Positions 1 through 64,000 of a stretch of DNA of 64,000 bases are shown piece after piece. Position 1 is the first letter of the stretch. Every line of letters starts with the position of its first letter. Both the position numbers and the translations under genes were made by a program. Source of the DNA: Eledone cirrhosa (lineage: Eukaryota); assembly GCA_964016885.1 (NCBI GenBank), contig OZ024744.1:54002001-54066000 (forward strand). Direction: 5' to 3'. Under the pieces are notes generated by a model. It was not told the DNA's origin and did not search any database. It was given only the letters and a program-made list of their open reading frames with translations.

Positions 1-3000
1 GAGAAGAGGGGGGAAAAAGTAAAACTTAAAAAACAAAAACTAAGTCAGACATTCGAATACTACATTACAATGAAACTTATGCTTATTCATTTTTGGGGCC
101 CTTTCTGCCCGTGTGTTTGTTTGTTTATGTGTGTCCGTATACAGCGTGGTGATAATGCCACACAAGGGCCAAGTGGGATGGCGGATCCACAGATGGCTAT
201 GTAAACATACGTTCGCCAATCCTCGATAAGAGTGTTTAAATATCGAACATAAACAGTTCGAATAACGGTGAAATGGAGACTAGAACGTCATGTGACAGAC
301 TCTCACCCAACAGGTGCCCCCTGGCTCAGCAGCAGGAACCTGACTATCAACCAAATACTGCTGATGTTGGAGGAAGAAGAAGAAGGAAAGGGGTCAGAAC
401 CAACTGGACGAAAGAATTGAATAGAACTGTTATGCAATGCTACCTGAAAAGTAACCCCAAGGAGAGGGGGTACAGGAGACGGATGCATAACATCTGGAAC
501 GAGATTGGTTTATTTAAATTAGATGAACAAAAATTGGCCGGGCAGGCTCGGGTAATAAGAACTAATGGGTGGATAAGCGAGCTGGAACTGGAGGAACTGA
601 GCAGAGAGAATGGCTTGGAGATGGCGGGTGTAGTATGCCAGACAAGCGAGCCGGCGGGAAATGAAGGTGAGGAGGTCCTGAGAACGGAGGAACCACCCGA
701 AGCAGACAATGATCTGAATACTGAGATAAATAATACCTGGAACAGAGATACGGCCACTGAGGAGATGAATGCTGACGGGCTAGGACAAGATTCGGTTGAC
801 ATCCTAAATTTAGTGGTAGATGAGTTGAACAATGATAGTGGGAGACCTATGAACCTAAGATTTGTAGACAGGAAAAAGTTAAAAGAAACAACAGCTAAGG
901 TAAACAAAGTCATCCCATACCTTGAGGCGAGGAGTCTTCACCAGTGCAACAATATCCTCAAAGCAACAGCAAATACGGTGAGGAAACTACTTGGTATAAA
1001 AGCGAGAGGAAACAACAGACAAGAAAGAGCAGAGCCGTGGTGGAAGAAGCGACTGAGTGGGCAAATCGGGGAAATGAGAAATGACATAGGAAAGCTTGAG
1101 TCACTGCTGAATGGGACACTAAAAAACATAGGCACTAAAAATAGACTGGAAATAAAATACAAAACTAGGAGTAAAAAGCTAAATATTATCATAGAGGAAT
1201 TGAAGCAACGCATTGTAGCAAAGAGTGCCAAAATCAGGCGATACGAGAACAGAGTCAGTCAGTATAAACAGAACCGCATGTTCGACAACAACCAGAAGAT
1301 GCTGTTTGGACAGCTTGAGGGGAAAGAAAGAGGCAACGACTTGATCCCTGGGGCGGAACAAGCTAAAACATTCTGGAGAGGAATATGGGAGCAGGATGTT
1401 AGACACAATGCCCAGGCAGGGTGGATTGAGACAGTACAGAGGGAGATCGGTGAGCAGGCACAACAACAGACTGATTTGAGTATCACAGTTGAAACTCTTA
1501 AGGGGCAAGCCAAAAAACTAACCAACTGGAAATCACCAGGCCCAGATGGTGTGCAGGGGTATTGGATTAAACATCTAACATCCCTCCACCCGAAGCTGAC
1601 GGCCATGTTCAATGACTGCTTGGTGTCGGGTGAGGTGCCAGAGTGGTTGACAAAAGGTACCACAGTTCTGATAATGAAAGACCGAAGCAAGGGTAATGAT
1701 GTTACCAACTATAGACCTATCACATGTCTGCCCGTAATGTGGAAACTGTTGACGAGCATTGTGTCTGAGGAAATCTACCATCACCTCCACACAAACAACT
1801 TGTTACCGGACGAACAGAAAGGATGCCGAAAGAAGTCACGTGGTACAAAGGACCAGTTGCTTATTGATAAGATGGTAATGGGGAATTGCAGGAGGAGACA
1901 CACTGATCTTGCCATGGGATGGATAGACTACAGAAAGGCATTTGACATGGTGCCTCATTCCTGGATCACCAAAAGCCTGGAGATCTTCAGGGTGGCAGAT
2001 AACATCAGACAGTTGCTGGGCAGGAGTATGGGGTCCTGGGAGACAGAGTTGACATCAACTGGAGTATCCTTGGGAAGCGTGAAGATCAAGAGAGGTATCT
2101 TCCAGGGAGATAGCCTGTCCCCTCTGTTGTTTGTCCTTGCCCTGATGCCCTTGACCATTATGCTGCGAAAAGTGAGAGCAGGATACAAGTTGGGAAGGGG
2201 AGAGCTTACCATCAATCACCTCCTCTTCATGGACGATCTTAAGCTCTTCGGGAAAAGTGAGAAGGAGTTGGATGTGCTTGTTGACACTGTCCGTATTTTC
2301 AGCAGTGATATATGTATGCAGTTTGGTATTGGTAAATGTGGAGTCATTGTGATGAGGAGGGGTAGGTTGAGCAGAAGTAACGGGATCCAGATACCAACAG
2401 GTGAGATGATAAAGGAAATTGACTCTGAGGAAGGATACAAGTATTTGGGCGTTCTGGAGGCTGATGGCATAAAGAACAAAAAAATGAAGGAATTGTTAAG
2501 AACTGAATACATTCGGAGAGTAAGGAGCGTATTGAAGTCACATCTGAACAGCAGAAATGCCATAAGCGCAGTAAATTCCCGAGCTGTGTCTATTATTAGG
2601 TACAGTGCGGGAATTCTGAGATGGAATGTTGCTGAACAAAAAGAAATGGATAGGAAGACTAGGAAGCTATTGACTATCTACAACATGTTCCACAAGAGGA
2701 GTGATGTCGATAGACTCTACCTAAGGAGATCTGAGGGTGGAAGAGGTCTTATCAGCATAGAGGACTGTGTTCAGATGGAGAAAAACAACCTATACAAATA
2801 CGTGACCTATAGTAAGGAGCCAATGCTCAGAGCTGTACTGAAGGAGGGGACAGTAGGCCAGGGGATATCCAAGGAGGAAATAACATCAAGGAGGAAGAGC
2901 AGCCTTAAGGGAAAATCCCTTCATAGTACCTTCTTTGAGAAAACTGAATTTAGAGATCCACAGACATGGAACTGGTTGAGAAGAGGAGACCTCAAAAAGG

Positions 3001-3739
3001 CTACAGAAGGAATGCTAATGGCTGCGCAGGAGCAGGCCCTCAAAACGAAGTGGTTGAAGCACCATATCTACAAGGAGGAGGCTAGCCCACTGTGCAGGAT
3101 CTGTGGAGAGAGAGAGGAGACTGTGGCCCACATTGTGTCCGAGTGTAAACACCTAGCCCAGACCCACTATAAGGGCTGGAGACACGATGTGATGGGCAGG
3201 GTGATCCACTGGCACCTGTGCAAAGTAAACAATCTACCACATTCTGAGAAATGGTATGAGCATAGGCCAGAGGCGGTGATGGAGAACAGTCAGGTGAAGG
3301 TGCTGTGGGATTTTAGGATACAGACGGACAAAAAACTGGAACACAATAGACCTGACCTGGTGGTTGTGGACAAAGAAAAAAGATCGTGCCTGATTGTGGA
3401 TGTGGCCTGCCCGTTCGACACGAGAGTGCAAGAGAAGGAGAGGGAGAAAATTAACCGATACCAGGACCTAAAGTGGGAGGTGAAAAGGATTTGGAACTGC
3501 CATGAAGTCAAAGTGATCCCGATTGTCATAGGCGCACTGGGGACTATCTCCAAAGGTTTCCAGGGATGGTTAAAGAAAATCGGCCCCTTCACGCTTTTTG
3601 GAACGCTTCAAAAGGCATGCTTGCTTGGAACGGCAAGAACCCTCCGATACGTCCTGAATAACTGAGGCTGCAGGTAGTGGCTTGATATTCAATCCAACGG
3701 ACTTTCCAGTTAACCAACATCAATGACTGAGATTCAAGG
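1..3739 (+). mobile_element. R4/Dong-clade RLE non-LTR retrotransposon, copy 1 (5' end lies before the window)
   Basis: Single RT+RLE ORF, ~75-nt 3' UTR running directly into (AAT)n; near-identical to the reverse complement of 43153-46890. Confidence 0.9.
273..3665 (+). CDS. Intact 1130-aa reverse transcriptase / restriction-like endonuclease polyprotein (R4/Dong type)
   Basis: RT motifs KSPGPDG, NYRPITCL, IDYRKAFD, GIFQGDSLSP, LFMDD; CCHC knuckle CRICGEREETVAHIVSEC; RLE motifs RHD, RPDLVVVD..IVDVAC, K..Y. Confidence 0.93.
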   Translation: METRTSCDRLSPNRCPLAQQQEPDYQPNTADVGGRRRRKGVRTNWTKELNRTVMQCYLKSNPKERGYRRRMHNIWNEIGLFKLDEQKLAGQARVIRTNGWISELELEELSRENGLEMAGVVCQTSEPAGNEGEEVLRTEEPPEADNDLNTEINNTWNRDTATEEMNADGLGQDSVDILNLVVDELNNDSGRPMNLRFVDRKKLKETTAKVNKVIPYLEARSLHQCNNILKATANTVRKLLGIKARGNNRQERAEPWWKKRLSGQIGEMRNDIGKLESLLNGTLKNIGTKNRLEIKYKTRSKKLNIIIEELKQRIVAKSAKIRRYENRVSQYKQNRMFDNNQKMLFGQLEGKERGNDLIPGAEQAKTFWRGIWEQDVRHNAQAGWIETVQREIGEQAQQQTDLSITVETLKGQAKKLTNWKSPGPDGVQGYWIKHLTSLHPKLTAMFNDCLVSGEVPEWLTKGTTVLIMKDRSKGNDVTNYRPITCLPVMWKLLTSIVSEEIYHHLHTNNLLPDEQKGCRKKSRGTKDQLLIDKMVMGNCRRRHTDLAMGWIDYRKAFDMVPHSWITKSLEIFRVADNIRQLLGRSMGSWETELTSTGVSLGSVKIKRGIFQGDSLSPLLFVLALMPLTIMLRKVRAGYKLGRGELTINHLLFMDDLKLFGKSEKELDVLVDTVRIFSSDICMQFGIGKCGVIVMRRGRLSRSNGIQIPTGEMIKEIDSEEGYKYLGVLEADGIKNKKMKELLRTEYIRRVRSVLKSHLNSRNAISAVNSRAVSIIRYSAGILRWNVAEQKEMDRKTRKLLTIYNMFHKRSDVDRLYLRRSEGGRGLISIEDCVQMEKNNLYKYVTYSKEPMLRAVLKEGTVGQGISKEEITSRRKSSLKGKSLHSTFFEKTEFRDPQTWNWLRRGDLKKATEGMLMAAQEQALKTKWLKHHIYKEEASPLCRICGEREETVAHIVSECKHLAQTHYKGWRHDVMGRVIHWHLCKVNNLPHSEKWYEHRPEAVMENSQVKVLWDFRIQTDKKLEHNRPDLVVVDKEKRSCLIVDVACPFDTRVQEKEREKINRYQDLKWEVKRIWNCHEVKVIPIVIGALGTISKGFQGWLKKIGPFTLFGTLQKACLLGTARTLRYVLNN

Positions 3740-3796
3740 AATAACAATAACAATAATAATAATAATAATAATAATTATAATAATAATAATAATAAT
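3740..3796. repeat. (AAT)n microsatellite between Dong copies 1 and 2
   Basis: Direct reading. Confidence 0.95.
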
Positions 3797-6700
3797 GGGG
3801 AAGAAGACGCACATGGTGGAAAGAAGGTCATGAAATCGCTCCCGTAAGTTTTTGATTTTTAACATATTTAAATCAATTGTGAAATAACAATTCTTAGTAC
3901 AAATGCTGCATAAGCACCAGACTCAAGTCTCAGGAAAATTCGGATCCATAATATATTGTTATATCGCTCAAATATTCAATTTTGTAATATACATTATACA
4001 TTCAAAAAAGAAAATGGTTAGAAATGGAAAAAAAAACCTCTGTCTACACTATATAGAACAGCCAAATAACAGCAATTTCACCAACACCACAAACTAGATA
4101 CACCACCTACCCCATCACTCCTCTGTGTACACTAAATACAACAGCCAGATAACGGCAATTTCACCACCACCACCGCCAATCCCAGCATAATAATTATAAT
4201 TACTATTATTATTGTCTCAAGTTTTCACAAAATGTTTAATTCCAATATTAAGAAAAATATGTCAACACATATACGCGACTAACCACATAGATTCACCGAT
4301 CAAACAAAAATACAGTCTATTCAACAAAACTCAGTAACGACAACGCCATCACTACAATCACCGCCGCCACCACCCATCCATCATTGCTACCACTATCCCA
4401 TCGCCGCCGCCGCCACTCCTTCATTGCTGCCACCGCTATTCCCCCATTACCTTCTGTTAACTTACGAAAGGGGAAGGCGGCGGTATCACTAGACAATGTT
4501 AATAAACAAGATTAATATTTAATTTTGGATCAGGAAAGTTAGAGTCGAAAAGGAGATAAAAATGGCAAAATGACGAAATAGCTAAATAGCTAAAGATAAT
4601 TTCACCACCAACACCACCACTACTACCACGATGAAAACTATGGTCAAGTTGCCTCGGCCGTTATTTCTACTCCAACTTCAACACCATCGCTACAGTACTA
4701 CGATCACATCACCACCGCCACTGCCTCATTATCGCTGCCGCCGCTATTCTCACCCACTGCCTCCTGCTAGGTACTACTAGCACAGCACCGCCACCACCAC
4801 CACCACCGCCACTGCCTCATTATCACTGCTGCCTCTATTCTCTCCCACTAGCCCCTGCTACATCGTAGTGTCCCCACTAAATGAGGAAGGCATCAAAATA
4901 TATAAATAGACTGAATTGATCACCCGGTCAAAATCAAAAAAACAAAGTTCAAAATCAAAGCAGCACAGCAACAACGAAAAACGTAAAGAAAAGAAATATG
5001 AAGAGGAAAACAAACAGACGGACAGAGAAGGGAAGGGAAGGGAAAAACTAAGTCAGACATTCAAATATTACATTACAATGAAACTTATGCTTATTCAATT
5101 TTCGGTTTTTTTTTGCCTGTTTGTTTGTTTATTTATGTTCGTCTACAGCGTGATAATGCCACACAAAAATCAACGGGAGTGACGAAATCACGGGGGGTGA
5201 TGAAATCACCGGTGGTTATGTAACCATACATTCGCCAATCCTCGATAAGAGTGTTTAAATGTCGAACCTAAACAGTTCGAATAACGGTGAAATGGAGACT
5301 AGAATGTCATGTGACATACTCTCACCCAACAGGTGCTCCCTGGCTCAGCAGCAGGGACCTGGCTGTCAACCAGGTGGATAAGCGAGCTGGAACTGGAGGA
5401 ACTGAGCAGAGAGATTAGCTTGGAGATGGAGAGTGGAGTATAGCAGGCAAACGAGCCAGTGGGAAATGAAGGTGAAGAGGTCGAGAGAACGGAGGAACCA
5501 CCCGAAGCAGAGAATGATCTGAATGCTGAGATAAATAATACCTGGAACAGAGATACGGCCACCGAGGAGATGAATGCTGACGGGCTAGGACAAGATTTGG
5601 TTGATATCCTAAACTTAGTGGTAGATGAATTGAACAATGATAGTGGGAAACCTATGAACCTAAGATTTGTAGACAGGAAAAAGTTAAAAGAAACAACAGC
5701 TAAGGTAAACAAAGTCATCCCATACCTTGAGGCGAGGAGCCTTCAGCAGTGCAACAATATCCTCAAAGCAACAGCAAATGCGGTGAGGAAATTACTTGGT
5801 ATAAAAGCGAGAGGAAACAACAAACAAAAAAGATCAGAGCCTTGGTGGAAGAAACGACTGAATGGTCAAATCAGGGAAATGAGAAATGTCATTGGAAAGC
5901 TTGAGTCCCTACTGAATGGGACACTAAAAATAGACTGGAAATAAAGTACAAAACTAGGAGGAAAAAGCTAAATATTATCATAGAGGAACTTAAGCAACGC
6001 ATTGTAGCAAAGAATGCATAAATCAGGCGATACGAGAACAGAGTCAGTCAGTAAAAACAGAACCGCATGTTTGACAACAACCAGACGATGCTGTTTGGAC
6101 AGCTTGAAGGGAAAGAAAGAGGCAACGACTTGATCCCTGAGGCGGAACAAACGAAGATTCTGGAGAGGAATATGGGAGCAGGATGTTAAACATAATGACC
6201 AGGCAGTGTGGATTGAGACAGTACAAAAGGAGATTAGTGAACAGGCACACCAACAAACTGATTTGAGTATCACAGTTGAAACTCTTAAGGGGCAGGCCAA
6301 AAAACTAACCAACTGGAAATCACCAGGCCCAGATGGTGTGCAGGGGTATTGGATTAAAAATATAACATGCCTCCACCCGAAACTGACAACCATGTTCAAT
6401 GACTGCTTGATGCCAGGTGAGGTACCAGAGTGGTTGACAAAAGGTACCACAGTTCTGGTAATGAAAGACCGAATCAAGGATAATGTTGTTACCAACTATA
6501 GACCTATCACATGTCTGTCCGTAATGTGGAAACTGTTGACAAGCATTATGTCTGAGGAAATCTACCATCACCTCCACACAAACAACTTGTTACCGGACGA
6601 ACAGAAAGGATGCCGAAAGAAGTCCCGTGGTACAAAGGACCCGTTACTTATTGATAAGATGGTAATGGGGAATTGCAAGAGGAGACACACTGGTCTTGCC

Positions 6701-8408
6701 ATGGGATGCATAGACTACAAAAAGGCATTTGACATGGTGCCTCATTCTTGGATCATCAAAAGCCTAGAGATCTTCAAGGTGGCAGATAACATCAGACAGT
6801 TGTTGGGCAAAAGTATGAAGTCCTGGAAAACAGAGTTAACATCAGCTGGAGAATCCTTGGGAGGCGTGAAGATCAAGAGAGGAAATTGACACTGAAGAAG
6901 TATACAAGCATTTGGGTGTTCTGGAGGCTGATGACATCAAGAACAAAAAAATGAAGGAATTGATAAGATCTGAATACATTCGGAGAGTAAGGAGCGTATT
7001 AAAGTCACATCTGAACAGTAGGAATTCCATAAGTGCAGTAAATTCCGAGCTGTGTTTATTATTAGGTACAGTGCGGGAAATCTGAGATGGAATGTTGCTG
7101 AACAAAAAGAAATGGATAGGAAGACTAGGAAACTATTGACTATCTACAACATGTTCCACAAGAGGAGTGATGTCGATAGACTCTACTTAAGGAGATCTGA
7201 AGGTGGAAGAGGTCTTATCAGCATAGAGAACTGTGTTCAGATGGAGAAAAGCAACCTACACAAATACGTGACTGATAGTAAGGAGCCAATGCTCAGAACT
7301 GTACTGAAGGAGAGGACAATAGACCAGGGGATGTCCAAGGAGGAAATAACTGTTTCTACTTTAGGCACAAGGCCAGCAATTACCCAGTGCATTACTGGTA
7401 CTTTATTTTATCGACCCCGTAAGGATGAAAGGCAAAGTCAACCTTGGCGGGATTTGAACTCAGATCGTAAAGGGACGTAACTATGCTGGAAAGCATGGCG
7501 TCCGACCCTCTATCGATACTGCCAATCCACAATGCCTAAGGAGGAAATAACAACAAGGAGAAAGAGCAGCCTTCATGAAAAATCCCTTCATAGTACCTTC
7601 TTTGAGAAAACTGAATTAAGAGATCCAAATACATGGAACTGGTTGAAAAGAGGAGACCTTAAAAAGGCTACAGAAGGAATGTTAATGACTGCGCAAGAGC
7701 AGGCCCTCAAAACGAAGTGGTTGAAACACCATATTTACAAGGAGGAGGCTAACCCACTGTGCAGGATCTGTGGAGAGAGAGAGGAGACTGTGGCTCACAT
7801 TGTATCCGAGTGTAAACACCTAGCCCAGACTCACTATAAGGGCTGGAGACGTGATGTGATGGGCAGGGTGATCCACTGGCACCTATGCAAAGTAAACAAT
7901 TTACCACATTCTGAGAAGTGGTATGAGCATAAGCCAGAGTCGGTGATAGAAAACGATCAAGTGAAGGTGCTGTGGGATTTTAGGATACAGACGGACAAGA
8001 AACTGGGACACAATAGACCTGACCTGGCGGTTTTGGACAAAGAAAAAAGATCGTGCCTGATTGTGGATGTGGCCTGCCCATTCGACACGAGAGTGCAAGA
8101 GAAAGAGAGGGAGAAAATTAACCGATACCAGGATTTAAAGTGGGAGGTAAAAAGGATTTGGAACTGCCATGAAGTGAAAGTGGTCCCGATTGTCATAGGC
8201 GCACTAGGTACTATCTCAAAAAGTTTCCAGGGATGGTTAAAGAAAATTGGCCCCGCCACACTTTTTGGAACACTTCAAAGGGCATGCTTGCTGGGAACAG
8301 CAAGAACCATCCGATACGTCCTGAATATCTGAGGCTGGAGGTAGGGGCTTGATATTCATTTCAACAAACGTTCCAGTTAAGTAACATCAATGACTGAGAC
8401 TCAAAGAA
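3797..8408 (+). mobile_element. R4/Dong-clade element copy 2, full span but decayed (internal deletions near 5372 and 6882, stops/frameshifts, SINE insertion)
   Basis: ORF fragments 5459-5944, 6206-6889, 7052-7350, 7532-8332 match the copy 1 protein; 5' end (gaagacgcac..ggtcatgaaatcgctcccgtaag) matches the 5' end of copy 3. Confidence 0.9.
7351..7530 (-). mobile_element. tRNA-derived SINE with Nin/Deu-like core, inserted in the Dong ORF
   Basis: A box TGGCAGTATCG, B box GAGTTCAAATCC, core gcctttcatccttacggggtcgataaaataaagtaccag; ~20-bp target duplication atg(tcc/cct)aaggaggaaataac. Confidence 0.8.
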
Positions 8409-8409
8409 C

Positions 8410-8460
<51 letters not shown>
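8409..8460. repeat. (AAT)n shared by the 3' ends of Dong copy 2 and Tx1 copy a
   Basis: Direct reading. Confidence 0.95.
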
Positions 8461-8461
<1 letters not shown>

Positions 8462-11400
8462 CTTTCTTTATTAACCACAAGGGTCTACATAAAGTAGACA
8501 TTAAGGACAGTACAGGACAACAGAGGGCGGTATAAATGGGCATTTCTGCATGTAAAAAAACGAGAAACAGAGGATGTAATAATAGAACGATGAAAAAATT
8601 CAGCAATAGTGGGGGGGTGGGAGACTTCCGAGGGACATTCGTGGAGAAAACCCATTAAAAAGCCACAGTGACCCTGACCACCAGGGAAAGTGCCCTCTCC
8701 CAGTTTTCCACCTTTAATTTACAGACACATACTCAGAGTAGGCCCATTCACTCGGGCCATTCTTGACTCTCTCACCCATCTTTTAACAAAATGCTGGGAA
8801 GAGAGCACTTCCCTTTCTACCCTGATTTTCCTTTTTAAATGAAATTTGAAAAAGTTAATCAGGGCATCACTGAAGAGGTAAGGGCTCGTCTTCAGCCCTT
8901 TCAAACGTGTCCACCATACTATCTCTTTCGCCATGGCCACCAGACAGATAAAGACTGCCTGCCCTTCCCGGCTAAAGGAGAAGGGCGGGGCGATCCTCAC
9001 GATGGACTCAGATGATAACCGGATCCGTCCTACACGCGACAGCAGGTGTTCGACATAAACCCACAAGTCAGCAATTTGCGGACACTGGACGAGTGCGTGC
9101 AGGACGGTTTCGTCGCCCTGCGCGCATCTCGGACATGCCCGGCTGACGGCACCTCCATGCCTGTAGAGTTTATCCCGAACTGGCAAGATTCCTCGGTAGC
9201 ACTGCCAGGCCAGAGATTTCTGGAAGTTGTCCATAGGCCCTGGCCGAAAGTTCTTCCGAAGAGATTGGCTAGTTGATTTTCGTCGACGCCTAGAGTTTCC
9301 CCAAGTACGTCGTCGCTCTTCCCCTTTACTAATCCTCTATAGAACGCCGAGGTGGAGTTTCCACCGATCACATTGCCCGATTGGTCGAGGGCTGTGAGCG
9401 CCTGAAGACATTCCAGTCTCCAGGCGCTCCCTCTCGGTCTTCGATTGACCCAGGACTGCAGCTCCGTCAAGGAAACGAGCTGGGGAAATACGTGTCTAGC
9501 AAACGGCGACCACACCTGATCACCGTCGAGGAAGAGGTGGAGATGACGGATCCTGAGCGCGTCCCTACGCATCATCAGCCACAGCATGCCCAGCCCTCAA
9601 CGTAGCGGATGTTGACAACAGATGGACCGCCTGACCATAGGAGCGCGTCCCTTCCACAAAGAGCGAAAGAGTAAACGCTCCAGCGCAGTCAAGCGAAGCT
9701 TAGGACAAGGTACAACGGTCATGCGGTAGCAGATGACAGACGCGATGTACGCATTAGCCACCTCTGCTCGACCTTTCAGGGATAGCTTGCTCTCCGCCCA
9801 TTTCTGGGTGAGAGAAGCCACCCTGCTCGTCACCTCGTCCCAGTTTTTGTCCGTCTGGAGGTCCGGACCGAACCAGACCCCTAGCAATTTAACCGGTCCG
9901 TCCGTCCAGCGTCCGACGCCGCTGTTGGACGGCATGGACCTGCCTCTCCAGGTGCCGAGCTGCAGGCCCACTGACTTTTCCTGGTTGATCATTGCTCCTG
10001 TCACCGCTTCGTATTCTCTTAGTGTAGTGCCGATCGCCTCGATGTATTTGGCGTTCGACACCACTACGGTGACATCGTCCGCATATGCTGACACGGATCT
10101 TCCGCATCCTAGTTCGCGCGGGACGCCCCTCAACGTCTCCAGTTTGTGCAGTAATGGCTCGAGAGTCAATACGTACAATAGGGATGAGAGGGGAGATCCT
10201 TGGCGGACCGAGCGCATGATGTTGAACGGTTCCGAAAGGTGAGCGTTCACACTCACCACAGAGCAGATGTCGCTGTGCATGGCAGCGATCCAGCCTCTGA
10301 AGACGGGCCGAAATCCAGCCGCCCTCAGGACTGCCGCTAGGTAACGATGGTCGACCGTATCGAAAGCTTTCGACTGATCTAAATTGATCAAGGACGCACT
10401 CGTGCAAGGTTCCCTAGCTACCCTCTCTACGATGTATCGCATGAGGTGGAAATTGTCGTGGATGGATCTGTCGGGAATGGCGGATGTCTGCGCCTCTCCC
10501 GCCAAACCACCAACGACAAGCGCCAACCTCTTTGCTAGGACCTTGGCCGGAAATTATCTATGTTATCCCCCTTGTTCGGATCCTTTCTCAGCAGTGCCAC
10601 CGCTCCACGGCTCATAGAATTTGGAATTCTCCCGTTCTGTTGCCAGTTGCAGTAGACGTCCGCCAAGAGTCCTCCGAACAAGTCTGGCATCTGTACGTAA
10701 AGTTCATAGGGCAGACCATCGAAACCAGGCGATTTACTCCTTGTGCAGCCAGTCATTGCCTCCCGTACTGCTGTTATCGGCTTTTTGCAACACCTCGCCT
10801 CAGTGGCCGAGAGCCGCGGCAGTCCGTCGAGGTAGACACTAAAGTCCATCCATCGACCCGGCCCACCGCTGCCCCCGAACAGCTGAGCGAAGTGTCGCTG
10901 AAAAGCTTCGCACATTTTCCCGGGATCGAGTGGCATGCGCCCGTCGTCGTCCACCAAAGACCGGATCGTGGCTTGTTGCCACGACGCGCCTCAGCCACTC
11001 GGGCCCATTGAACGGCTTTCGTCCCCTCGTGTCTGAGAGCACGCACCCTTGCCCTGACAACGCAGCCTTCGTGCTTTGCATTGAAGAATTGGTCAAGGGC
11101 CAATTTCGCCGCAAGCACGTCGGTCCAATGCCTTTGCTAAGCGCCTCGTCTAATTTTCTAACTAGTTCTCCCTCTGCTCTATTTTTCTCTATTGCTAAGG
11201 CCTTTCTAAACCTAATCGATTCTATTCTAATCGCTCTTTTCAGAGCAAACTACCACTTGTTGTTGACGATGGCCCCCGTCAACGCCCGCTTAACTAGTTC
11301 GCTAATCCGGCCTCTGTAGCCCTTGCGCGCTGGTAAGGATGCGTTTAGCTACCAATAGCCGGGTCCTCGTCTATGAAGCCTATCTAAGTCAAGCACACAG

Positions 11401-14400
11401 ATCACGAATTTGTGGTCCGTGTAGCTGACTATCTTGAATTGTGGACAGCCTATGCTAGACCTATCTATTTCCCTACAAAATACTCTATCTAGATATGATC
11501 TGGATGACCCTATGCGATTTGTCCAAGTCCACATTGGCACATTCGGGAAATCCAATCGGTACCTGTCAGACAGTTCAAAACGCCTGAGCAGGTTGGTGAG
11601 GCTCTTGCACCCTCCACCCCTATCCGCTAATCCCACACAGTCCCAGCGTGCATCTAAGATCCCGTTCCAGTCGCCCACTAACACTAAAGACGTTCCAAGA
11701 AAGGTCTCCAGACGCCGGAAGAAATCAGGCTGCCCTGCTCCTGTCGGGGCATAGACGGCCACTAACCTGAAAGCTTGCCCGTCTCCGCTGGTCACGTCCC
11801 GCACCGCCAACTTACCCTCTGGGTCCAGGAAGATGGCCCGTATGGCGAGATCCAAACCTCTCCGAAAAAGCACAGCAACTCCTCCCCCCGATCCAGGACG
11901 GCTGGGAGATGCGTACACATCGTAGCCGCCGAAGATCGGTGCGAAGGCCCGTGCTTCGGAGATTCTGGTCTCGCTGATGGCCACTTCATCTATGTTTAGT
12001 GACCTGAGGTCGTTGAGCAGGTGACCCTGCTTCCATGGCGACCCCAAGCCATGCTGCCTATTCTGAGTGAGGTTATGTTTAAAATAGAGTGGAAAAGATG
12101 GGAAAGACCACTTACCGTACTTTTCGTAGAGGAGGGATGCTTTTTACATCCCTTTTCACTTGATCGTCTGGTGAAGGACCGTTAGATCGTCCCTTCGGCT
12201 GGTCGTCGGCTCTTCTATGAGTATGTCCGAATATACTCTTCGGTTGATGGTTCCTCCTAGGTCTCTGAAATCACAAACTGCGTTGGGGAATTTTGTTTTA
12301 ATGTTTGTGTATTGTTTCTGTGCTATTTTTGGCAGTCTTATGTTAGTTGGCGTTTTGCTGGTGCTGGTATTATGTAGTCGTGTTGTGAAATGTCTGTGTG
12401 TTCAATTATGTAAGTCATTAGTTTCTTGTATGTATTTATTGCCGTGCATTTGTTTTTCTGGGGGTGGGGTGTGGTTCTGCTATTTTCTTGTCGTTTTTGC
12501 TGGGTGTGTGTGTTTTGTTGTTGTGTTTGCGATGTTGGTGCTTGTGGTGGTGGTGTTGAAGGTGTTGTTGGCGGTGTGGTTGTCGCCGGTGGTAATGGTG
12601 GTGTTAGTGTGGATGGTGATGGTGTTGGTGGTGTTGCTGCTGTGAGTCTCTTTGCAGTAGACTTTACCCATTTTTCATTTCTTTCCTCCTTTTTCAAAGG
12701 CGACGATGCGCTGCTTCTGCGTTTGTGCCTTCTTACGACCTTTTGCCATCCCTCTCCCACTTCACACTCCATGTCTGATTCTGTGAGGTCGAGGAGGGGT
12801 ACCAGCTCCACTCATTCACTTGTTGTTGTTGGTGATGTTTGCACTGGAGTCTCTTTTGCAGCTGCATTTGGTATTGCTGTTCTTGTTGTTAATACTTCCA
12901 CTGCTGCTGCTGTTTTTGATTTCCGTGGCGTGGGTATGGGTGCAACGGACCTATCGTTCCTGGTTGCGGCTTGTCCTGTTGCTGGTAGCCGTGGAGCCGG
13001 TTTCGGAAGGAGGGGGGTTTTCTCCTTTCTCAGGGTCTTCTCGTTGCAGAAGGCCCTGAGGTGAGTCTTCGATCCACAGCGAAAGCATTTCGGGCGTTTG
13101 CCCTCAACACTTATGAGCAGTTGAGTGCCGTTATCGAAGTCTATCACATCCGGGATAGCTTTGATGCACTCCTGGTTGGTTTGGATTAACATCTCAATGG
13201 AGGTGCCGACCCAATCTTCTCTTACTTTTTTCTGTACTTGTAGTAGAGTTGTTTTGTCCTCGATTCCGACGAGGACAGACGCGGCCAGCCAAGAATGAAC
13301 CATCCCGGGGGCGACGTGGGTCAGTTTGACCCTCACAATTTTTTGCCCGCAGTAGGAGGGCACCAACACCATTTCCTCGCTCCTTAGGGTCACTACGGAT
13401 TGAGCCTTTTCCTCCTGGGGTGTGGCAAAAAGTACGTCTACGGTGGCATATTTCTTGCCTCGGGTGATGTGCGTTTTCCGCTGCCACACAGACCCCAAGG
13501 CTTTTTGTACTTACTGTACGGTACGTGACCGAAAAAATTTTCCGCTGCCTTGCAGATTGCTCGGTGTCTAGTTTTTGTCACCATCTTCTTCGCTTCCTCT
13601 AATTCCTCATTTGTTATGTGCATGGTTTCCAGGTTCTTTGCGATACCTGCAAACGAGATTGGTTTTTCTTTGCTGCTGTTGTTTTTGTTGTTTTCGTCAG
13701 AGCTGCTGTTACTTTTGTTGTTGCTGCAGGTACTACGACTACTGCCGCCGCCGCTGTTGCTGTGGTTGTTGTTGTTGTTGCTGCTGCTAATGCTGTTGTT
13801 GTTTATGCTGCTGCTGATGCTGTTGCGGCTGCTACTGTTGTTTTCATTGTCACTGTTGCTGTTCTTATTACGGCTGCTACTGCTATTATTCCTGACGTCA
13901 GACGAATGAAATGGGTTTTCGTATTTCCCGCACACCTGTTTCGTCGTTGTCGTCGTCGTCGTGGAGAAATCTTGCACGCTTTGCACGAGACTTTTCTTTT
14001 CTGTCGTCGCTTGCGAAAGAGAAGGGAGGGAGAGAGACACATTTAAAGAAGGGAGGGAGAGAGACATATTTAAAGAAGGGAGGGAGAGAGACATATTTAA
14101 AGAAGGGAGGGAGAGAGACAATCTTCTCTCTGCTGTAGTGACGATTGAGGAAGGAGAAGTCGGAATGAGTGGGAGTGACCTATGAAAATTCTTTTTCGTA
14201 GCCATGTTGTTTTTTTTTGTTTAAAATAAATAATGGGCACAAAACCTCAATAAGCGGTTATTTAACCCGAAGGGCCAAATAACAGGCAGAAAGACCCCCA
14301 TCACGAGGAGGAGGGTGTTTTTGTCTACAAGTTGGTTAAAGTTTTAAACAACTTACAATTGTTATAGCGTTCAAAATTTACAATACCTTACAGAGCCGAG

Positions 14401-14421
14401 CCTCCGTCAACCATAGCATTC
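8461..14421 (-). mobile_element. L1/Tx1-clade two-ORF non-LTR retrotransposon, copy a (full span, frameshifted)
   Basis: ORF1 pieces with CFRCGSKTHLRAFC knuckle; APE endonuclease (VAISET, VYAP, GDWNG, YTDH); RT (LDQSKAFD, VRQG, AYADD); C-terminal CPRC..ETVLHALVQC; flanked by (AAT)n on both sides. Confidence 0.88.
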
Positions 14422-14712
<291 letters not shown>

Positions 14713-14719
14713 TAACAAT

Positions 14720-15100
14720 TAACGGTGCTGCGATCGATTGTGGCTTTTTAGCACAGCCAATGATCTAAAATGTCTTGCACAGAGTCGGCAACCAAAACAT
14801 TCACTGGGAATAGCCGGCTGTGGTTGGAGTTCGTGTACTTTTGCAGTTTGTCAGAGCCCGCCTGCTGATCTACACTCTCTAACATATGCTTGGCAGGCAT
14901 GATGACAGTAGTCTTGAGACTGACATTCAATCCGAGGGGAGTGCAAGCATCAGAAAATGCATTCAAAATGTGCTGTATATCACTTTCTGTGCGCTACAAG
15001 ATCGCAATCAACTGCATACAAGAGGTCTCTTATGATTGATGTAAATACTTTTGCTTTTGCAGCAAGGCGTCTGATGTTAAATATGCTGCCAGAGGTCTGG
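14720..15100 (-). mobile_element. RTE-clade LINE fragment (part of RT joined to a short downstream segment)
   Basis: Matches 18355-18550 of the larger RTE (IRDLLYA.DCDLVAH, GLNVSLKT). Confidence 0.7.
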
Positions 15101-15192
15101 TACATACATACATACATACATACATACATACATACATACATACATACATACATACATACATACATACATACATACATACATACATACATACA
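15101..15192. repeat. (TACA)n microsatellite; further tracts at ~15603-15692, 26428-26496, 27101-27206, 28228-28388
   Basis: Direct reading; each tract abuts an RTE-derived end. Confidence 0.95.
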
Positions 15193-15600
15193 TGGTGGCT
15201 GCCAACTCGTTTTCGAGTACGGCCACTACTTTATATCCATGTAGGAGAACCCCTACCGATGCGCTGAACAAGTGTGACTTTTTAGTCCAGCCAGCGACTT
15301 GAAAACTCTAGTACAAACACTACACCTGTGACAATTATTGACACGTAGTGCTGGGCCCATGGTACCATGTGACGACAAGTGCAGAGAGATCTCCAGATAT
15401 AAAGCAATGCCTGTGCCGTGAAGCTTTTATAGTGAGCAAAGGCACTGCACAAAGCCAGTCCCACTCTCTTAACCAAGATGATATTTACCAAAAAGAAGAA
15501 CAAGTCAACATCATTGGATACCATCAGGGTTGCAGGTGTTATATCAGAGTTTTGCTTCTCCTAGAATTCTGCCTTGACAAAGGCTAAGGGGTCATCTCTC
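15193..15600 (-). mobile_element. Non-autonomous bipartite RTE derivative (5'-UTR-like part + RTE 3' end), copy 1
   Basis: 15193-15372 equals the RTE 3' end at 27207-27386; remainder carries ctaggagaagcaaaactctga and recurs at 26145-26370 and 26678-26900. Confidence 0.7.
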
Positions 15601-15696
15601 AAACATACATACATACATACATACATGCATACATACATACATACATACATACATACATACATACATACATACATACATACATACATACATACACAA

Positions 15697-17612
15697 TATG
15701 GCGACCGTTGTGGTCAGTGTCCGATAATCGGACGTGTGTAATTACGGCTTACATGAAGGCAACATACCATATATTGGAAAAAGTTGAGCTACATTACGCG
15801 GTAAGATTACATACAATAATTCTACATAAGTGTTTGAACTGTAAGTGTGTTGTAAAACACCTATTTATATGAACGATACATACACTTATGATATATGAAC
15901 GATACATACACTTTAACATATAAATGCAACGTTGTTATATTACATTTATAAAGAAATATACAAGTAACGTTTTCGATTCAGAAACAAAAATATAAGTGTT
16001 TGAACTGTGAATATGTTGTGAATAAGTTGTAGAACACCTATTTATAGGAATGATACATACACTTTAACATATAAATACAGCGTTGTTATATTATATTACA
16101 TTCATAAAGGAATATACTAAGTAACGGCTCTTTTTGTTCTCGATTCAAACGATTCAAGAACAACGTTTAAAACACAGTTGTAGAATTAAAAACTAACTGA
16201 AAAGAAATATTACCCAAGCTGTGAATAACTTTAAATTTGATTCTGACAGAACTTTGTCGTAACTTTTAAAGAAGATCATCGACTATTTTGAAAAATAAAT
16301 ACGAAATATTAGTGAATAGACGAACTCATTATGGCAAAAAGTACAAGTCTCCTTCGACCAAATCGCAATTACAACCGTTGTACACAGTGGAGCTACGAGC
16401 TTAACAAAGTATTATATGAAGCATACAAACAATCTGAACCCCAAAAGTTCGGTTTTATGCAAAGGCTAAAAACTTTATGGAACTCCAAACACCCAGAATT
16501 AGACTTTTCTCCAAAGCATTTAAATGAACAGGCAAAACGTATCATTAGATGTAAATTGATACATCTAACGGAATTGAGTGATACTACAAATACAGCCCTT
16601 GTAGACAACCACCCCACCTCCACTGACAGACAAAGAGAATGGCCAGCTAAATCTAACAGTGAACAGCTCATCAACAATTTTGCTGAAATCCATCCCACTT
16701 CCACTGAAGAACAGCGAGAAAGGTCAGCTGACTCTAGTAGTAATTGTCACCACATCAACAACGAGGCTGAAATTCATGACTCTACTGAACAAACAGAGCA
16801 CCAACAACTTGTGGGCTCCCTACAAGTGATATGGAACGATATGTTTCAAGAGATACACAGCCTTAATGTGAGTGACAGACCATACAACACTAGAGTCAGT
16901 AAAGAACCCACTAAATTGGAATTGGAAGCGGTGAACGAAATAGCTGGCAGTTATCTGAAGGCTATACGATCTAAAGGTGTAGAAACGACATTTGAAACGC
17001 TTAATGTTTTGTTATATGTTTCAGCTGTCACATTGCTATCATATAACACACATCTAAAACCACGCAATCAAGATACAAGCAGAAAGCCTGAACCATCGTG
17101 GATGCGAAATTTAAAATCAAAAATTTTGTCCCTGAGACGAAGTATCTCACACATCGCAGTCGTTATGAAATGCAACATAGAGAGCAACTTCACACGACAC
17201 CAGGAAGACCTAAAGAAAAAGTTAGAGAGACGATTTGGAGATACCAAATTTAAAACTTTGAACTCCAAATTACACCAGTTGAAACAACTCACAGCTACAA
17301 CAGAAAGACTGAAATATAAGTCAACAGCACATAAACGACAAGTGCTAAATAGATTGTTTGCCAGAGATCCTAAATCAGTTTATCGCAGCTTCGGTGGTAA
17401 AAGCTCAATTTCTGTAAATGACACCCCTTCAAAAGAACAGGTTGAGAGCTACTGGAGATCTGTATGGGAAACGGATGACGGATTCAACAGACAAGCTAAT
17501 TGGCTAAAAGAACTGGAACAGGACTACTGCCAACATGTCCAGACAAAACAATATGACATAGATGGGTCAATACTGGAAACAGCTCTACAGAAAATGTCGA
17601 ATAGGAAATCGC
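15697..17612 (+). mobile_element. 5' part of a second R4/Dong-like family, truncated before the RT core
   Basis: ORF 16331-17617 aligns with the N-terminus of the 1130-aa protein: WSYELN/WTKELN, EPSWMRNL/EPWWKKRL, YWRSVWE/FWRGIWE, KMSNRKS/KLTNWKS; 5' boundary uncertain. Confidence 0.7.
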
Positions 17613-17617
17613 ATTAG
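16331..17617 (+). pseudogene. N-terminal 428 aa of an R4/Dong-like ORF, cut off at the junction with an RTE
   Basis: Homology by eye to the 273-3665 protein up to the KSPG motif. Confidence 0.7.
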
Positions 17618-20600
17618 GAGGACCCTCGCCGTCTGGAAGTGCAACGGCAAGGCCTTTCCTCACATCCCGTTTTACTTTCTCGTATGCGATTCGAGATGCC
17701 TCAAAGGCAACTTTTCCCTCATATACAATATTTCTCCATTTATTACCATCAGCAGCAACATTTTCCCATATATCAGCAGAGATGTTAGCGTCTTTCAAAG
17801 AGGCTTTCAAGGAATCTGTTTACCCATTTTGGTTTATGTGGAGGTCGTTTTCCTTTAAATAAAAGAGTTGTTTTGGTATTCTAGAATCCTTCACCTTGGC
17901 AAGGTGACCACTCCAACGGAGTCGTTGCTTAAGCATAAGAGCTTCTATACTGTCACACATAGAGCTTTCCAAAATCTCGACATCACTGATGTGGTCCCTC
18001 CAGTGAACGCCATGGATCCGTCTGAGACACATCTGATGGAAACGCTCCAATTGTTTAAGGTGGTGTCGATTTGTGACCCAGGTCTCGCAGGCATAAAGAA
18101 GACAAGAGAGCACACATGCCTTGTACACCTTTACCTTTGTCTTCTTGCATATGTCTCGCCGACGCCAGAGTCGCCTTTCTAGCTTTCCGAAAGCATCACT
18201 TGCTTTCCTAATCCTGAGTGGGATTTCATTATCAAGGTTGGTGTATCGATTGATAGTGCTTCCCAGGTAGACAAACTGATCAACCACTCCAAGTCATTTA
18301 CCATACACATAGATATTTGGTTCACTGTAATGCTTACCAGGGGCAGGTTGGTACATGACTACGGTTTTCTTGAGACTGACAGTCAATCCTAGGGCAGTGC
18401 AAGCATCAGCAAATGCATTCAAAATGTGCTGCATTTCACTCGCTGTGTGCGCTACAAGATCGCAATTATCTGCATACAAGAGGTCTCTTATGATTGATGT
18501 AAATACTTTTGTTTTTGCTGCAAAGCGCCTGATGTTAAATATGCTGTCTGAGGTTCGGTATCGGATGTAAACACCATGCTCGCACTTCCTGAATGCAATA
18601 TAGAAAACCATTGCAAAGTATATGGCAAACAGGGTCGGTGCTGGAATATACCCCTGTTTCACTCCATTTTTTACTGAGATAGGCTCCGACATATTACCTC
18701 CGACATTAACCTAAACCTTCATGTCGGCATGGAAAGACCTAACTAAAGCAAGGAACTTATCAGGGCACCCAAGTTTCTGGAGAACCTTCCATAATGCATT
18801 TCTGTTAACAGTATCGAAAGTGTTTGTCAGATCGACAAAAACCTGATACAAATCCAAACCTTGTTCCATGCACTTCTCTTGGAGCTGTCTAGCTGAGAAT
18901 ATTATATCGGTAGTGTCGCCTCCAGCACGAAAACCAGATTGACTTTCAGGAAAAAGACAATCTGCAATGTGTGTCAGCAGACGGTCCAGAAGCACCCTAC
19001 ATAAAACTTTGCCTACGACAGAAAACAATGATATACCTCTGTAGTTCCCACAATCATTCATGTTACCATTTCCCTTGTACAAGACCACCATTACTGCATC
19101 TCTACAATCCTCAGGTACAGATTCATTAGCCCCTATCCTGCCAAACAGAGAGTGAAGATGTTGCAGGAGTCTCTCACCATTATATTGTAGGAGCTCTGCG
19201 TGTATGCCATCCATACCTGGAGACCTTCCACTGTTCAGCTTCGAGATAGCCACTGCAACCTCTACAAGCGTCGGAGGTTCTGCGAGAACTACTTTCACAG
19301 GACTTTCTGGAATGAGTTTGAGGAAATCTTCATTGACGACAGACGGCTGATTCAAAAGCTCATGAAAGTGCTCTCGCCACCTTCGTAGAATTCCTTGTGA
19401 GTCACGAAGAAGTTCTTTGCCATCCTTTCTGCGAAGCGGAGTCACCAGAGAAGAAGACGGTCCATAATCTTCACGCAAGAGACTGTACAATAGCTTTGTG
19501 TTATTGGAATCTGACGCAGTTTGTATCTCATCAGCCTTCTCACTCCACCACTGATCCTTCATCTGAGAAAGACTCCGCCTAACACGCGATTTCACATCTT
19601 TGAGTTCCTTATGCAACATATTCTTCTACTGTGGTTTTGCCGTCAAGTAGCGTGACAGAGCACGCCTCTTATCAGCCAACAAGTCTTCTATATGTTCATC
19701 ATTCTCATTAAACCATTCTTGATGTTTTCTCTGCACCAATCCCAGAACACGCCTGCCTACATCATAACTCGACTTTTTAAGGGTAAGCCAATCCTCACCA
19801 AGATCTGCAACCTGCATCTCTTCTTGCAATGTCTTCTTCACATTTTTATCCCTAAGACGAGCAGCATTCAATCTTCTGGGCAGGGCAACACCAGGGACCC
19901 GGATTTTACGTTTAGTGATTAGTTTCACTTTTGCGCGTACCAGGCGGTGGTTCGTCCAACACTCAGTTCCACAAAGGGCACGAACACACTGCACATCCCG
20001 TCTGTCACGCATCCTGACTAGGACGTAGTCCAAAAGAATCCATTCCTTAGATGCAGGATGCATCCATGTGGTCTTAAATTTGTTCTTTTGTTGGAACATG
20101 GTGTTGATAACACACAAATCCAGCTCCTCACACATCTGCAGCAGGAGCATACTATTGTTGTTACACTTTTCCACCCCATGCCTTCCGATTACATTCCATG
20201 TGTTAAAATCCATACCCCCTCTAGCATTAAAGTCACCAAGCACGATGACTTTGTCTGCCTGAGGGATATTTCTTAAAATACCTTTCAAGGCATGGTAAAA
20301 GGACACTTTTTCTTCATCGACAGAATTCATAGTTGGAGCATACACACTCACCAGGGTCGCATCATCCTTTGTCCAGCGGAATTCATGGACATAAGACGCT
20401 CACTAATCCCTACTAATCCCTACTGGGAATTCTTCTAATTTATTCACAAGAACAATCTTAACAGCAAATGCTACCCCAGCCTCTCTTCTGGTTCCTTCAT
20501 CTCTTCCTTTCCAGAAGAATGTATATTCTCCACAAAATTCTGTAAGATGACTATCTACAGCTAACCTCGTCTCAGATAAAGCTATGTCGAAGCTCCTTTA

Positions 20601-20700
20601 CAACAAGAGCGGTCCTTCGTTCAGGACGTTCCATGGAATCCCTGTCAAGCAGCGTCCGTACGTTCCAGCAGCCAAGACTAAATGCCTTGTTTGGCTCTAT
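17613..20700 (-). mobile_element. RTE (BovB-like) LINE, decayed single ORF (APE endonuclease + RT)
   Basis: LGCWNVRTLLD..RPERRTALV, SVYAPT, LGDFNAR, TTWMHP, NYRGISL, ESQSGFR, VDLTNTFDTV, GVKQG, LLYADNCDL, LRWSGHL across frameshifted fragments. Confidence 0.88.
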
Positions 20701-20859
20701 TACAGTAGCACGATGACGAGCGGGCCCAGGCTGTGATAACATGTGGCCCCTGCCCTTATTGCTAATTGTCTCTTTTGTTCCTGAACCTTTATTGCCAATT
20801 ATCTCTTTTATATTGTTTTGGAACATCATTGAATTGGGAAAAGAAGAAAAAAAAATAAT

Positions 20860-20930
20860 TGTTTCTACTTTAGGCACAAGGCCAGCAATTATCCAGTGCA
20901 TTACTGGTACTTTATTTTATCGACCCCGTA
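20860..20930 (-). mobile_element. SINE 3' fragment
   Basis: Near-identical to 7351-7420. Confidence 0.75.
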
Positions 20931-20999
20931 AAAAAAAAAGTAATAATAGTAACAATAATAATAATAATAATAATACACAATTAATAATGATTAAATAAT

Positions 21000-21135
21000 G
21001 CTTTCTTTATTAACCACAAGGGTTTACATAAAGTAGACATTAAGGACAGTACAGGACAATACTGGACGGTACAAAAGGGCATTTCTGCGTGTAAAAAAAC
21101 AAAAAACAGAGGATGTAATAATAGAACAATGAAAG
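21000..21135 (-). mobile_element. Tx1 3'-terminal fragment (5'-truncated) next to degenerate (AAT)n
   Basis: Matches 8461-8595. Confidence 0.8.
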
Positions 21136-21149
21136 AATTATTAATTAAT

Positions 21150-21412
21150 GCAATCGTGCAATGCCTTAGCGTGAAGCATATTTTTAAAGTGAGGAAAGAC
21201 TGTGCACTGAACCAATCTCACTCTCTGAGCGACAGTAGCTATAACACGAAAAGTAGAAAAGATCAACATCATCGGTTACTACTGAGCCGCAGGTTTTATG
21301 TCGGAGTTAACCCAGTTTCCTGAGACGCCTTCTCCTAGCAGAATGCCCTGACAAGGGCTAGGGGCTCTTCACTCCCAGTGGTCTAACTGGGCGATCGGGT
21401 ATCCAGCCCGAC
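21150..21412 (-). mobile_element. RTE-5'-UTR-related short repeat; second copy at ~28450-28710
   Basis: Two diverged copies; shares ctaggagaagg and gtgagattggttcagtgca motifs with the other RTE-derived pieces. Confidence 0.55.
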
Positions 21413-21853
21413 TATTTCTATGTCCCCGCGCATAAAAAAAACTCACTTATTGACACTCATACGCACAACATACACACACGCGCACACACACATAGATACA
21501 TACGCGCGCACACACCAACACTCATGGATACAAACACACACACATACACACACACACACATATATATATGTGTGTGTGTGCCCGAGAAAATATGTGTCAT
21601 TAAGCGAAGCGCACATATGGTTATTTTTTCATATCCAATTGAGTTCTGAGCACGTGGCTTGAATTCTTATCGGAATTCAACTACCTGCGCATGTATTGTT
21701 TTGGCGGTAATCTCCTTCCACCAATTTTCGAGACAGTGTGAGATTTTCTTTAGAACTGCTGGACTAACAACCTAGCAGCTACCTCAAGCACTGATGGTGA
21801 TTATCGCTAAATATTGATGTTGATTTGGTTATCAATATTAATATTATTGGGCA

Positions 21854-21976
21854 CCCACTGAAGATTTATAAGAGCCCACTTGTATAAGTATCTGTTGATC
21901 TTATACAAGCTTCTACATAATTTGGTATAATTTCAGCCAACTTGTAGAAATCTTATAATGAAACGAGTCGCCTGGG
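21854..21976 (+). ncRNA. Type I hammerhead-like motif with branched stem II (cleavage triplet mutated)
   Basis: ccca CTGAAGA t ttataaga...tcttataa t GAAA cgagtcg cc tggg. Confidence 0.55.
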
Positions 21977-22147
21977 AAGTGATATATTTGATATATCTCA
22001 TATGAAATGATACAGCCAATTCTCCACACAATACAATATAGTAAGCACCCCGAACGTTTAATTAGGAATATACTCAGATATTTCCTAATGTGTGTTGAGT
22101 GGGTTGGAATTTGGCCGGAGTATCGCTATTAGCTTTCTTCGTTTATG

Positions 22148-22498
<351 letters not shown>

Positions 22499-22499
22499 G

Positions 22500-24600
22500 C
22501 TAGCAACTACAGGATCTCCTACTTCCTCTCAATGGTTATACGCCCCATAATCAAGATGTCCCCAGATGTATGTGACAGAGGACCTCCTCAGCAGAATCAG
22601 TGAGTGCAACAAAAACAGGAGCCTATCCAACTGCATAATAGGCAGCATGGATGTGGTGTCACTGTACCCATCCATTAACATTGATTTTGCTGTGAAAAGA
22701 TGCGTGGAGATGATCATTGGGAGTGAGGTGGAGTTCTGCGACGTCGACACAGACGAACTGGGCCTCCTACTTAGACTTACCTACGACACTGACTACCTAG
22801 ACAGCCATAACCTTAGACGTTTCTGCCCCAGTAGACCTATAAGAGGTAGACCCCCCCCACCATAACCTCAATGGCAAAAAAGACTCCCATGGGAAGGTGG
22901 ACCAAAGCTATACGGACCCCCAAAACAATGATCAGGTAAGAAAAATGGTCGCACATTCAATAGGGGCTAGTATCAAAACTACCCTAAAGGGCCACATATT
23001 CAAGTTCAACGAGAAGATCTACACCCAAAATGAGGGAGCAGCCATCGGCGTCAGCATAGCTGGTGATGTTGCCAACCTTTTCATGGTATGGTGGGAAAGG
23101 AGACTTAAAGATCTCCTTAATGAGAGCTCCATAGACCTCATCATGTACTCTCGTTATGTAGACGATATCAATATAGTTATAAGAACACCCCCACTAGAGA
23201 GCACTAACAAGTTTGATTTAGAACGTAGCACGATGGAAGCATCCAGCAGATAGCTAATTCCATACACCAGAGTATAACTGTAACTATCGACTTCCCTTCC
23301 AAACACCCTAACAATAGACTACCTGTATTAGACACAGAACTCTGGATTAACACTATAGATGAGAGAGCCCAAATTCTCCACTCACACTATGCTAAACCCA
23401 TGGCCTCCAAATACCTGATACTGAAAAACTCAGCAATGTCCAGTAGTGCTAAGTTTAATATTCTGATCGCAGATTTGGTACGAGTGATGAAGAATGTGTC
23501 CCGCATGTGCGACCCAACAGAAATGGAAAGACACATCCAACATTCATCAACCGCATGCAGTTCTCTGGCTACAACCAAAGAGACAGAGTCAGAGTATACG
23601 AAGGAGCCATGGAAAAGTATAAGACCCTCATAGAACTGGACATGAAAGAAATTTGCCCATTATACAGGAGCAAATCATGGAATAGCTTAGATAGGGCTAG
23701 ACATAAGATAGGGAAAGCCACCTCATGGTACGACAACCAGAGATACCAGAGTGTCATGTTTGTGGACGCTACCCCTGGAGAGAAATTAGCTAACCAGTGT
23801 AGAAAGGCCCTGAGAAAGACCCACTTAAAAATAAAGGTGGTAGAAAAGCCAGGAACCACCATAAAATTCCTGATCAGCAAAATTTACCCTTTTAAGAAAA
23901 CCCACTGTACCAATAGGAAATGTATCATATGTAAGGTGAACCCCGGATAAACTGTAAAACTAGAAACGTAGTCTATAGCATAAGATGTACAGAGGGTACT
24001 TGCAGAAACATGACAACAACATACATAGGTGAGACAGTTCGTAGCATAGGTGAAAGGATAGACCAACACTGGGGGGAACTTAAAGGACGAAAAAACGGGT
24101 CAGTGCTATACGAACCTGCTAGACAACAACATGACGGTAACATAGACAACATAGAAATTAGAATAATATCTAAACACTAAATGACCCAGCAGATAGGCAA
24201 ATCAGAGAGGCCAGTGAAATAGAAATTAGAAGACCAAGGCTAAACAGAAAGAATGAATGGAATAACAACAACACCCAAACAAACAACACTGACCTAAGAG
24301 AAGTATAAATAAGTAAATAAAATAAAATAAATAAATAAATAAATACATACACAAGCACATAAACACACACTAGTCACCCATCACACAGCAAACAAAACAC
24401 TATACACACACGCAAACGCATGCGCAAAGAAGACAAAATAAAATAAACAAACAAGCAAATAAATGAATAAATATATAGACAGACTGAATAAAAATGGCGT
24501 AGACATGCAATGCAACGGGAGGAAGATATAACACCAGTGACGATGTTGCAGATGTGCAACGAAAGATCTATGATAAACTATATATATGTGTTTGTGTCTA
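22500..24600 (+). mobile_element. Penelope-like element, 5'-truncated and frameshifted (RT + C-terminal GIY-YIG)
   Basis: IGSMDVVSLYPSI, TQNEGAAIG..AGDVANLFM, RYVDDI, LPVLD; TYIGETVRSIGERIDQH near 24020-24070; starts at (TA)n; hammerhead remnant at 3' end. Confidence 0.85.
24531..24575 (+). ncRNA. Degenerate minimal hammerhead at the 3' end of the Penelope copy
   Basis: GTGACGA t gttgca gatg tgcaac GAAA gatc TA; C3 is replaced by G and stem I is weak. Confidence 0.5.
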
Positions 24601-24775
24601 CATTGTATCTGTATTATTTTTGACCGTCGGTCAGTCAATGGCAACATTGAGGACCGAGTATATTAGATTACCGATATAAAAGACACAGAAGCGAGAAGTG
24701 AAAACCAACCAAACAGTGAGTGTGTTCTGTTATTAATTCTGGCAATATTACACAAATATGACCCTCCCCAAGTAT

Positions 24776-24849
<74 letters not shown>

Positions 24850-24959
24850 CCTTCACTAATGATACAAGATTACAAGATTTTGTCAACTGTTGACTTTCGA
24901 AAGAGTTCGTATAGTTGAAGCCGTTCGTATTACCGTTCAGTAATATTATGATTGCTTTA

Positions 24960-25225
24960 CAGCATAGAGCTATGGCCCTCCACGCTCCGAGCTGAAATCC
25001 CGCTGAGGTCAACCTTGCCTTTCATCCCCACGGAGTCAACAACAGAGAACACCATTAATGCGCTGGAACAATCTCTGGCTCAGTGCCAAAAGCAGAAAAA
25101 TTATTATTATTAAAGTTGTTGTTGCCGAGGTTAACTTTGCGTTTCATTCTTACGGGATCGATAAAATAAAGTACCAGTAATGCACTGGGTAATTGCTGGC
25201 CTTGTGGCATAAGTAGAAACAATTA
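24960..25225 (+). mobile_element. Two partial SINE copies in tandem
   Basis: aaatcccgctgaggtcaaccttgcctttcatcc (~24995-25030) and gccgaggttaactttg...taaagtaccagtaatgcactgg (~25124-25220). Confidence 0.65.
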
Positions 25226-25964
25226 TTAAAGTTGGTGTTTTCTTAAGGCCCGGTCGCTGGTGGATGGTGGTGGTTGTGGTGGTGGTGGTCGATGTTGTTG
25301 GCAGTTGATGTTGTTGTGTTGTGTGTGTGTTTTTTATTTGTTGTCTGTTCGTGGGGTAAGTTTTTAATTAATTTTTGTATTCTGAAACATCAAAATACAA
25401 CAATTTTTTGGTCACTGGACTCGGGAATGTCATGACAGAAGTTTGTGGAAGTTACACAAATATTTTAGTATATTTTAGCAGAGCAATCCTTATTTATATT
25501 TTACATTTTACATTTACTTACATCTCAATATAACATGGCTAAATTCAAATTTTGCAAAGAGAAGAAAACGGACAAATGAACTAGATACATATCGCTGCCC
25601 ACCGCCACCACACTAACGTCTACACTCTCTCCCTACCACCACATTTACATTTACACATGTCATTACCCTTGTAGACTTGAAGTCACCGGCCTGTTGTCAA
25701 ACTCTCTACTCTGTGTTGAATGTGTATATATATATATATGTATGTATATGTGTGTATATACATCACTCAGTCAAACGACCAGATTTCAACCCCAACATCT
25801 ACAACAAGACCGGCACTAATGTTTACAGCAACAACAGCTTCAGAATGAAATGAAATGAACATTTACAGCAACAGCGGCATCAAACGATAAAAACAAACAC
25901 ACAAAAAACATACATATACATTCATACATATATACATACATACAAACATGCATACATACATGCA

Positions 25965-26425
25965 TGGTGGCTGCCAACTCGTTTTCGAGTACGGCCACTA
26001 CTTTATTTCCATGTAGGAGAACCCCTACCAATGCGCTGAACGAGTGTGACTTTTTAGTCCAGCCAGCGACTTGAAAACTCTGGTACAATCACTACAATAT
26101 TGACAATTATTGACACATAGTGCTGGGCCCATGGTACCATGTGATGACAAGTGCAGAGAGATCTCCAGATACAAAGCAATGCCTGTGCCGTGAAGCTTTT
26201 ATAGTGAGCAAAGGCACTGCACAAAGCCATTCCGACCCTCTTAACCAAGATAATATTTACCAAAAAGAAGAACAAGTCAACATCATTGGATACCATCAGG
26301 GTTGCAGGTGTTATATCAGAGTTTTCCTTCTCCTAGAATTCTGCCTTGACAAAGGCTAAGGGGTTATCTCTCCCGGTGATTTTGGATGGCCATTGACTCT
26401 TAAGAGCTCCTTTGCCCTTTGACAT
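25965..26425 (-). mobile_element. Bipartite RTE derivative, copy 2
   Basis: Near-identical to 15193-15600; flanked by (TACA)n. Confidence 0.75.
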
Positions 26426-26496
26426 ACGTACATACATACATACATACATACATACATACATACATACATACATACATACATACATACATACATACA

Positions 26497-27100
26497 TGGT
26501 GGCTGCCAACTCGTTTTCGAGTACGGCCACTACTTTATATCCATGTAGGAGAACCCCTACCGATGCGCTGAACGAGTGTGACTTTTTAGTCCAGCCAGCG
26601 ACTTGAAAACTCTAGTACAAACACTACACTTGTGACAATTATTGACACGTAGTGCTGGGCCCATGGTACCATGTGAAGACAAGTGCAGAGAGATCTCCAG
26701 ATATAAAGCAATGCCTGTGCCGTGAAGCTTTTATAGTCAGCAAAGGCACTGCACAAAGCCAGTCCCACTCTCTTAACCAAGATGATATTTACCAAAAAGA
26801 AGAACAAGTCAACATCATTGGATACCATCAGGGTTGCAGGTGTTATATCAGAGTTTTCCTTCTCCTAGAATTCTGCCTTGACAAAGGCTAAGGGGTCATC
26901 TCCCGGTGATTTTGGATGGCCATTGACTCTTAAGAGCTCCTTTGTCCTTTGACAGGTTTTGTTTTTAGTCCTGCAGGATGTCTAAAATCACCCTCCTCAC
27001 CAAGAAACCTTGGTGGGTTGCCAGTTTAGTCGCCAACGACCCGACCATGAGACAGGTTGTACAGGGATACATGTTACCAGCAGCACCAACTGGTGACCTG
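26497..27100 (-). mobile_element. Bipartite RTE derivative, copy 3 (longest, likely includes the 5' end)
   Basis: As above, plus a 5' segment similar to 62525-62710 and 63650-63840. Confidence 0.75.
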
Positions 27101-27206
27101 ACATACATGCATACATACATACATATATACATACATACATACATACATACATACATACATACATACATACATACATACATACATACATACATACATACAT
27201 ACATAC

Positions 27207-28215
27207 ATGGTGGCTGCCAACTCGTTTTCGAGTACGGCCACTACTTTATATCCATGTAGGAGAACCCCTACCGATGCGCTGAACGAGTGTGGCTTTTTAG
27301 TCCAGCCAGCGACTTGAAAACTCTGGTACAAACACTACACTTGTGACAATTATTGACACCTAGTGCTGAGCCCATGGTACCATGTGACCCAAGGTGTCGT
27401 GTGAGATCACTACTCGACCTGCATACTCTTCCACAAACATCACATGTCGTCGTCTGATGAACGCTTATAGCCCCACAGGTGCCTGCTTCTCTGTTCTTGT
27501 GCACTCTAAGGTGACTCTTTAGACCTGCCATGCTCAGACATACCCTATTACAGGTCTCACATGTCAGGTCAGGCCGTCTGTCAGTGCCTTCGGGAAGGCC
27601 AACAAGGATTCCTTTCCGGACATCTCTTTTTAGTGTCGCGTGCCTTTTTCTTGTTTCCTCAAATAGACTCTTGCCACTAGCCACTGCTTTCCTCCAATGC
27701 GATCGGTCGCTAGCGCATGCTTCCCAGTGCTCACAAGGGATGTTACTCTTCTTGAGCGCCCCCTTGATGCAGTCCTTAAAACGCATCTTGGGTTTGCTCG
27801 CGTTCCTTTTTCCCATTTGGAGCTCGCCATAAAGCAGCTGATTCGGCATTCGCTTGTCATTCATCCTTACAAGATGGCCTGTCCAGCGCAGCTGATGTTT
27901 GAAAATCAAGGACTCGACACTATCACAGCCACTTCTGTCCAGAACCTCGACATCACTGACAAACATTTGCCAAGTTATGCCGAGGATCCGACGTAAGCTG
28001 TACTAATGGAATATCTCAAGTCGCTTCATCTGTCTACGGTAGACCACCCACGTCTCACAAGCATAAATAAGTGCCGCGAGCACACACGCATGATACACTT
28101 TGAGCTTTGTCTTTACCTAAATTCCGTGTTGATACCAGAGACGCTTGTTCAGTTTTCCAAAAGCATCACTGGCTTTCTGTATCCTGTTTGATATTTCCCC
28201 ATCAAGATCGCAGGA
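27207..28215 (-). mobile_element. 5'-truncated RTE LINE 3' end, ORF ending in three C2H2 zinc fingers
   Basis: QLRWTGHLVRMNDKRMPNQLLYGEL; CETC..HLRVH, CDVC..HLGSH, CSVC..HTRSAH; (ATGT)n tail. Confidence 0.85.
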
Positions 28216-28728
28216 CATACTCAGGACATACATACATACATACAAACACGCATGCGTGCATACATACATACATACAAACATGCATGCATACATACATACA
28301 TACATACATACAAACATACATACATACATACATACATACATACATACATACATACATACATACATACATACATACATACATACATACATGATGGCTGCCC
28401 CCTCGGGGGCATTGCACGATATAAAATTATTAATAATTATCAATTAATGTTATCGTGCAATGCCTGTGCGTGAAGATACTTTTTTAAAGTGAGGAAAGAC
28501 TGCACTGAGCCAATCCCACTCGCTGAGCGACAGTAGCTATAACCCGAAAAGAAGAAAAGATCAACATCATCGGTAACTACTGAGCCGCAGGTTTTATGTC
28601 AGAGTTATCCCAGTTTCCTGAGTTGCCTCCTCCTAGAAGAATCCCCTGACAAAGGCTAGGGGTTCTTCACTCCCAGTGGTTTAATCGTGCGATCGAGTAT
28701 CCAGCCCGATTATTTCTATGCCCACGCG

Positions 28729-28817
<89 letters not shown>

Positions 28818-28821
<4 letters not shown>

Positions 28822-29117
28822 GGAAAAAATAAAACGAAATTTCATTTCCCACACTTAGTACGGCTGCTACTTAAATATAAATACGTATACGTACATACGT
28901 ATATGTATACAGACGTACAGTAGTATGTATATATACATACATGCACACACATATATATATGTACGTATGGATTCACCGAACATTTATTATAATGCTCGGT
29001 GTGTTTGTAAACAAACATCCCGAATTAAGCCGTAAAGTGTCAAGCAACCATCGTTGCTCATTTGTTCAACACTTACAAAGGAACGCTGTACTAGTTTCAA
29101 GCTTATTAGCTATCGTC
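28818..29117 (-). mobile_element. Partial copy of the 431-bp hammerhead-containing repeat unit
   Basis: Matches 53538-53597 followed by 53167-53411; abuts (TA)n. Confidence 0.75.
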
Positions 29118-29399
29118 TTATTCTACATGATGGGGATCAGAGAGTTGGCATTTTCCGGATTACCAGACAGTGTGTTAGAGAAATTAGGTGGGGTGGTTGG
29201 GGAAAAAGTGTCCGAAATATTAGTGAATCATTTACCTTGACTGATCACAAAAGAAAAGAGAGATAGAACACCTATTACAAGTGACAGTTGAACGAAGAGA
29301 ATAAAGGGTACAGTGGTAATCTACCACATGTAAACACATCTGAGAGAGCAATCATATAAATGGAAGAACTGTAATAGACAAAGCAATTATAGAAAGCGA

Positions 29400-30660
29400 G
29401 ATATTAAAATTATCTGGTACGGTAGGGTATATGCTAGTCAGATTCTTAATTACTCTTGTAGCACAACATAATATCATACCCAATGATAGGCTCAGCATTA
29501 TCATTGTAAACTGCTACAAGACATCTTAAAGAGAGGTAAATACAGAGGCATCAGCTGATGGACCAGATTATGGAAGTTGTTGAAAGATTTACAGCAGAAC
29601 TAATTAAGGACAGAATCTAGATACAGTTAGGATTTATACAAATAATATATAGTACTGATTCCGGCTTGCTTGTGAGAAAACTGCAATTGAAATACTTGAC
29701 TAAGAGTAAGCCACTATACCTGGCATTTGTGAATGTGGAAAATGTCTTTGACCGAAACTAGGTTCAGTAAACTAATGGGTGCTAATGAAGCTCGGTGTAG
29801 TCGAATGACTCATGAGGACAAAGCAGGTCATGTATAGAGGTGCAACCAACTACGTTAGTGTTGGAAATGAGGAGAAAGATGAAATTAAAATGCAGGTGGA
29901 ACCCATCATGGCTCAGTCCTCAATCCACTTATGTTTATCTATGTAGAATTTCAGACTACAACTGAAGAGTTTACGACAGGCACTCCACAGGATCTCATGA
30001 TGACGACAGTCCTTATAAATGAATCTGTGTGAGAGATAGAGTCAACATTCCAGACATGAAAACATCTACAATCAAGTGTAAAAGCTAATTTTTTTATAAG
30101 TAGAGAACATGTCAGGCAGCTACTACAGTCAAGGAAATAGCATAGCTCAATATGCCAAACGACAAATTGCAGAAGTTCCATAAGAGATGTAGTGGGGTTG
30201 CAGGCAAGCTAACAGAGGTGATAGATGAGCAGATGTTAGCACTAAAACCGTAATTGCCAGAGTGGCTTCCTAAAGTGTGTTGACAGCTTTTGTTACAAAG
30301 CTGACCCAATCAGCAATTGCGACAGAAAGTCTGAAAGCGTATAAGCCGGGTTAAGAATAGGTCGGAAGAGGTTTAGAACATTTGTTGACAATAATTGTCT
30401 TATCACTCCTCAAATTAAATGGTAGACTGCAATGCTACATGGCAGTGGGACATGGATCTTGCCTGCGAAAGACCTGTGAGTTCTAGAAAGATATGATGCG
30501 AGCATGCCCCGATGGATTAATAATGTTAATATGCATGAACAAAGTGGCATAAGCGATCCGAGAGAAGTACTAGATATGGCCTGCAAGAAAGAAGACTGCA
30601 TTGACATGGGCAGGTGATGCTTAATGAAGATAACAGCTGTATAAAAGGTCCGCAGGATTT
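29400..30660 (+). pseudogene. Ancient, heavily decayed RTE-like LINE RT relic
   Basis: Residual YRGIS, LYLAFV..ENVFDR, VGTHHGSVLNPLMFI, MLHGSGTW codons. Confidence 0.5.
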
Positions 30661-31529
30661 GCGCCGAAATTATTGAATATAACATATCAATACATATATA
30701 TGAAAATAACCGTAGTTTCGAAAAGTAAAAGTTAGTTGAGTGTCAAAAATAAAAGGAGAGAGAATATTTCGAAAATTTTGCTATGTGATATCTACTCCGC
30801 CTCTTTCATATTCCCATATATGTCAATTTTATCTTTCATCTAATATCAAATAAATCGCTCCCCAATCAAATACTGGGGAGCGAGTTATTTGATATACTCC
30901 TTCCCAACATCACTGTATCAAACTACACTAGTAAAATATTCTTGAAAGGTACAAAATAATATTATTACTGCATCATATTAAAATTTAAAATATTTACTTT
31001 AGTTTACCACAAATCTTCACAACAATCTATCCACGAGTAAAAATACTATAAATACTTGAAGTAAAACATTTTCTTTCAGACAATTTCTGCTAAATGTTTA
31101 CAGGATGTTAAGTATTAATTAAGTTATATCTAATTTCAGGAAGCTTTCGAATAGCAGACTCATTAACCATCTACGTCCTTTTCAATTAGAACATGTGGAG
31201 GTCAATGAGAAGAAATAGACCTGTAACAGAAAAATAAATCACAGAAGGGCAAACAGAAGGTGATATGTTAGTTTTAAAAGAAATGAAGTCATTGTATTAA
31301 TTAATTAAAACATTTTGAGCTTTGATTATTTTGAAATTTTAACTCCTTTAATCAGTAAATTATGATTTCTTTCTTCTCGTTTTATTCAGGCATTTATTTT
31401 ATTTATCGATTGATTTCTCTATTTTACCCCACTGAAGTGTTTGAAAGTTTAGTTCAATAAAATTAATACCAGATATATACTAATGTTGATTTAATCTTAT
31501 ATCTTACAAACTTGTTACTCTATGATGGT

Positions 31530-31740
31530 TATGGTTGTAGTGGTGGTGGAGGTTGTAGTGGTAGTTGTGGAGGTTGTAGTGGTGATTGTGGAGATTGTAG
31601 TGGTGGGGGTGGAAGTTGTAGTGGTGGGGTGGAGGTTGTAGTGGTGGTGGTGGAGGTTGTAGTGGTAGTGGAGGTTGTAGTGGCGGTGGTGGTGGTTGTA
31701 GTAGTAGTGGTGGTGGTGGAGGTTGTAGTGGTGGTGGGTA
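31530..31740. repeat. G/T-rich minisatellite (~21-bp unit ggaggttgtagtggtggtggt)
   Basis: Direct reading. Confidence 0.8.
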
Positions 31741-32291
31741 ATTTAAGATGTCACTACTATCATATATATAGTCAAAGTGCAGCAACATGGTAGAAAATGG
31801 TAAAGAGCATGACTTAAGACTTTGCATTATATAGATTTGTTTTGCTATGTTTCCAGTTCAAATCTCACCGCTGTTGACTTAAACATTGATGTAGTAGCCA
31901 TATTTCGATCAATTATAACTTGCACAGTAAACGTGTAAACGATGTCAGTGTATCAACGTGAAAACGGTTGAAAGAAAAGATAATATCCATAACGAAATGA
32001 GGAATAAAGATAATATTTGTCCCAGAAACACAATGTACCACAGCAATATAATAAATATAATAAATAATATAATAAATGTAATGATAATTTGCTATTTAAA
32101 AAAATACAATGAATAAGTAATGACTTTTAAACATAATCTCTGAGTTAATAGAAAATAGTGTAAATAAACTATATAGTCAGCAAGTCATTATTTCTACAAA
32201 TACAATAACTATATCACCACAATTTAGATCTTATTCAAAAATTGTGCTGAATTGAACTTTAGGTGCATCATGATAAATATTATTATTATTA

Positions 32292-32470
32292 GTGGATTGG
32301 CAGTATCGGTAGAGGGTCGCACGCCATGCTTTGACGCATAGAGTTACGGCTCTTGCCATTCTGAGTTCAAATCCCGCCGAGGTAAACTTTGCCTTTCATC
32401 CTTACGGGGTCGATAAAATAAAGTACCAGTAATGTACTGGTTAATTGTGGCCTTGTGCCAAAAGTAGAAA
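32292..32470 (+). mobile_element. Full-length tRNA-derived SINE (Nin/Deu-like core)
   Basis: A box TGGCAGTATCGG, B box GAGTTCAAATCC, core as at 7351-7530, (AAT)n tail. Confidence 0.8.
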
Positions 32471-32502
32471 TAATAATAATAATTATTATTATTATTATTA
32501 TT

Positions 32503-35500
32503 AAATGCTTTGGTTGACGGAGGCTCGGTTCTGTAAGGTATTGTAAATTTTGACCGCTATAACAATTGTAAATTGTTTAAAACTTTAAACAGCTTGTAGA
32601 CAAAAACACCCTCCTCCTCGTGAGAGGGGTCTTTCTGCCCGTTATTTGGCCCTTCGGGGTCAAATAACCGCTTATTGGGGTTTTGTGCCCAATATTTATT
32701 TTAAACAAAAAAAAACAACATGGCTACGAAAAAGAATTTTCATAGGTCACTCCCATTCATTCCGTCTTCTTCTTCATCAATCGTCACTACAGCAGAGAGA
32801 AGATTGTCTCTCTCCCTCCCTTCTCTTTCGCAAGCGACGCCAGAAAAGAAAAGTCTCGTGCAAAGCGTGCAAGATTTCTCCACGACGACGACGACAACGA
32901 CGAAACAGGTGTGCGGGAAATACGAAAACCCATTTCATTCGTCTGACGTCAGGAATAATAGCAGTAGCAGCCGTAATAAGAACAGCAACAGTGACAATGA
33001 AAACAACAGTAGCAGCCGCAACAGCATCAGCAGCAGCATAAACAACAACAGCATTAGCAGCAGCAACAACAACAACAACCACAGCAACAGCGGCGGCGGC
33101 AGTAGTCGTAGTACCTGCAGCAACAACAAAAGTAACAGCAACTCTGACGAAAACAACAAAAACAACAGCAGCAAAGAAAAACCAATCTCGTTTGCAGGTA
33201 TCGCAAAGAACCTGGAAACCATGCACATAACAAATGAGGAATTAGAGGAAGCGAAGAAGATGGTGACAAAAACTAGACACCGAGCAATCTGCAAGGCAGC
33301 GGAAATTTATTTCGAAACCCAACAGCACTGTACGGTCACGTGCCGTATAGTAAGTACAAAATCCCGTAGGGTTGAAAGAGCCACAGAGGCTTAGATACAA
33401 AAAGCTTTGGGGTCTGTGTGGCAGCGGAAAACGCACATCACCCGAGGCAAGAAATATGCCACCGTAGACGTACTTTTTGCCACACCCCAGGAGGCAAAGG
33501 CCCAATCAGTAGTGACCCTAAGGAGCGAGGAAATGGTGTTGGTGCCCTCCTACTGCGGGCAAAAAATTGTGAGGGTCAAACTGACCCACGTCCCCCCCGG
33601 AATGACCCCTTCTTGGCTGGCCGCGTCTGTCCTCGTCGGAATCGAGGACAAAACAACTGTACTGCAAGTACAGAAAAAAGTAAGAGAATATTGGGTCGGC
33701 ACCTCCATTGAGATGTTAATCCAAACCAACCAGGAGTGCATCGAAGCTACCCCGGATGTGATGGACTTTGATAACGGCACTCAACTGCCCATAAGTGTTG
33801 AGGGCAAACGCCCGAAATGCTTTCGCTGTGGATCGAAGACTCACCTCAGGGCCTTCTGCAACGAGAAGACCCTGAGAAAGGAGAAAACCCCCCTCCTTCC
33901 GAAACCGGCTCCACGGCTACCAGCAACAGGACAAGCCGCAACCAGGAACGATAAGTCCGTGGCACCCATACCCACGCCACGGAAATCAAAAACAGCAGCA
34001 GCAGTGGAAGTATTAACAACAACAACAGCAATACCAAATGCAGCTGCAACAGAGACTCCAGTGCAAACATCACCAACAACAAGTGAAAGAGTGGAGCTGG
34101 TACCCCTCCCCGACCTCACAGAATCAGACATGGAGTGAGAGGTGGAAGAGGGATGGCAAAAGGTCGTGAGAAAGCACAAACGCAGAAGCAGCGCATCGTC
34201 GCCTTCGAAAAGGGAGGAAAGAAATGAAAAGAGGGTAAAGGCTACAGCAAATAGACTAACAGCAGCAACACCACCAACACCATCACCACCCACACTAGCA
34301 CCACCATCACCACCGGCGACAACCCCACCGCCAACAGCAACAACACCTTCAACACCACCACCACAAGCACCAACATCGCAAACACAACAACAAAACACAC
34401 ACACCCAGCAACAATGACAAGAAAATACCAGAACCACACCCCACCCCCAGAAAAACAAATGCACGGCAATAAATACACACAACAAGAAACTAATGACTTA
34501 CATAATTGAACACACAGACATTTCACAACACAACTACATAATACCAGCACCAATCAAAACGCCAACTAACATAAGACTGCGAAAAATAGCACAGAAACAA
34601 TACACAAACATTAAAACGAAATTCCCCAACGCAGTTGGTGATTTCAGAGACCTAGGAGGGACTCTCAATCGAAGAGTATATTCGGACATACTCATAGAAG
34701 AGCCGACGACCAGCCGAAGGGACGATTCAACGGTCCCTTCACCAGACGATCAAGTGAAAAGGGTTGGACAAACCATCCCTCCTCTACGAAAAGTACGGTA
34801 AGTGGTCTTTCCCATCTTTTCCACTCTATTTTAAACATGACCTCACTCAGAATAGGCAGCATAAATGTACGCGGCCTGGGGTCGTCTTGGAAGCAGGGGC
34901 ACCTGCTGAACGATCTCAGGTCACTAAACATAGATGTAGTGGCCATCAGCGAGACCAGAATCTCCGAAGCACGGGCCTTCGCACCGATCTTCGGCGGCTA
35001 CGATGTGTACGCTTTTGGCCAAGGTGCTAGCAAAGAGGTTGGCGCTTGTCGTTGGTGGTCTGGTGGGAGAGGCGCAGACATGCGCCATTCCCGACAGATC
35101 CATCCACGACAACCTCCACCTCATGCGATACATCGTAGAGAGGGTAGCGAGGGAACCTGGCACGGGTGGGTCCTTGATCAATTTAGATCAGTCGAAAGCT
35201 TTCGATAGGATCGTTACCTAGTGGCAGTCCTGAGGGCGGCTGGCTTTGGGCCCGTCTTCAGAGGCTGGATCGCTGCCATGCACAGCGACATCTGCTCTGT
35301 GGTGAGAGTGAACGGTCACCTATCGAAACCGTTCAACATCATGCGCTTGGTCCGCCAAGGATGTCCCCTCTCGCCCCTCTTGTACGTATTGACTCTCGAG
35401 CCATTACTGCACAAACTGGAGACGTTGAGGGGCGTCCCGCGCAAACTAGGATGCGGAAGATCCGTGTCAGCATATGCGGACGATGTCACCGTAGTGGTGT

Positions 35501-37079
35501 CGAACGCCAAACACATCGAGGCAATCGGCACTACACTAAGAGAATACGAAGCGGTGACAGGAGCAATGATCAACCAGGAAAAGTCAGTGGGCCTGCAGCT
35601 CGGCACCTGGAGAGGCAGGTCCATGCCGTCCAACAGCGTCGTCGGACGCTGGACGGACGGACCGGTTAAATTGCTAGGGGTCTGGTTCGGTCCGGACCTC
35701 CAGACGGACAAAAACTGGGGCGAGGTGACGAGCAGGGTGGCTTCTCTCACCCAGAAATGGGCGGAGAGGAAGCTATCCCTGAAAGGTCGAGCGGAGGAGG
35801 CTAACGCGTACATCGCGTCTGTCATCTGCTACCGCCTGACCGTCGTACCTTGTCCTAAGCCCCGCCTGACTGCGCTGGAGCGTTTGCTCTTTCGCTTTTT
35901 GTGGAAGGGACGCGCTCCGATGGTCAGGCGGTCCATCTGTTGTCAACACCCGCTACATGGAGGGCTGGGCATGCCGTGGCTGATGATGCGCAGGCACGCG
36001 CTCAGGCTACGACATCTCCACCTCTTCCTCGACGGTGATCAGGTGTGGTCGCCGTTTGCTAGACACATTTCCCCAGCTCGTTTCCTTGACGGAGCTGCAG
36101 TCCTGGGTCAAGCGAAGACCGAGAGGGAGCGCCTGGAGACTGGAATGTCTTCAGGCGCTCACAGCCCTCGACCAATCGGGCAATGTGATCGGTGTAAATT
36201 CCACCTCGGCGTTCTATAGAGGATTAGTGGAGGGGACGAGCGACGACGTACTTGGGGAAACTCTAGGCGTCGACGAAAATTAACTAGCCAATCTCTTCGG
36301 AAGAACTTTCGGGCCAGGGCCTATGGACAACTTCCAGAAATCTCTGGCCTGGCAGTGCTACCGAGGAGCCTTGCCAGTTCGGGATAAACTCTACAGGCAT
36401 GGAGGTGCCGTCAGCGGGGCATGTCCGAGATGCGCGCAGGGCGACGAAACCGTCCTCCACGCACTCGCCCAGTGTCCGAAAATTACTGACTTGTGGGTTT
36501 ATGTCGAACACCTGCTGTCGCGTGTAGGACGGATCCGGCTATCATCGTGAGGATTGCCCCGCCCTCCTCCTTTAGCCGGGAAGGGCAGGCAGTTTTTATC
36601 TGTCTGGTGGCCATGGCGAAAGAGATAGTATGGTGGACACGTTTGAAAGGGCTGAAGACGAGCACTTACCTCTTCGTTGATGCTCTGATTGACTTTTTCA
36701 AATTTCATTTGAAAAGGAAAATCAGAGTAGAGAGGGAAGTGCTCACTTCCCAGCATTTTGTTGAAAGATGGGTGAGAGAAGCAAGAATGGCCCGAGTGAA
36801 TGGGCCTACTCTGAGTATATATCTGTAAATTAAAGGTGGAAAACTGGGAGAGGACACTTGCCTTGGTGATCAGGGTCACTGTGGCCTTTTACTGGGCTTT
36901 CTCCACAAATATCCCTCCGAAGTCTCCCCCCTATTGGAGAATTTTTCATTGTTATTTTTTTGTTACATACTCTGTTTTTGTTTTTTACACGCAGAAATGC
37001 CCATTTGTACCGTACTGTATTGTCCTGCACTGTCCTTAATGTCTACTTTATGTAAACCCTTGTGGTTAATAAAGAAATC
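32503..37079 (+). mobile_element. L1/Tx1-clade element copy b (stops in ORF1, ~1.4-kb deletion in ORF2 near 35012)
   Basis: Colinear with copy c; gatgtgtacgc joins ttttggccaagg (39621 to ~41030 in copy c). Confidence 0.88.
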
Positions 37080-37313
37080 ATTATTATTATTATTATTGAA
37101 TGCCATGGTTGACGGAGGCTCGGCTCTGTAAGGTATAGTAATTTTTAACCGTTAAAACAATTGTAAATTGTTTAAAACTTGAACCAAATTGTTGATAAAG
37201 ACACCCTCCTCCTCGTGAGAGGGGTCTTTCTGTCCGTTATTTGGCCCTTCGGGGTTAAATAACCAGTTATTGGGGTTTTGTACCCAAAATTTCATTTTAA
37301 ACAAAAAAACAAC

Positions 37314-39410
37314 ATGGCTACGAAAAAGAAATTTCATACGTCACTCCCACTCATTCCGTCTTCTTCTTCCTCAATCATCACTACAGCAGAGAGAAGATTG
37401 TCTCTCTCCCTCCCTTCTTTAAATGTGTCTCTCTCCCTCCCTTCTCTTTCGCAAGTGACGAAAGAAAAGAAAAGTCTCGTGCAAAGCGTGCAAAGTTTCT
37501 CCACGACGACGACGACAGCGACGAAACAGGTGTGCGGGAAATACGAAAACCCAGTTCATTCGTCTGACGTCAGGAATAATAGCAGTAGCAGCCGTAATAA
37601 CAACAGCAACAGTGACAATGAAAACAACAGTAGCAGCCGCAACAACATCACAAGCAGCATAAACAACAACAGCATTAGCAGCAGCAACACCAACAACAAC
37701 CACAGCAACAGCGGCGGAGGCAGTAGTCGTAGTACCTGCAGCAACAACAAAAGTACCAGCAGCTCTGACGACAACAACAACAGCAGAGAAAAACCAATCT
37801 CATTTGCAGGTATTGCGAAAAACTTGGAAACAATCCTCATAACAAATGAGGAATTAGAGGAAGCGAAGAAGATGGTGACAAAGAACGGAGACGGAGCAAT
37901 CTGCAAGGCAGCGGAAAAATTTTTCGAAACCCAAGAGCACTGTACGGTCACGTACCGTACAGTAAGTACAAAATCCCGTAGGGTGGAAAGAGCCACAGAG
38001 GCCCAAATACAAAAAGCCTTGGGGTCTGTGTGGCAGCGGAAAACGCACATCACCCGAGGCAAAAAATATGCCACCGTAGACGTACTTTTTGCCACACCCC
38101 AGGAGGCAAAGGCCCAATCAGTAGTGACCCTAAGGAGCGAGGAAATGGTGTTGGTGCCCTCCTACTGCGGGCAAAAAATTGTGAGGGTCAAACTGACCCA
38201 CGTCCCCCCCGGAATGACCCCTTCTTGGCTGGCCGCGTCTGTCCTCGTCGGAATCGAGGACAAAACAACTGTACTGCAAGTACAGAAAAAAGTAAGAGAA
38301 TATTGGGTCGGCTCCTCCATTGAGATGCTAATCCAAACCAACCAGGAGTGCATCGAAGCTATCCCGGATGTGATAGACTTCGATAACGGCACTCAACTGC
38401 CCATAAGTGTTGAGGGCAAACGCCCGAAATGCTTTCGCTGTGGATCGAAGACTCACCTCAGGGCCTTCTGCAACGAGAAGACCCTGAGAAAGGAGAAAAC
38501 CCCCCTCCTTCTGAATCCGGCTCCACGGCTACCAGAAACAGGACAAGCGGCAACCAGGAACGATATGCCCGTGGCACCCATACCCACCCCACGGAAATCA
38601 AAAATAGCAGCAGCAGTGGAAATATTAACAACAACAACAGCAATACCAAATGCAGCTGCAACAAAGACTCCAGTGCAAACATCACCAACAACAACAAGTG
38701 AAAGAGTGGAGCTGGTACCCCTCCCCGACCTCACAGAATCAGACATGGAGTGTGAGGTGGGAGAGGGATGGCAAAAGGTCGTAAGAAGTCACAAACGCAG
38801 AAGCAGCGCATCGTCGCCTTTGAAAAGGGAGGAAAGAAATGAGAAAAGGGTAAAGTCTACTGCAAAGAGACCCACAGCAGCAACAACACCAACACCATCA
38901 CCACCCACACTAGCACCACCATCACCACCGGCGACAACCCCACCGCCAACAACACCTTCAACACCACCACCACAAGCACCAACATCGCAAACACAACAAC
39001 AAAACACACACACCCAGCAACAACGACAAGAAAATAGCAGAACCACACCCCACCCCCAGAAAAACAAATGCACGGCAATAAATACACACAACAAGAAACT
39101 AATGACTTACATAATTGAACACACAGACATTTCACAACAGGACTACATAATACCAGCACCAATCAAAACGCCAACTAACATAAGACTGCTAAAAATAGCA
39201 CAGAAACAATACACAAACATTAAAACGAAATTCCCCAACGCAGTTGGTGATTTCAGGGACCTAGGAGGAACCATCAATCGAAGAGTATACTCAGACATTC
39301 TCTTAGAAGAGCCGACGACCAGCCGAAGGGACGATTCAACGGTCCCTTCACCAGACGATCAAGTGAAAAGGGATGTAAAAACCATCCCTCCTCTACGAAA
39401 AGTACGGTAA
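37314..39410 (+). CDS. Tx1 ORF1 (nucleic-acid-binding; Ser/Asn-rich N-terminus, CCHC zinc knuckle, Pro/Thr-rich C-terminus)
   Basis: Open from ATG (MATKKK); CFRCGSKTHLRAFC; lies 35 nt upstream of ORF2. Confidence 0.8.
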   Translation: MATKKKFHTSLPLIPSSSSSIITTAERRLSLSLPSLNVSLSLPSLSQVTKEKKSLVQSVQSFSTTTTTATKQVCGKYENPVHSSDVRNNSSSSRNNNSNSDNENNSSSRNNITSSINNNSISSSNTNNNHSNSGGGSSRSTCSNNKSTSSSDDNNNSREKPISFAGIAKNLETILITNEELEEAKKMVTKNGDGAICKAAEKFFETQEHCTVTYRTVSTKSRRVERATEAQIQKALGSVWQRKTHITRGKKYATVDVLFATPQEAKAQSVVTLRSEEMVLVPSYCGQKIVRVKLTHVPPGMTPSWLAASVLVGIEDKTTVLQVQKKVREYWVGSSIEMLIQTNQECIEAIPDVIDFDNGTQLPISVEGKRPKCFRCGSKTHLRAFCNEKTLRKEKTPLLLNPAPRLPETGQAATRNDMPVAPIPTPRKSKIAAAVEILTTTTAIPNAAATKTPVQTSPTTTSERVELVPLPDLTESDMECEVGEGWQKVVRSHKRRSSASSPLKREERNEKRVKSTAKRPTAATTPTPSPPTLAPPSPPATTPPPTTPSTPPPQAPTSQTQQQNTHTQQQRQENSRTTPHPQKNKCTAINTHNKKLMTYIIEHTDISQQDYIIPAPIKTPTNIRLLKIAQKQYTNIKTKFPNAVGDFRDLGGTINRRVYSDILLEEPTTSRRDDSTVPSPDDQVKRDVKTIPPLRKVR

Positions 39411-39445
39411 GTGGTCTTTCCCATCTTTTCCACTCTATTTTAAAC

Positions 39446-42400
39446 ATGACCTCACTCAGAATAGGCAGCATAAATGTGCGTGGCTTGGGGTCATCATGGA
39501 AGCAGGGTCACCTGCTCAACGACCTCAGGTCACTAAACATAGATGTAGTGGCCATCAGCGAGACCAGAATCTCCGAAGCACGGGCCTTCGCACCGATCTT
39601 CGGCGGCTACGATGTGTACGCATCTCCCAGCCGTCCTGGATCCGGTGGAGGATTTGCTGTGCTTTTTCGGAGAGGTTTGGATCTCGCCATACGGGCCATC
39701 TTCCTGGACCCAGAGGGTAAGCTGGTGGTTCTGGACGTGACCAGCGGAGACGGGCAAGCTTTCAGGCTAGTGGCCGTCTATGCCCCGACAGGAGCAGGGC
39801 GGCCTGATTTCTTCCGGCGTCTGGAGACCTTTCTTGGAACGTCCCGCTCTTTAGTGTTAGTGGGCGACTGGAACGGGATCTTAGATGCACGCTAGGACTG
39901 TGTGGGATTAGCGGATAGGGGTGGAGGGTGCAAGAGCCTCACCAACCTGCTCAGGCGTTTTGAACTGTCTGACAGGTACCGATTGGATTTCCAGAATGTG
40001 CCAATGTGGACTTGGACAAACCGCATAGGGTCATCCAGATCATATCTAGATAGAGTATTTTGTAGGGAAATAGATAGGTCTAGCATAGGCTGTCCACAAT
40101 TCAAGATAGTCAGCTACACGGACCACAAATTCGTGATCTGTGTGCTTGACTTAGATAGGCTTCATAGACGAGGACCCGGCTACTGGAAGCTAAACGCGTC
40201 CTTACCAGCGCGCAAGGCCTACAGAGACCGGATTAACGAACTAGTTAAGCGGGCGTTGACGGGGGCCATCGTCAACAACAAGTGGTGGTTTGCTCTGAAA
40301 AGAGCGATTAGAATAGAATAGATTAGGTTTAGTAAGGCTTTAGCAATAGAGAAAAATAGAGCAGAGGGAGAACTAGTTAGAAAATTAGACGAGGCGCTTA
40401 GCAAAGGCTATGCGACCGACGTGCTTGCGGCGAAATTGGCCCTTGACCAATTCTTCAATGCAAAGCACGAAGGCTGCGTTGTCAGAGCAAGGGTGCGTGC
40501 TCTCAGACACGAGGGGACGAAAGCCGTTCACTGGCCCGAGTGGCGGAGGCGCGTCGTGGCAACAAAGCCACGATCCGGTCTTTGGTGGACCACGACGAGC
40601 GCATGCTACTCGATCCCGGGCAAATGTGTGAAGCTTTTCAGCGACACTTCGCTCAGCTGTTCGGGGGCAGTGGTGGGCCGGGTAGAGGGTTGGACTTTAG
40701 TATCTACCTCGACGGACTGCCGCGGCTCTCGGCCACTGAGGCGAAGTGTTGCGAAAATCCGATAACAGCCGCTGAAGTACGGGGGGAAATGACTGGCTGC
40801 ACAAGGGGTAAATCGCCTGGTTTGGATGGTCTGCCCTATGAACTTTACGTACAGATGCCAGACTTGTTCGGAGGCCTCTTGGCGGACGTCTACTGCAACT
40901 GGCAACAGAACGGGAGAATTCCCAGTTCTGTGAGCCGAGGAGCGGTGGCACTGCTGAGAAAGGATCCGAACAAGGGGGATAACATAGATAATTTCAGGCC
41001 CATAACTCTGCTAAACACAGAGTTTAAGATTTTGGCCAAGGTGCTAGCAAAGAGGTTGGCGCTTGTCGTTGGTGGTCTGGTGGGAGAGGCGCAGACATGC
41101 GCCATTCCCGACAAATCCATCCACGACAACCTCCACCTCATGCGATACATCGTAGAGAGGGTAGCTAGGGAACCTGGCACGGGTGGGTCCTTGATCAATT
41201 TAGATCAGTCGAAAGCTTTCGATACGGTCGACCATCGTTACCTAGCGGCAGTCCTGAGGGCGGCTGGATTTCGGCCCGTCTTCAGAGGCTGGATCGCTGC
41301 CATGCACAGCGACATCTGCTCTGTGGTGAGAGTGAACGGTCACCTGTCGGAACCGTTCAACATCATGCGCTCGGTCCGCCAAGGATGTCCCCTCTCGTCC
41401 CTCTTGTACGTATTGACTCTCGAGCCATTACTGCACAAACTGGAGACGTTGAGGGGAGTCCCGCGCGAACTAGTATGCGGAAGATCCGTGTCAGCATATA
41501 CGGACGATGTCACCGTAGTGGTGTCGAACGCAACACACATCGAGGCGATCGGCACTACACTAAGAGAATACGAAGCGGTGACAGGAGCAATGATCAACCA
41601 GGAAAAGTCAGTGGGCCTGCAGCTCGGCACCTGGAGAGGCAGGTCCATGCCGTCCAACAGCGTCGTCGGACGCTGGACGGACGGACCGGTTAAATTGCTA
41701 GGGGTCTGGTTCGGTCCGGATCTCCAGACGGACAAAAACTGGGACGACGTGACGAACAGGGTGGCTTCTCTCACCCAGAAATGGGCGGAGAGGAATCTAT
41801 CCCTGAAAGGTCGAGCGGAAGTGGCTAACGCGTACATCGCGTCTGTCATCTGCTACCGCCTGACCGTCGTACCTTGTCCTAAGCCTCGCCTGACTGCGCT
41901 GGAGCGTTTGCTCTTTCGCTTTTTGTGGAAGGGACGTGCTCCGATGGTCAGGCGGTCCATCTGTTGTCAACACCCGCTACGTGGAGGGCTGGGCATGCCG
42001 TGGCTGATGATGCGCAGGCACGCGCTCAGGCTACGACATCTCCACCTCTTCCTCGACGGTGATCAGGTGTGGTCGCCGTTTGCTAGACACGTATTTCCCC
42101 AGCTCGTTTCCTTGACGGAGCTGCAGTCCTGGGTCAATCGAAGACCGAGAGGGAGCGCCTGGAGACTGGAATGTCTTCAGGCGCTCACAGCCCTCGACCA
42201 ATCGGGCAATGTGATCGGTTGAAACTCCACCTCGGCGTTCTATAGAGGATTAGTGGAGGGTAAGAGCGACGACGTACTTGGGGAAACTCTAGGCGTCGAC
42301 GAAAATCAACTAGCCAATCCCTTCGGAAGAACTTTCGGGCCGGGGCCTATGGACAATTTCCAGAAATCTCTGGCCTGGCAGTGCTACCGAGGAGCCTTGC

Positions 42401-42864
42401 CAGTTCGGGATAAACTCTACAGGCATGGAGGTGCCGTCAGCCGGGCATGTCCGAGATGCGCGCAGGGCGACGAAACCGTCCTCCACGCACTCGTCCAGTG
42501 TCCGAAAATTGCTGACTTGTGGGTTTATGTCGAACACCTGCTGTCGCGTTTAGGACGGATCCGGCTATCATCTGAGTCCATCGTGAGGATTGCCCCGCCC
42601 TCCTCCTTTAGCCGGGAAGGGCAGGCAGTTTTTATCTGTCTGGTTGCCATGGCGAAAGAGATAGTATGGTGGACACGTTTGAAAGGGCTGAAGACGAGCA
42701 CTTACCTCTTCGGTGATGCTCTGATTGATTTTTTCAAATTTCATTTGAAAAGGAAAATCAGAGTAGAGAGGGAAGTGCTCTCTTCCCAGCATTTTGTTGA
42801 AAGATGGGTGAGAGAAGCAAGAATGGCCCGAGTGAATGGGCCTACTCTGAGTATATATCTGTAA
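39446..42864 (+). pseudogene. Tx1 ORF2 (APE endonuclease - RT - Cys/His C-terminus), disrupted
   Basis: IGSINVRGL, VAISET, GDWNG, GYWKLN, KSPGLDGLP, NFRPITLLN, SVRQGCPLS; stops at ~39893, 40319, 42220 and a frameshift near 40535. Confidence 0.88.
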
Positions 42865-43125
42865 ATTAAAGGTGGAAAACTGGGAGAGGGCACTTGCCTT
42901 GGTGGTCAGGGTCATTGTGGCTTTTTACTGGGCTTTCTCCACAAATGTCCCTCCGAAGTCTCCCCCCTATTGGGGAATTTTTCATTGTTATTTTCATTGT
43001 TATTTTTGTTACATCCTCTGTTTTTGTTTTTTACACGCAGAAATGCCCATTTGTACCGTCCTGCATTGTCCTGCACTGTCCTTAATGTCTACTTTATGTA
43101 AACCCTTGTGGTTAATAAAGAAATC

Positions 43126-43152
43126 ATTATTATTATTATTGTTATTGTTATT
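43126..43152. repeat. (ATT)n shared by the 3' ends of Tx1 copy c and Dong copy 3
   Basis: Direct reading. Confidence 0.9.
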
Positions 43153-43226
43153 CCTTGAATCTCAGTCATTGATGTTGGTTAACTGGAAAGTCCGTTGGAT
43201 TGAATATCAAGCCACTACCTGCAGCC

Positions 43227-46200
43227 TCAGATATTCAGGACGCATCGGAGGGTTCTTGCTGTTCTAAGCAAGCATGCCTTTTGAAGCGTTCCAAAAAGCG
43301 TGAAGGGGCCGATTTTCTTTAACCATCCCTGGAAACCTTTGGAGATAGTCCCCAGTGCGCCTATGACAATCGGGATCACTTTGACTTCATGGCAGTTCCA
43401 AATCCTTTTCACCTCCCACTTTAGGTCCTGGTATCGGTTAATTTTCTCCCTCTCCTTCTCTTGCACTTTCGTGTCGAACGGGCAGGCCACATCCACAATC
43501 AGGCACGATCTTTTTTCTTTGTCCACAACCACCAGGTCAGGTCTATTGTGTTCCAGTTTTTTGTCCGTCTGTATCCTAAAATCCCACAGCACCTTCACCT
43601 GATTGTTCTCCATCACCGCCTCTGGCCTATGCTCATACCATTTCTCAGAATGTGGTAGATTGTTTACTTTGCACAGGTGCCAGTGGATCACCCTGCCCAT
43701 CACATCGTGTCTCCAGCCCTTATAGTGGGTCTGGGCTAGGTGTTTACACTCGGACACAATGTGAGCCACAGTCTCCTCTCTCTCTCCACAGATCCTGCAC
43801 AGTGGGCTGGCCTCCTCCTTGTAGATATGGTGCTTCAACCACTTCGTTTTGAGGGCCTGCTCCTGCGCAGCCATTAGCATTCCTTCTGTAGCCTTTTTGA
43901 GGTCTCCTCTTCTCAACCAGTTCCATGTCTGTGGATCTCTAAATTCAGTTTTCTCAAAGAAGGTACTATGAAGGGATTTTCCCTTAAGGCTGCTCTTCCT
44001 CCTTGATGTTATTTCCTCCCTGGACATCCCCTGGCCTACTGTCCCCTCCTTCAGTACAGCTCTGAGCATTGGCTCCTTACTATATGTCACGTATTTGTAT
44101 AGGTTGTTTTTCTCCATCTGAACACAGTCCTCTATGCTGATAAGACCTCTTCCACCCTCAGATCTCCTTAGGTAGAGTCTATCGACATCACTCCTCTTGT
44201 GGAACATGTTGTAGATAGTCAATAGCTTCCTAGTCTTCCTATTCATTTCTTTCTGTTCAGCAACATTCCATCTCAGAATTCCCGCACTGTACCTAATAAT
44301 AGACACAGCTCGGGAATTTACTGCGCTTATGGCATTTCTGCTGTTCAGATGTGACTTCAATACGCTCCTTACTCTCCGAATGTATTCAGTTCTTAACAAT
44401 TCCTTCATTTTTTTGTTCTTTATGCCATCAGCCTCCAGAACGCCCAAATACTTGTATCCTTCCTCAGAGTCAATTTCCTTTATCATCTCACCTGTTGGTA
44501 TCTGGATCCCGTTACTTCTGCTCAACCTACCCCTCTTCATCACAATGACTCCACATTTACCAATACCAAACTGCATACATATATCACTGCTGAAAATACG
44601 GACAGTGTCAACAAGCACATCCAACTCCTTCTCACTTTTCCCGAAGAGCTTAAGATCGTCCATGAAGAGGAGGTGATTGATGGTAAGCTCTCCCCTTCCC
44701 AACTTGTATCCTGCTCTCACTTTTCGCAGCATAATGGTCAAGGGCATCAGGGCAAGGACAAACAACAGAGGGGACAGGCTATCTCCCTGGAAGATACCTC
44801 TCTTGATCTTCACGCTTCCCAAGGATACTCCAGTTGATGTCAACTCTGTCTCCCAGGACCCCATACTCCTGCCTAGCAACTGTCTGATGTTATCCGCCAC
44901 CCTGAAGATCTCCAGGCTTTTGGTGATCCAGGAATGAGGCACCATGTCAAATGCCTTTCTGTAGTCTATCCATCCCATGGCAAGATCAGTGTGTCTCCTC
45001 CTGCAATTCCCCATTACCATCTTATCAATAAGCAACTGGTCCTTTGTACCACGTGACTTCTTTCGGCATCCTTTCTGTTCGTCCGGTAACAAGTTGTTTG
45101 TGTGGAGGTGATGGTAGATTTCCTCAGACACAATGCTCGTCAACAGTTTCCACATTACGGGCAGACATGTGATAGGTCTATAGTTGGTAGCATCATTACC
45201 CTTGATTCGGTCTTTCATTATCAGAACTGTGGTACCTTTTGTCAACCACTCTGGCACCTCACCCGACACCAAGCAGTCATTGAACATGGCCGTCAGCTTC
45301 GGGTGGAGGGATGTTAGATGTTTAATCCAATACCCCTGCACACCATCTGGGCCTGGCGATTTCCAGTTGGTTAGTTTTTTGGCTTGTCCCTTAAGAGTTT
45401 CAACTGTGATACTCAAATCAGTCTGTTGCTGTGCCTGCTCACCGATCTCCCTCTGTACTGTCTCAATCCACCCTGCCTGGGCATTGTGTCTAACATCCTG
45501 CTCCCATATTCCTCTCCAGAATGTTTTAGTTTGCTCCGCCCCAGGGATCAAGTCGTTGCCTCTTTCTTTGCCCTCAAGCTGTCCAAACAGCATCTTCTGG
45601 TTGTTGTCGAACATGCGGTTCTGTTTATACTGACTGACTCTGTTCTCGTATCGCCTGATTTTTGCACTCTTTGCTACAATGCGTTGCTTCAATTCCTCTA
45701 TGATAATATTTAGCTTTTTACTCCTAGTTTTGTATTTTATTTCCAGTCTATTTTTAGTGCCTATGTTTTTTAGTGTCCCATTCAGTAGTGACTCAAGCTT
45801 TCCTATGTCATTTCTCATTTCCCCGATTTGCCCACTCAGTCGCTTCTTCCACCACGGCTCTGCTCTTTCTTGTCTGTTGTTTCCTCTCGCTTTTATACCA
45901 AGTAGTTTCCTCACCGTATTTGCTGTTGCTCTGAGGATATTGTTGCACTGGTGAAGGCTCCTCGCCTCAAGGTATGGGATGACTTTGTTTACCTTAGCTG
46001 TTGTTTCTTTTAACTTTTTCCTGTCTACAAATCTTAGGTTCATAGGTCTCCCACTATCATTGTTCAATTCATCTACCACTAAATTTAGGATGTCAACCGA
46101 ATCTTGTCCTAGCCCGTCAGCATTCATCTCCTCAGTGGCCGTATCTCTGTTCCAGGTATTATTTATCTCAGTACTCAGATCATTGTCTGCTTCGGGTGGT

Positions 46201-46619
46201 TCCTCCGTTCTCAGGACCTCCTCACCTTCATTTCCCACCGGCTCGCTTGTCTGGCATACTACACCCGCCATCTCCAAGCCATTCTCTCTGCTCAGTTCCT
46301 CCAGTTCCAGCTCGCTTATCCACCCATTAGTTCTTATTACCCGAGCCTGCCCGGCCAATTTTTGTTCATCTAATTTAAATAAACCAATCTCGTTCCAGAT
46401 GTTATGCATCCGTCTCCTGTAGCCCCTCTCCTTGGGGTTACTTTTCAGGTAGCATTGCATAACAGTTCTATTCAATTCTTTCGTCCAGTTGGTTCTGGCC
46501 CCTTTCCTTCTTCTCCTTCCTCCAACATCAGCAGTATTTGGTTGACAGTCAGGTTCCTGCTGCTGAGCCAGGGGGCACCTGTTGGGTGAGAGTCTGTCAC
46601 ATGACGTTCTAGTCTCCAT
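43227..46619 (-). CDS. Intact 1130-aa RT/RLE polyprotein, near-identical to 273-3665
   Basis: Same motifs; about 17 substitutions by eye. Confidence 0.93.
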   Translation of the reverse strand: METRTSCDRLSPNRCPLAQQQEPDCQPNTADVGGRRRRKGARTNWTKELNRTVMQCYLKSNPKERGYRRRMHNIWNEIGLFKLDEQKLAGQARVIRTNGWISELELEELSRENGLEMAGVVCQTSEPVGNEGEEVLRTEEPPEADNDLSTEINNTWNRDTATEEMNADGLGQDSVDILNLVVDELNNDSGRPMNLRFVDRKKLKETTAKVNKVIPYLEARSLHQCNNILRATANTVRKLLGIKARGNNRQERAEPWWKKRLSGQIGEMRNDIGKLESLLNGTLKNIGTKNRLEIKYKTRSKKLNIIIEELKQRIVAKSAKIRRYENRVSQYKQNRMFDNNQKMLFGQLEGKERGNDLIPGAEQTKTFWRGIWEQDVRHNAQAGWIETVQREIGEQAQQQTDLSITVETLKGQAKKLTNWKSPGPDGVQGYWIKHLTSLHPKLTAMFNDCLVSGEVPEWLTKGTTVLIMKDRIKGNDATNYRPITCLPVMWKLLTSIVSEEIYHHLHTNNLLPDEQKGCRKKSRGTKDQLLIDKMVMGNCRRRHTDLAMGWIDYRKAFDMVPHSWITKSLEIFRVADNIRQLLGRSMGSWETELTSTGVSLGSVKIKRGIFQGDSLSPLLFVLALMPLTIMLRKVRAGYKLGRGELTINHLLFMDDLKLFGKSEKELDVLVDTVRIFSSDICMQFGIGKCGVIVMKRGRLSRSNGIQIPTGEMIKEIDSEEGYKYLGVLEADGIKNKKMKELLRTEYIRRVRSVLKSHLNSRNAISAVNSRAVSIIRYSAGILRWNVAEQKEMNRKTRKLLTIYNMFHKRSDVDRLYLRRSEGGRGLISIEDCVQMEKNNLYKYVTYSKEPMLRAVLKEGTVGQGMSREEITSRRKSSLKGKSLHSTFFEKTEFRDPQTWNWLRRGDLKKATEGMLMAAQEQALKTKWLKHHIYKEEASPLCRICGEREETVAHIVSECKHLAQTHYKGWRHDVMGRVIHWHLCKVNNLPHSEKWYEHRPEAVMENNQVKVLWDFRIQTDKKLEHNRPDLVVVDKEKRSCLIVDVACPFDTKVQEKEREKINRYQDLKWEVKRIWNCHEVKVIPIVIGALGTISKGFQGWLKKIGPFTLFGTLQKACLLRTARTLRCVLNI

Positions 46620-46923
46620 TTCACCGTTATTCGAACTGTTTATGTTCGATATTTAAACACTCTTATCGAGGATTGGCGAATGTATGTTTACATAGCCATC
46701 TGTGGATCCGCCATCCCACTTGGCCCTTGTGTGGCATTATCACCACGCTGTATACGAACACACATAAACAAACAAACACACAGGCAGAAAGGGCCCCAGA
46801 AATGAATAAGCATAAGTTTCATTGTAATGTAGTGTTCGAATGTCTGACTTAGTTTTAGTTTTTTAAGTTTTACTTTTTCCCCCCTCTTCTCTGTCCGTCC
46901 GCCTGCTTCTCTCTTCATTCTTA

Positions 46924-48225
46924 TTTTCTTTACGTTTTTGGGGTTTCTTTTTTTTGTTTTTGTTTTTCTCTGTTTGTTTTTCTCGTTTTTTTGCTGTTGT
47001 TGCTGTGCTGCTTTGGTTTTGTTGTTTGTTTTTTCTTTTTTCTTTTGGGTCTATCTATATATTTTGATGCCTTCCTCTTTGTTAGTAGTAGGAATTCTAT
47101 AATGTGGAAGTAACAGCCAGCAGGGAAGTGGGAGACTGGCGGCGTTAGCGATACTGAGACAGTGGTGGTGGTGATGTCGATACCGAGGCAGTGGTGGCGG
47201 TGATGTGACCGTATTACTGTAGTGATGGTGCTGTAGCGGAGTCAAGGGGTGGTGGCGGCGGTGCTGGGATAGTGGTGGTAATGATGGCCGTAGTGAGCGG
47301 TGGCGGTGAAGGTGAAAATGTGTCGTTATCTGGCTGTTGTGTTTAGTGTACACAGATGATGGGGTGGGTGGTGTATCTAGTTTCTGGTGTTGGTGAGTTT
47401 AGCTGTCCTATATAGTGTAGCCAGAGGAGAGGAGGGGAGGGGTTCTTCTTCCATTTATAGCCATTTTTTTTTTTTTTTTTTTTTTTTTGGGATATACAGT
47501 GTACAATACAAAGTTGAATATTTGAATATTTGAGCCTTATAACAATATATTTTCTTTACGTTTTGAGCCTTATAACAATATATTTTCTTTACGTTTTGAG
47601 CCTTATAACAATATATTTTCTTTACGTTTTTGGGGTTTCTTTTTTTTGTTTTTGTTTTTCTCTGTTTGTTTTTCTCGTTTTTTGCTGTTGTTGCTGTGCT
47701 GCTTTGGTTTTGTTGTTTGTTTTTCTTTTTTCTTTTGGGTCTATCTATATATTTTGATGCCTTCCTCTTTGTTAGTAGTAGGAATTCTATAATGTGGGAG
47801 TAGCAGCCAGCAGGGAAGTGGGAGACTGGCGGCGTTAGCGATACTGAGACAGTGGTGGTGGTGATGTCGATACCGAGGCAGTGGTGGCGGTGATGTGACC
47901 GTATTACTGTAGTGATGGTGCTGCAGCGGAGTCAAGGGGTGGTGGCGGCGGTGATGGGATAGTGGTGGTAATGATGGCCGTAGTGAGCGGTGGCGGTGAA
48001 GGTGAAAATGTGTCGTTATCTGGCTGTTGTGTTTAGTGTACACATATGATGGGGTGGGTGGTGTATCTAGTTTCTGGTGTTGGTGAGTTTAGCTGTCCTA
48101 TATAGTGTAGCCAGAGGAGAGGAGGGGAGGGGTTCTTCTTCCATTTATAGCCATTTTTTTTTGGATATACAGTGTACAATACAAAGTTGAATATTTGAAT
48201 ATTTGAGCCTTATAACAATATATTT
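46924..48225. repeat. ~690-bp tandem duplication in the Dong 5' UTR, with a short (~33-bp) repeated unit at the junction
   Basis: 46924-47560 approximately equals 47614-48225; ttgagccttataacaatatattttctttacgtt x3 at 47529-47630. Confidence 0.85.
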
Positions 48226-48367
48226 TGGGTCCGAATTTTTTGGGGCTCAAGCCGGGTGCTTTACGTAGCATTTGTGCTAAGAGTTGTTATTTCACAAATG
48301 GTTTAAATATGTTAAAAATTCAAAACTTACGGGAGCGATTTCATGACCTCCGTCACCTCGTGCGTCT

Positions 48368-48406
<39 letters not shown>

Positions 48407-48408
<2 letters not shown>

Positions 48409-49450
48409 GTTGCATTTATCTTGCTTTATGTTCATACGAGTTATCACCAAGTCACAACCAGTGACCTCAAGAGACAACAAGGTCCGCCATGTTCAAGAAA
48501 GAACATACATACTCACACATGCATCTTTAGTGTTTAGACTTGTGATGTACTTATATTGACGGAATCTTCCTTAGTATATGGGCAGTTCCCATTAGTACTA
48601 TCTTTTGTATTTCTCCTATACGCGGGTTTCCTGGGATTTGCGATAAGTAATCATTAGACCCCTTAGGTATCATTCCCAGAGCGCCTACAACTACTGGTAT
48701 TGTTTTAGTTCTCAATTTCTACATTTTTCCAATTTCTATCTCCAGGTCCTTATACTTGCTCAATTTTTCAAATGTTTTTATAGATACATTCTTGTCTATT
48801 GGAACGGACATATCAATTAGCAGACATACCCTCTTTTTAAAGTCCTTCAATATTATATCAGGTCTATTTGCATCTATTTTTCGGTCTGTTTGGATGCTAA
48901 AGTTCCACAAGATTGAGATGTGATCTTTTTCTAGTATGGGAGGTTGTTGATGCTCCCACCAATTCTTTTGATGGGGCAGGTCAAAATGCTTACACATTAT
49001 CCAATGTATGTATTGTGCAGCTCTGTCATGCCTGTTTAGGTATTCGGTTGGAGCTATAGGACTGCACATTGAAATTATATGGTCAATGGTCTCTGGTTGT
49101 TTTTTACATACACGGCATAATGGGCTGCATCCATTTTTTATTATGTTGCCTTGGTAATTTTTTGTTGGCAGACACTGATCTTTTGCTGATATAATCAGTC
49201 CTTCAGTCTCCGATTTCAGTCCAGAGGATGCCAACCACTGATGGGTTAAAGTTTTGTCAACATCAGGATTGTTAGCTCGTTCTGGGTATTTTCCATACAG
49301 AGGCTTTTCTTGCCATTTCTTAGCCAGTTTCTGTAGCAGTTGTTTCTTCGCAGTTATTTTTACCTGCTTTGCTTTTTCTGTGTTTTCCATTTCAGCAGTA
49401 AATGGGACTTCTGAGATGTGTAGTCCATTACTGGTACCTCACCTAACATC
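48407..49450 (-). mobile_element. 5'-truncated RLE element of a third R4/Dong-like family (knuckle + endonuclease)
   Basis: LKSETEGLI, CRVC..ETIDHIISMC, RHD, RPDIIL..LIDMSVP, KLSKYKDL; (ATT)n on both sides. Confidence 0.85.
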
Positions 49451-49451
49451 A

Positions 49452-49483
<32 letters not shown>

Positions 49484-49770
49484 CTCCTCCCCCTCCTCCT
49501 CCTCCTCCTCTTCTTCTTCTTCTGACAAGTAAAGGCTCTACCAGGAGTGACTCTGATGTCTGAGCTACGCACTTTATCGAGTAACGTTACTCCAAAGACC
49601 CTTCAGAGGAACCCCATTTCGGCCACTTGTATTGGCGATCCTATCCTTTCGGTCATTGCCCAAGATTCATGACCAAAGGAAAGGGTTAGCACAAAAACCA
49701 AATTGAAGATAGCGAGTTTGGTACACATGAATCAGCAAGAGAGTACCTCCTCACACTCACACACACACAC

Positions 49771-49816
<46 letters not shown>

Positions 49817-49957
49817 GCACACAAATAAACATACATATCTTTACTTTCTTTATTCAATAGAAAATCTGAATTCTGACACCCCAGCGAACTAACCATATAC
49901 ACTGAACCAGAACAATTCTCCTATCCCATTTCTCTTGACCATTATCTTTTACTTATC

Positions 49958-50121
49958 GGTAGAGGGTCGGACGCCATGCTTTCCAGCATAGTTACGTCCC
50001 TTTACGATCTGAGTTCAAATCCCGCCGAGGTTAACTTTGCCTTTCATCCTTACGGGGTCGATAAAATAAAGTACCAGTAATGCACTGGATAATTGCTGGC
50101 CTTGTGCCTAAAGTAGAAACA
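49958..50121 (+). mobile_element. SINE, slightly 5'-truncated, with 17-bp target-site duplication
   Basis: attatcttttacttatc at 49941-49957 and 50122-50138. Confidence 0.85.
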
Positions 50122-50606
50122 ATTATCTTTTACTTATCATAAAATTCTCTAAAAAGGCTACAGAATTGATTTCCAAATAAGGGCGCGAATATTTGATGAA
50201 AACTTGTTCACGTGACAGCCATAAATTCATTTATAACCAATCAAATTACGTTTATTAAAAAAAAGCCTTCGTGAGCCCCCTTTTTAAGTAAAAAGAAATT
50301 CAAACACTCATATATGAAAAAAAAAAACCTGTGACACCCCCCACCCCCACCCCCTTGTTTGAAGAACTTTGTAACGGGAAATGGCGCGAAATTTATTATA
50401 ATTATTGACCAACCAATCAAATTACTTCTCCAAAAACCTGGCATTTCGAGCCACTTTTTCCATATAAAACAAGTAACATTCAGAGACCAACCAGATGTGA
50501 GAAAAACCACAGACCCTCCATCTCAACTCTACTTTTGAAAAGCAGAAGAACTGCGAAACCGGTAAAGGAACCAAATAAATATATATTTATTTCATCTTTT
50601 TTTCTA

Positions 50607-50659
<53 letters not shown>

Positions 50660-51132
50660 CCTGCTACTAATTTTGTCTCCCAAGTTGTGAATTAGACTGG
50701 TTATTTACGCACGTGGCTGACACATTTCAGCTCGCTACGATATTGGTATATAATGGATGATCGCATTTAATGTCCGTTAAAGGTTCTTGGCACTACCTTT
50801 GTTACCATCGCTTTCCTCTAGCCATGGGGCTTGCAGACATGAACCGAATGCTACCATTCAATTTTATATCAATGTGAACTGCTATTTCTTTTCATCCCTT
50901 GATAATTTGTGTGTGAGACACGTTGTCTGAGGGCTTCTGACACGAACTAATAGATTGATTCTTTATAGCTTCCCGTCCCCACGTAAAATTTGTAAATCAG
51001 TGGCTAGTTGAGAGATAGAGTCCTATCGGTTGCCAGTTGATCGCTTTACCGTGTCGGTTGTAACAAACAGTCATTATCGGCACGGGCCTGTGTCTGGATT
51101 ATGTCGATCGATTGGTTATTGATTAGGCGATA

Positions 51133-51242
51133 CTCGCTGATGAAGCAGCATAAGCCGATTGTGCATTGTTGCATAATATATGCAGACAGATAGTGCAGTG
51201 CACGTTACTGCTGCATTAGTGCTGCAGAAACTCGAGTCCGGG
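51133..51242 (+). ncRNA. Type I hammerhead ribozyme, extended stem II, palindromic stem III
   Basis: ctcg CTGATGA a gcagca...tgctgc a GAAA ctcgag TC cggg. Confidence 0.7.
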
Positions 51243-51394
51243 AACCTTATGTGCACCCAATTTACGTGTGTTGTGTTGAGGCAAATAACTATGTGTGTGA
51301 GACACGTAATGTATCTTACATTGTCCATTGAGTGCGCTGAGATACAACCGGTACTGGCATTGAAAAATATGGTGGGTCCGTCAACCCTTATTAT

Positions 51395-51457
<63 letters not shown>

Positions 51458-51540
51458 GGAGGTGAGTTTTATTGTAGTACAATAAAGCAATGCAGATATC
51501 GGATAAGAAGCACTCTACAGTTTGTAGGACTGGAGTATGC

Positions 51541-51870
51541 ATAATATAAGATCAAAAGATGGTTAAAGGAGTTCCATGTATTTTATTATGCGCATTTCAA
51601 AAACAAACATCATCATGCAATAATATTTGTGTTTTCATCAGATAAAACAGGAGAACATGATATGAAGGCTAAAAAACACTTGTGGATAGTGCAGTTTTAA
51701 ATCAACATATATGTTGATTTAAAACTGCACTATCCACAAGTGTTTTTTAGCCTTCATATCATGTTCTCCTGTTTTATCTGATGAAAACACAAATATTATT
51801 GCATGATGATGTTTGTTTTTGAAATGCGCATAATAAAATACATGGAACTCCTTTAACCATCTTTTGATCT

Positions 51871-51878
<8 letters not shown>
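51541..51878. repeat. 338-bp perfect spacerless palindrome
   Basis: Arms are reverse complements around 51709/51710 (aaatcaacata|tatgttgattt). Confidence 0.92.
51770..51840 (+). ncRNA. Type I hammerhead ribozyme (mirror copy on minus strand 51579-51649)
   Basis: tgttttat CTGATGA ..acaaatatt/gatgtttgt.. GAAA tgcgca TA ataaaata. Confidence 0.7.
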
Positions 51879-51941
<63 letters not shown>

Positions 51942-52073
51942 TATATATGTAATCTAAGATTTTCGAATATAATAATAATATTCGATTCGTTTGCAATTAT
52001 TTATGCAAACAGCCTCGTTTAAGGCATGTCAGTAGAATGAGCCCCTCATTTTTGCTCTTGTGTTGGCATGTAA

Positions 52074-52120
52074 ACTGTACTGATGAAGGGTAATCACCCA
52101 GAAACATCAGTGTCTGCAGT
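52074..52120 (+). ncRNA. Type I hammerhead ribozyme in the loop of a long inverted repeat
   Basis: actgta CTGATGA a gggt aatc accc a GAAA ca tcag tg TC tgcagt. Confidence 0.75.
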
Positions 52121-52284
52121 TCTGTTTACATGCCGACACAAGAGCAAGAATGAGGGGCTCAATCTACTGATATGGCTTAAAAGAGGGTGTTTGCATAATT
52201 GCAAACGAATCGAACATTACATTTATTGTATTCAGCCATATAGAGTGATAACTATTTGTTAGTTATTACACACACACACACACG

Positions 52285-52373
<89 letters not shown>

Positions 52374-52375
52374 CC

Positions 52376-52474
<99 letters not shown>

Positions 52475-52819
52475 TATACATATATATATACATATATATA
52501 TTTATTAACATAACAGATTAAAGTTTAAGCAAAGAATCGCTGCTTTCACCCTTAACGGGATCTTCTGTTATTTTAATAAATATTTGCTCTTCGGTTCTTA
52601 TATATTGGATATATATTTTCCTTATCGAGCCCTCTTTGGATTTTAGTCTTCAATTTTATTATTATTACTATACATATATATATAAAGTTAGTATGTTTTG
52701 AAACAGCGAGCAAGTTTGAAATTAGAAAATAGAAGCTTTCATCGTATTTTTTTTACTAAAGAAATGTTATCCTGATAGTGGGGTTTAGAACCCTCAGAGA
52801 AATGGAAAAAGGTGAGTAT

Positions 52820-52890
52820 TGACGTACATGGGAGTCGAACCCACATCTTTGGTTATCCAGACCACTGTGCTACCATTACACCAACACATC
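52820..52890 (-). pseudogene. tRNA-like sequence (pseudogene or SINE head)
   Basis: gatgtgt TGGTGTAATGGtagcac..gtgGGTTCGACTCCcat gtacgtc; G-U-rich acceptor stem, imperfect anticodon arm (loop CTGGATA). Confidence 0.55.
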
Positions 52891-53066
52891 ACCTATATAT
52901 ATAATGATTAAAAGTTTAACAAGGTTCATTGAATTAATCAATGAATAAAGTTTTACAATAGATTAGAAGCACTCAACTGCGAGGTTTTCTGGAGTTATTA
53001 ATATTACTAATGTATAATAAAATATATTTGATCACATGAATGTCTATATTTATTAATATTCTGAAG

Positions 53067-53759
<693 letters not shown>

Positions 53760-54600
53760 TGATTTATAAAATTATAACTTGCTATAAAATAACATAATAT
53801 TCATACTCTAATTACATTATTAAGATGGAAAATTTAATTTTTTAACATCTTAACTTTATAGCATTTAATCCTTAAAGCTATCTAAATTATTAATAAATCA
53901 CTAGCAATTTCCTTTACGCTCTACTGCTATTACAAATAAGGGATTATTCTTCTGTAAACTCTCGGAATTTCCATGGGCTTAGAAATATTCGGATATTTTA
54001 AACTTACAAATTTTTAAAAATAATTAATTAATAATTAATAAAATTATATATGGTTTTGTAATAATAGCATATTTTCTAATAATATATATTTTAATAATAT
54101 ATATTCTTTAATAATATATAGGTCTCAATTTTAATAATCTAACATACACATTTAAACTACGGATTGAATTGATAAATTATTAATTAAACATTTAATCAAA
54201 TTTATTAATTAAACATTAGATAAAATTCTTCAACTTATCATTATAATGAATCCGGATATTATTATTTATCCACGCTTTATTATTTATTGTTTACCCATGC
54301 TACGGTATTCATCCACGCTATATTCATTTCTTCGCCTCTTCTCTCAAAATTACGCTATTCTCTCTCACTTAAATATACTCAGGTTTTTCTCTTTCTTTCT
54401 TTCGTTTTTTCTCGTTCTTTCTTTTTTCCCTATTCCAACGGTTTAATTTAAATATACTGTTATTTAAACCTTTCCGACACTAATTTGCATAATAAACCAA
54501 CAATAAATCTAATAACTCCACTATCCAGAAGATTCCAACCAGAATGGTTGCATTTTTTCAGGGTAAGTCAATATTTATTTATAAAACTAACCTATATTAA

Positions 54601-54664
54601 ATTTTATCTGATGGAAGCGCACCATAGTTTGCTTTGGTGGCCCTTGAAATATGTATAATGAAAT
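54601..54664 (+). ncRNA. Hammerhead-like motif (core CTGATGG, A9 altered), relative of 59784-59849
   Basis: ttttat CTGATGG aag..ctt GAAA tatgta TA atgaaa; downstream ~50 nt match 59830-59885. Confidence 0.5.
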
Positions 54665-54745
54665 AAATATGGTTTTATAAATATAGTTTCCATTTGTTAA
54701 TATATTGTATTATATATATATATTGTATTATATATATATATGTTG

Positions 54746-54840
<95 letters not shown>

Positions 54841-54843
<3 letters not shown>

Positions 54844-56060
54844 CAGATTAAAGTTTAAGCAAAGAATCGCTGCTTTCAGCCTTAACGGGATCTTCTGAAA
54901 CTAACAAAGTCAATCTGTGAACGCAGAAGTGAATATTTCAAAAAACGTTGCAACCAGAGGAAGACAGGGAGACGATACTTTGGTTCGTGGAAACGTTCCT
55001 TGGCAAAGAACGTCATTATTTGGAGCGGTGAAAAACAATTACAGGCAAAGTGTGTGCGTGTATACAAATAATTAAATAAACGTATATAAATAAATAAATA
55101 CGTATATAACAAGCGCACACACATACCTACATCTAAATACACATATGTTCGGAGACGTACAAGCATACGAGAAAACACTCGGCATAGGTATACAAATACA
55201 CGCACATATAAATATGTGTGTGTATACAAATAATTAAATAAACGTATATAAATAAATAAGTACGTATATAACAAGCGCACACACATACCTACATGTAAAT
55301 ACACTTATTTTCGGAGACGTACGTTAACCAAAACACGAAGTACACATATATAAACACCCTACATACGTACGAACCGGCCTACTCACATAGACGCAAAACT
55401 AACGTATACACATAACCAAAAGCATATGTACCAGAATATATAAAATATACAATCAAATATACGTTCGAGAAAGTATACGTACCTTCACAAAACATACAGG
55501 TAATATATATTTATCTATACAAATAAGTAATGGTATAAACATAACATATCCTTAGCTACCACATCAAGACGTAAAATATCCGCGTATAGATCGTACTATC
55601 CGTTAGGGTATAATGTGGGGCTGTAATACAGGAAAGTTTTGTGCAATTTATGTTTACAAGCCGAAAATGCCTCAGATTTTTTGTTTAAGATGTGGTCTGT
55701 GGCGTAGAGTATTTCCAGGGCCTCAGCGGCGCAGAGGTCACATGGTCTTTTATTTCCGTTATACGATCTAGCCCTAGCTAGGATCTCCCAGTGTAACTTA
55801 TATTGGGTGTGGTTGTCTTTTAGACTCCAGATATAAGCTGAAAGTGACGTCATATTCCTTCTTAGAGGGTAACGAAAAGAATGGGTATGCATGTAAAGAC
55901 GCTGCTTGAATCTATTGGCGGTTAACCCTATGTAGGCCCTACGGGACGTGGGTGTTTCATCCTTTGCTCTACGGTTCTTATATATTTGATATATATTTAT
56001 CCTTATCGAGCCCTCTTCGGATTTTAGTCTTCAAATTTATTATTATTACTATATATATAT
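54841..56060 (-). mobile_element. Penelope-like 3' fragment (GIY-YIG endonuclease half + 3' region) between (TA)n tracts
   Basis: AYIGLTANRFKQRLYMH..SLSAYIWSLKD..CDLCAAE..LNKKSE..CKH (55596-55940). Confidence 0.8.
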
Positions 56061-56173
56061 ATATTGCTTTCTTCACAACTTTGCCACCGGGAAGGTGGCC
56101 GATCAATGTTAAGAGAAAGAAACTAGATATTTATGTATACATATATATATATATATATAGGAAAAGAGTCAGG

Positions 56174-56269
56174 ACCCCGACGGCTGAGCTCCGGCAGTTT
56201 CGATAGCTAGATCCGAACTAAACCAGTAGTATTAGGACGGTAGGGACCTAGCTGAACTTATCAAGGGGT
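56174..56269 (-). ncRNA. Hammerhead with U3-A8 core variant in a PLE pseudo-LTR-like segment
   Basis: Minus strand acccc TTGATAA g..agctaggtcc/ggatctagct..c GAAA c tgccggagctcagcc GTC ggggt. Confidence 0.55.
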
Positions 56270-56879
56270 ACAGTCCATATATGGGCATGCAGTCAAAAGA
56301 GAGTAGACGTATGAAATCAAACAATCCTACATATTGTTGTTTTTCTTGTCTGTCACGGGGAGTGGTCAATGATTTTGGGATATCATATACATGGTTAAAT
56401 CCTTTATAGCGGCGGAGAGGGGGGGGGGGGGGGTGAACTGCCCTGTAGAACAAAGAGGAGGGAGTAATATGACATTCCGACCTGTGGATGCCAAGCCGGT
56501 CAATCGTTAAGAGAGAAATCTTTACAACTATCTCTAAAATAGGGGTAAAATCAGCATATGAGAATCACTGAATGTTGTAGAGTGAAAGTGTGTAAGCCAG
56601 GTCTAACAGTTGGCTAAAGAGCAAATCAAAAAGAAGTTAACACTAATTAAATTCCTAATTAATAAAATTTAGTTATCAGTTATTCTCCTGCACTGGAACA
56701 GCACCTCAATATAGTAATTTACCAATATTATCTTCTATAATGATACACACAAAAAAAAGAAACCATGGCTATGTGTTCGGCCGGTACTATGTATATTTAA
56801 CAAGAGGGAAAATATTCGGGTTAACCTAAGGAAGAAAGGAGACTGAATATAATAGTATAGATATGCAAAGATACACCAA

Positions 56880-59150
56880 AGTGTTTTCTTAATATTCCAA
56901 CAAACTCACGAGGGCATCCAAGTTTCTCCAATATGACCCACAATGCACTACGATTAACAATATCAAAGGCTTTGGTAAGGTCCACAAATACTTGCTAAAG
57001 TAACACTTACTGCTCAACACACTTTTCCATAAGCTTAGGGGCTGAGAAAATCATGTCCATAGTACACCGCCCAGCTTTGAATCCACATTGGGTCTCAGGG
57101 ATGGCACCAGAGCAGATCCATTTTATTAGACAGCAAAAGCAAGGATAAGAATTGTCCTACCGCTTCGAGCAGACTTATATCATGATACACCGCATGCCGA
57201 CTTGGAGCCCTTGCCCTTGTAAATCGAGAGCAATATTGCATCTATCCATTCTTGCGGGACAGGAACGCCTTGCCACGTAGATAAGACTAACCCATGAATG
57301 GCTATAGCAACATTGTTTCCTCCAAAGCAGATCAGCTCAACAGCTATTCCATCCAAACTCGGAGTTTTCCCTATGTTCATCTCTTTGATAATAGACCTTA
57401 TCTCATCAATGGTTGGATCAGACATTATCTCTGTTACAGTCTCCCTTTCTGCCACTCCATTGATAATTTCCTCATCAAATAAAGAAGGGTTGTCAAACAG
57501 ATCTTTAAAGAGTTCAGTCCACCGACGCTTGATATCTGCTGGATCTTTGATGAGTATTTTCCCATCATTTCACTTTAATGATCCCATTTTTGTGGGATGT
57601 GGGCGAAATACTTGGCTTATTGTGCTGTATATTATTTTCAAGCCTCCGCAGTTATAAACCCTCTGCATCCCTGCAGAAACTCCAGACCACCAGCTGTTCT
57701 TCATCTTTTGAGTTACATTTGTCGTTGCAGTTTTGATTTACTTCTCCTCAATAGTAGTGCTCAATGGACCATCTGCAACAAGGCACTTCTCATACAACTT
57801 GTTCTTTTCTTCAATGAACATGGTGATTGTAGCATCATTATCATCAAACCAATCTCTGTGCTTTGTCTTTTTAAGACCAATTACATCAGCACCAACACTG
57901 TAAACATGTGTCTTAAACTGTCCCCAAGTACCATCAAAGACGACGTTGTCAAGTGCCTTTTGAAGAGAATCTCGCATTTCTACACTTTGCAGTTTTGACA
58001 CACCTATACGTCTTGGCACTTGTACCCCTGCTGCCCTCAAAATTCATCTGATCTGCACCTTCATTTTCTCACGCACGATTTTGTGGCCTATACCACATTC
58101 TGCACCACGCATTACTCTGACTGAACAGATATTCTAGAGGTCTCTCTTCCTGGTGATGCTATAATCCTAGATGTATCCATGTTTCGATCTTGGGTGTAAC
58201 CACGTGGCATTGTGGATATCCTTTTACTGAAAAAATGTTACATATGACCAGCTCAAACTCAGTGCATAACTGCAAAAGAAGGGCACTGATATTCATCTTG
58301 CCCATGCAGTGATATCCTAAAACATTCCAGTTGTGGTCGTCCTTTCTCACACATACACTAAAATCTCCAAGAAGCAAGATCTTATTCGAATCTGGAATTA
58401 ATGTTATACATCCTCGTAAATCTTGGTAAAAAGCCATGATTTATTCTTATTAATCTGCAGGGTAGGGTCATACACTGAGATGACAGTGATGAAACCTCCC
58501 CTTGAAAGAGGAACTCTTAGGTGCATGATACGATCACTAATGCCTTGGGGTTGCTCCAGTAGTTTTGTGATCTCTGTCCGGACACCAAAACCTACCTCCA
58601 TTCCTTCTCTCTCTATTTGGTTTCACTTTGCAGAAGAACATATAACCAGCACCCCTCTCTGATAGATGACCTTCCCCACTAAAACGGGTTTCAGAGAGTG
58701 CAGCTATATCAAAATTATATCTGCTCAACTCTCTGCCAACAACAGCAGTCCTGCGTTCTGGATTGGTCGATGGTTCCTTGTTAAGACGTGTTCGTATGTT
58801 CCACGTCGCAAGATTCTATTCCTTTGAAAATTATTATTATTTTTCTTGTTTCTCCTGCGGGTATGAACAACCGCCTGCCGCAGGTTGCTGACCAACTTAA
58901 TGGTAGAACAAACAATGTTTGGCTCACCTTTTCTAAACCCCTCCCAATATTTTGGTGGGCAGTGCTCTCCTTGGAAAGGGCTGCTCAGTCACAAAAGACT
59001 CCACCCAATCCAGCTCCTATTCCGAAAACTGGCAACGACGTTAGATAAGCCTTAAGCCGCCTGCGTGCAGATTAGCAACTGCATACCTCCAACTCGTTAG
59101 GTCTGTACACTTCACTGCTTCGCCATCGCCACAGGACTTTGAAGAAATAT
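56880..59150 (-). mobile_element. Decayed RTE LINE (5' UTR, APE endonuclease, first half of RT)
   Basis: DIAALSETRF, ISDRIMHLR, LLGDFS, KHRDWFDDN, QCGFKAGR, FVDLTKAFD. Confidence 0.8.
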
Positions 59151-59411
59151 CTGCACGAGGAGATCATAGCATCATATACTTGTGACACAGCCAGAATCTG
59201 GTGACAAGCAAATACAAGATGATTTGTAGCTGTATCAACCGCAGGTATTTCAGAGTGTCCTCTAAAAAAAAGTTTTTCCAGATAAATAATAATTAGGTAA
59301 AATAGTTTAAATGAAAGTTATTTAAAAGATTAAAAGACAAAAAGAAAAATAAATGAATAAATAAATGAAAATAACATGCACACGCAAATTTACACACCTA
59401 AACAGTATATA

Positions 59412-59444
<33 letters not shown>

Positions 59445-59465
59445 CTCTCTCTCTATATATATCTA

Positions 59466-59511
<46 letters not shown>

Positions 59512-59592
59512 AAAGTTTTATTTAAAATTGTTGGGTTACAACGAGTAAATATTTTATAACTGATATAAAGCACTCAACAAGTTTTGGAGTAG

Positions 59593-59895
59593 ATATACGA
59601 TATTAAACAAATGGAAACTATATTTATAAAACCATATTTATTTCATTATACATATTTCAGGGATACCATATTAAAAATATGGCATGCCTTCTTCAGATAA
59701 ATTACAATATATAAGCAGTTTTATAAATAAATTTGACGTACCATAAAATATTGATCAACTTCCATTTAAAAAAGTTGGTTATGTATTTTATCTGAAGAAG
59801 GCATGCCATATTTTTAATATGGTATCCCTGAAATATGTATAATGAAATAAATATGGTTTTATAAATATAGTTTCCATTTGTTTAATATCGTATAT
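59593..59895. repeat. ~108-bp inverted repeat (59593-59701 / 59787-59895), PLE pseudo-LTR type, hammerhead in each arm
   Basis: Arms are reverse complements; flanked by (TA)n. Confidence 0.85.
59784..59849 (+). ncRNA. Type I hammerhead ribozyme
   Basis: tattttat CTGAAGA agg..atgccatatt/aatatggtat..cct GAAA tatgta TA atgaaata. Confidence 0.7.
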
Positions 59896-59909
59896 ATATA
59901 TATATATAT

Positions 59910-62188
59910 AACGGAGGAAATGTGGTAAGGAACCAGGTGGACCATAACGCACCAAAGTACTCAATACTTAGGGTAGTAGAGTGGGTAATAGGTACGAGTA
60001 GGACCCCGACGGCAGAGCTCAAGCCGTTTCGACAGCTAATTCTGGACTAAATGAAAATTTTTATCCTGGTATTTGAATAGCCGAGCTTCTCAAGGGGTAA
60101 TTCCATATATGGTAAAAGTGATTGTCACAAGGATTGGTCAAAAGTTTGTTGTTAAGATATAATAATTCTATCATGGCAATTTGTGGAGGGAAGGGGTAGC
60201 TGAACCTGCCAGTAGGAGAAAGAGGGAGAGGGGTGGAGGAGACCCAGTCATGCGTTGATAGTGCCGACTACAGCTGGGCATGAGGTCAAAGAAGATACTA
60301 GGGAGGGGGAGGGGGAGGAAGTCGAAACAATAAGTAAAACAATATGGGGTAAATATATAGAAAAATACTGAGTTTGTTAAAAAGCAATTAAATGTAAAAG
60401 AAAAAAAAAAAAAAACTGTTTCTGGTTACTACAACCTAAGGACAGCTATCAAGTCTCTCACTGGTACTGCTAGGCTAAAGAAAGGTTACTAGGTGGGACG
60501 GAATTATACAGAGACCCTTTTAAGAGGTATAAGTAAAAAACCGAGTATATCTTACGGTGGCGGGTCAACAAATGAGGGGCCAAAATACTAAAGAAACTAC
60601 CACGAAATAATAAATAAAGGTTTCTACCCCAGGCACAAGGCCAGAAACCACCCAGTGCAAAAAAATAAACTAATACGAAATAATAATTCAGAATTCCGAA
60701 AAAGAATACTAATACTATCTCTAAGGTGGCCGCCAAGATACAAAAATTCTAGTGCAAACTACATAAATGCTCGTACGAAGTATATGTAAAATTTGATACG
60801 GAAAATTAATTCAGAACCCCCCCCCCCCCCCAAAAAAAAATAAATACTGATATACGAGAAATTAAAGCAAAGATACCCCTAAGAAATATAGAAAGCACGG
60901 AAAAGGGGCAGCGATCGGATAAGAAGGCAAGTATCCAGGGTCTAACACATCTGCTATAAAAAGCGGAGTCGGCCAAATCTACCACAGAATAGAGGAAGGG
61001 GTGGGGGTACTGAGGCTACAAAGGACCGAGGGGTTGCCTCGGGTGGGCGAGAAAATGAAAAGGACGACGACAAAGAAAGAGGACTGGGGTGGAAGGACTA
61101 GGGGTGGGTGGGGGATGAAGGAAATATAGAGGAAGCGATAAAAAGATATAAAAGAAGATCTTACGTCTACCTTTGCAAGCAGGGGTTACCCATTACAAAA
61201 TCGGCAAGTGGGGTGTTATAGCCCTAGTCACCCCCCACCCCCCGGGTCATTATGGGGTTTGAGGGCGAGGTAAGTCCTACGCAATCTGTGTTTACATGCA
61301 GTAACCAGTTCGTCTTTCTTGTTTAGGAGTTGGTCCGTCGAAAACAGCATTTGTAAAGTTTCCTCCGAGCATAAATTGCACGGACGGCGTCCTCCCGTGT
61401 AAGAGTTGGCTCTGGACAGTAGTGAGATCATAGGTAATGTTGTTATCCTTGAGGTCCCATATGTGGCCCGAAAGTGTAGTGGAGTGACGCCGGGCCGGGT
61501 TTCGGAAGGTATGTATGTGTTGGTATAGCCGGGTCTTGAAGTCACATGCGGTTAAACCTATATAAGCTTTGTTGGAGATGTCCGTCCTCACGTTGCACTG
61601 GTAGATCACATTACGATCTCTGCATCTGTTGTCGAGGGGGCAAATTGATCCATCAGGGTCCCTGTATAATTCCGTCCCACCTAGTAAACCTTTCTTTAGC
61701 CTAGCAGTACCAGTGAGAGACTTGATAGCTGTCCTTAGGTCGTAGTAACCAGAAATTGTTTTTTTTTTTTTTTTTTAATTTTACATTTAATTGCTTTTTA
61801 ACACTCTCGGTATTTTTTCTATATATTTACCCCATATTGTTTTACTTATTGTTTCGACTTCCTACCCCTCCCCCTCCCTAGTATCTTCTTTGACCTCATG
61901 CCCGGCTGTAGTCGGCACTATCAACGCATGACTGGGTCTCCTCCACCCCCTCTCCCTCTTTCTCCTACTGGCAGGTTCAGCTACCCCTTCCCTCCACAAA
62001 TTGCCATGATAGAATTATTATGTCTCAACAACAAACTTTTGACCAATCCTTGTGACAATCACTTTTACCATATATGGAATTACCTCGTGAGAAGCTCGGC
62101 TATTCAAATACCAGGATAAACATTTTCATTTAGTCCAGAATTAGCCGTCGAAACGGCTTGAGCTCTGCCGTCAGGGTCCTACTCGTTC
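59910..62188 (-). mobile_element. 5'-truncated Penelope-like insertion: GIY-YIG fragment flanked by ~525-bp inverted pseudo-LTRs
   Basis: VIYQCNV..KAYIGLT..FKTRLYQH, CNLC..E, LNKKDE..CKH (61228-61650); 59994-60517 is the reverse complement of 61656-62186. Confidence 0.85.
60003..60098 (-). ncRNA. Hammerhead with U3-A8 core variant (mutated mirror copy ~62082-62177, + strand)
   Basis: Minus strand acccc TTGAGAA g..cggcta/tagctg..c GAAA cggc ttgagctct gccG TC ggggt. Confidence 0.6.
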
Positions 62189-62229
62189 CTATATATATAT
62201 ATATACACATACATTTACACACCTGTACA

Positions 62230-62267
<38 letters not shown>

Positions 62268-62524
62268 TGTGTAGGTGTGTAAATGTATGTCTAAACCTTA
62301 TGCATTTCTACAGTAGTTCTACAGATGAATGTGAATGTGAACTCTCAGAATTGGCACATATTGAGTAGGGGACCCCTGGGGGCAGGAACCTCTTTTTGGA
62401 AAAAGCAGATAAGTTTGTAAAAGTATAGTTTTCGAAGCAGCACTGAAGTATTGACATAAATGGTATACATAACTGCTATTTAATACCCGAACAACGCCGC
62501 TTACGTCTGCTAGTATATATATAC

Positions 62525-62710
62525 ACCATTGGATGACCGTTGACTCTCGCGAGTTCCTCCGCCCTTTGTCAGGTCTTGTTTTCATCCTGCAGGGTGTCCA
62601 ATCACCCTGCCCACCAAGCAAACTTGGTGGGATTGCCATCTCAGTCCCCGACGACCTGACCATATAACTGGTTGTACTGGGATACATGTTACCAGTAACA
62701 CGACCTGACA
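62525..62710 (-). mobile_element. RTE 5'-end-like fragment
   Basis: Similar to 26965-27100 and 63650-63840. Confidence 0.6.
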
Positions 62711-62749
62711 ACATACATATATAATTCCATATATACATGTATGCATGTA

Positions 62750-62900
62750 TACCTACCTACCTACCTACCTACCTACATACCTACCTACCTACCTAACTAA
62801 CTACCTACCTACCTACCTACCTACCTACCTACCTACCTACCTACCTACCTACCTACCTACCTACCTACCTACCTACCTACCTACCTCCCAACCTACATAC
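62750..62900. repeat. (CCTA)n microsatellite grading into (CATA)n
   Basis: Direct reading; abuts the RTE 3' end. Confidence 0.9.
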
Positions 62901-63840
62901 ATGATGGCTGCAAACTCTGCCAAGGGCATTGCAATCGCTTGTCAAATTCAGATGTGTGACGCTCGGATATGGCTTTTCAAGCCTACTAGAGACTTGCACT
63001 CTTCACACATTGACGACAACTATGGATCTCCCTGGCTTGAGGTTCTGAATCAGGTTGCCTGTGAACCCTCACAACACCGTGAAGATCATAGTTCATGGCT
63101 GCGATTGTGGCTCCTGACACCAGATTTGCTAAAGCAAATATTTCCACACTCAGGGCACTTCAATTCAATGGAGACACCGATCGTTTCGAGAGATACACCA
63201 GGGCATTCCTTACGCACATCCCGTTTGATCTTCTCTTGCTCTATGCGCCAATCCTCAAAATTATGGATCCCATCATTCACTATCCCACGCCAAGTTTCTC
63301 TTTCAAGAGCTTCTATCTCCCAGTCAGCCATAATCAAACCAATCACTTGTCAGATTATAGAAAATGGTGCACTTTTAGGCCACGGCCAGCCACATAAACC
63401 TGTAACAGATCCTGACCAAACAATGCGTGTACTTTGAAGGTTTTTTAAGTGGGAAAAAGCCTTGCACTTGACCAATCCCACTCTCTGAGCCTCGAAAACA
63501 CTACCCAAAAAGGAGAACTGGTCAATATCATCCGATGCTTCCGAAGCCGCAGGTTTTTTGTTTTTTTTCAGGATTTCCCTCTCCTAGAAAGGTGTTGTGA
63601 CACCGACCGGGGCCTTTTACTCCTGGGTGGAAAAAGAAAGTACTATTTGGATGGTCGTTGACTCTGCTGAGTTCCTCCGTCCTTTGTCGAGTCTTGTATT
63701 TCATCCTGCAGGGTGTCCAACTATCAACCTCCTGCCCAAGCAAGCTTGGTGGAGTTGCCGGTTTCGTCGCCGACGACCCGACCATGAGACCGGTTGTACT
63801 TGGTTACATGTTACCCGTAGCACTCGAGAGCGACCTGACA
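62901..63840 (-). mobile_element. Internally deleted RTE-family element (5'-UTR-like part 63430-63840 joined to zinc-finger 3' part)
   Basis: WEIEALERETWR..KRDVRK..CPECGNICFSKSGVRSHNRSH; ctaggagagggaaa and gtgggattggtcaagtgca motifs. Confidence 0.65.
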
Positions 63841-64000
63841 TACATGCATGTACGTGTATATATATATATATATATATCATCATCATCATCAGCGTTTAAC
63901 GTCTATCTTCCACGCTAGCATGGGTTAGTCGGGAGTTGTCCCACTTGAAGCAAGATTGGTTGGGTGACGGAGTCTCTCTCGTTTAGGACTACCTGGCAGG

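What the first reader, a model, noticed from the sequence alone, without database searches (positions are those of the whole stretch)
56174..60098. Penelope pseudo-LTR hammerheads with a compensated U3-A8 core (UUGANAA)
Seen: two diverged pseudo-LTR-like segments (56174-56269 and 60003-60098, minus strand) share stem I acccc/ggggu, a long stem II of different sequence, GAAAC, a stem III loop with the palindrome GAGCUC, and GUC. Their core reads UUGAUAA and UUGAGAA instead of CUGANGA. Established: positions 3 and 8 form a tertiary Watson-Crick pair, and U3-A8 is a known but uncommon natural variant. Inference: the double change kept in two diverged copies indicates selection, and standard CUGANGA pattern searches would miss this lineage.
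Basis: partly seen in the sequence, partly recalled or inferred. Interest (0 to 1): 0.7.

Follow-up and report, generated by a model that had tools for sequence, protein, structure and literature searches.

The report
Penelope hammerhead with genomic cleavage scars
Both motifs are hammerhead-type RNA motifs at the tails of two related Penelope-like jumping genes; their U3-A8 core is already known, but many short genomic copies begin exactly at the predicted cut site, so the RNA likely does cut in the cell, apparently even in older subfamilies that carried a mismatched core.

Summary
Both motifs are real type I hammerheads with U3-A8 cores (2 hits, 0 in 200 shuffles). They sit at the 3' ends of two separate insertions of sister subfamilies of a Hydra-clade Penelope-like element (PLE). 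U3-A8 in PLE hammerheads is published (PMC4209133), and this scan noted it before, also in this genome.

The pair was not simply 'kept'. In lineage A the genome holds 2,927 U3-A8, 1,412 C3·A8 and 33 non-A8 cores. A tree gives U3-A8, then C3·A8, then U3-A8 again, so window copy A is a revertant.

New here: short insertions start exactly at GUC|G. In the youngest subfamily there are 114 such junctions, against 6 one base downstream, 15 one base upstream and 2 six bases upstream. Palindromic copies often end both arms there. This is likely a genomic record of in vivo self-cleavage, which two papers report as not shown for PLEs. C3·A8-era tails show it too, at about half the rate. Most insertions came from uncut RNA. 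No cleavage assay and no RNA-labelled run were available.

The parts
60003..60098 (-). Hammerhead A (type I, U3-G7-A8 core, GUC site with C17 at 60008, loop III of 2 nt + GAGCUC + 1 nt); subfamily A4, the first U3 revertant after the C3·A8 grade
   Evidence: (L061 is this copy)
56174..56269 (-). Hammerhead B (type I, U3-U7-A8 core, C17 at 56179); older sister subfamily B
59908..61657 (-). 5'-truncated Hydra-clade PLE copy: end of the GIY-YIG coding part (frame-disrupted), about 1.1 kb 3' UTR, pLTR with hammerhead A and tail; ends in (TA)n
59908..60007 (-). 100-nt tail 3' of the cut site; equals the predicted 3' cleavage product, which occurs elsewhere in the genome as stand-alone insertions
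61655..62192 (+). Inverted partner arm of the same insertion, with a decayed third hammerhead (G3, stem I changes; about 62082-62177); ends about 20 nt past the cut site in (TA)n
56157..56884 (-). 3' UTR/pLTR fragment of subfamily B, without ORF, ending about 20 nt past the cut site in (TA)n

Best explanation
These are pLTR hammerhead motifs of a Hydra-clade Penelope-like retrotransposon lineage, and the ribozyme likely cuts a minority of the element's transcripts at GUC|G in the cell, with U3-A8 as the preferred but not obligatory 3-8 pair. Shown: intact 717-aa ORFs in tandem arrays with the motif 190 nt before the first AUG and at the 3' end; element ends about 20 and 100 nt past the site; a one-base peak of 5' junctions at the site; a U3-A8, C3·A8, U3-A8 order of subfamilies. 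Inferred: the element's RT starts at the two downstream points, as shown in vitro for Poseidon_Ac (PMC11167929). On uncut RNA it reads through the site and mostly stops 35-45 nt upstream. On cut RNA it runs off at G1.1, often adds 1-3 bases, and the two cDNAs are joined head to head in (TA)n. C3·A8 masters stayed autonomous and their RNA was still cut, less often, either by residual activity or by a U3-A8 partner through the palindromic loop. Cutting the upstream copy in a tandem would free an uncapped unit-length RNA; that step is the least supported.
For: ORF and arrangement. Junction peak: youngest tail 114 at the site against 6 at +1, 15 at -1 (several are perfect palindromes at the site) and 2 at -6. 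Inspected loci: 7 of 12 and 17 of 20 (G-run insertion rows left out) are clean; some abut (TA)n directly, some have both arms ending at the site with extra bases, and one (L305) has concatemers rejoining at G1.1. B: 34 of 1,393, with 7 of 15 inspected clean. Structure: 89.8% of cells paired, 19 double changes, 0 of 500 shuffles as high; the young copy's MFE is the hammerhead fold. History. EN coding part under purifying selection during the C3·A8 era: 10 synonymous against 2 non-synonymous changes in 69 codons.
Against: No cleavage was measured. The peak persists in C3·A8-era tails (64 against 24 at +1 and 20 at -1), although single 3/8 mismatches abolished activity in the PLE ribozyme that was tested (C3G and G8C, PMC11167929; C3·A8 itself was not tested there). 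U3-revertant tails are not enriched among junction copies (3 of 30 against 4 of 30 intact). B against C3-era (p=0.14) and young against the early ATACTTG group (p=0.31) do not differ in the strict class. The young family also gained a stem II pair and is less decayed, so its higher rate cannot be assigned to position 3. Only one inspected junction copy (L300) runs on into the ORF. Site junctions are 0.9-2.4% of the counted tails, so cleavage is not the rule. Rfam gives no hit.
Confidence: 0.72

Rival explanations
1. The junction peak is not self-cleavage. It comes from an RT stop at the core/stem III boundary, a cellular nuclease, or end-joining favoured by the G run, and the ribozyme may be slow or dead.
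For: The peak is present in C3·A8-era tails. Some junctions are explained by 1-2 nt microhomology (6 of 30; several). RT stops readily in this structure (5' ends cluster 35-45 nt upstream).
Against: The peak is one base wide and lies on the bond predicted from the hammerhead consensus. A stop at stem III entry would keep C17 (-1 class, 15 against 114). The counted class needs an A or T next to G1.1, which CG microhomology cannot give. Both arms end at the same base with added letters.
Confidence: 0.13
2. C3·A8 ribozymes were dead in cis, and their RNAs were cut in trans by U3-A8 ribozymes of older copies through strand-swapped dimers nucleated by GAGCUC.
For: Stem I and GAGCUC are invariant across all 12 subfamily consensuses, and stem III is invariant in 7 of 8 columns. 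A swapped duplex of the stem III segment is predicted far more stable than two hairpins (-30.7 against 2 x -7.1 kcal/mol). Dimeric action is the published model for PLE hammerheads (PMC4209133). C3 also opens a predicted misfold with CUCAG (-26.9 against -22.8).
Against: Stem III (5 bp) is long enough for a monomer. Donor transcripts in the C3·A8 era are hypothetical. There are no binding or cleavage data.
Confidence: 0.3
3. The fold is kept mainly as the recognition and initiation signal for the element's protein; cleavage is a tolerated side reaction.
For: The short element end lies at the base of an extended stem I. There are 48,362 matches to the stem III-GUC part against about 5,000 to the 5' core, so most insertions came from uncut RNA. 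Ribozyme mutants did not affect insertion in vitro (PMC11167929). A sister Hydra-type family has A at position 4 in 49 of 49 copies.
Against: Catalytic positions 4-6, 8, 9, 12-14, 15.1, 16.1 and 17 never changed across 12 consensuses while N7 took all four bases, and position 3 returned to U.
Confidence: 0.3
4. One reading: U3-A8 is an obligatory compensated pair kept by selection in both copies.
For: B: 91 of the first 100 listed are U3-A8. A0: 92 of the first 100. The young family is U3-A8. G8 never spread (17 of 4,372).
Against: 1,412 C3·A8 cores form a ladder of 16 sampled copies whose monophyly is rejected (log-likelihood 272 lower), with a conserved ORF.
Confidence: 0.08

Closest known systems
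U3-A8 minimal hammerheads of Schistosoma mansoni Cercyon PLEs (Cervera and de la Pena 2014, PMC4209133; parts 1-2 of 4 read)
   Same: Type I, in pLTRs, U3-A8 core (about 1,300 hits there), palindromic loop 3, inverted and solo copies.
   Different: Here there is a 5-bp stem III with a 9-nt loop, a 54-58-nt stem II domain with a 2x1 loop after G10.1-C11.1, no extra base between A9 and 10.1, a C3·A8 stage, and junctions at the cut site. That paper states it has no in vivo evidence.
Hydra clade of C-terminal EN+ PLEs (Craig et al. 2021, bioRxiv 10.1101/2021.04.23.441226 = PMC8557442; passages, section 11, supplement part 2 and passages read)
   Same: DKT motif, CxCX5C linker, no CCHH pair of cysteines, C-terminal GIY-YIG, (TA)n targets; close likeness by eye to Hydra-1_Obim.
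   Different: The unit is 3.54 kb with a 1.1-kb 3' UTR (the clade is generally under 3 kb). All Hydra hammerheads listed in File S2 have CUGANGA cores and short stem II.
Poseidon_Ac (PAc) of Anolis (Frangieh et al. 2024, PMC11167929; parts 1-2 of 4 read)
   Same: Two RT start points downstream of the hammerhead that explain the optional tail; AT-rich targets; uncut RNA as the main template.
   Different: Different clade and a C3-G8 core. The authors found no RNA-seq reads beginning or ending at the cut site, whereas here genomic insertions begin at it.
Natural U3-A8 hammerheads (Perreault et al. 2011, PMC3088659; section 8 and passages read)
   Same: The same compensated core, reported as active in vitro.
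   Different: No C3·A8 lineage is described in the section read.

Membership tests
Type I hammerhead ribozyme | Open stem I, closed stems II and III around the core | tested here: met
Type I hammerhead ribozyme | Core U4 G5 A6 A9, G12 A13 A14, A15.1-U16.1, G10.1-C11.1, NUH site | tested here: met
   (invariant in 12 subfamily consensuses)
Type I hammerhead ribozyme | Watson-Crick pair between positions 3 and 8 | tested here: met
   U3-A8 in both window copies; not met in 1,412 C3·A8 relatives
Type I hammerhead ribozyme | Match to an Rfam hammerhead model | tested here: not met
   none among 111 matches up to E=10
Type I hammerhead ribozyme | Self-cleavage after H17 | not testable with these tools
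   Indirect only: one-base peak of 5' junctions at the site
PLE minimal hammerhead (min-HHR) | Stem III absent or 1-2 bp | tested here: not met
   5-bp stem III, 96.5% of cells paired
PLE minimal hammerhead (min-HHR) | Extra nucleotide between A9 and G10.1 | tested here: not met
PLE minimal hammerhead (min-HHR) | Palindromic loop 3; located in the pLTR | tested here: met
   GAGCUC 6 of 6 columns invariant; position in L096 and the tandem array
Hydra clade PLE | DKT in place of DKG; CxCX5C linker; no CCHH | tested here: met
   P0001 read directly against the definition
Hydra clade PLE | Single ORF with RT and C-terminal GIY-YIG | tested here: met
   Pfam support is weak: no hit for the whole ORF, GIY-YIG E=0.026 below cut-off for the window fragment
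Hydra clade PLE | Insertion into (TA)n | tested here: met
Hydra clade PLE | Length generally under 3 kb | tested here: not met
   tandem period about 3.54 kb
Hydra clade PLE | Placement in the RT tree with reference elements | not tested
   References seen only as supplement text and compared by eye
Neptune clade PLE | CX2-5CxxC linker, CCHH, DKG | tested here: not met

The most novel reading that the evidence does not exclude
The genome keeps a fossil activity assay for a PLE ribozyme. Cleavage products were reverse-transcribed and inserted, which shows in vivo cutting at GUC|G, and the lineage ran a natural U3-A8, C3·A8, U3-A8 experiment in which mismatched 'cheater' ribozymes were carried for many master generations, rescued by the element's protein or by U3-A8 partners pairing through a kissing-loop-like GAGCUC palindrome.
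Probability: 0.3. Interest if true: 0.78.

Novelty: new variant of a known kind. Interest (0 to 1): 0.55.

Why it matters
[quoted passage not shown] Counting insertions that start at the scissile bond is a simple test that can be run on any genome with high-copy PLEs, and it gives a per-subfamily read-out. The C3·A8 grade offers natural, dated variants for asking how strict the 3-8 pair is in a cell. The U3-A8 core alone would be ordinary.

Tried and rejected
Rfam: no hammerhead hit. Folding of the window copies alone was uninformative. My first reading as a Neptune element was dropped after comparing with the Hydra definition. 'Two pLTRs of one element' was rejected; an RTE-like LINE remnant lies between them. 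Random decay as the source of C3 was rejected: 1,412 C3·A8 against 12 U3-G8. A short-alignment consensus tree was too weak and was replaced by a 1.48-kb tree; one long B row and two duplicate rows were dropped before the AU test. The first pair count used a mis-registered structure and is void; one search is the valid one. The young-family part of the 5'-end list was off by one base and was redone. The +5 control (66) is inflated by inverted arms that themselves end at the site. No RNA holder was listed; the contigs laid cannot show RNA ends. A junction test for the A4-core family was not run because its site matches (TA)n. Papers not held: Lunse 2017, Przybilski and Hammann 2007, Nelson and Uhlenbeck 2008, Martick and Scott 2006, so rates for G8A and C3U are not cited. 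Searches for a prior report of C3·A8 lineages or site-anchored insertions found none, but Lunse 2017, the 2017 Terminon paper and the supplements of PMC4209133 and PMC11167929 were not seen and may bear on this.
Full report
1. Observation. Both motifs are present at the stated coordinates with cores UUGAGAA (A) and UUGAUAA (B). A strict type I descriptor finds these 2 in the window and none in 200 shuffles. They are 70/97 identical. Rfam shows no hammerhead among 111 matches up to E=10 in window 44000-64000. The window copies do not fold better than shuffles; each carries private changes.

2. What they belong to. A ends a 5'-truncated element (59908-61657, minus) joined to an inverted arm (61655-62192, plus) that holds a third, decayed motif. 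B ends a separate 0.73-kb fragment. Relatives in the 3.0-Gb host genome include intact open frames of 784-788 codons and a tandem array of period about 3.54 kb. In L096 the motif lies 190 nt before the first AUG and again at the 3' end. [quoted passage not shown] These are the defining features of the Hydra clade, not of Neptune. It resembles Hydra-1_Obim by eye; no tree with references was built. The host was not tested; earlier scan notes guess an octopus.

3. Selection on the motif. From 154 full motifs I built 12 subfamily consensuses, leaving out 7 motifs in groups under 3 or unassigned. Invariant columns: stem I 10 of 10, core 11 of 12, G10.1-C11.1 2 of 2, lower stem II 9 of 12, stem III 7 of 8, GAGCUC 6 of 6, against 11 of 93 upstream (p=3e-8 for the core). 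N7 took all four bases. On 17 chosen copies, 89.8% of cells pair and 19 cells show double changes, all in stem II; 0 of 500 shuffles reach this, though related rows inflate that control. Pair 3-8 shows no double change. Covariation appears only against relatives with C3-G8: all Hydra motifs listed by Craig et al., metagenome relatives and a sister family in this genome.

4. Position 3 was not kept. Whole-genome exact counts in the lineage-A context are 2,927 U3-A8, 1,412 C3·A8 and 33 with a base other than A at 8, of which 12 are U3-G8 and 5 C3-G8. A3 or G3 with A8 was not counted. B has 224 matches, 91 of the first 100 U3-A8 and none C3. The older A0 group has 461, with 92 of the first 100 U3-A8. 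A tree of 71 copies over 1,484 columns, position 3 removed and rooted on B, gives A0, then a ladder of 16 C3·A8 copies, then one clade of 39 U3 copies (SH-aLRT 99) that includes window copy A. Monophyly of the 16 is rejected (log-likelihood 272 lower). Across this grade the endonuclease part changed at 10 synonymous and 2 non-synonymous sites in 69 codons, so the mismatched masters were coding and selected. Sampling followed search hits and is not random, and recombination between pLTR and body is not excluded.

5. Junctions at the cut site. Elements end about 20 or 100 nt past the site, so reverse transcription starts downstream of it, as shown in vitro for Poseidon_Ac. I counted tails whose three upstream letters all differ from the consensus. 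A first pattern gave 313 at the site (including G-run insertions), 11 at -6 and 66 at +5. With A or T required next to G1.1: young tail 114 against 6,954 intact; CCTACTCG tail 64 against 7,414; B 34 against 1,393; ATACTTG tail 21 against 1,062, six of them in one cluster. Neighbours, split by eye from the listings: young 6 at +1, 15 at -1, 2 at -6; CCTACTCG 24, 20 and 9. Inspected loci: 7 of 12 clean, 4 G-run insertions, 1 ambiguous; 17 of 20 clean after leaving out G-run rows; 21 of 30 clean, 6 ambiguous, 3 deletions; B 7 of 15 clean. Clean cases are the bare 100-nt tail in (TA)n, palindromes with both arms ending at the site and 1-3 added bases, and concatemers rejoining at G1.1. I read these as RT run-off at a physical 5' end made by the ribozyme (inference).

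6. The mismatch and the footprint. In the CCTACTCG group a tail site tracks position 3: 13 of 13 U3 copies have one letter, 12 of 13 C3 copies the other. 17 of the 21 clean junctions carry the C3-era letter, so C3·A8-era RNA was also cut. The rate is lower than in the young family: 0.86% against 1.64% (p=4e-5). In the strict both-arm class, counted by eye, it is 9 of 7,414 against at least 33 of 6,954 (p=8e-5). Against a simple link to position 3: revertant tails are not enriched (3 of 30 against 4 of 30); the mostly C3 ATACTTG group (7 of 10 cores) and B do not differ significantly from their comparators; and the young family also gained a stem II pair that makes the hammerhead its predicted minimum-energy fold. 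C3 is predicted to open a misfold with CUCAG, and the stem III segment is predicted to prefer a swapped dimer. Residual activity, help from the protein and cutting in trans all remain open.

7. Scale. The stem III-GUC part has 48,362 matches against about 5,000 for the 5' core. Among unselected tails, 23 of 30 and 16 of 30 end 35-45 nt upstream of the site, in the 3' arm of stem II. Most insertions therefore came from RNA that was not cut at its 3' motif.

8. Known and new. U3-A8 is reported in nature and in PLE pLTRs with its own descriptor; the 3-8 pair is established. This scan noted U3-A8 PLE motifs before, also in this genome. Not found in my searches: a C3·A8 master lineage with reversion, insertions anchored at a PLE hammerhead site, or this long-armed form in the Hydra clade. 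Key papers were not held (Lunse 2017; Przybilski and Hammann 2007), so novelty is provisional. Also seen: the 2026 retrozyme preprint (part 1 of 5), and passages of PMC6765202, PMC6155905, PMC3884650 and PMC11014351. The likeness of the 2+6+1 loop to retroviral dimerisation loops is recalled, not tested.

9. Verdict. A real feature and a new variant of a known kind. The core variant alone is ordinary; the cleavage footprint and the mismatch episode make an open question testable. Interest 0.55.

Noticed in passing
window 54850-54905 (-), with GIY-YIG fragment 55596-56030 (-): A sister Hydra-type family (52-55% identical in the endonuclease) has a hammerhead-like motif with C3-G8 but A at position 4 (CAGAAGA) in 49 of 49 sampled copies, and a CUU site; it is young and abundant.
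   Followed up: partly
window 51641 (-), 51778 (+), 59696 (-), 59792 (+), about 54600 (+): Short palindromic insertions of other PLE families with canonical C3-G8 minimal hammerheads.
   Followed up: partly
G000 genome-wide; e.g. L334-L393: Tens of thousands of 100-250-bp palindromic insertions are back-to-back 3' ends of this lineage, with 5' ends clustered 35-45 nt upstream of the cut site; this may mark a protein-bound or tightly folded part of stem II.
   Followed up: partly
L243, L262, L263, L136: A distant Hydra-type subfamily (about 33% identical in the endonuclease) ends in a copy of the 3' half of this motif (GAGCUC loop, GUA site) with no recognisable 5' core, as if captured.
   Followed up: partly
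L305 (G000:C2:332356500-332361800): Head-to-tail concatemers of the 3' cleavage product, each rejoining at G1.1, as expected from template jumping.
   Followed up: partly
G000:C1:91470500-91490499 (L091, L092): Tandem array of about five near-identical full-length copies with open frames.
   Followed up: partly
window 57000-58900 (-): Decayed RTE-like LINE remnant (AP endonuclease and RT motifs read by eye) between the two insertions.
   Followed up: partly
window 48719-49438 (-): Open frame resembling the C-terminal restriction-like endonuclease region of a non-LTR element (label recalled).
   Followed up: no
window 52820-52890 (-): tRNA-like match, 49.7 bits; possibly a tRNA-derived repeat.
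   Followed up: no
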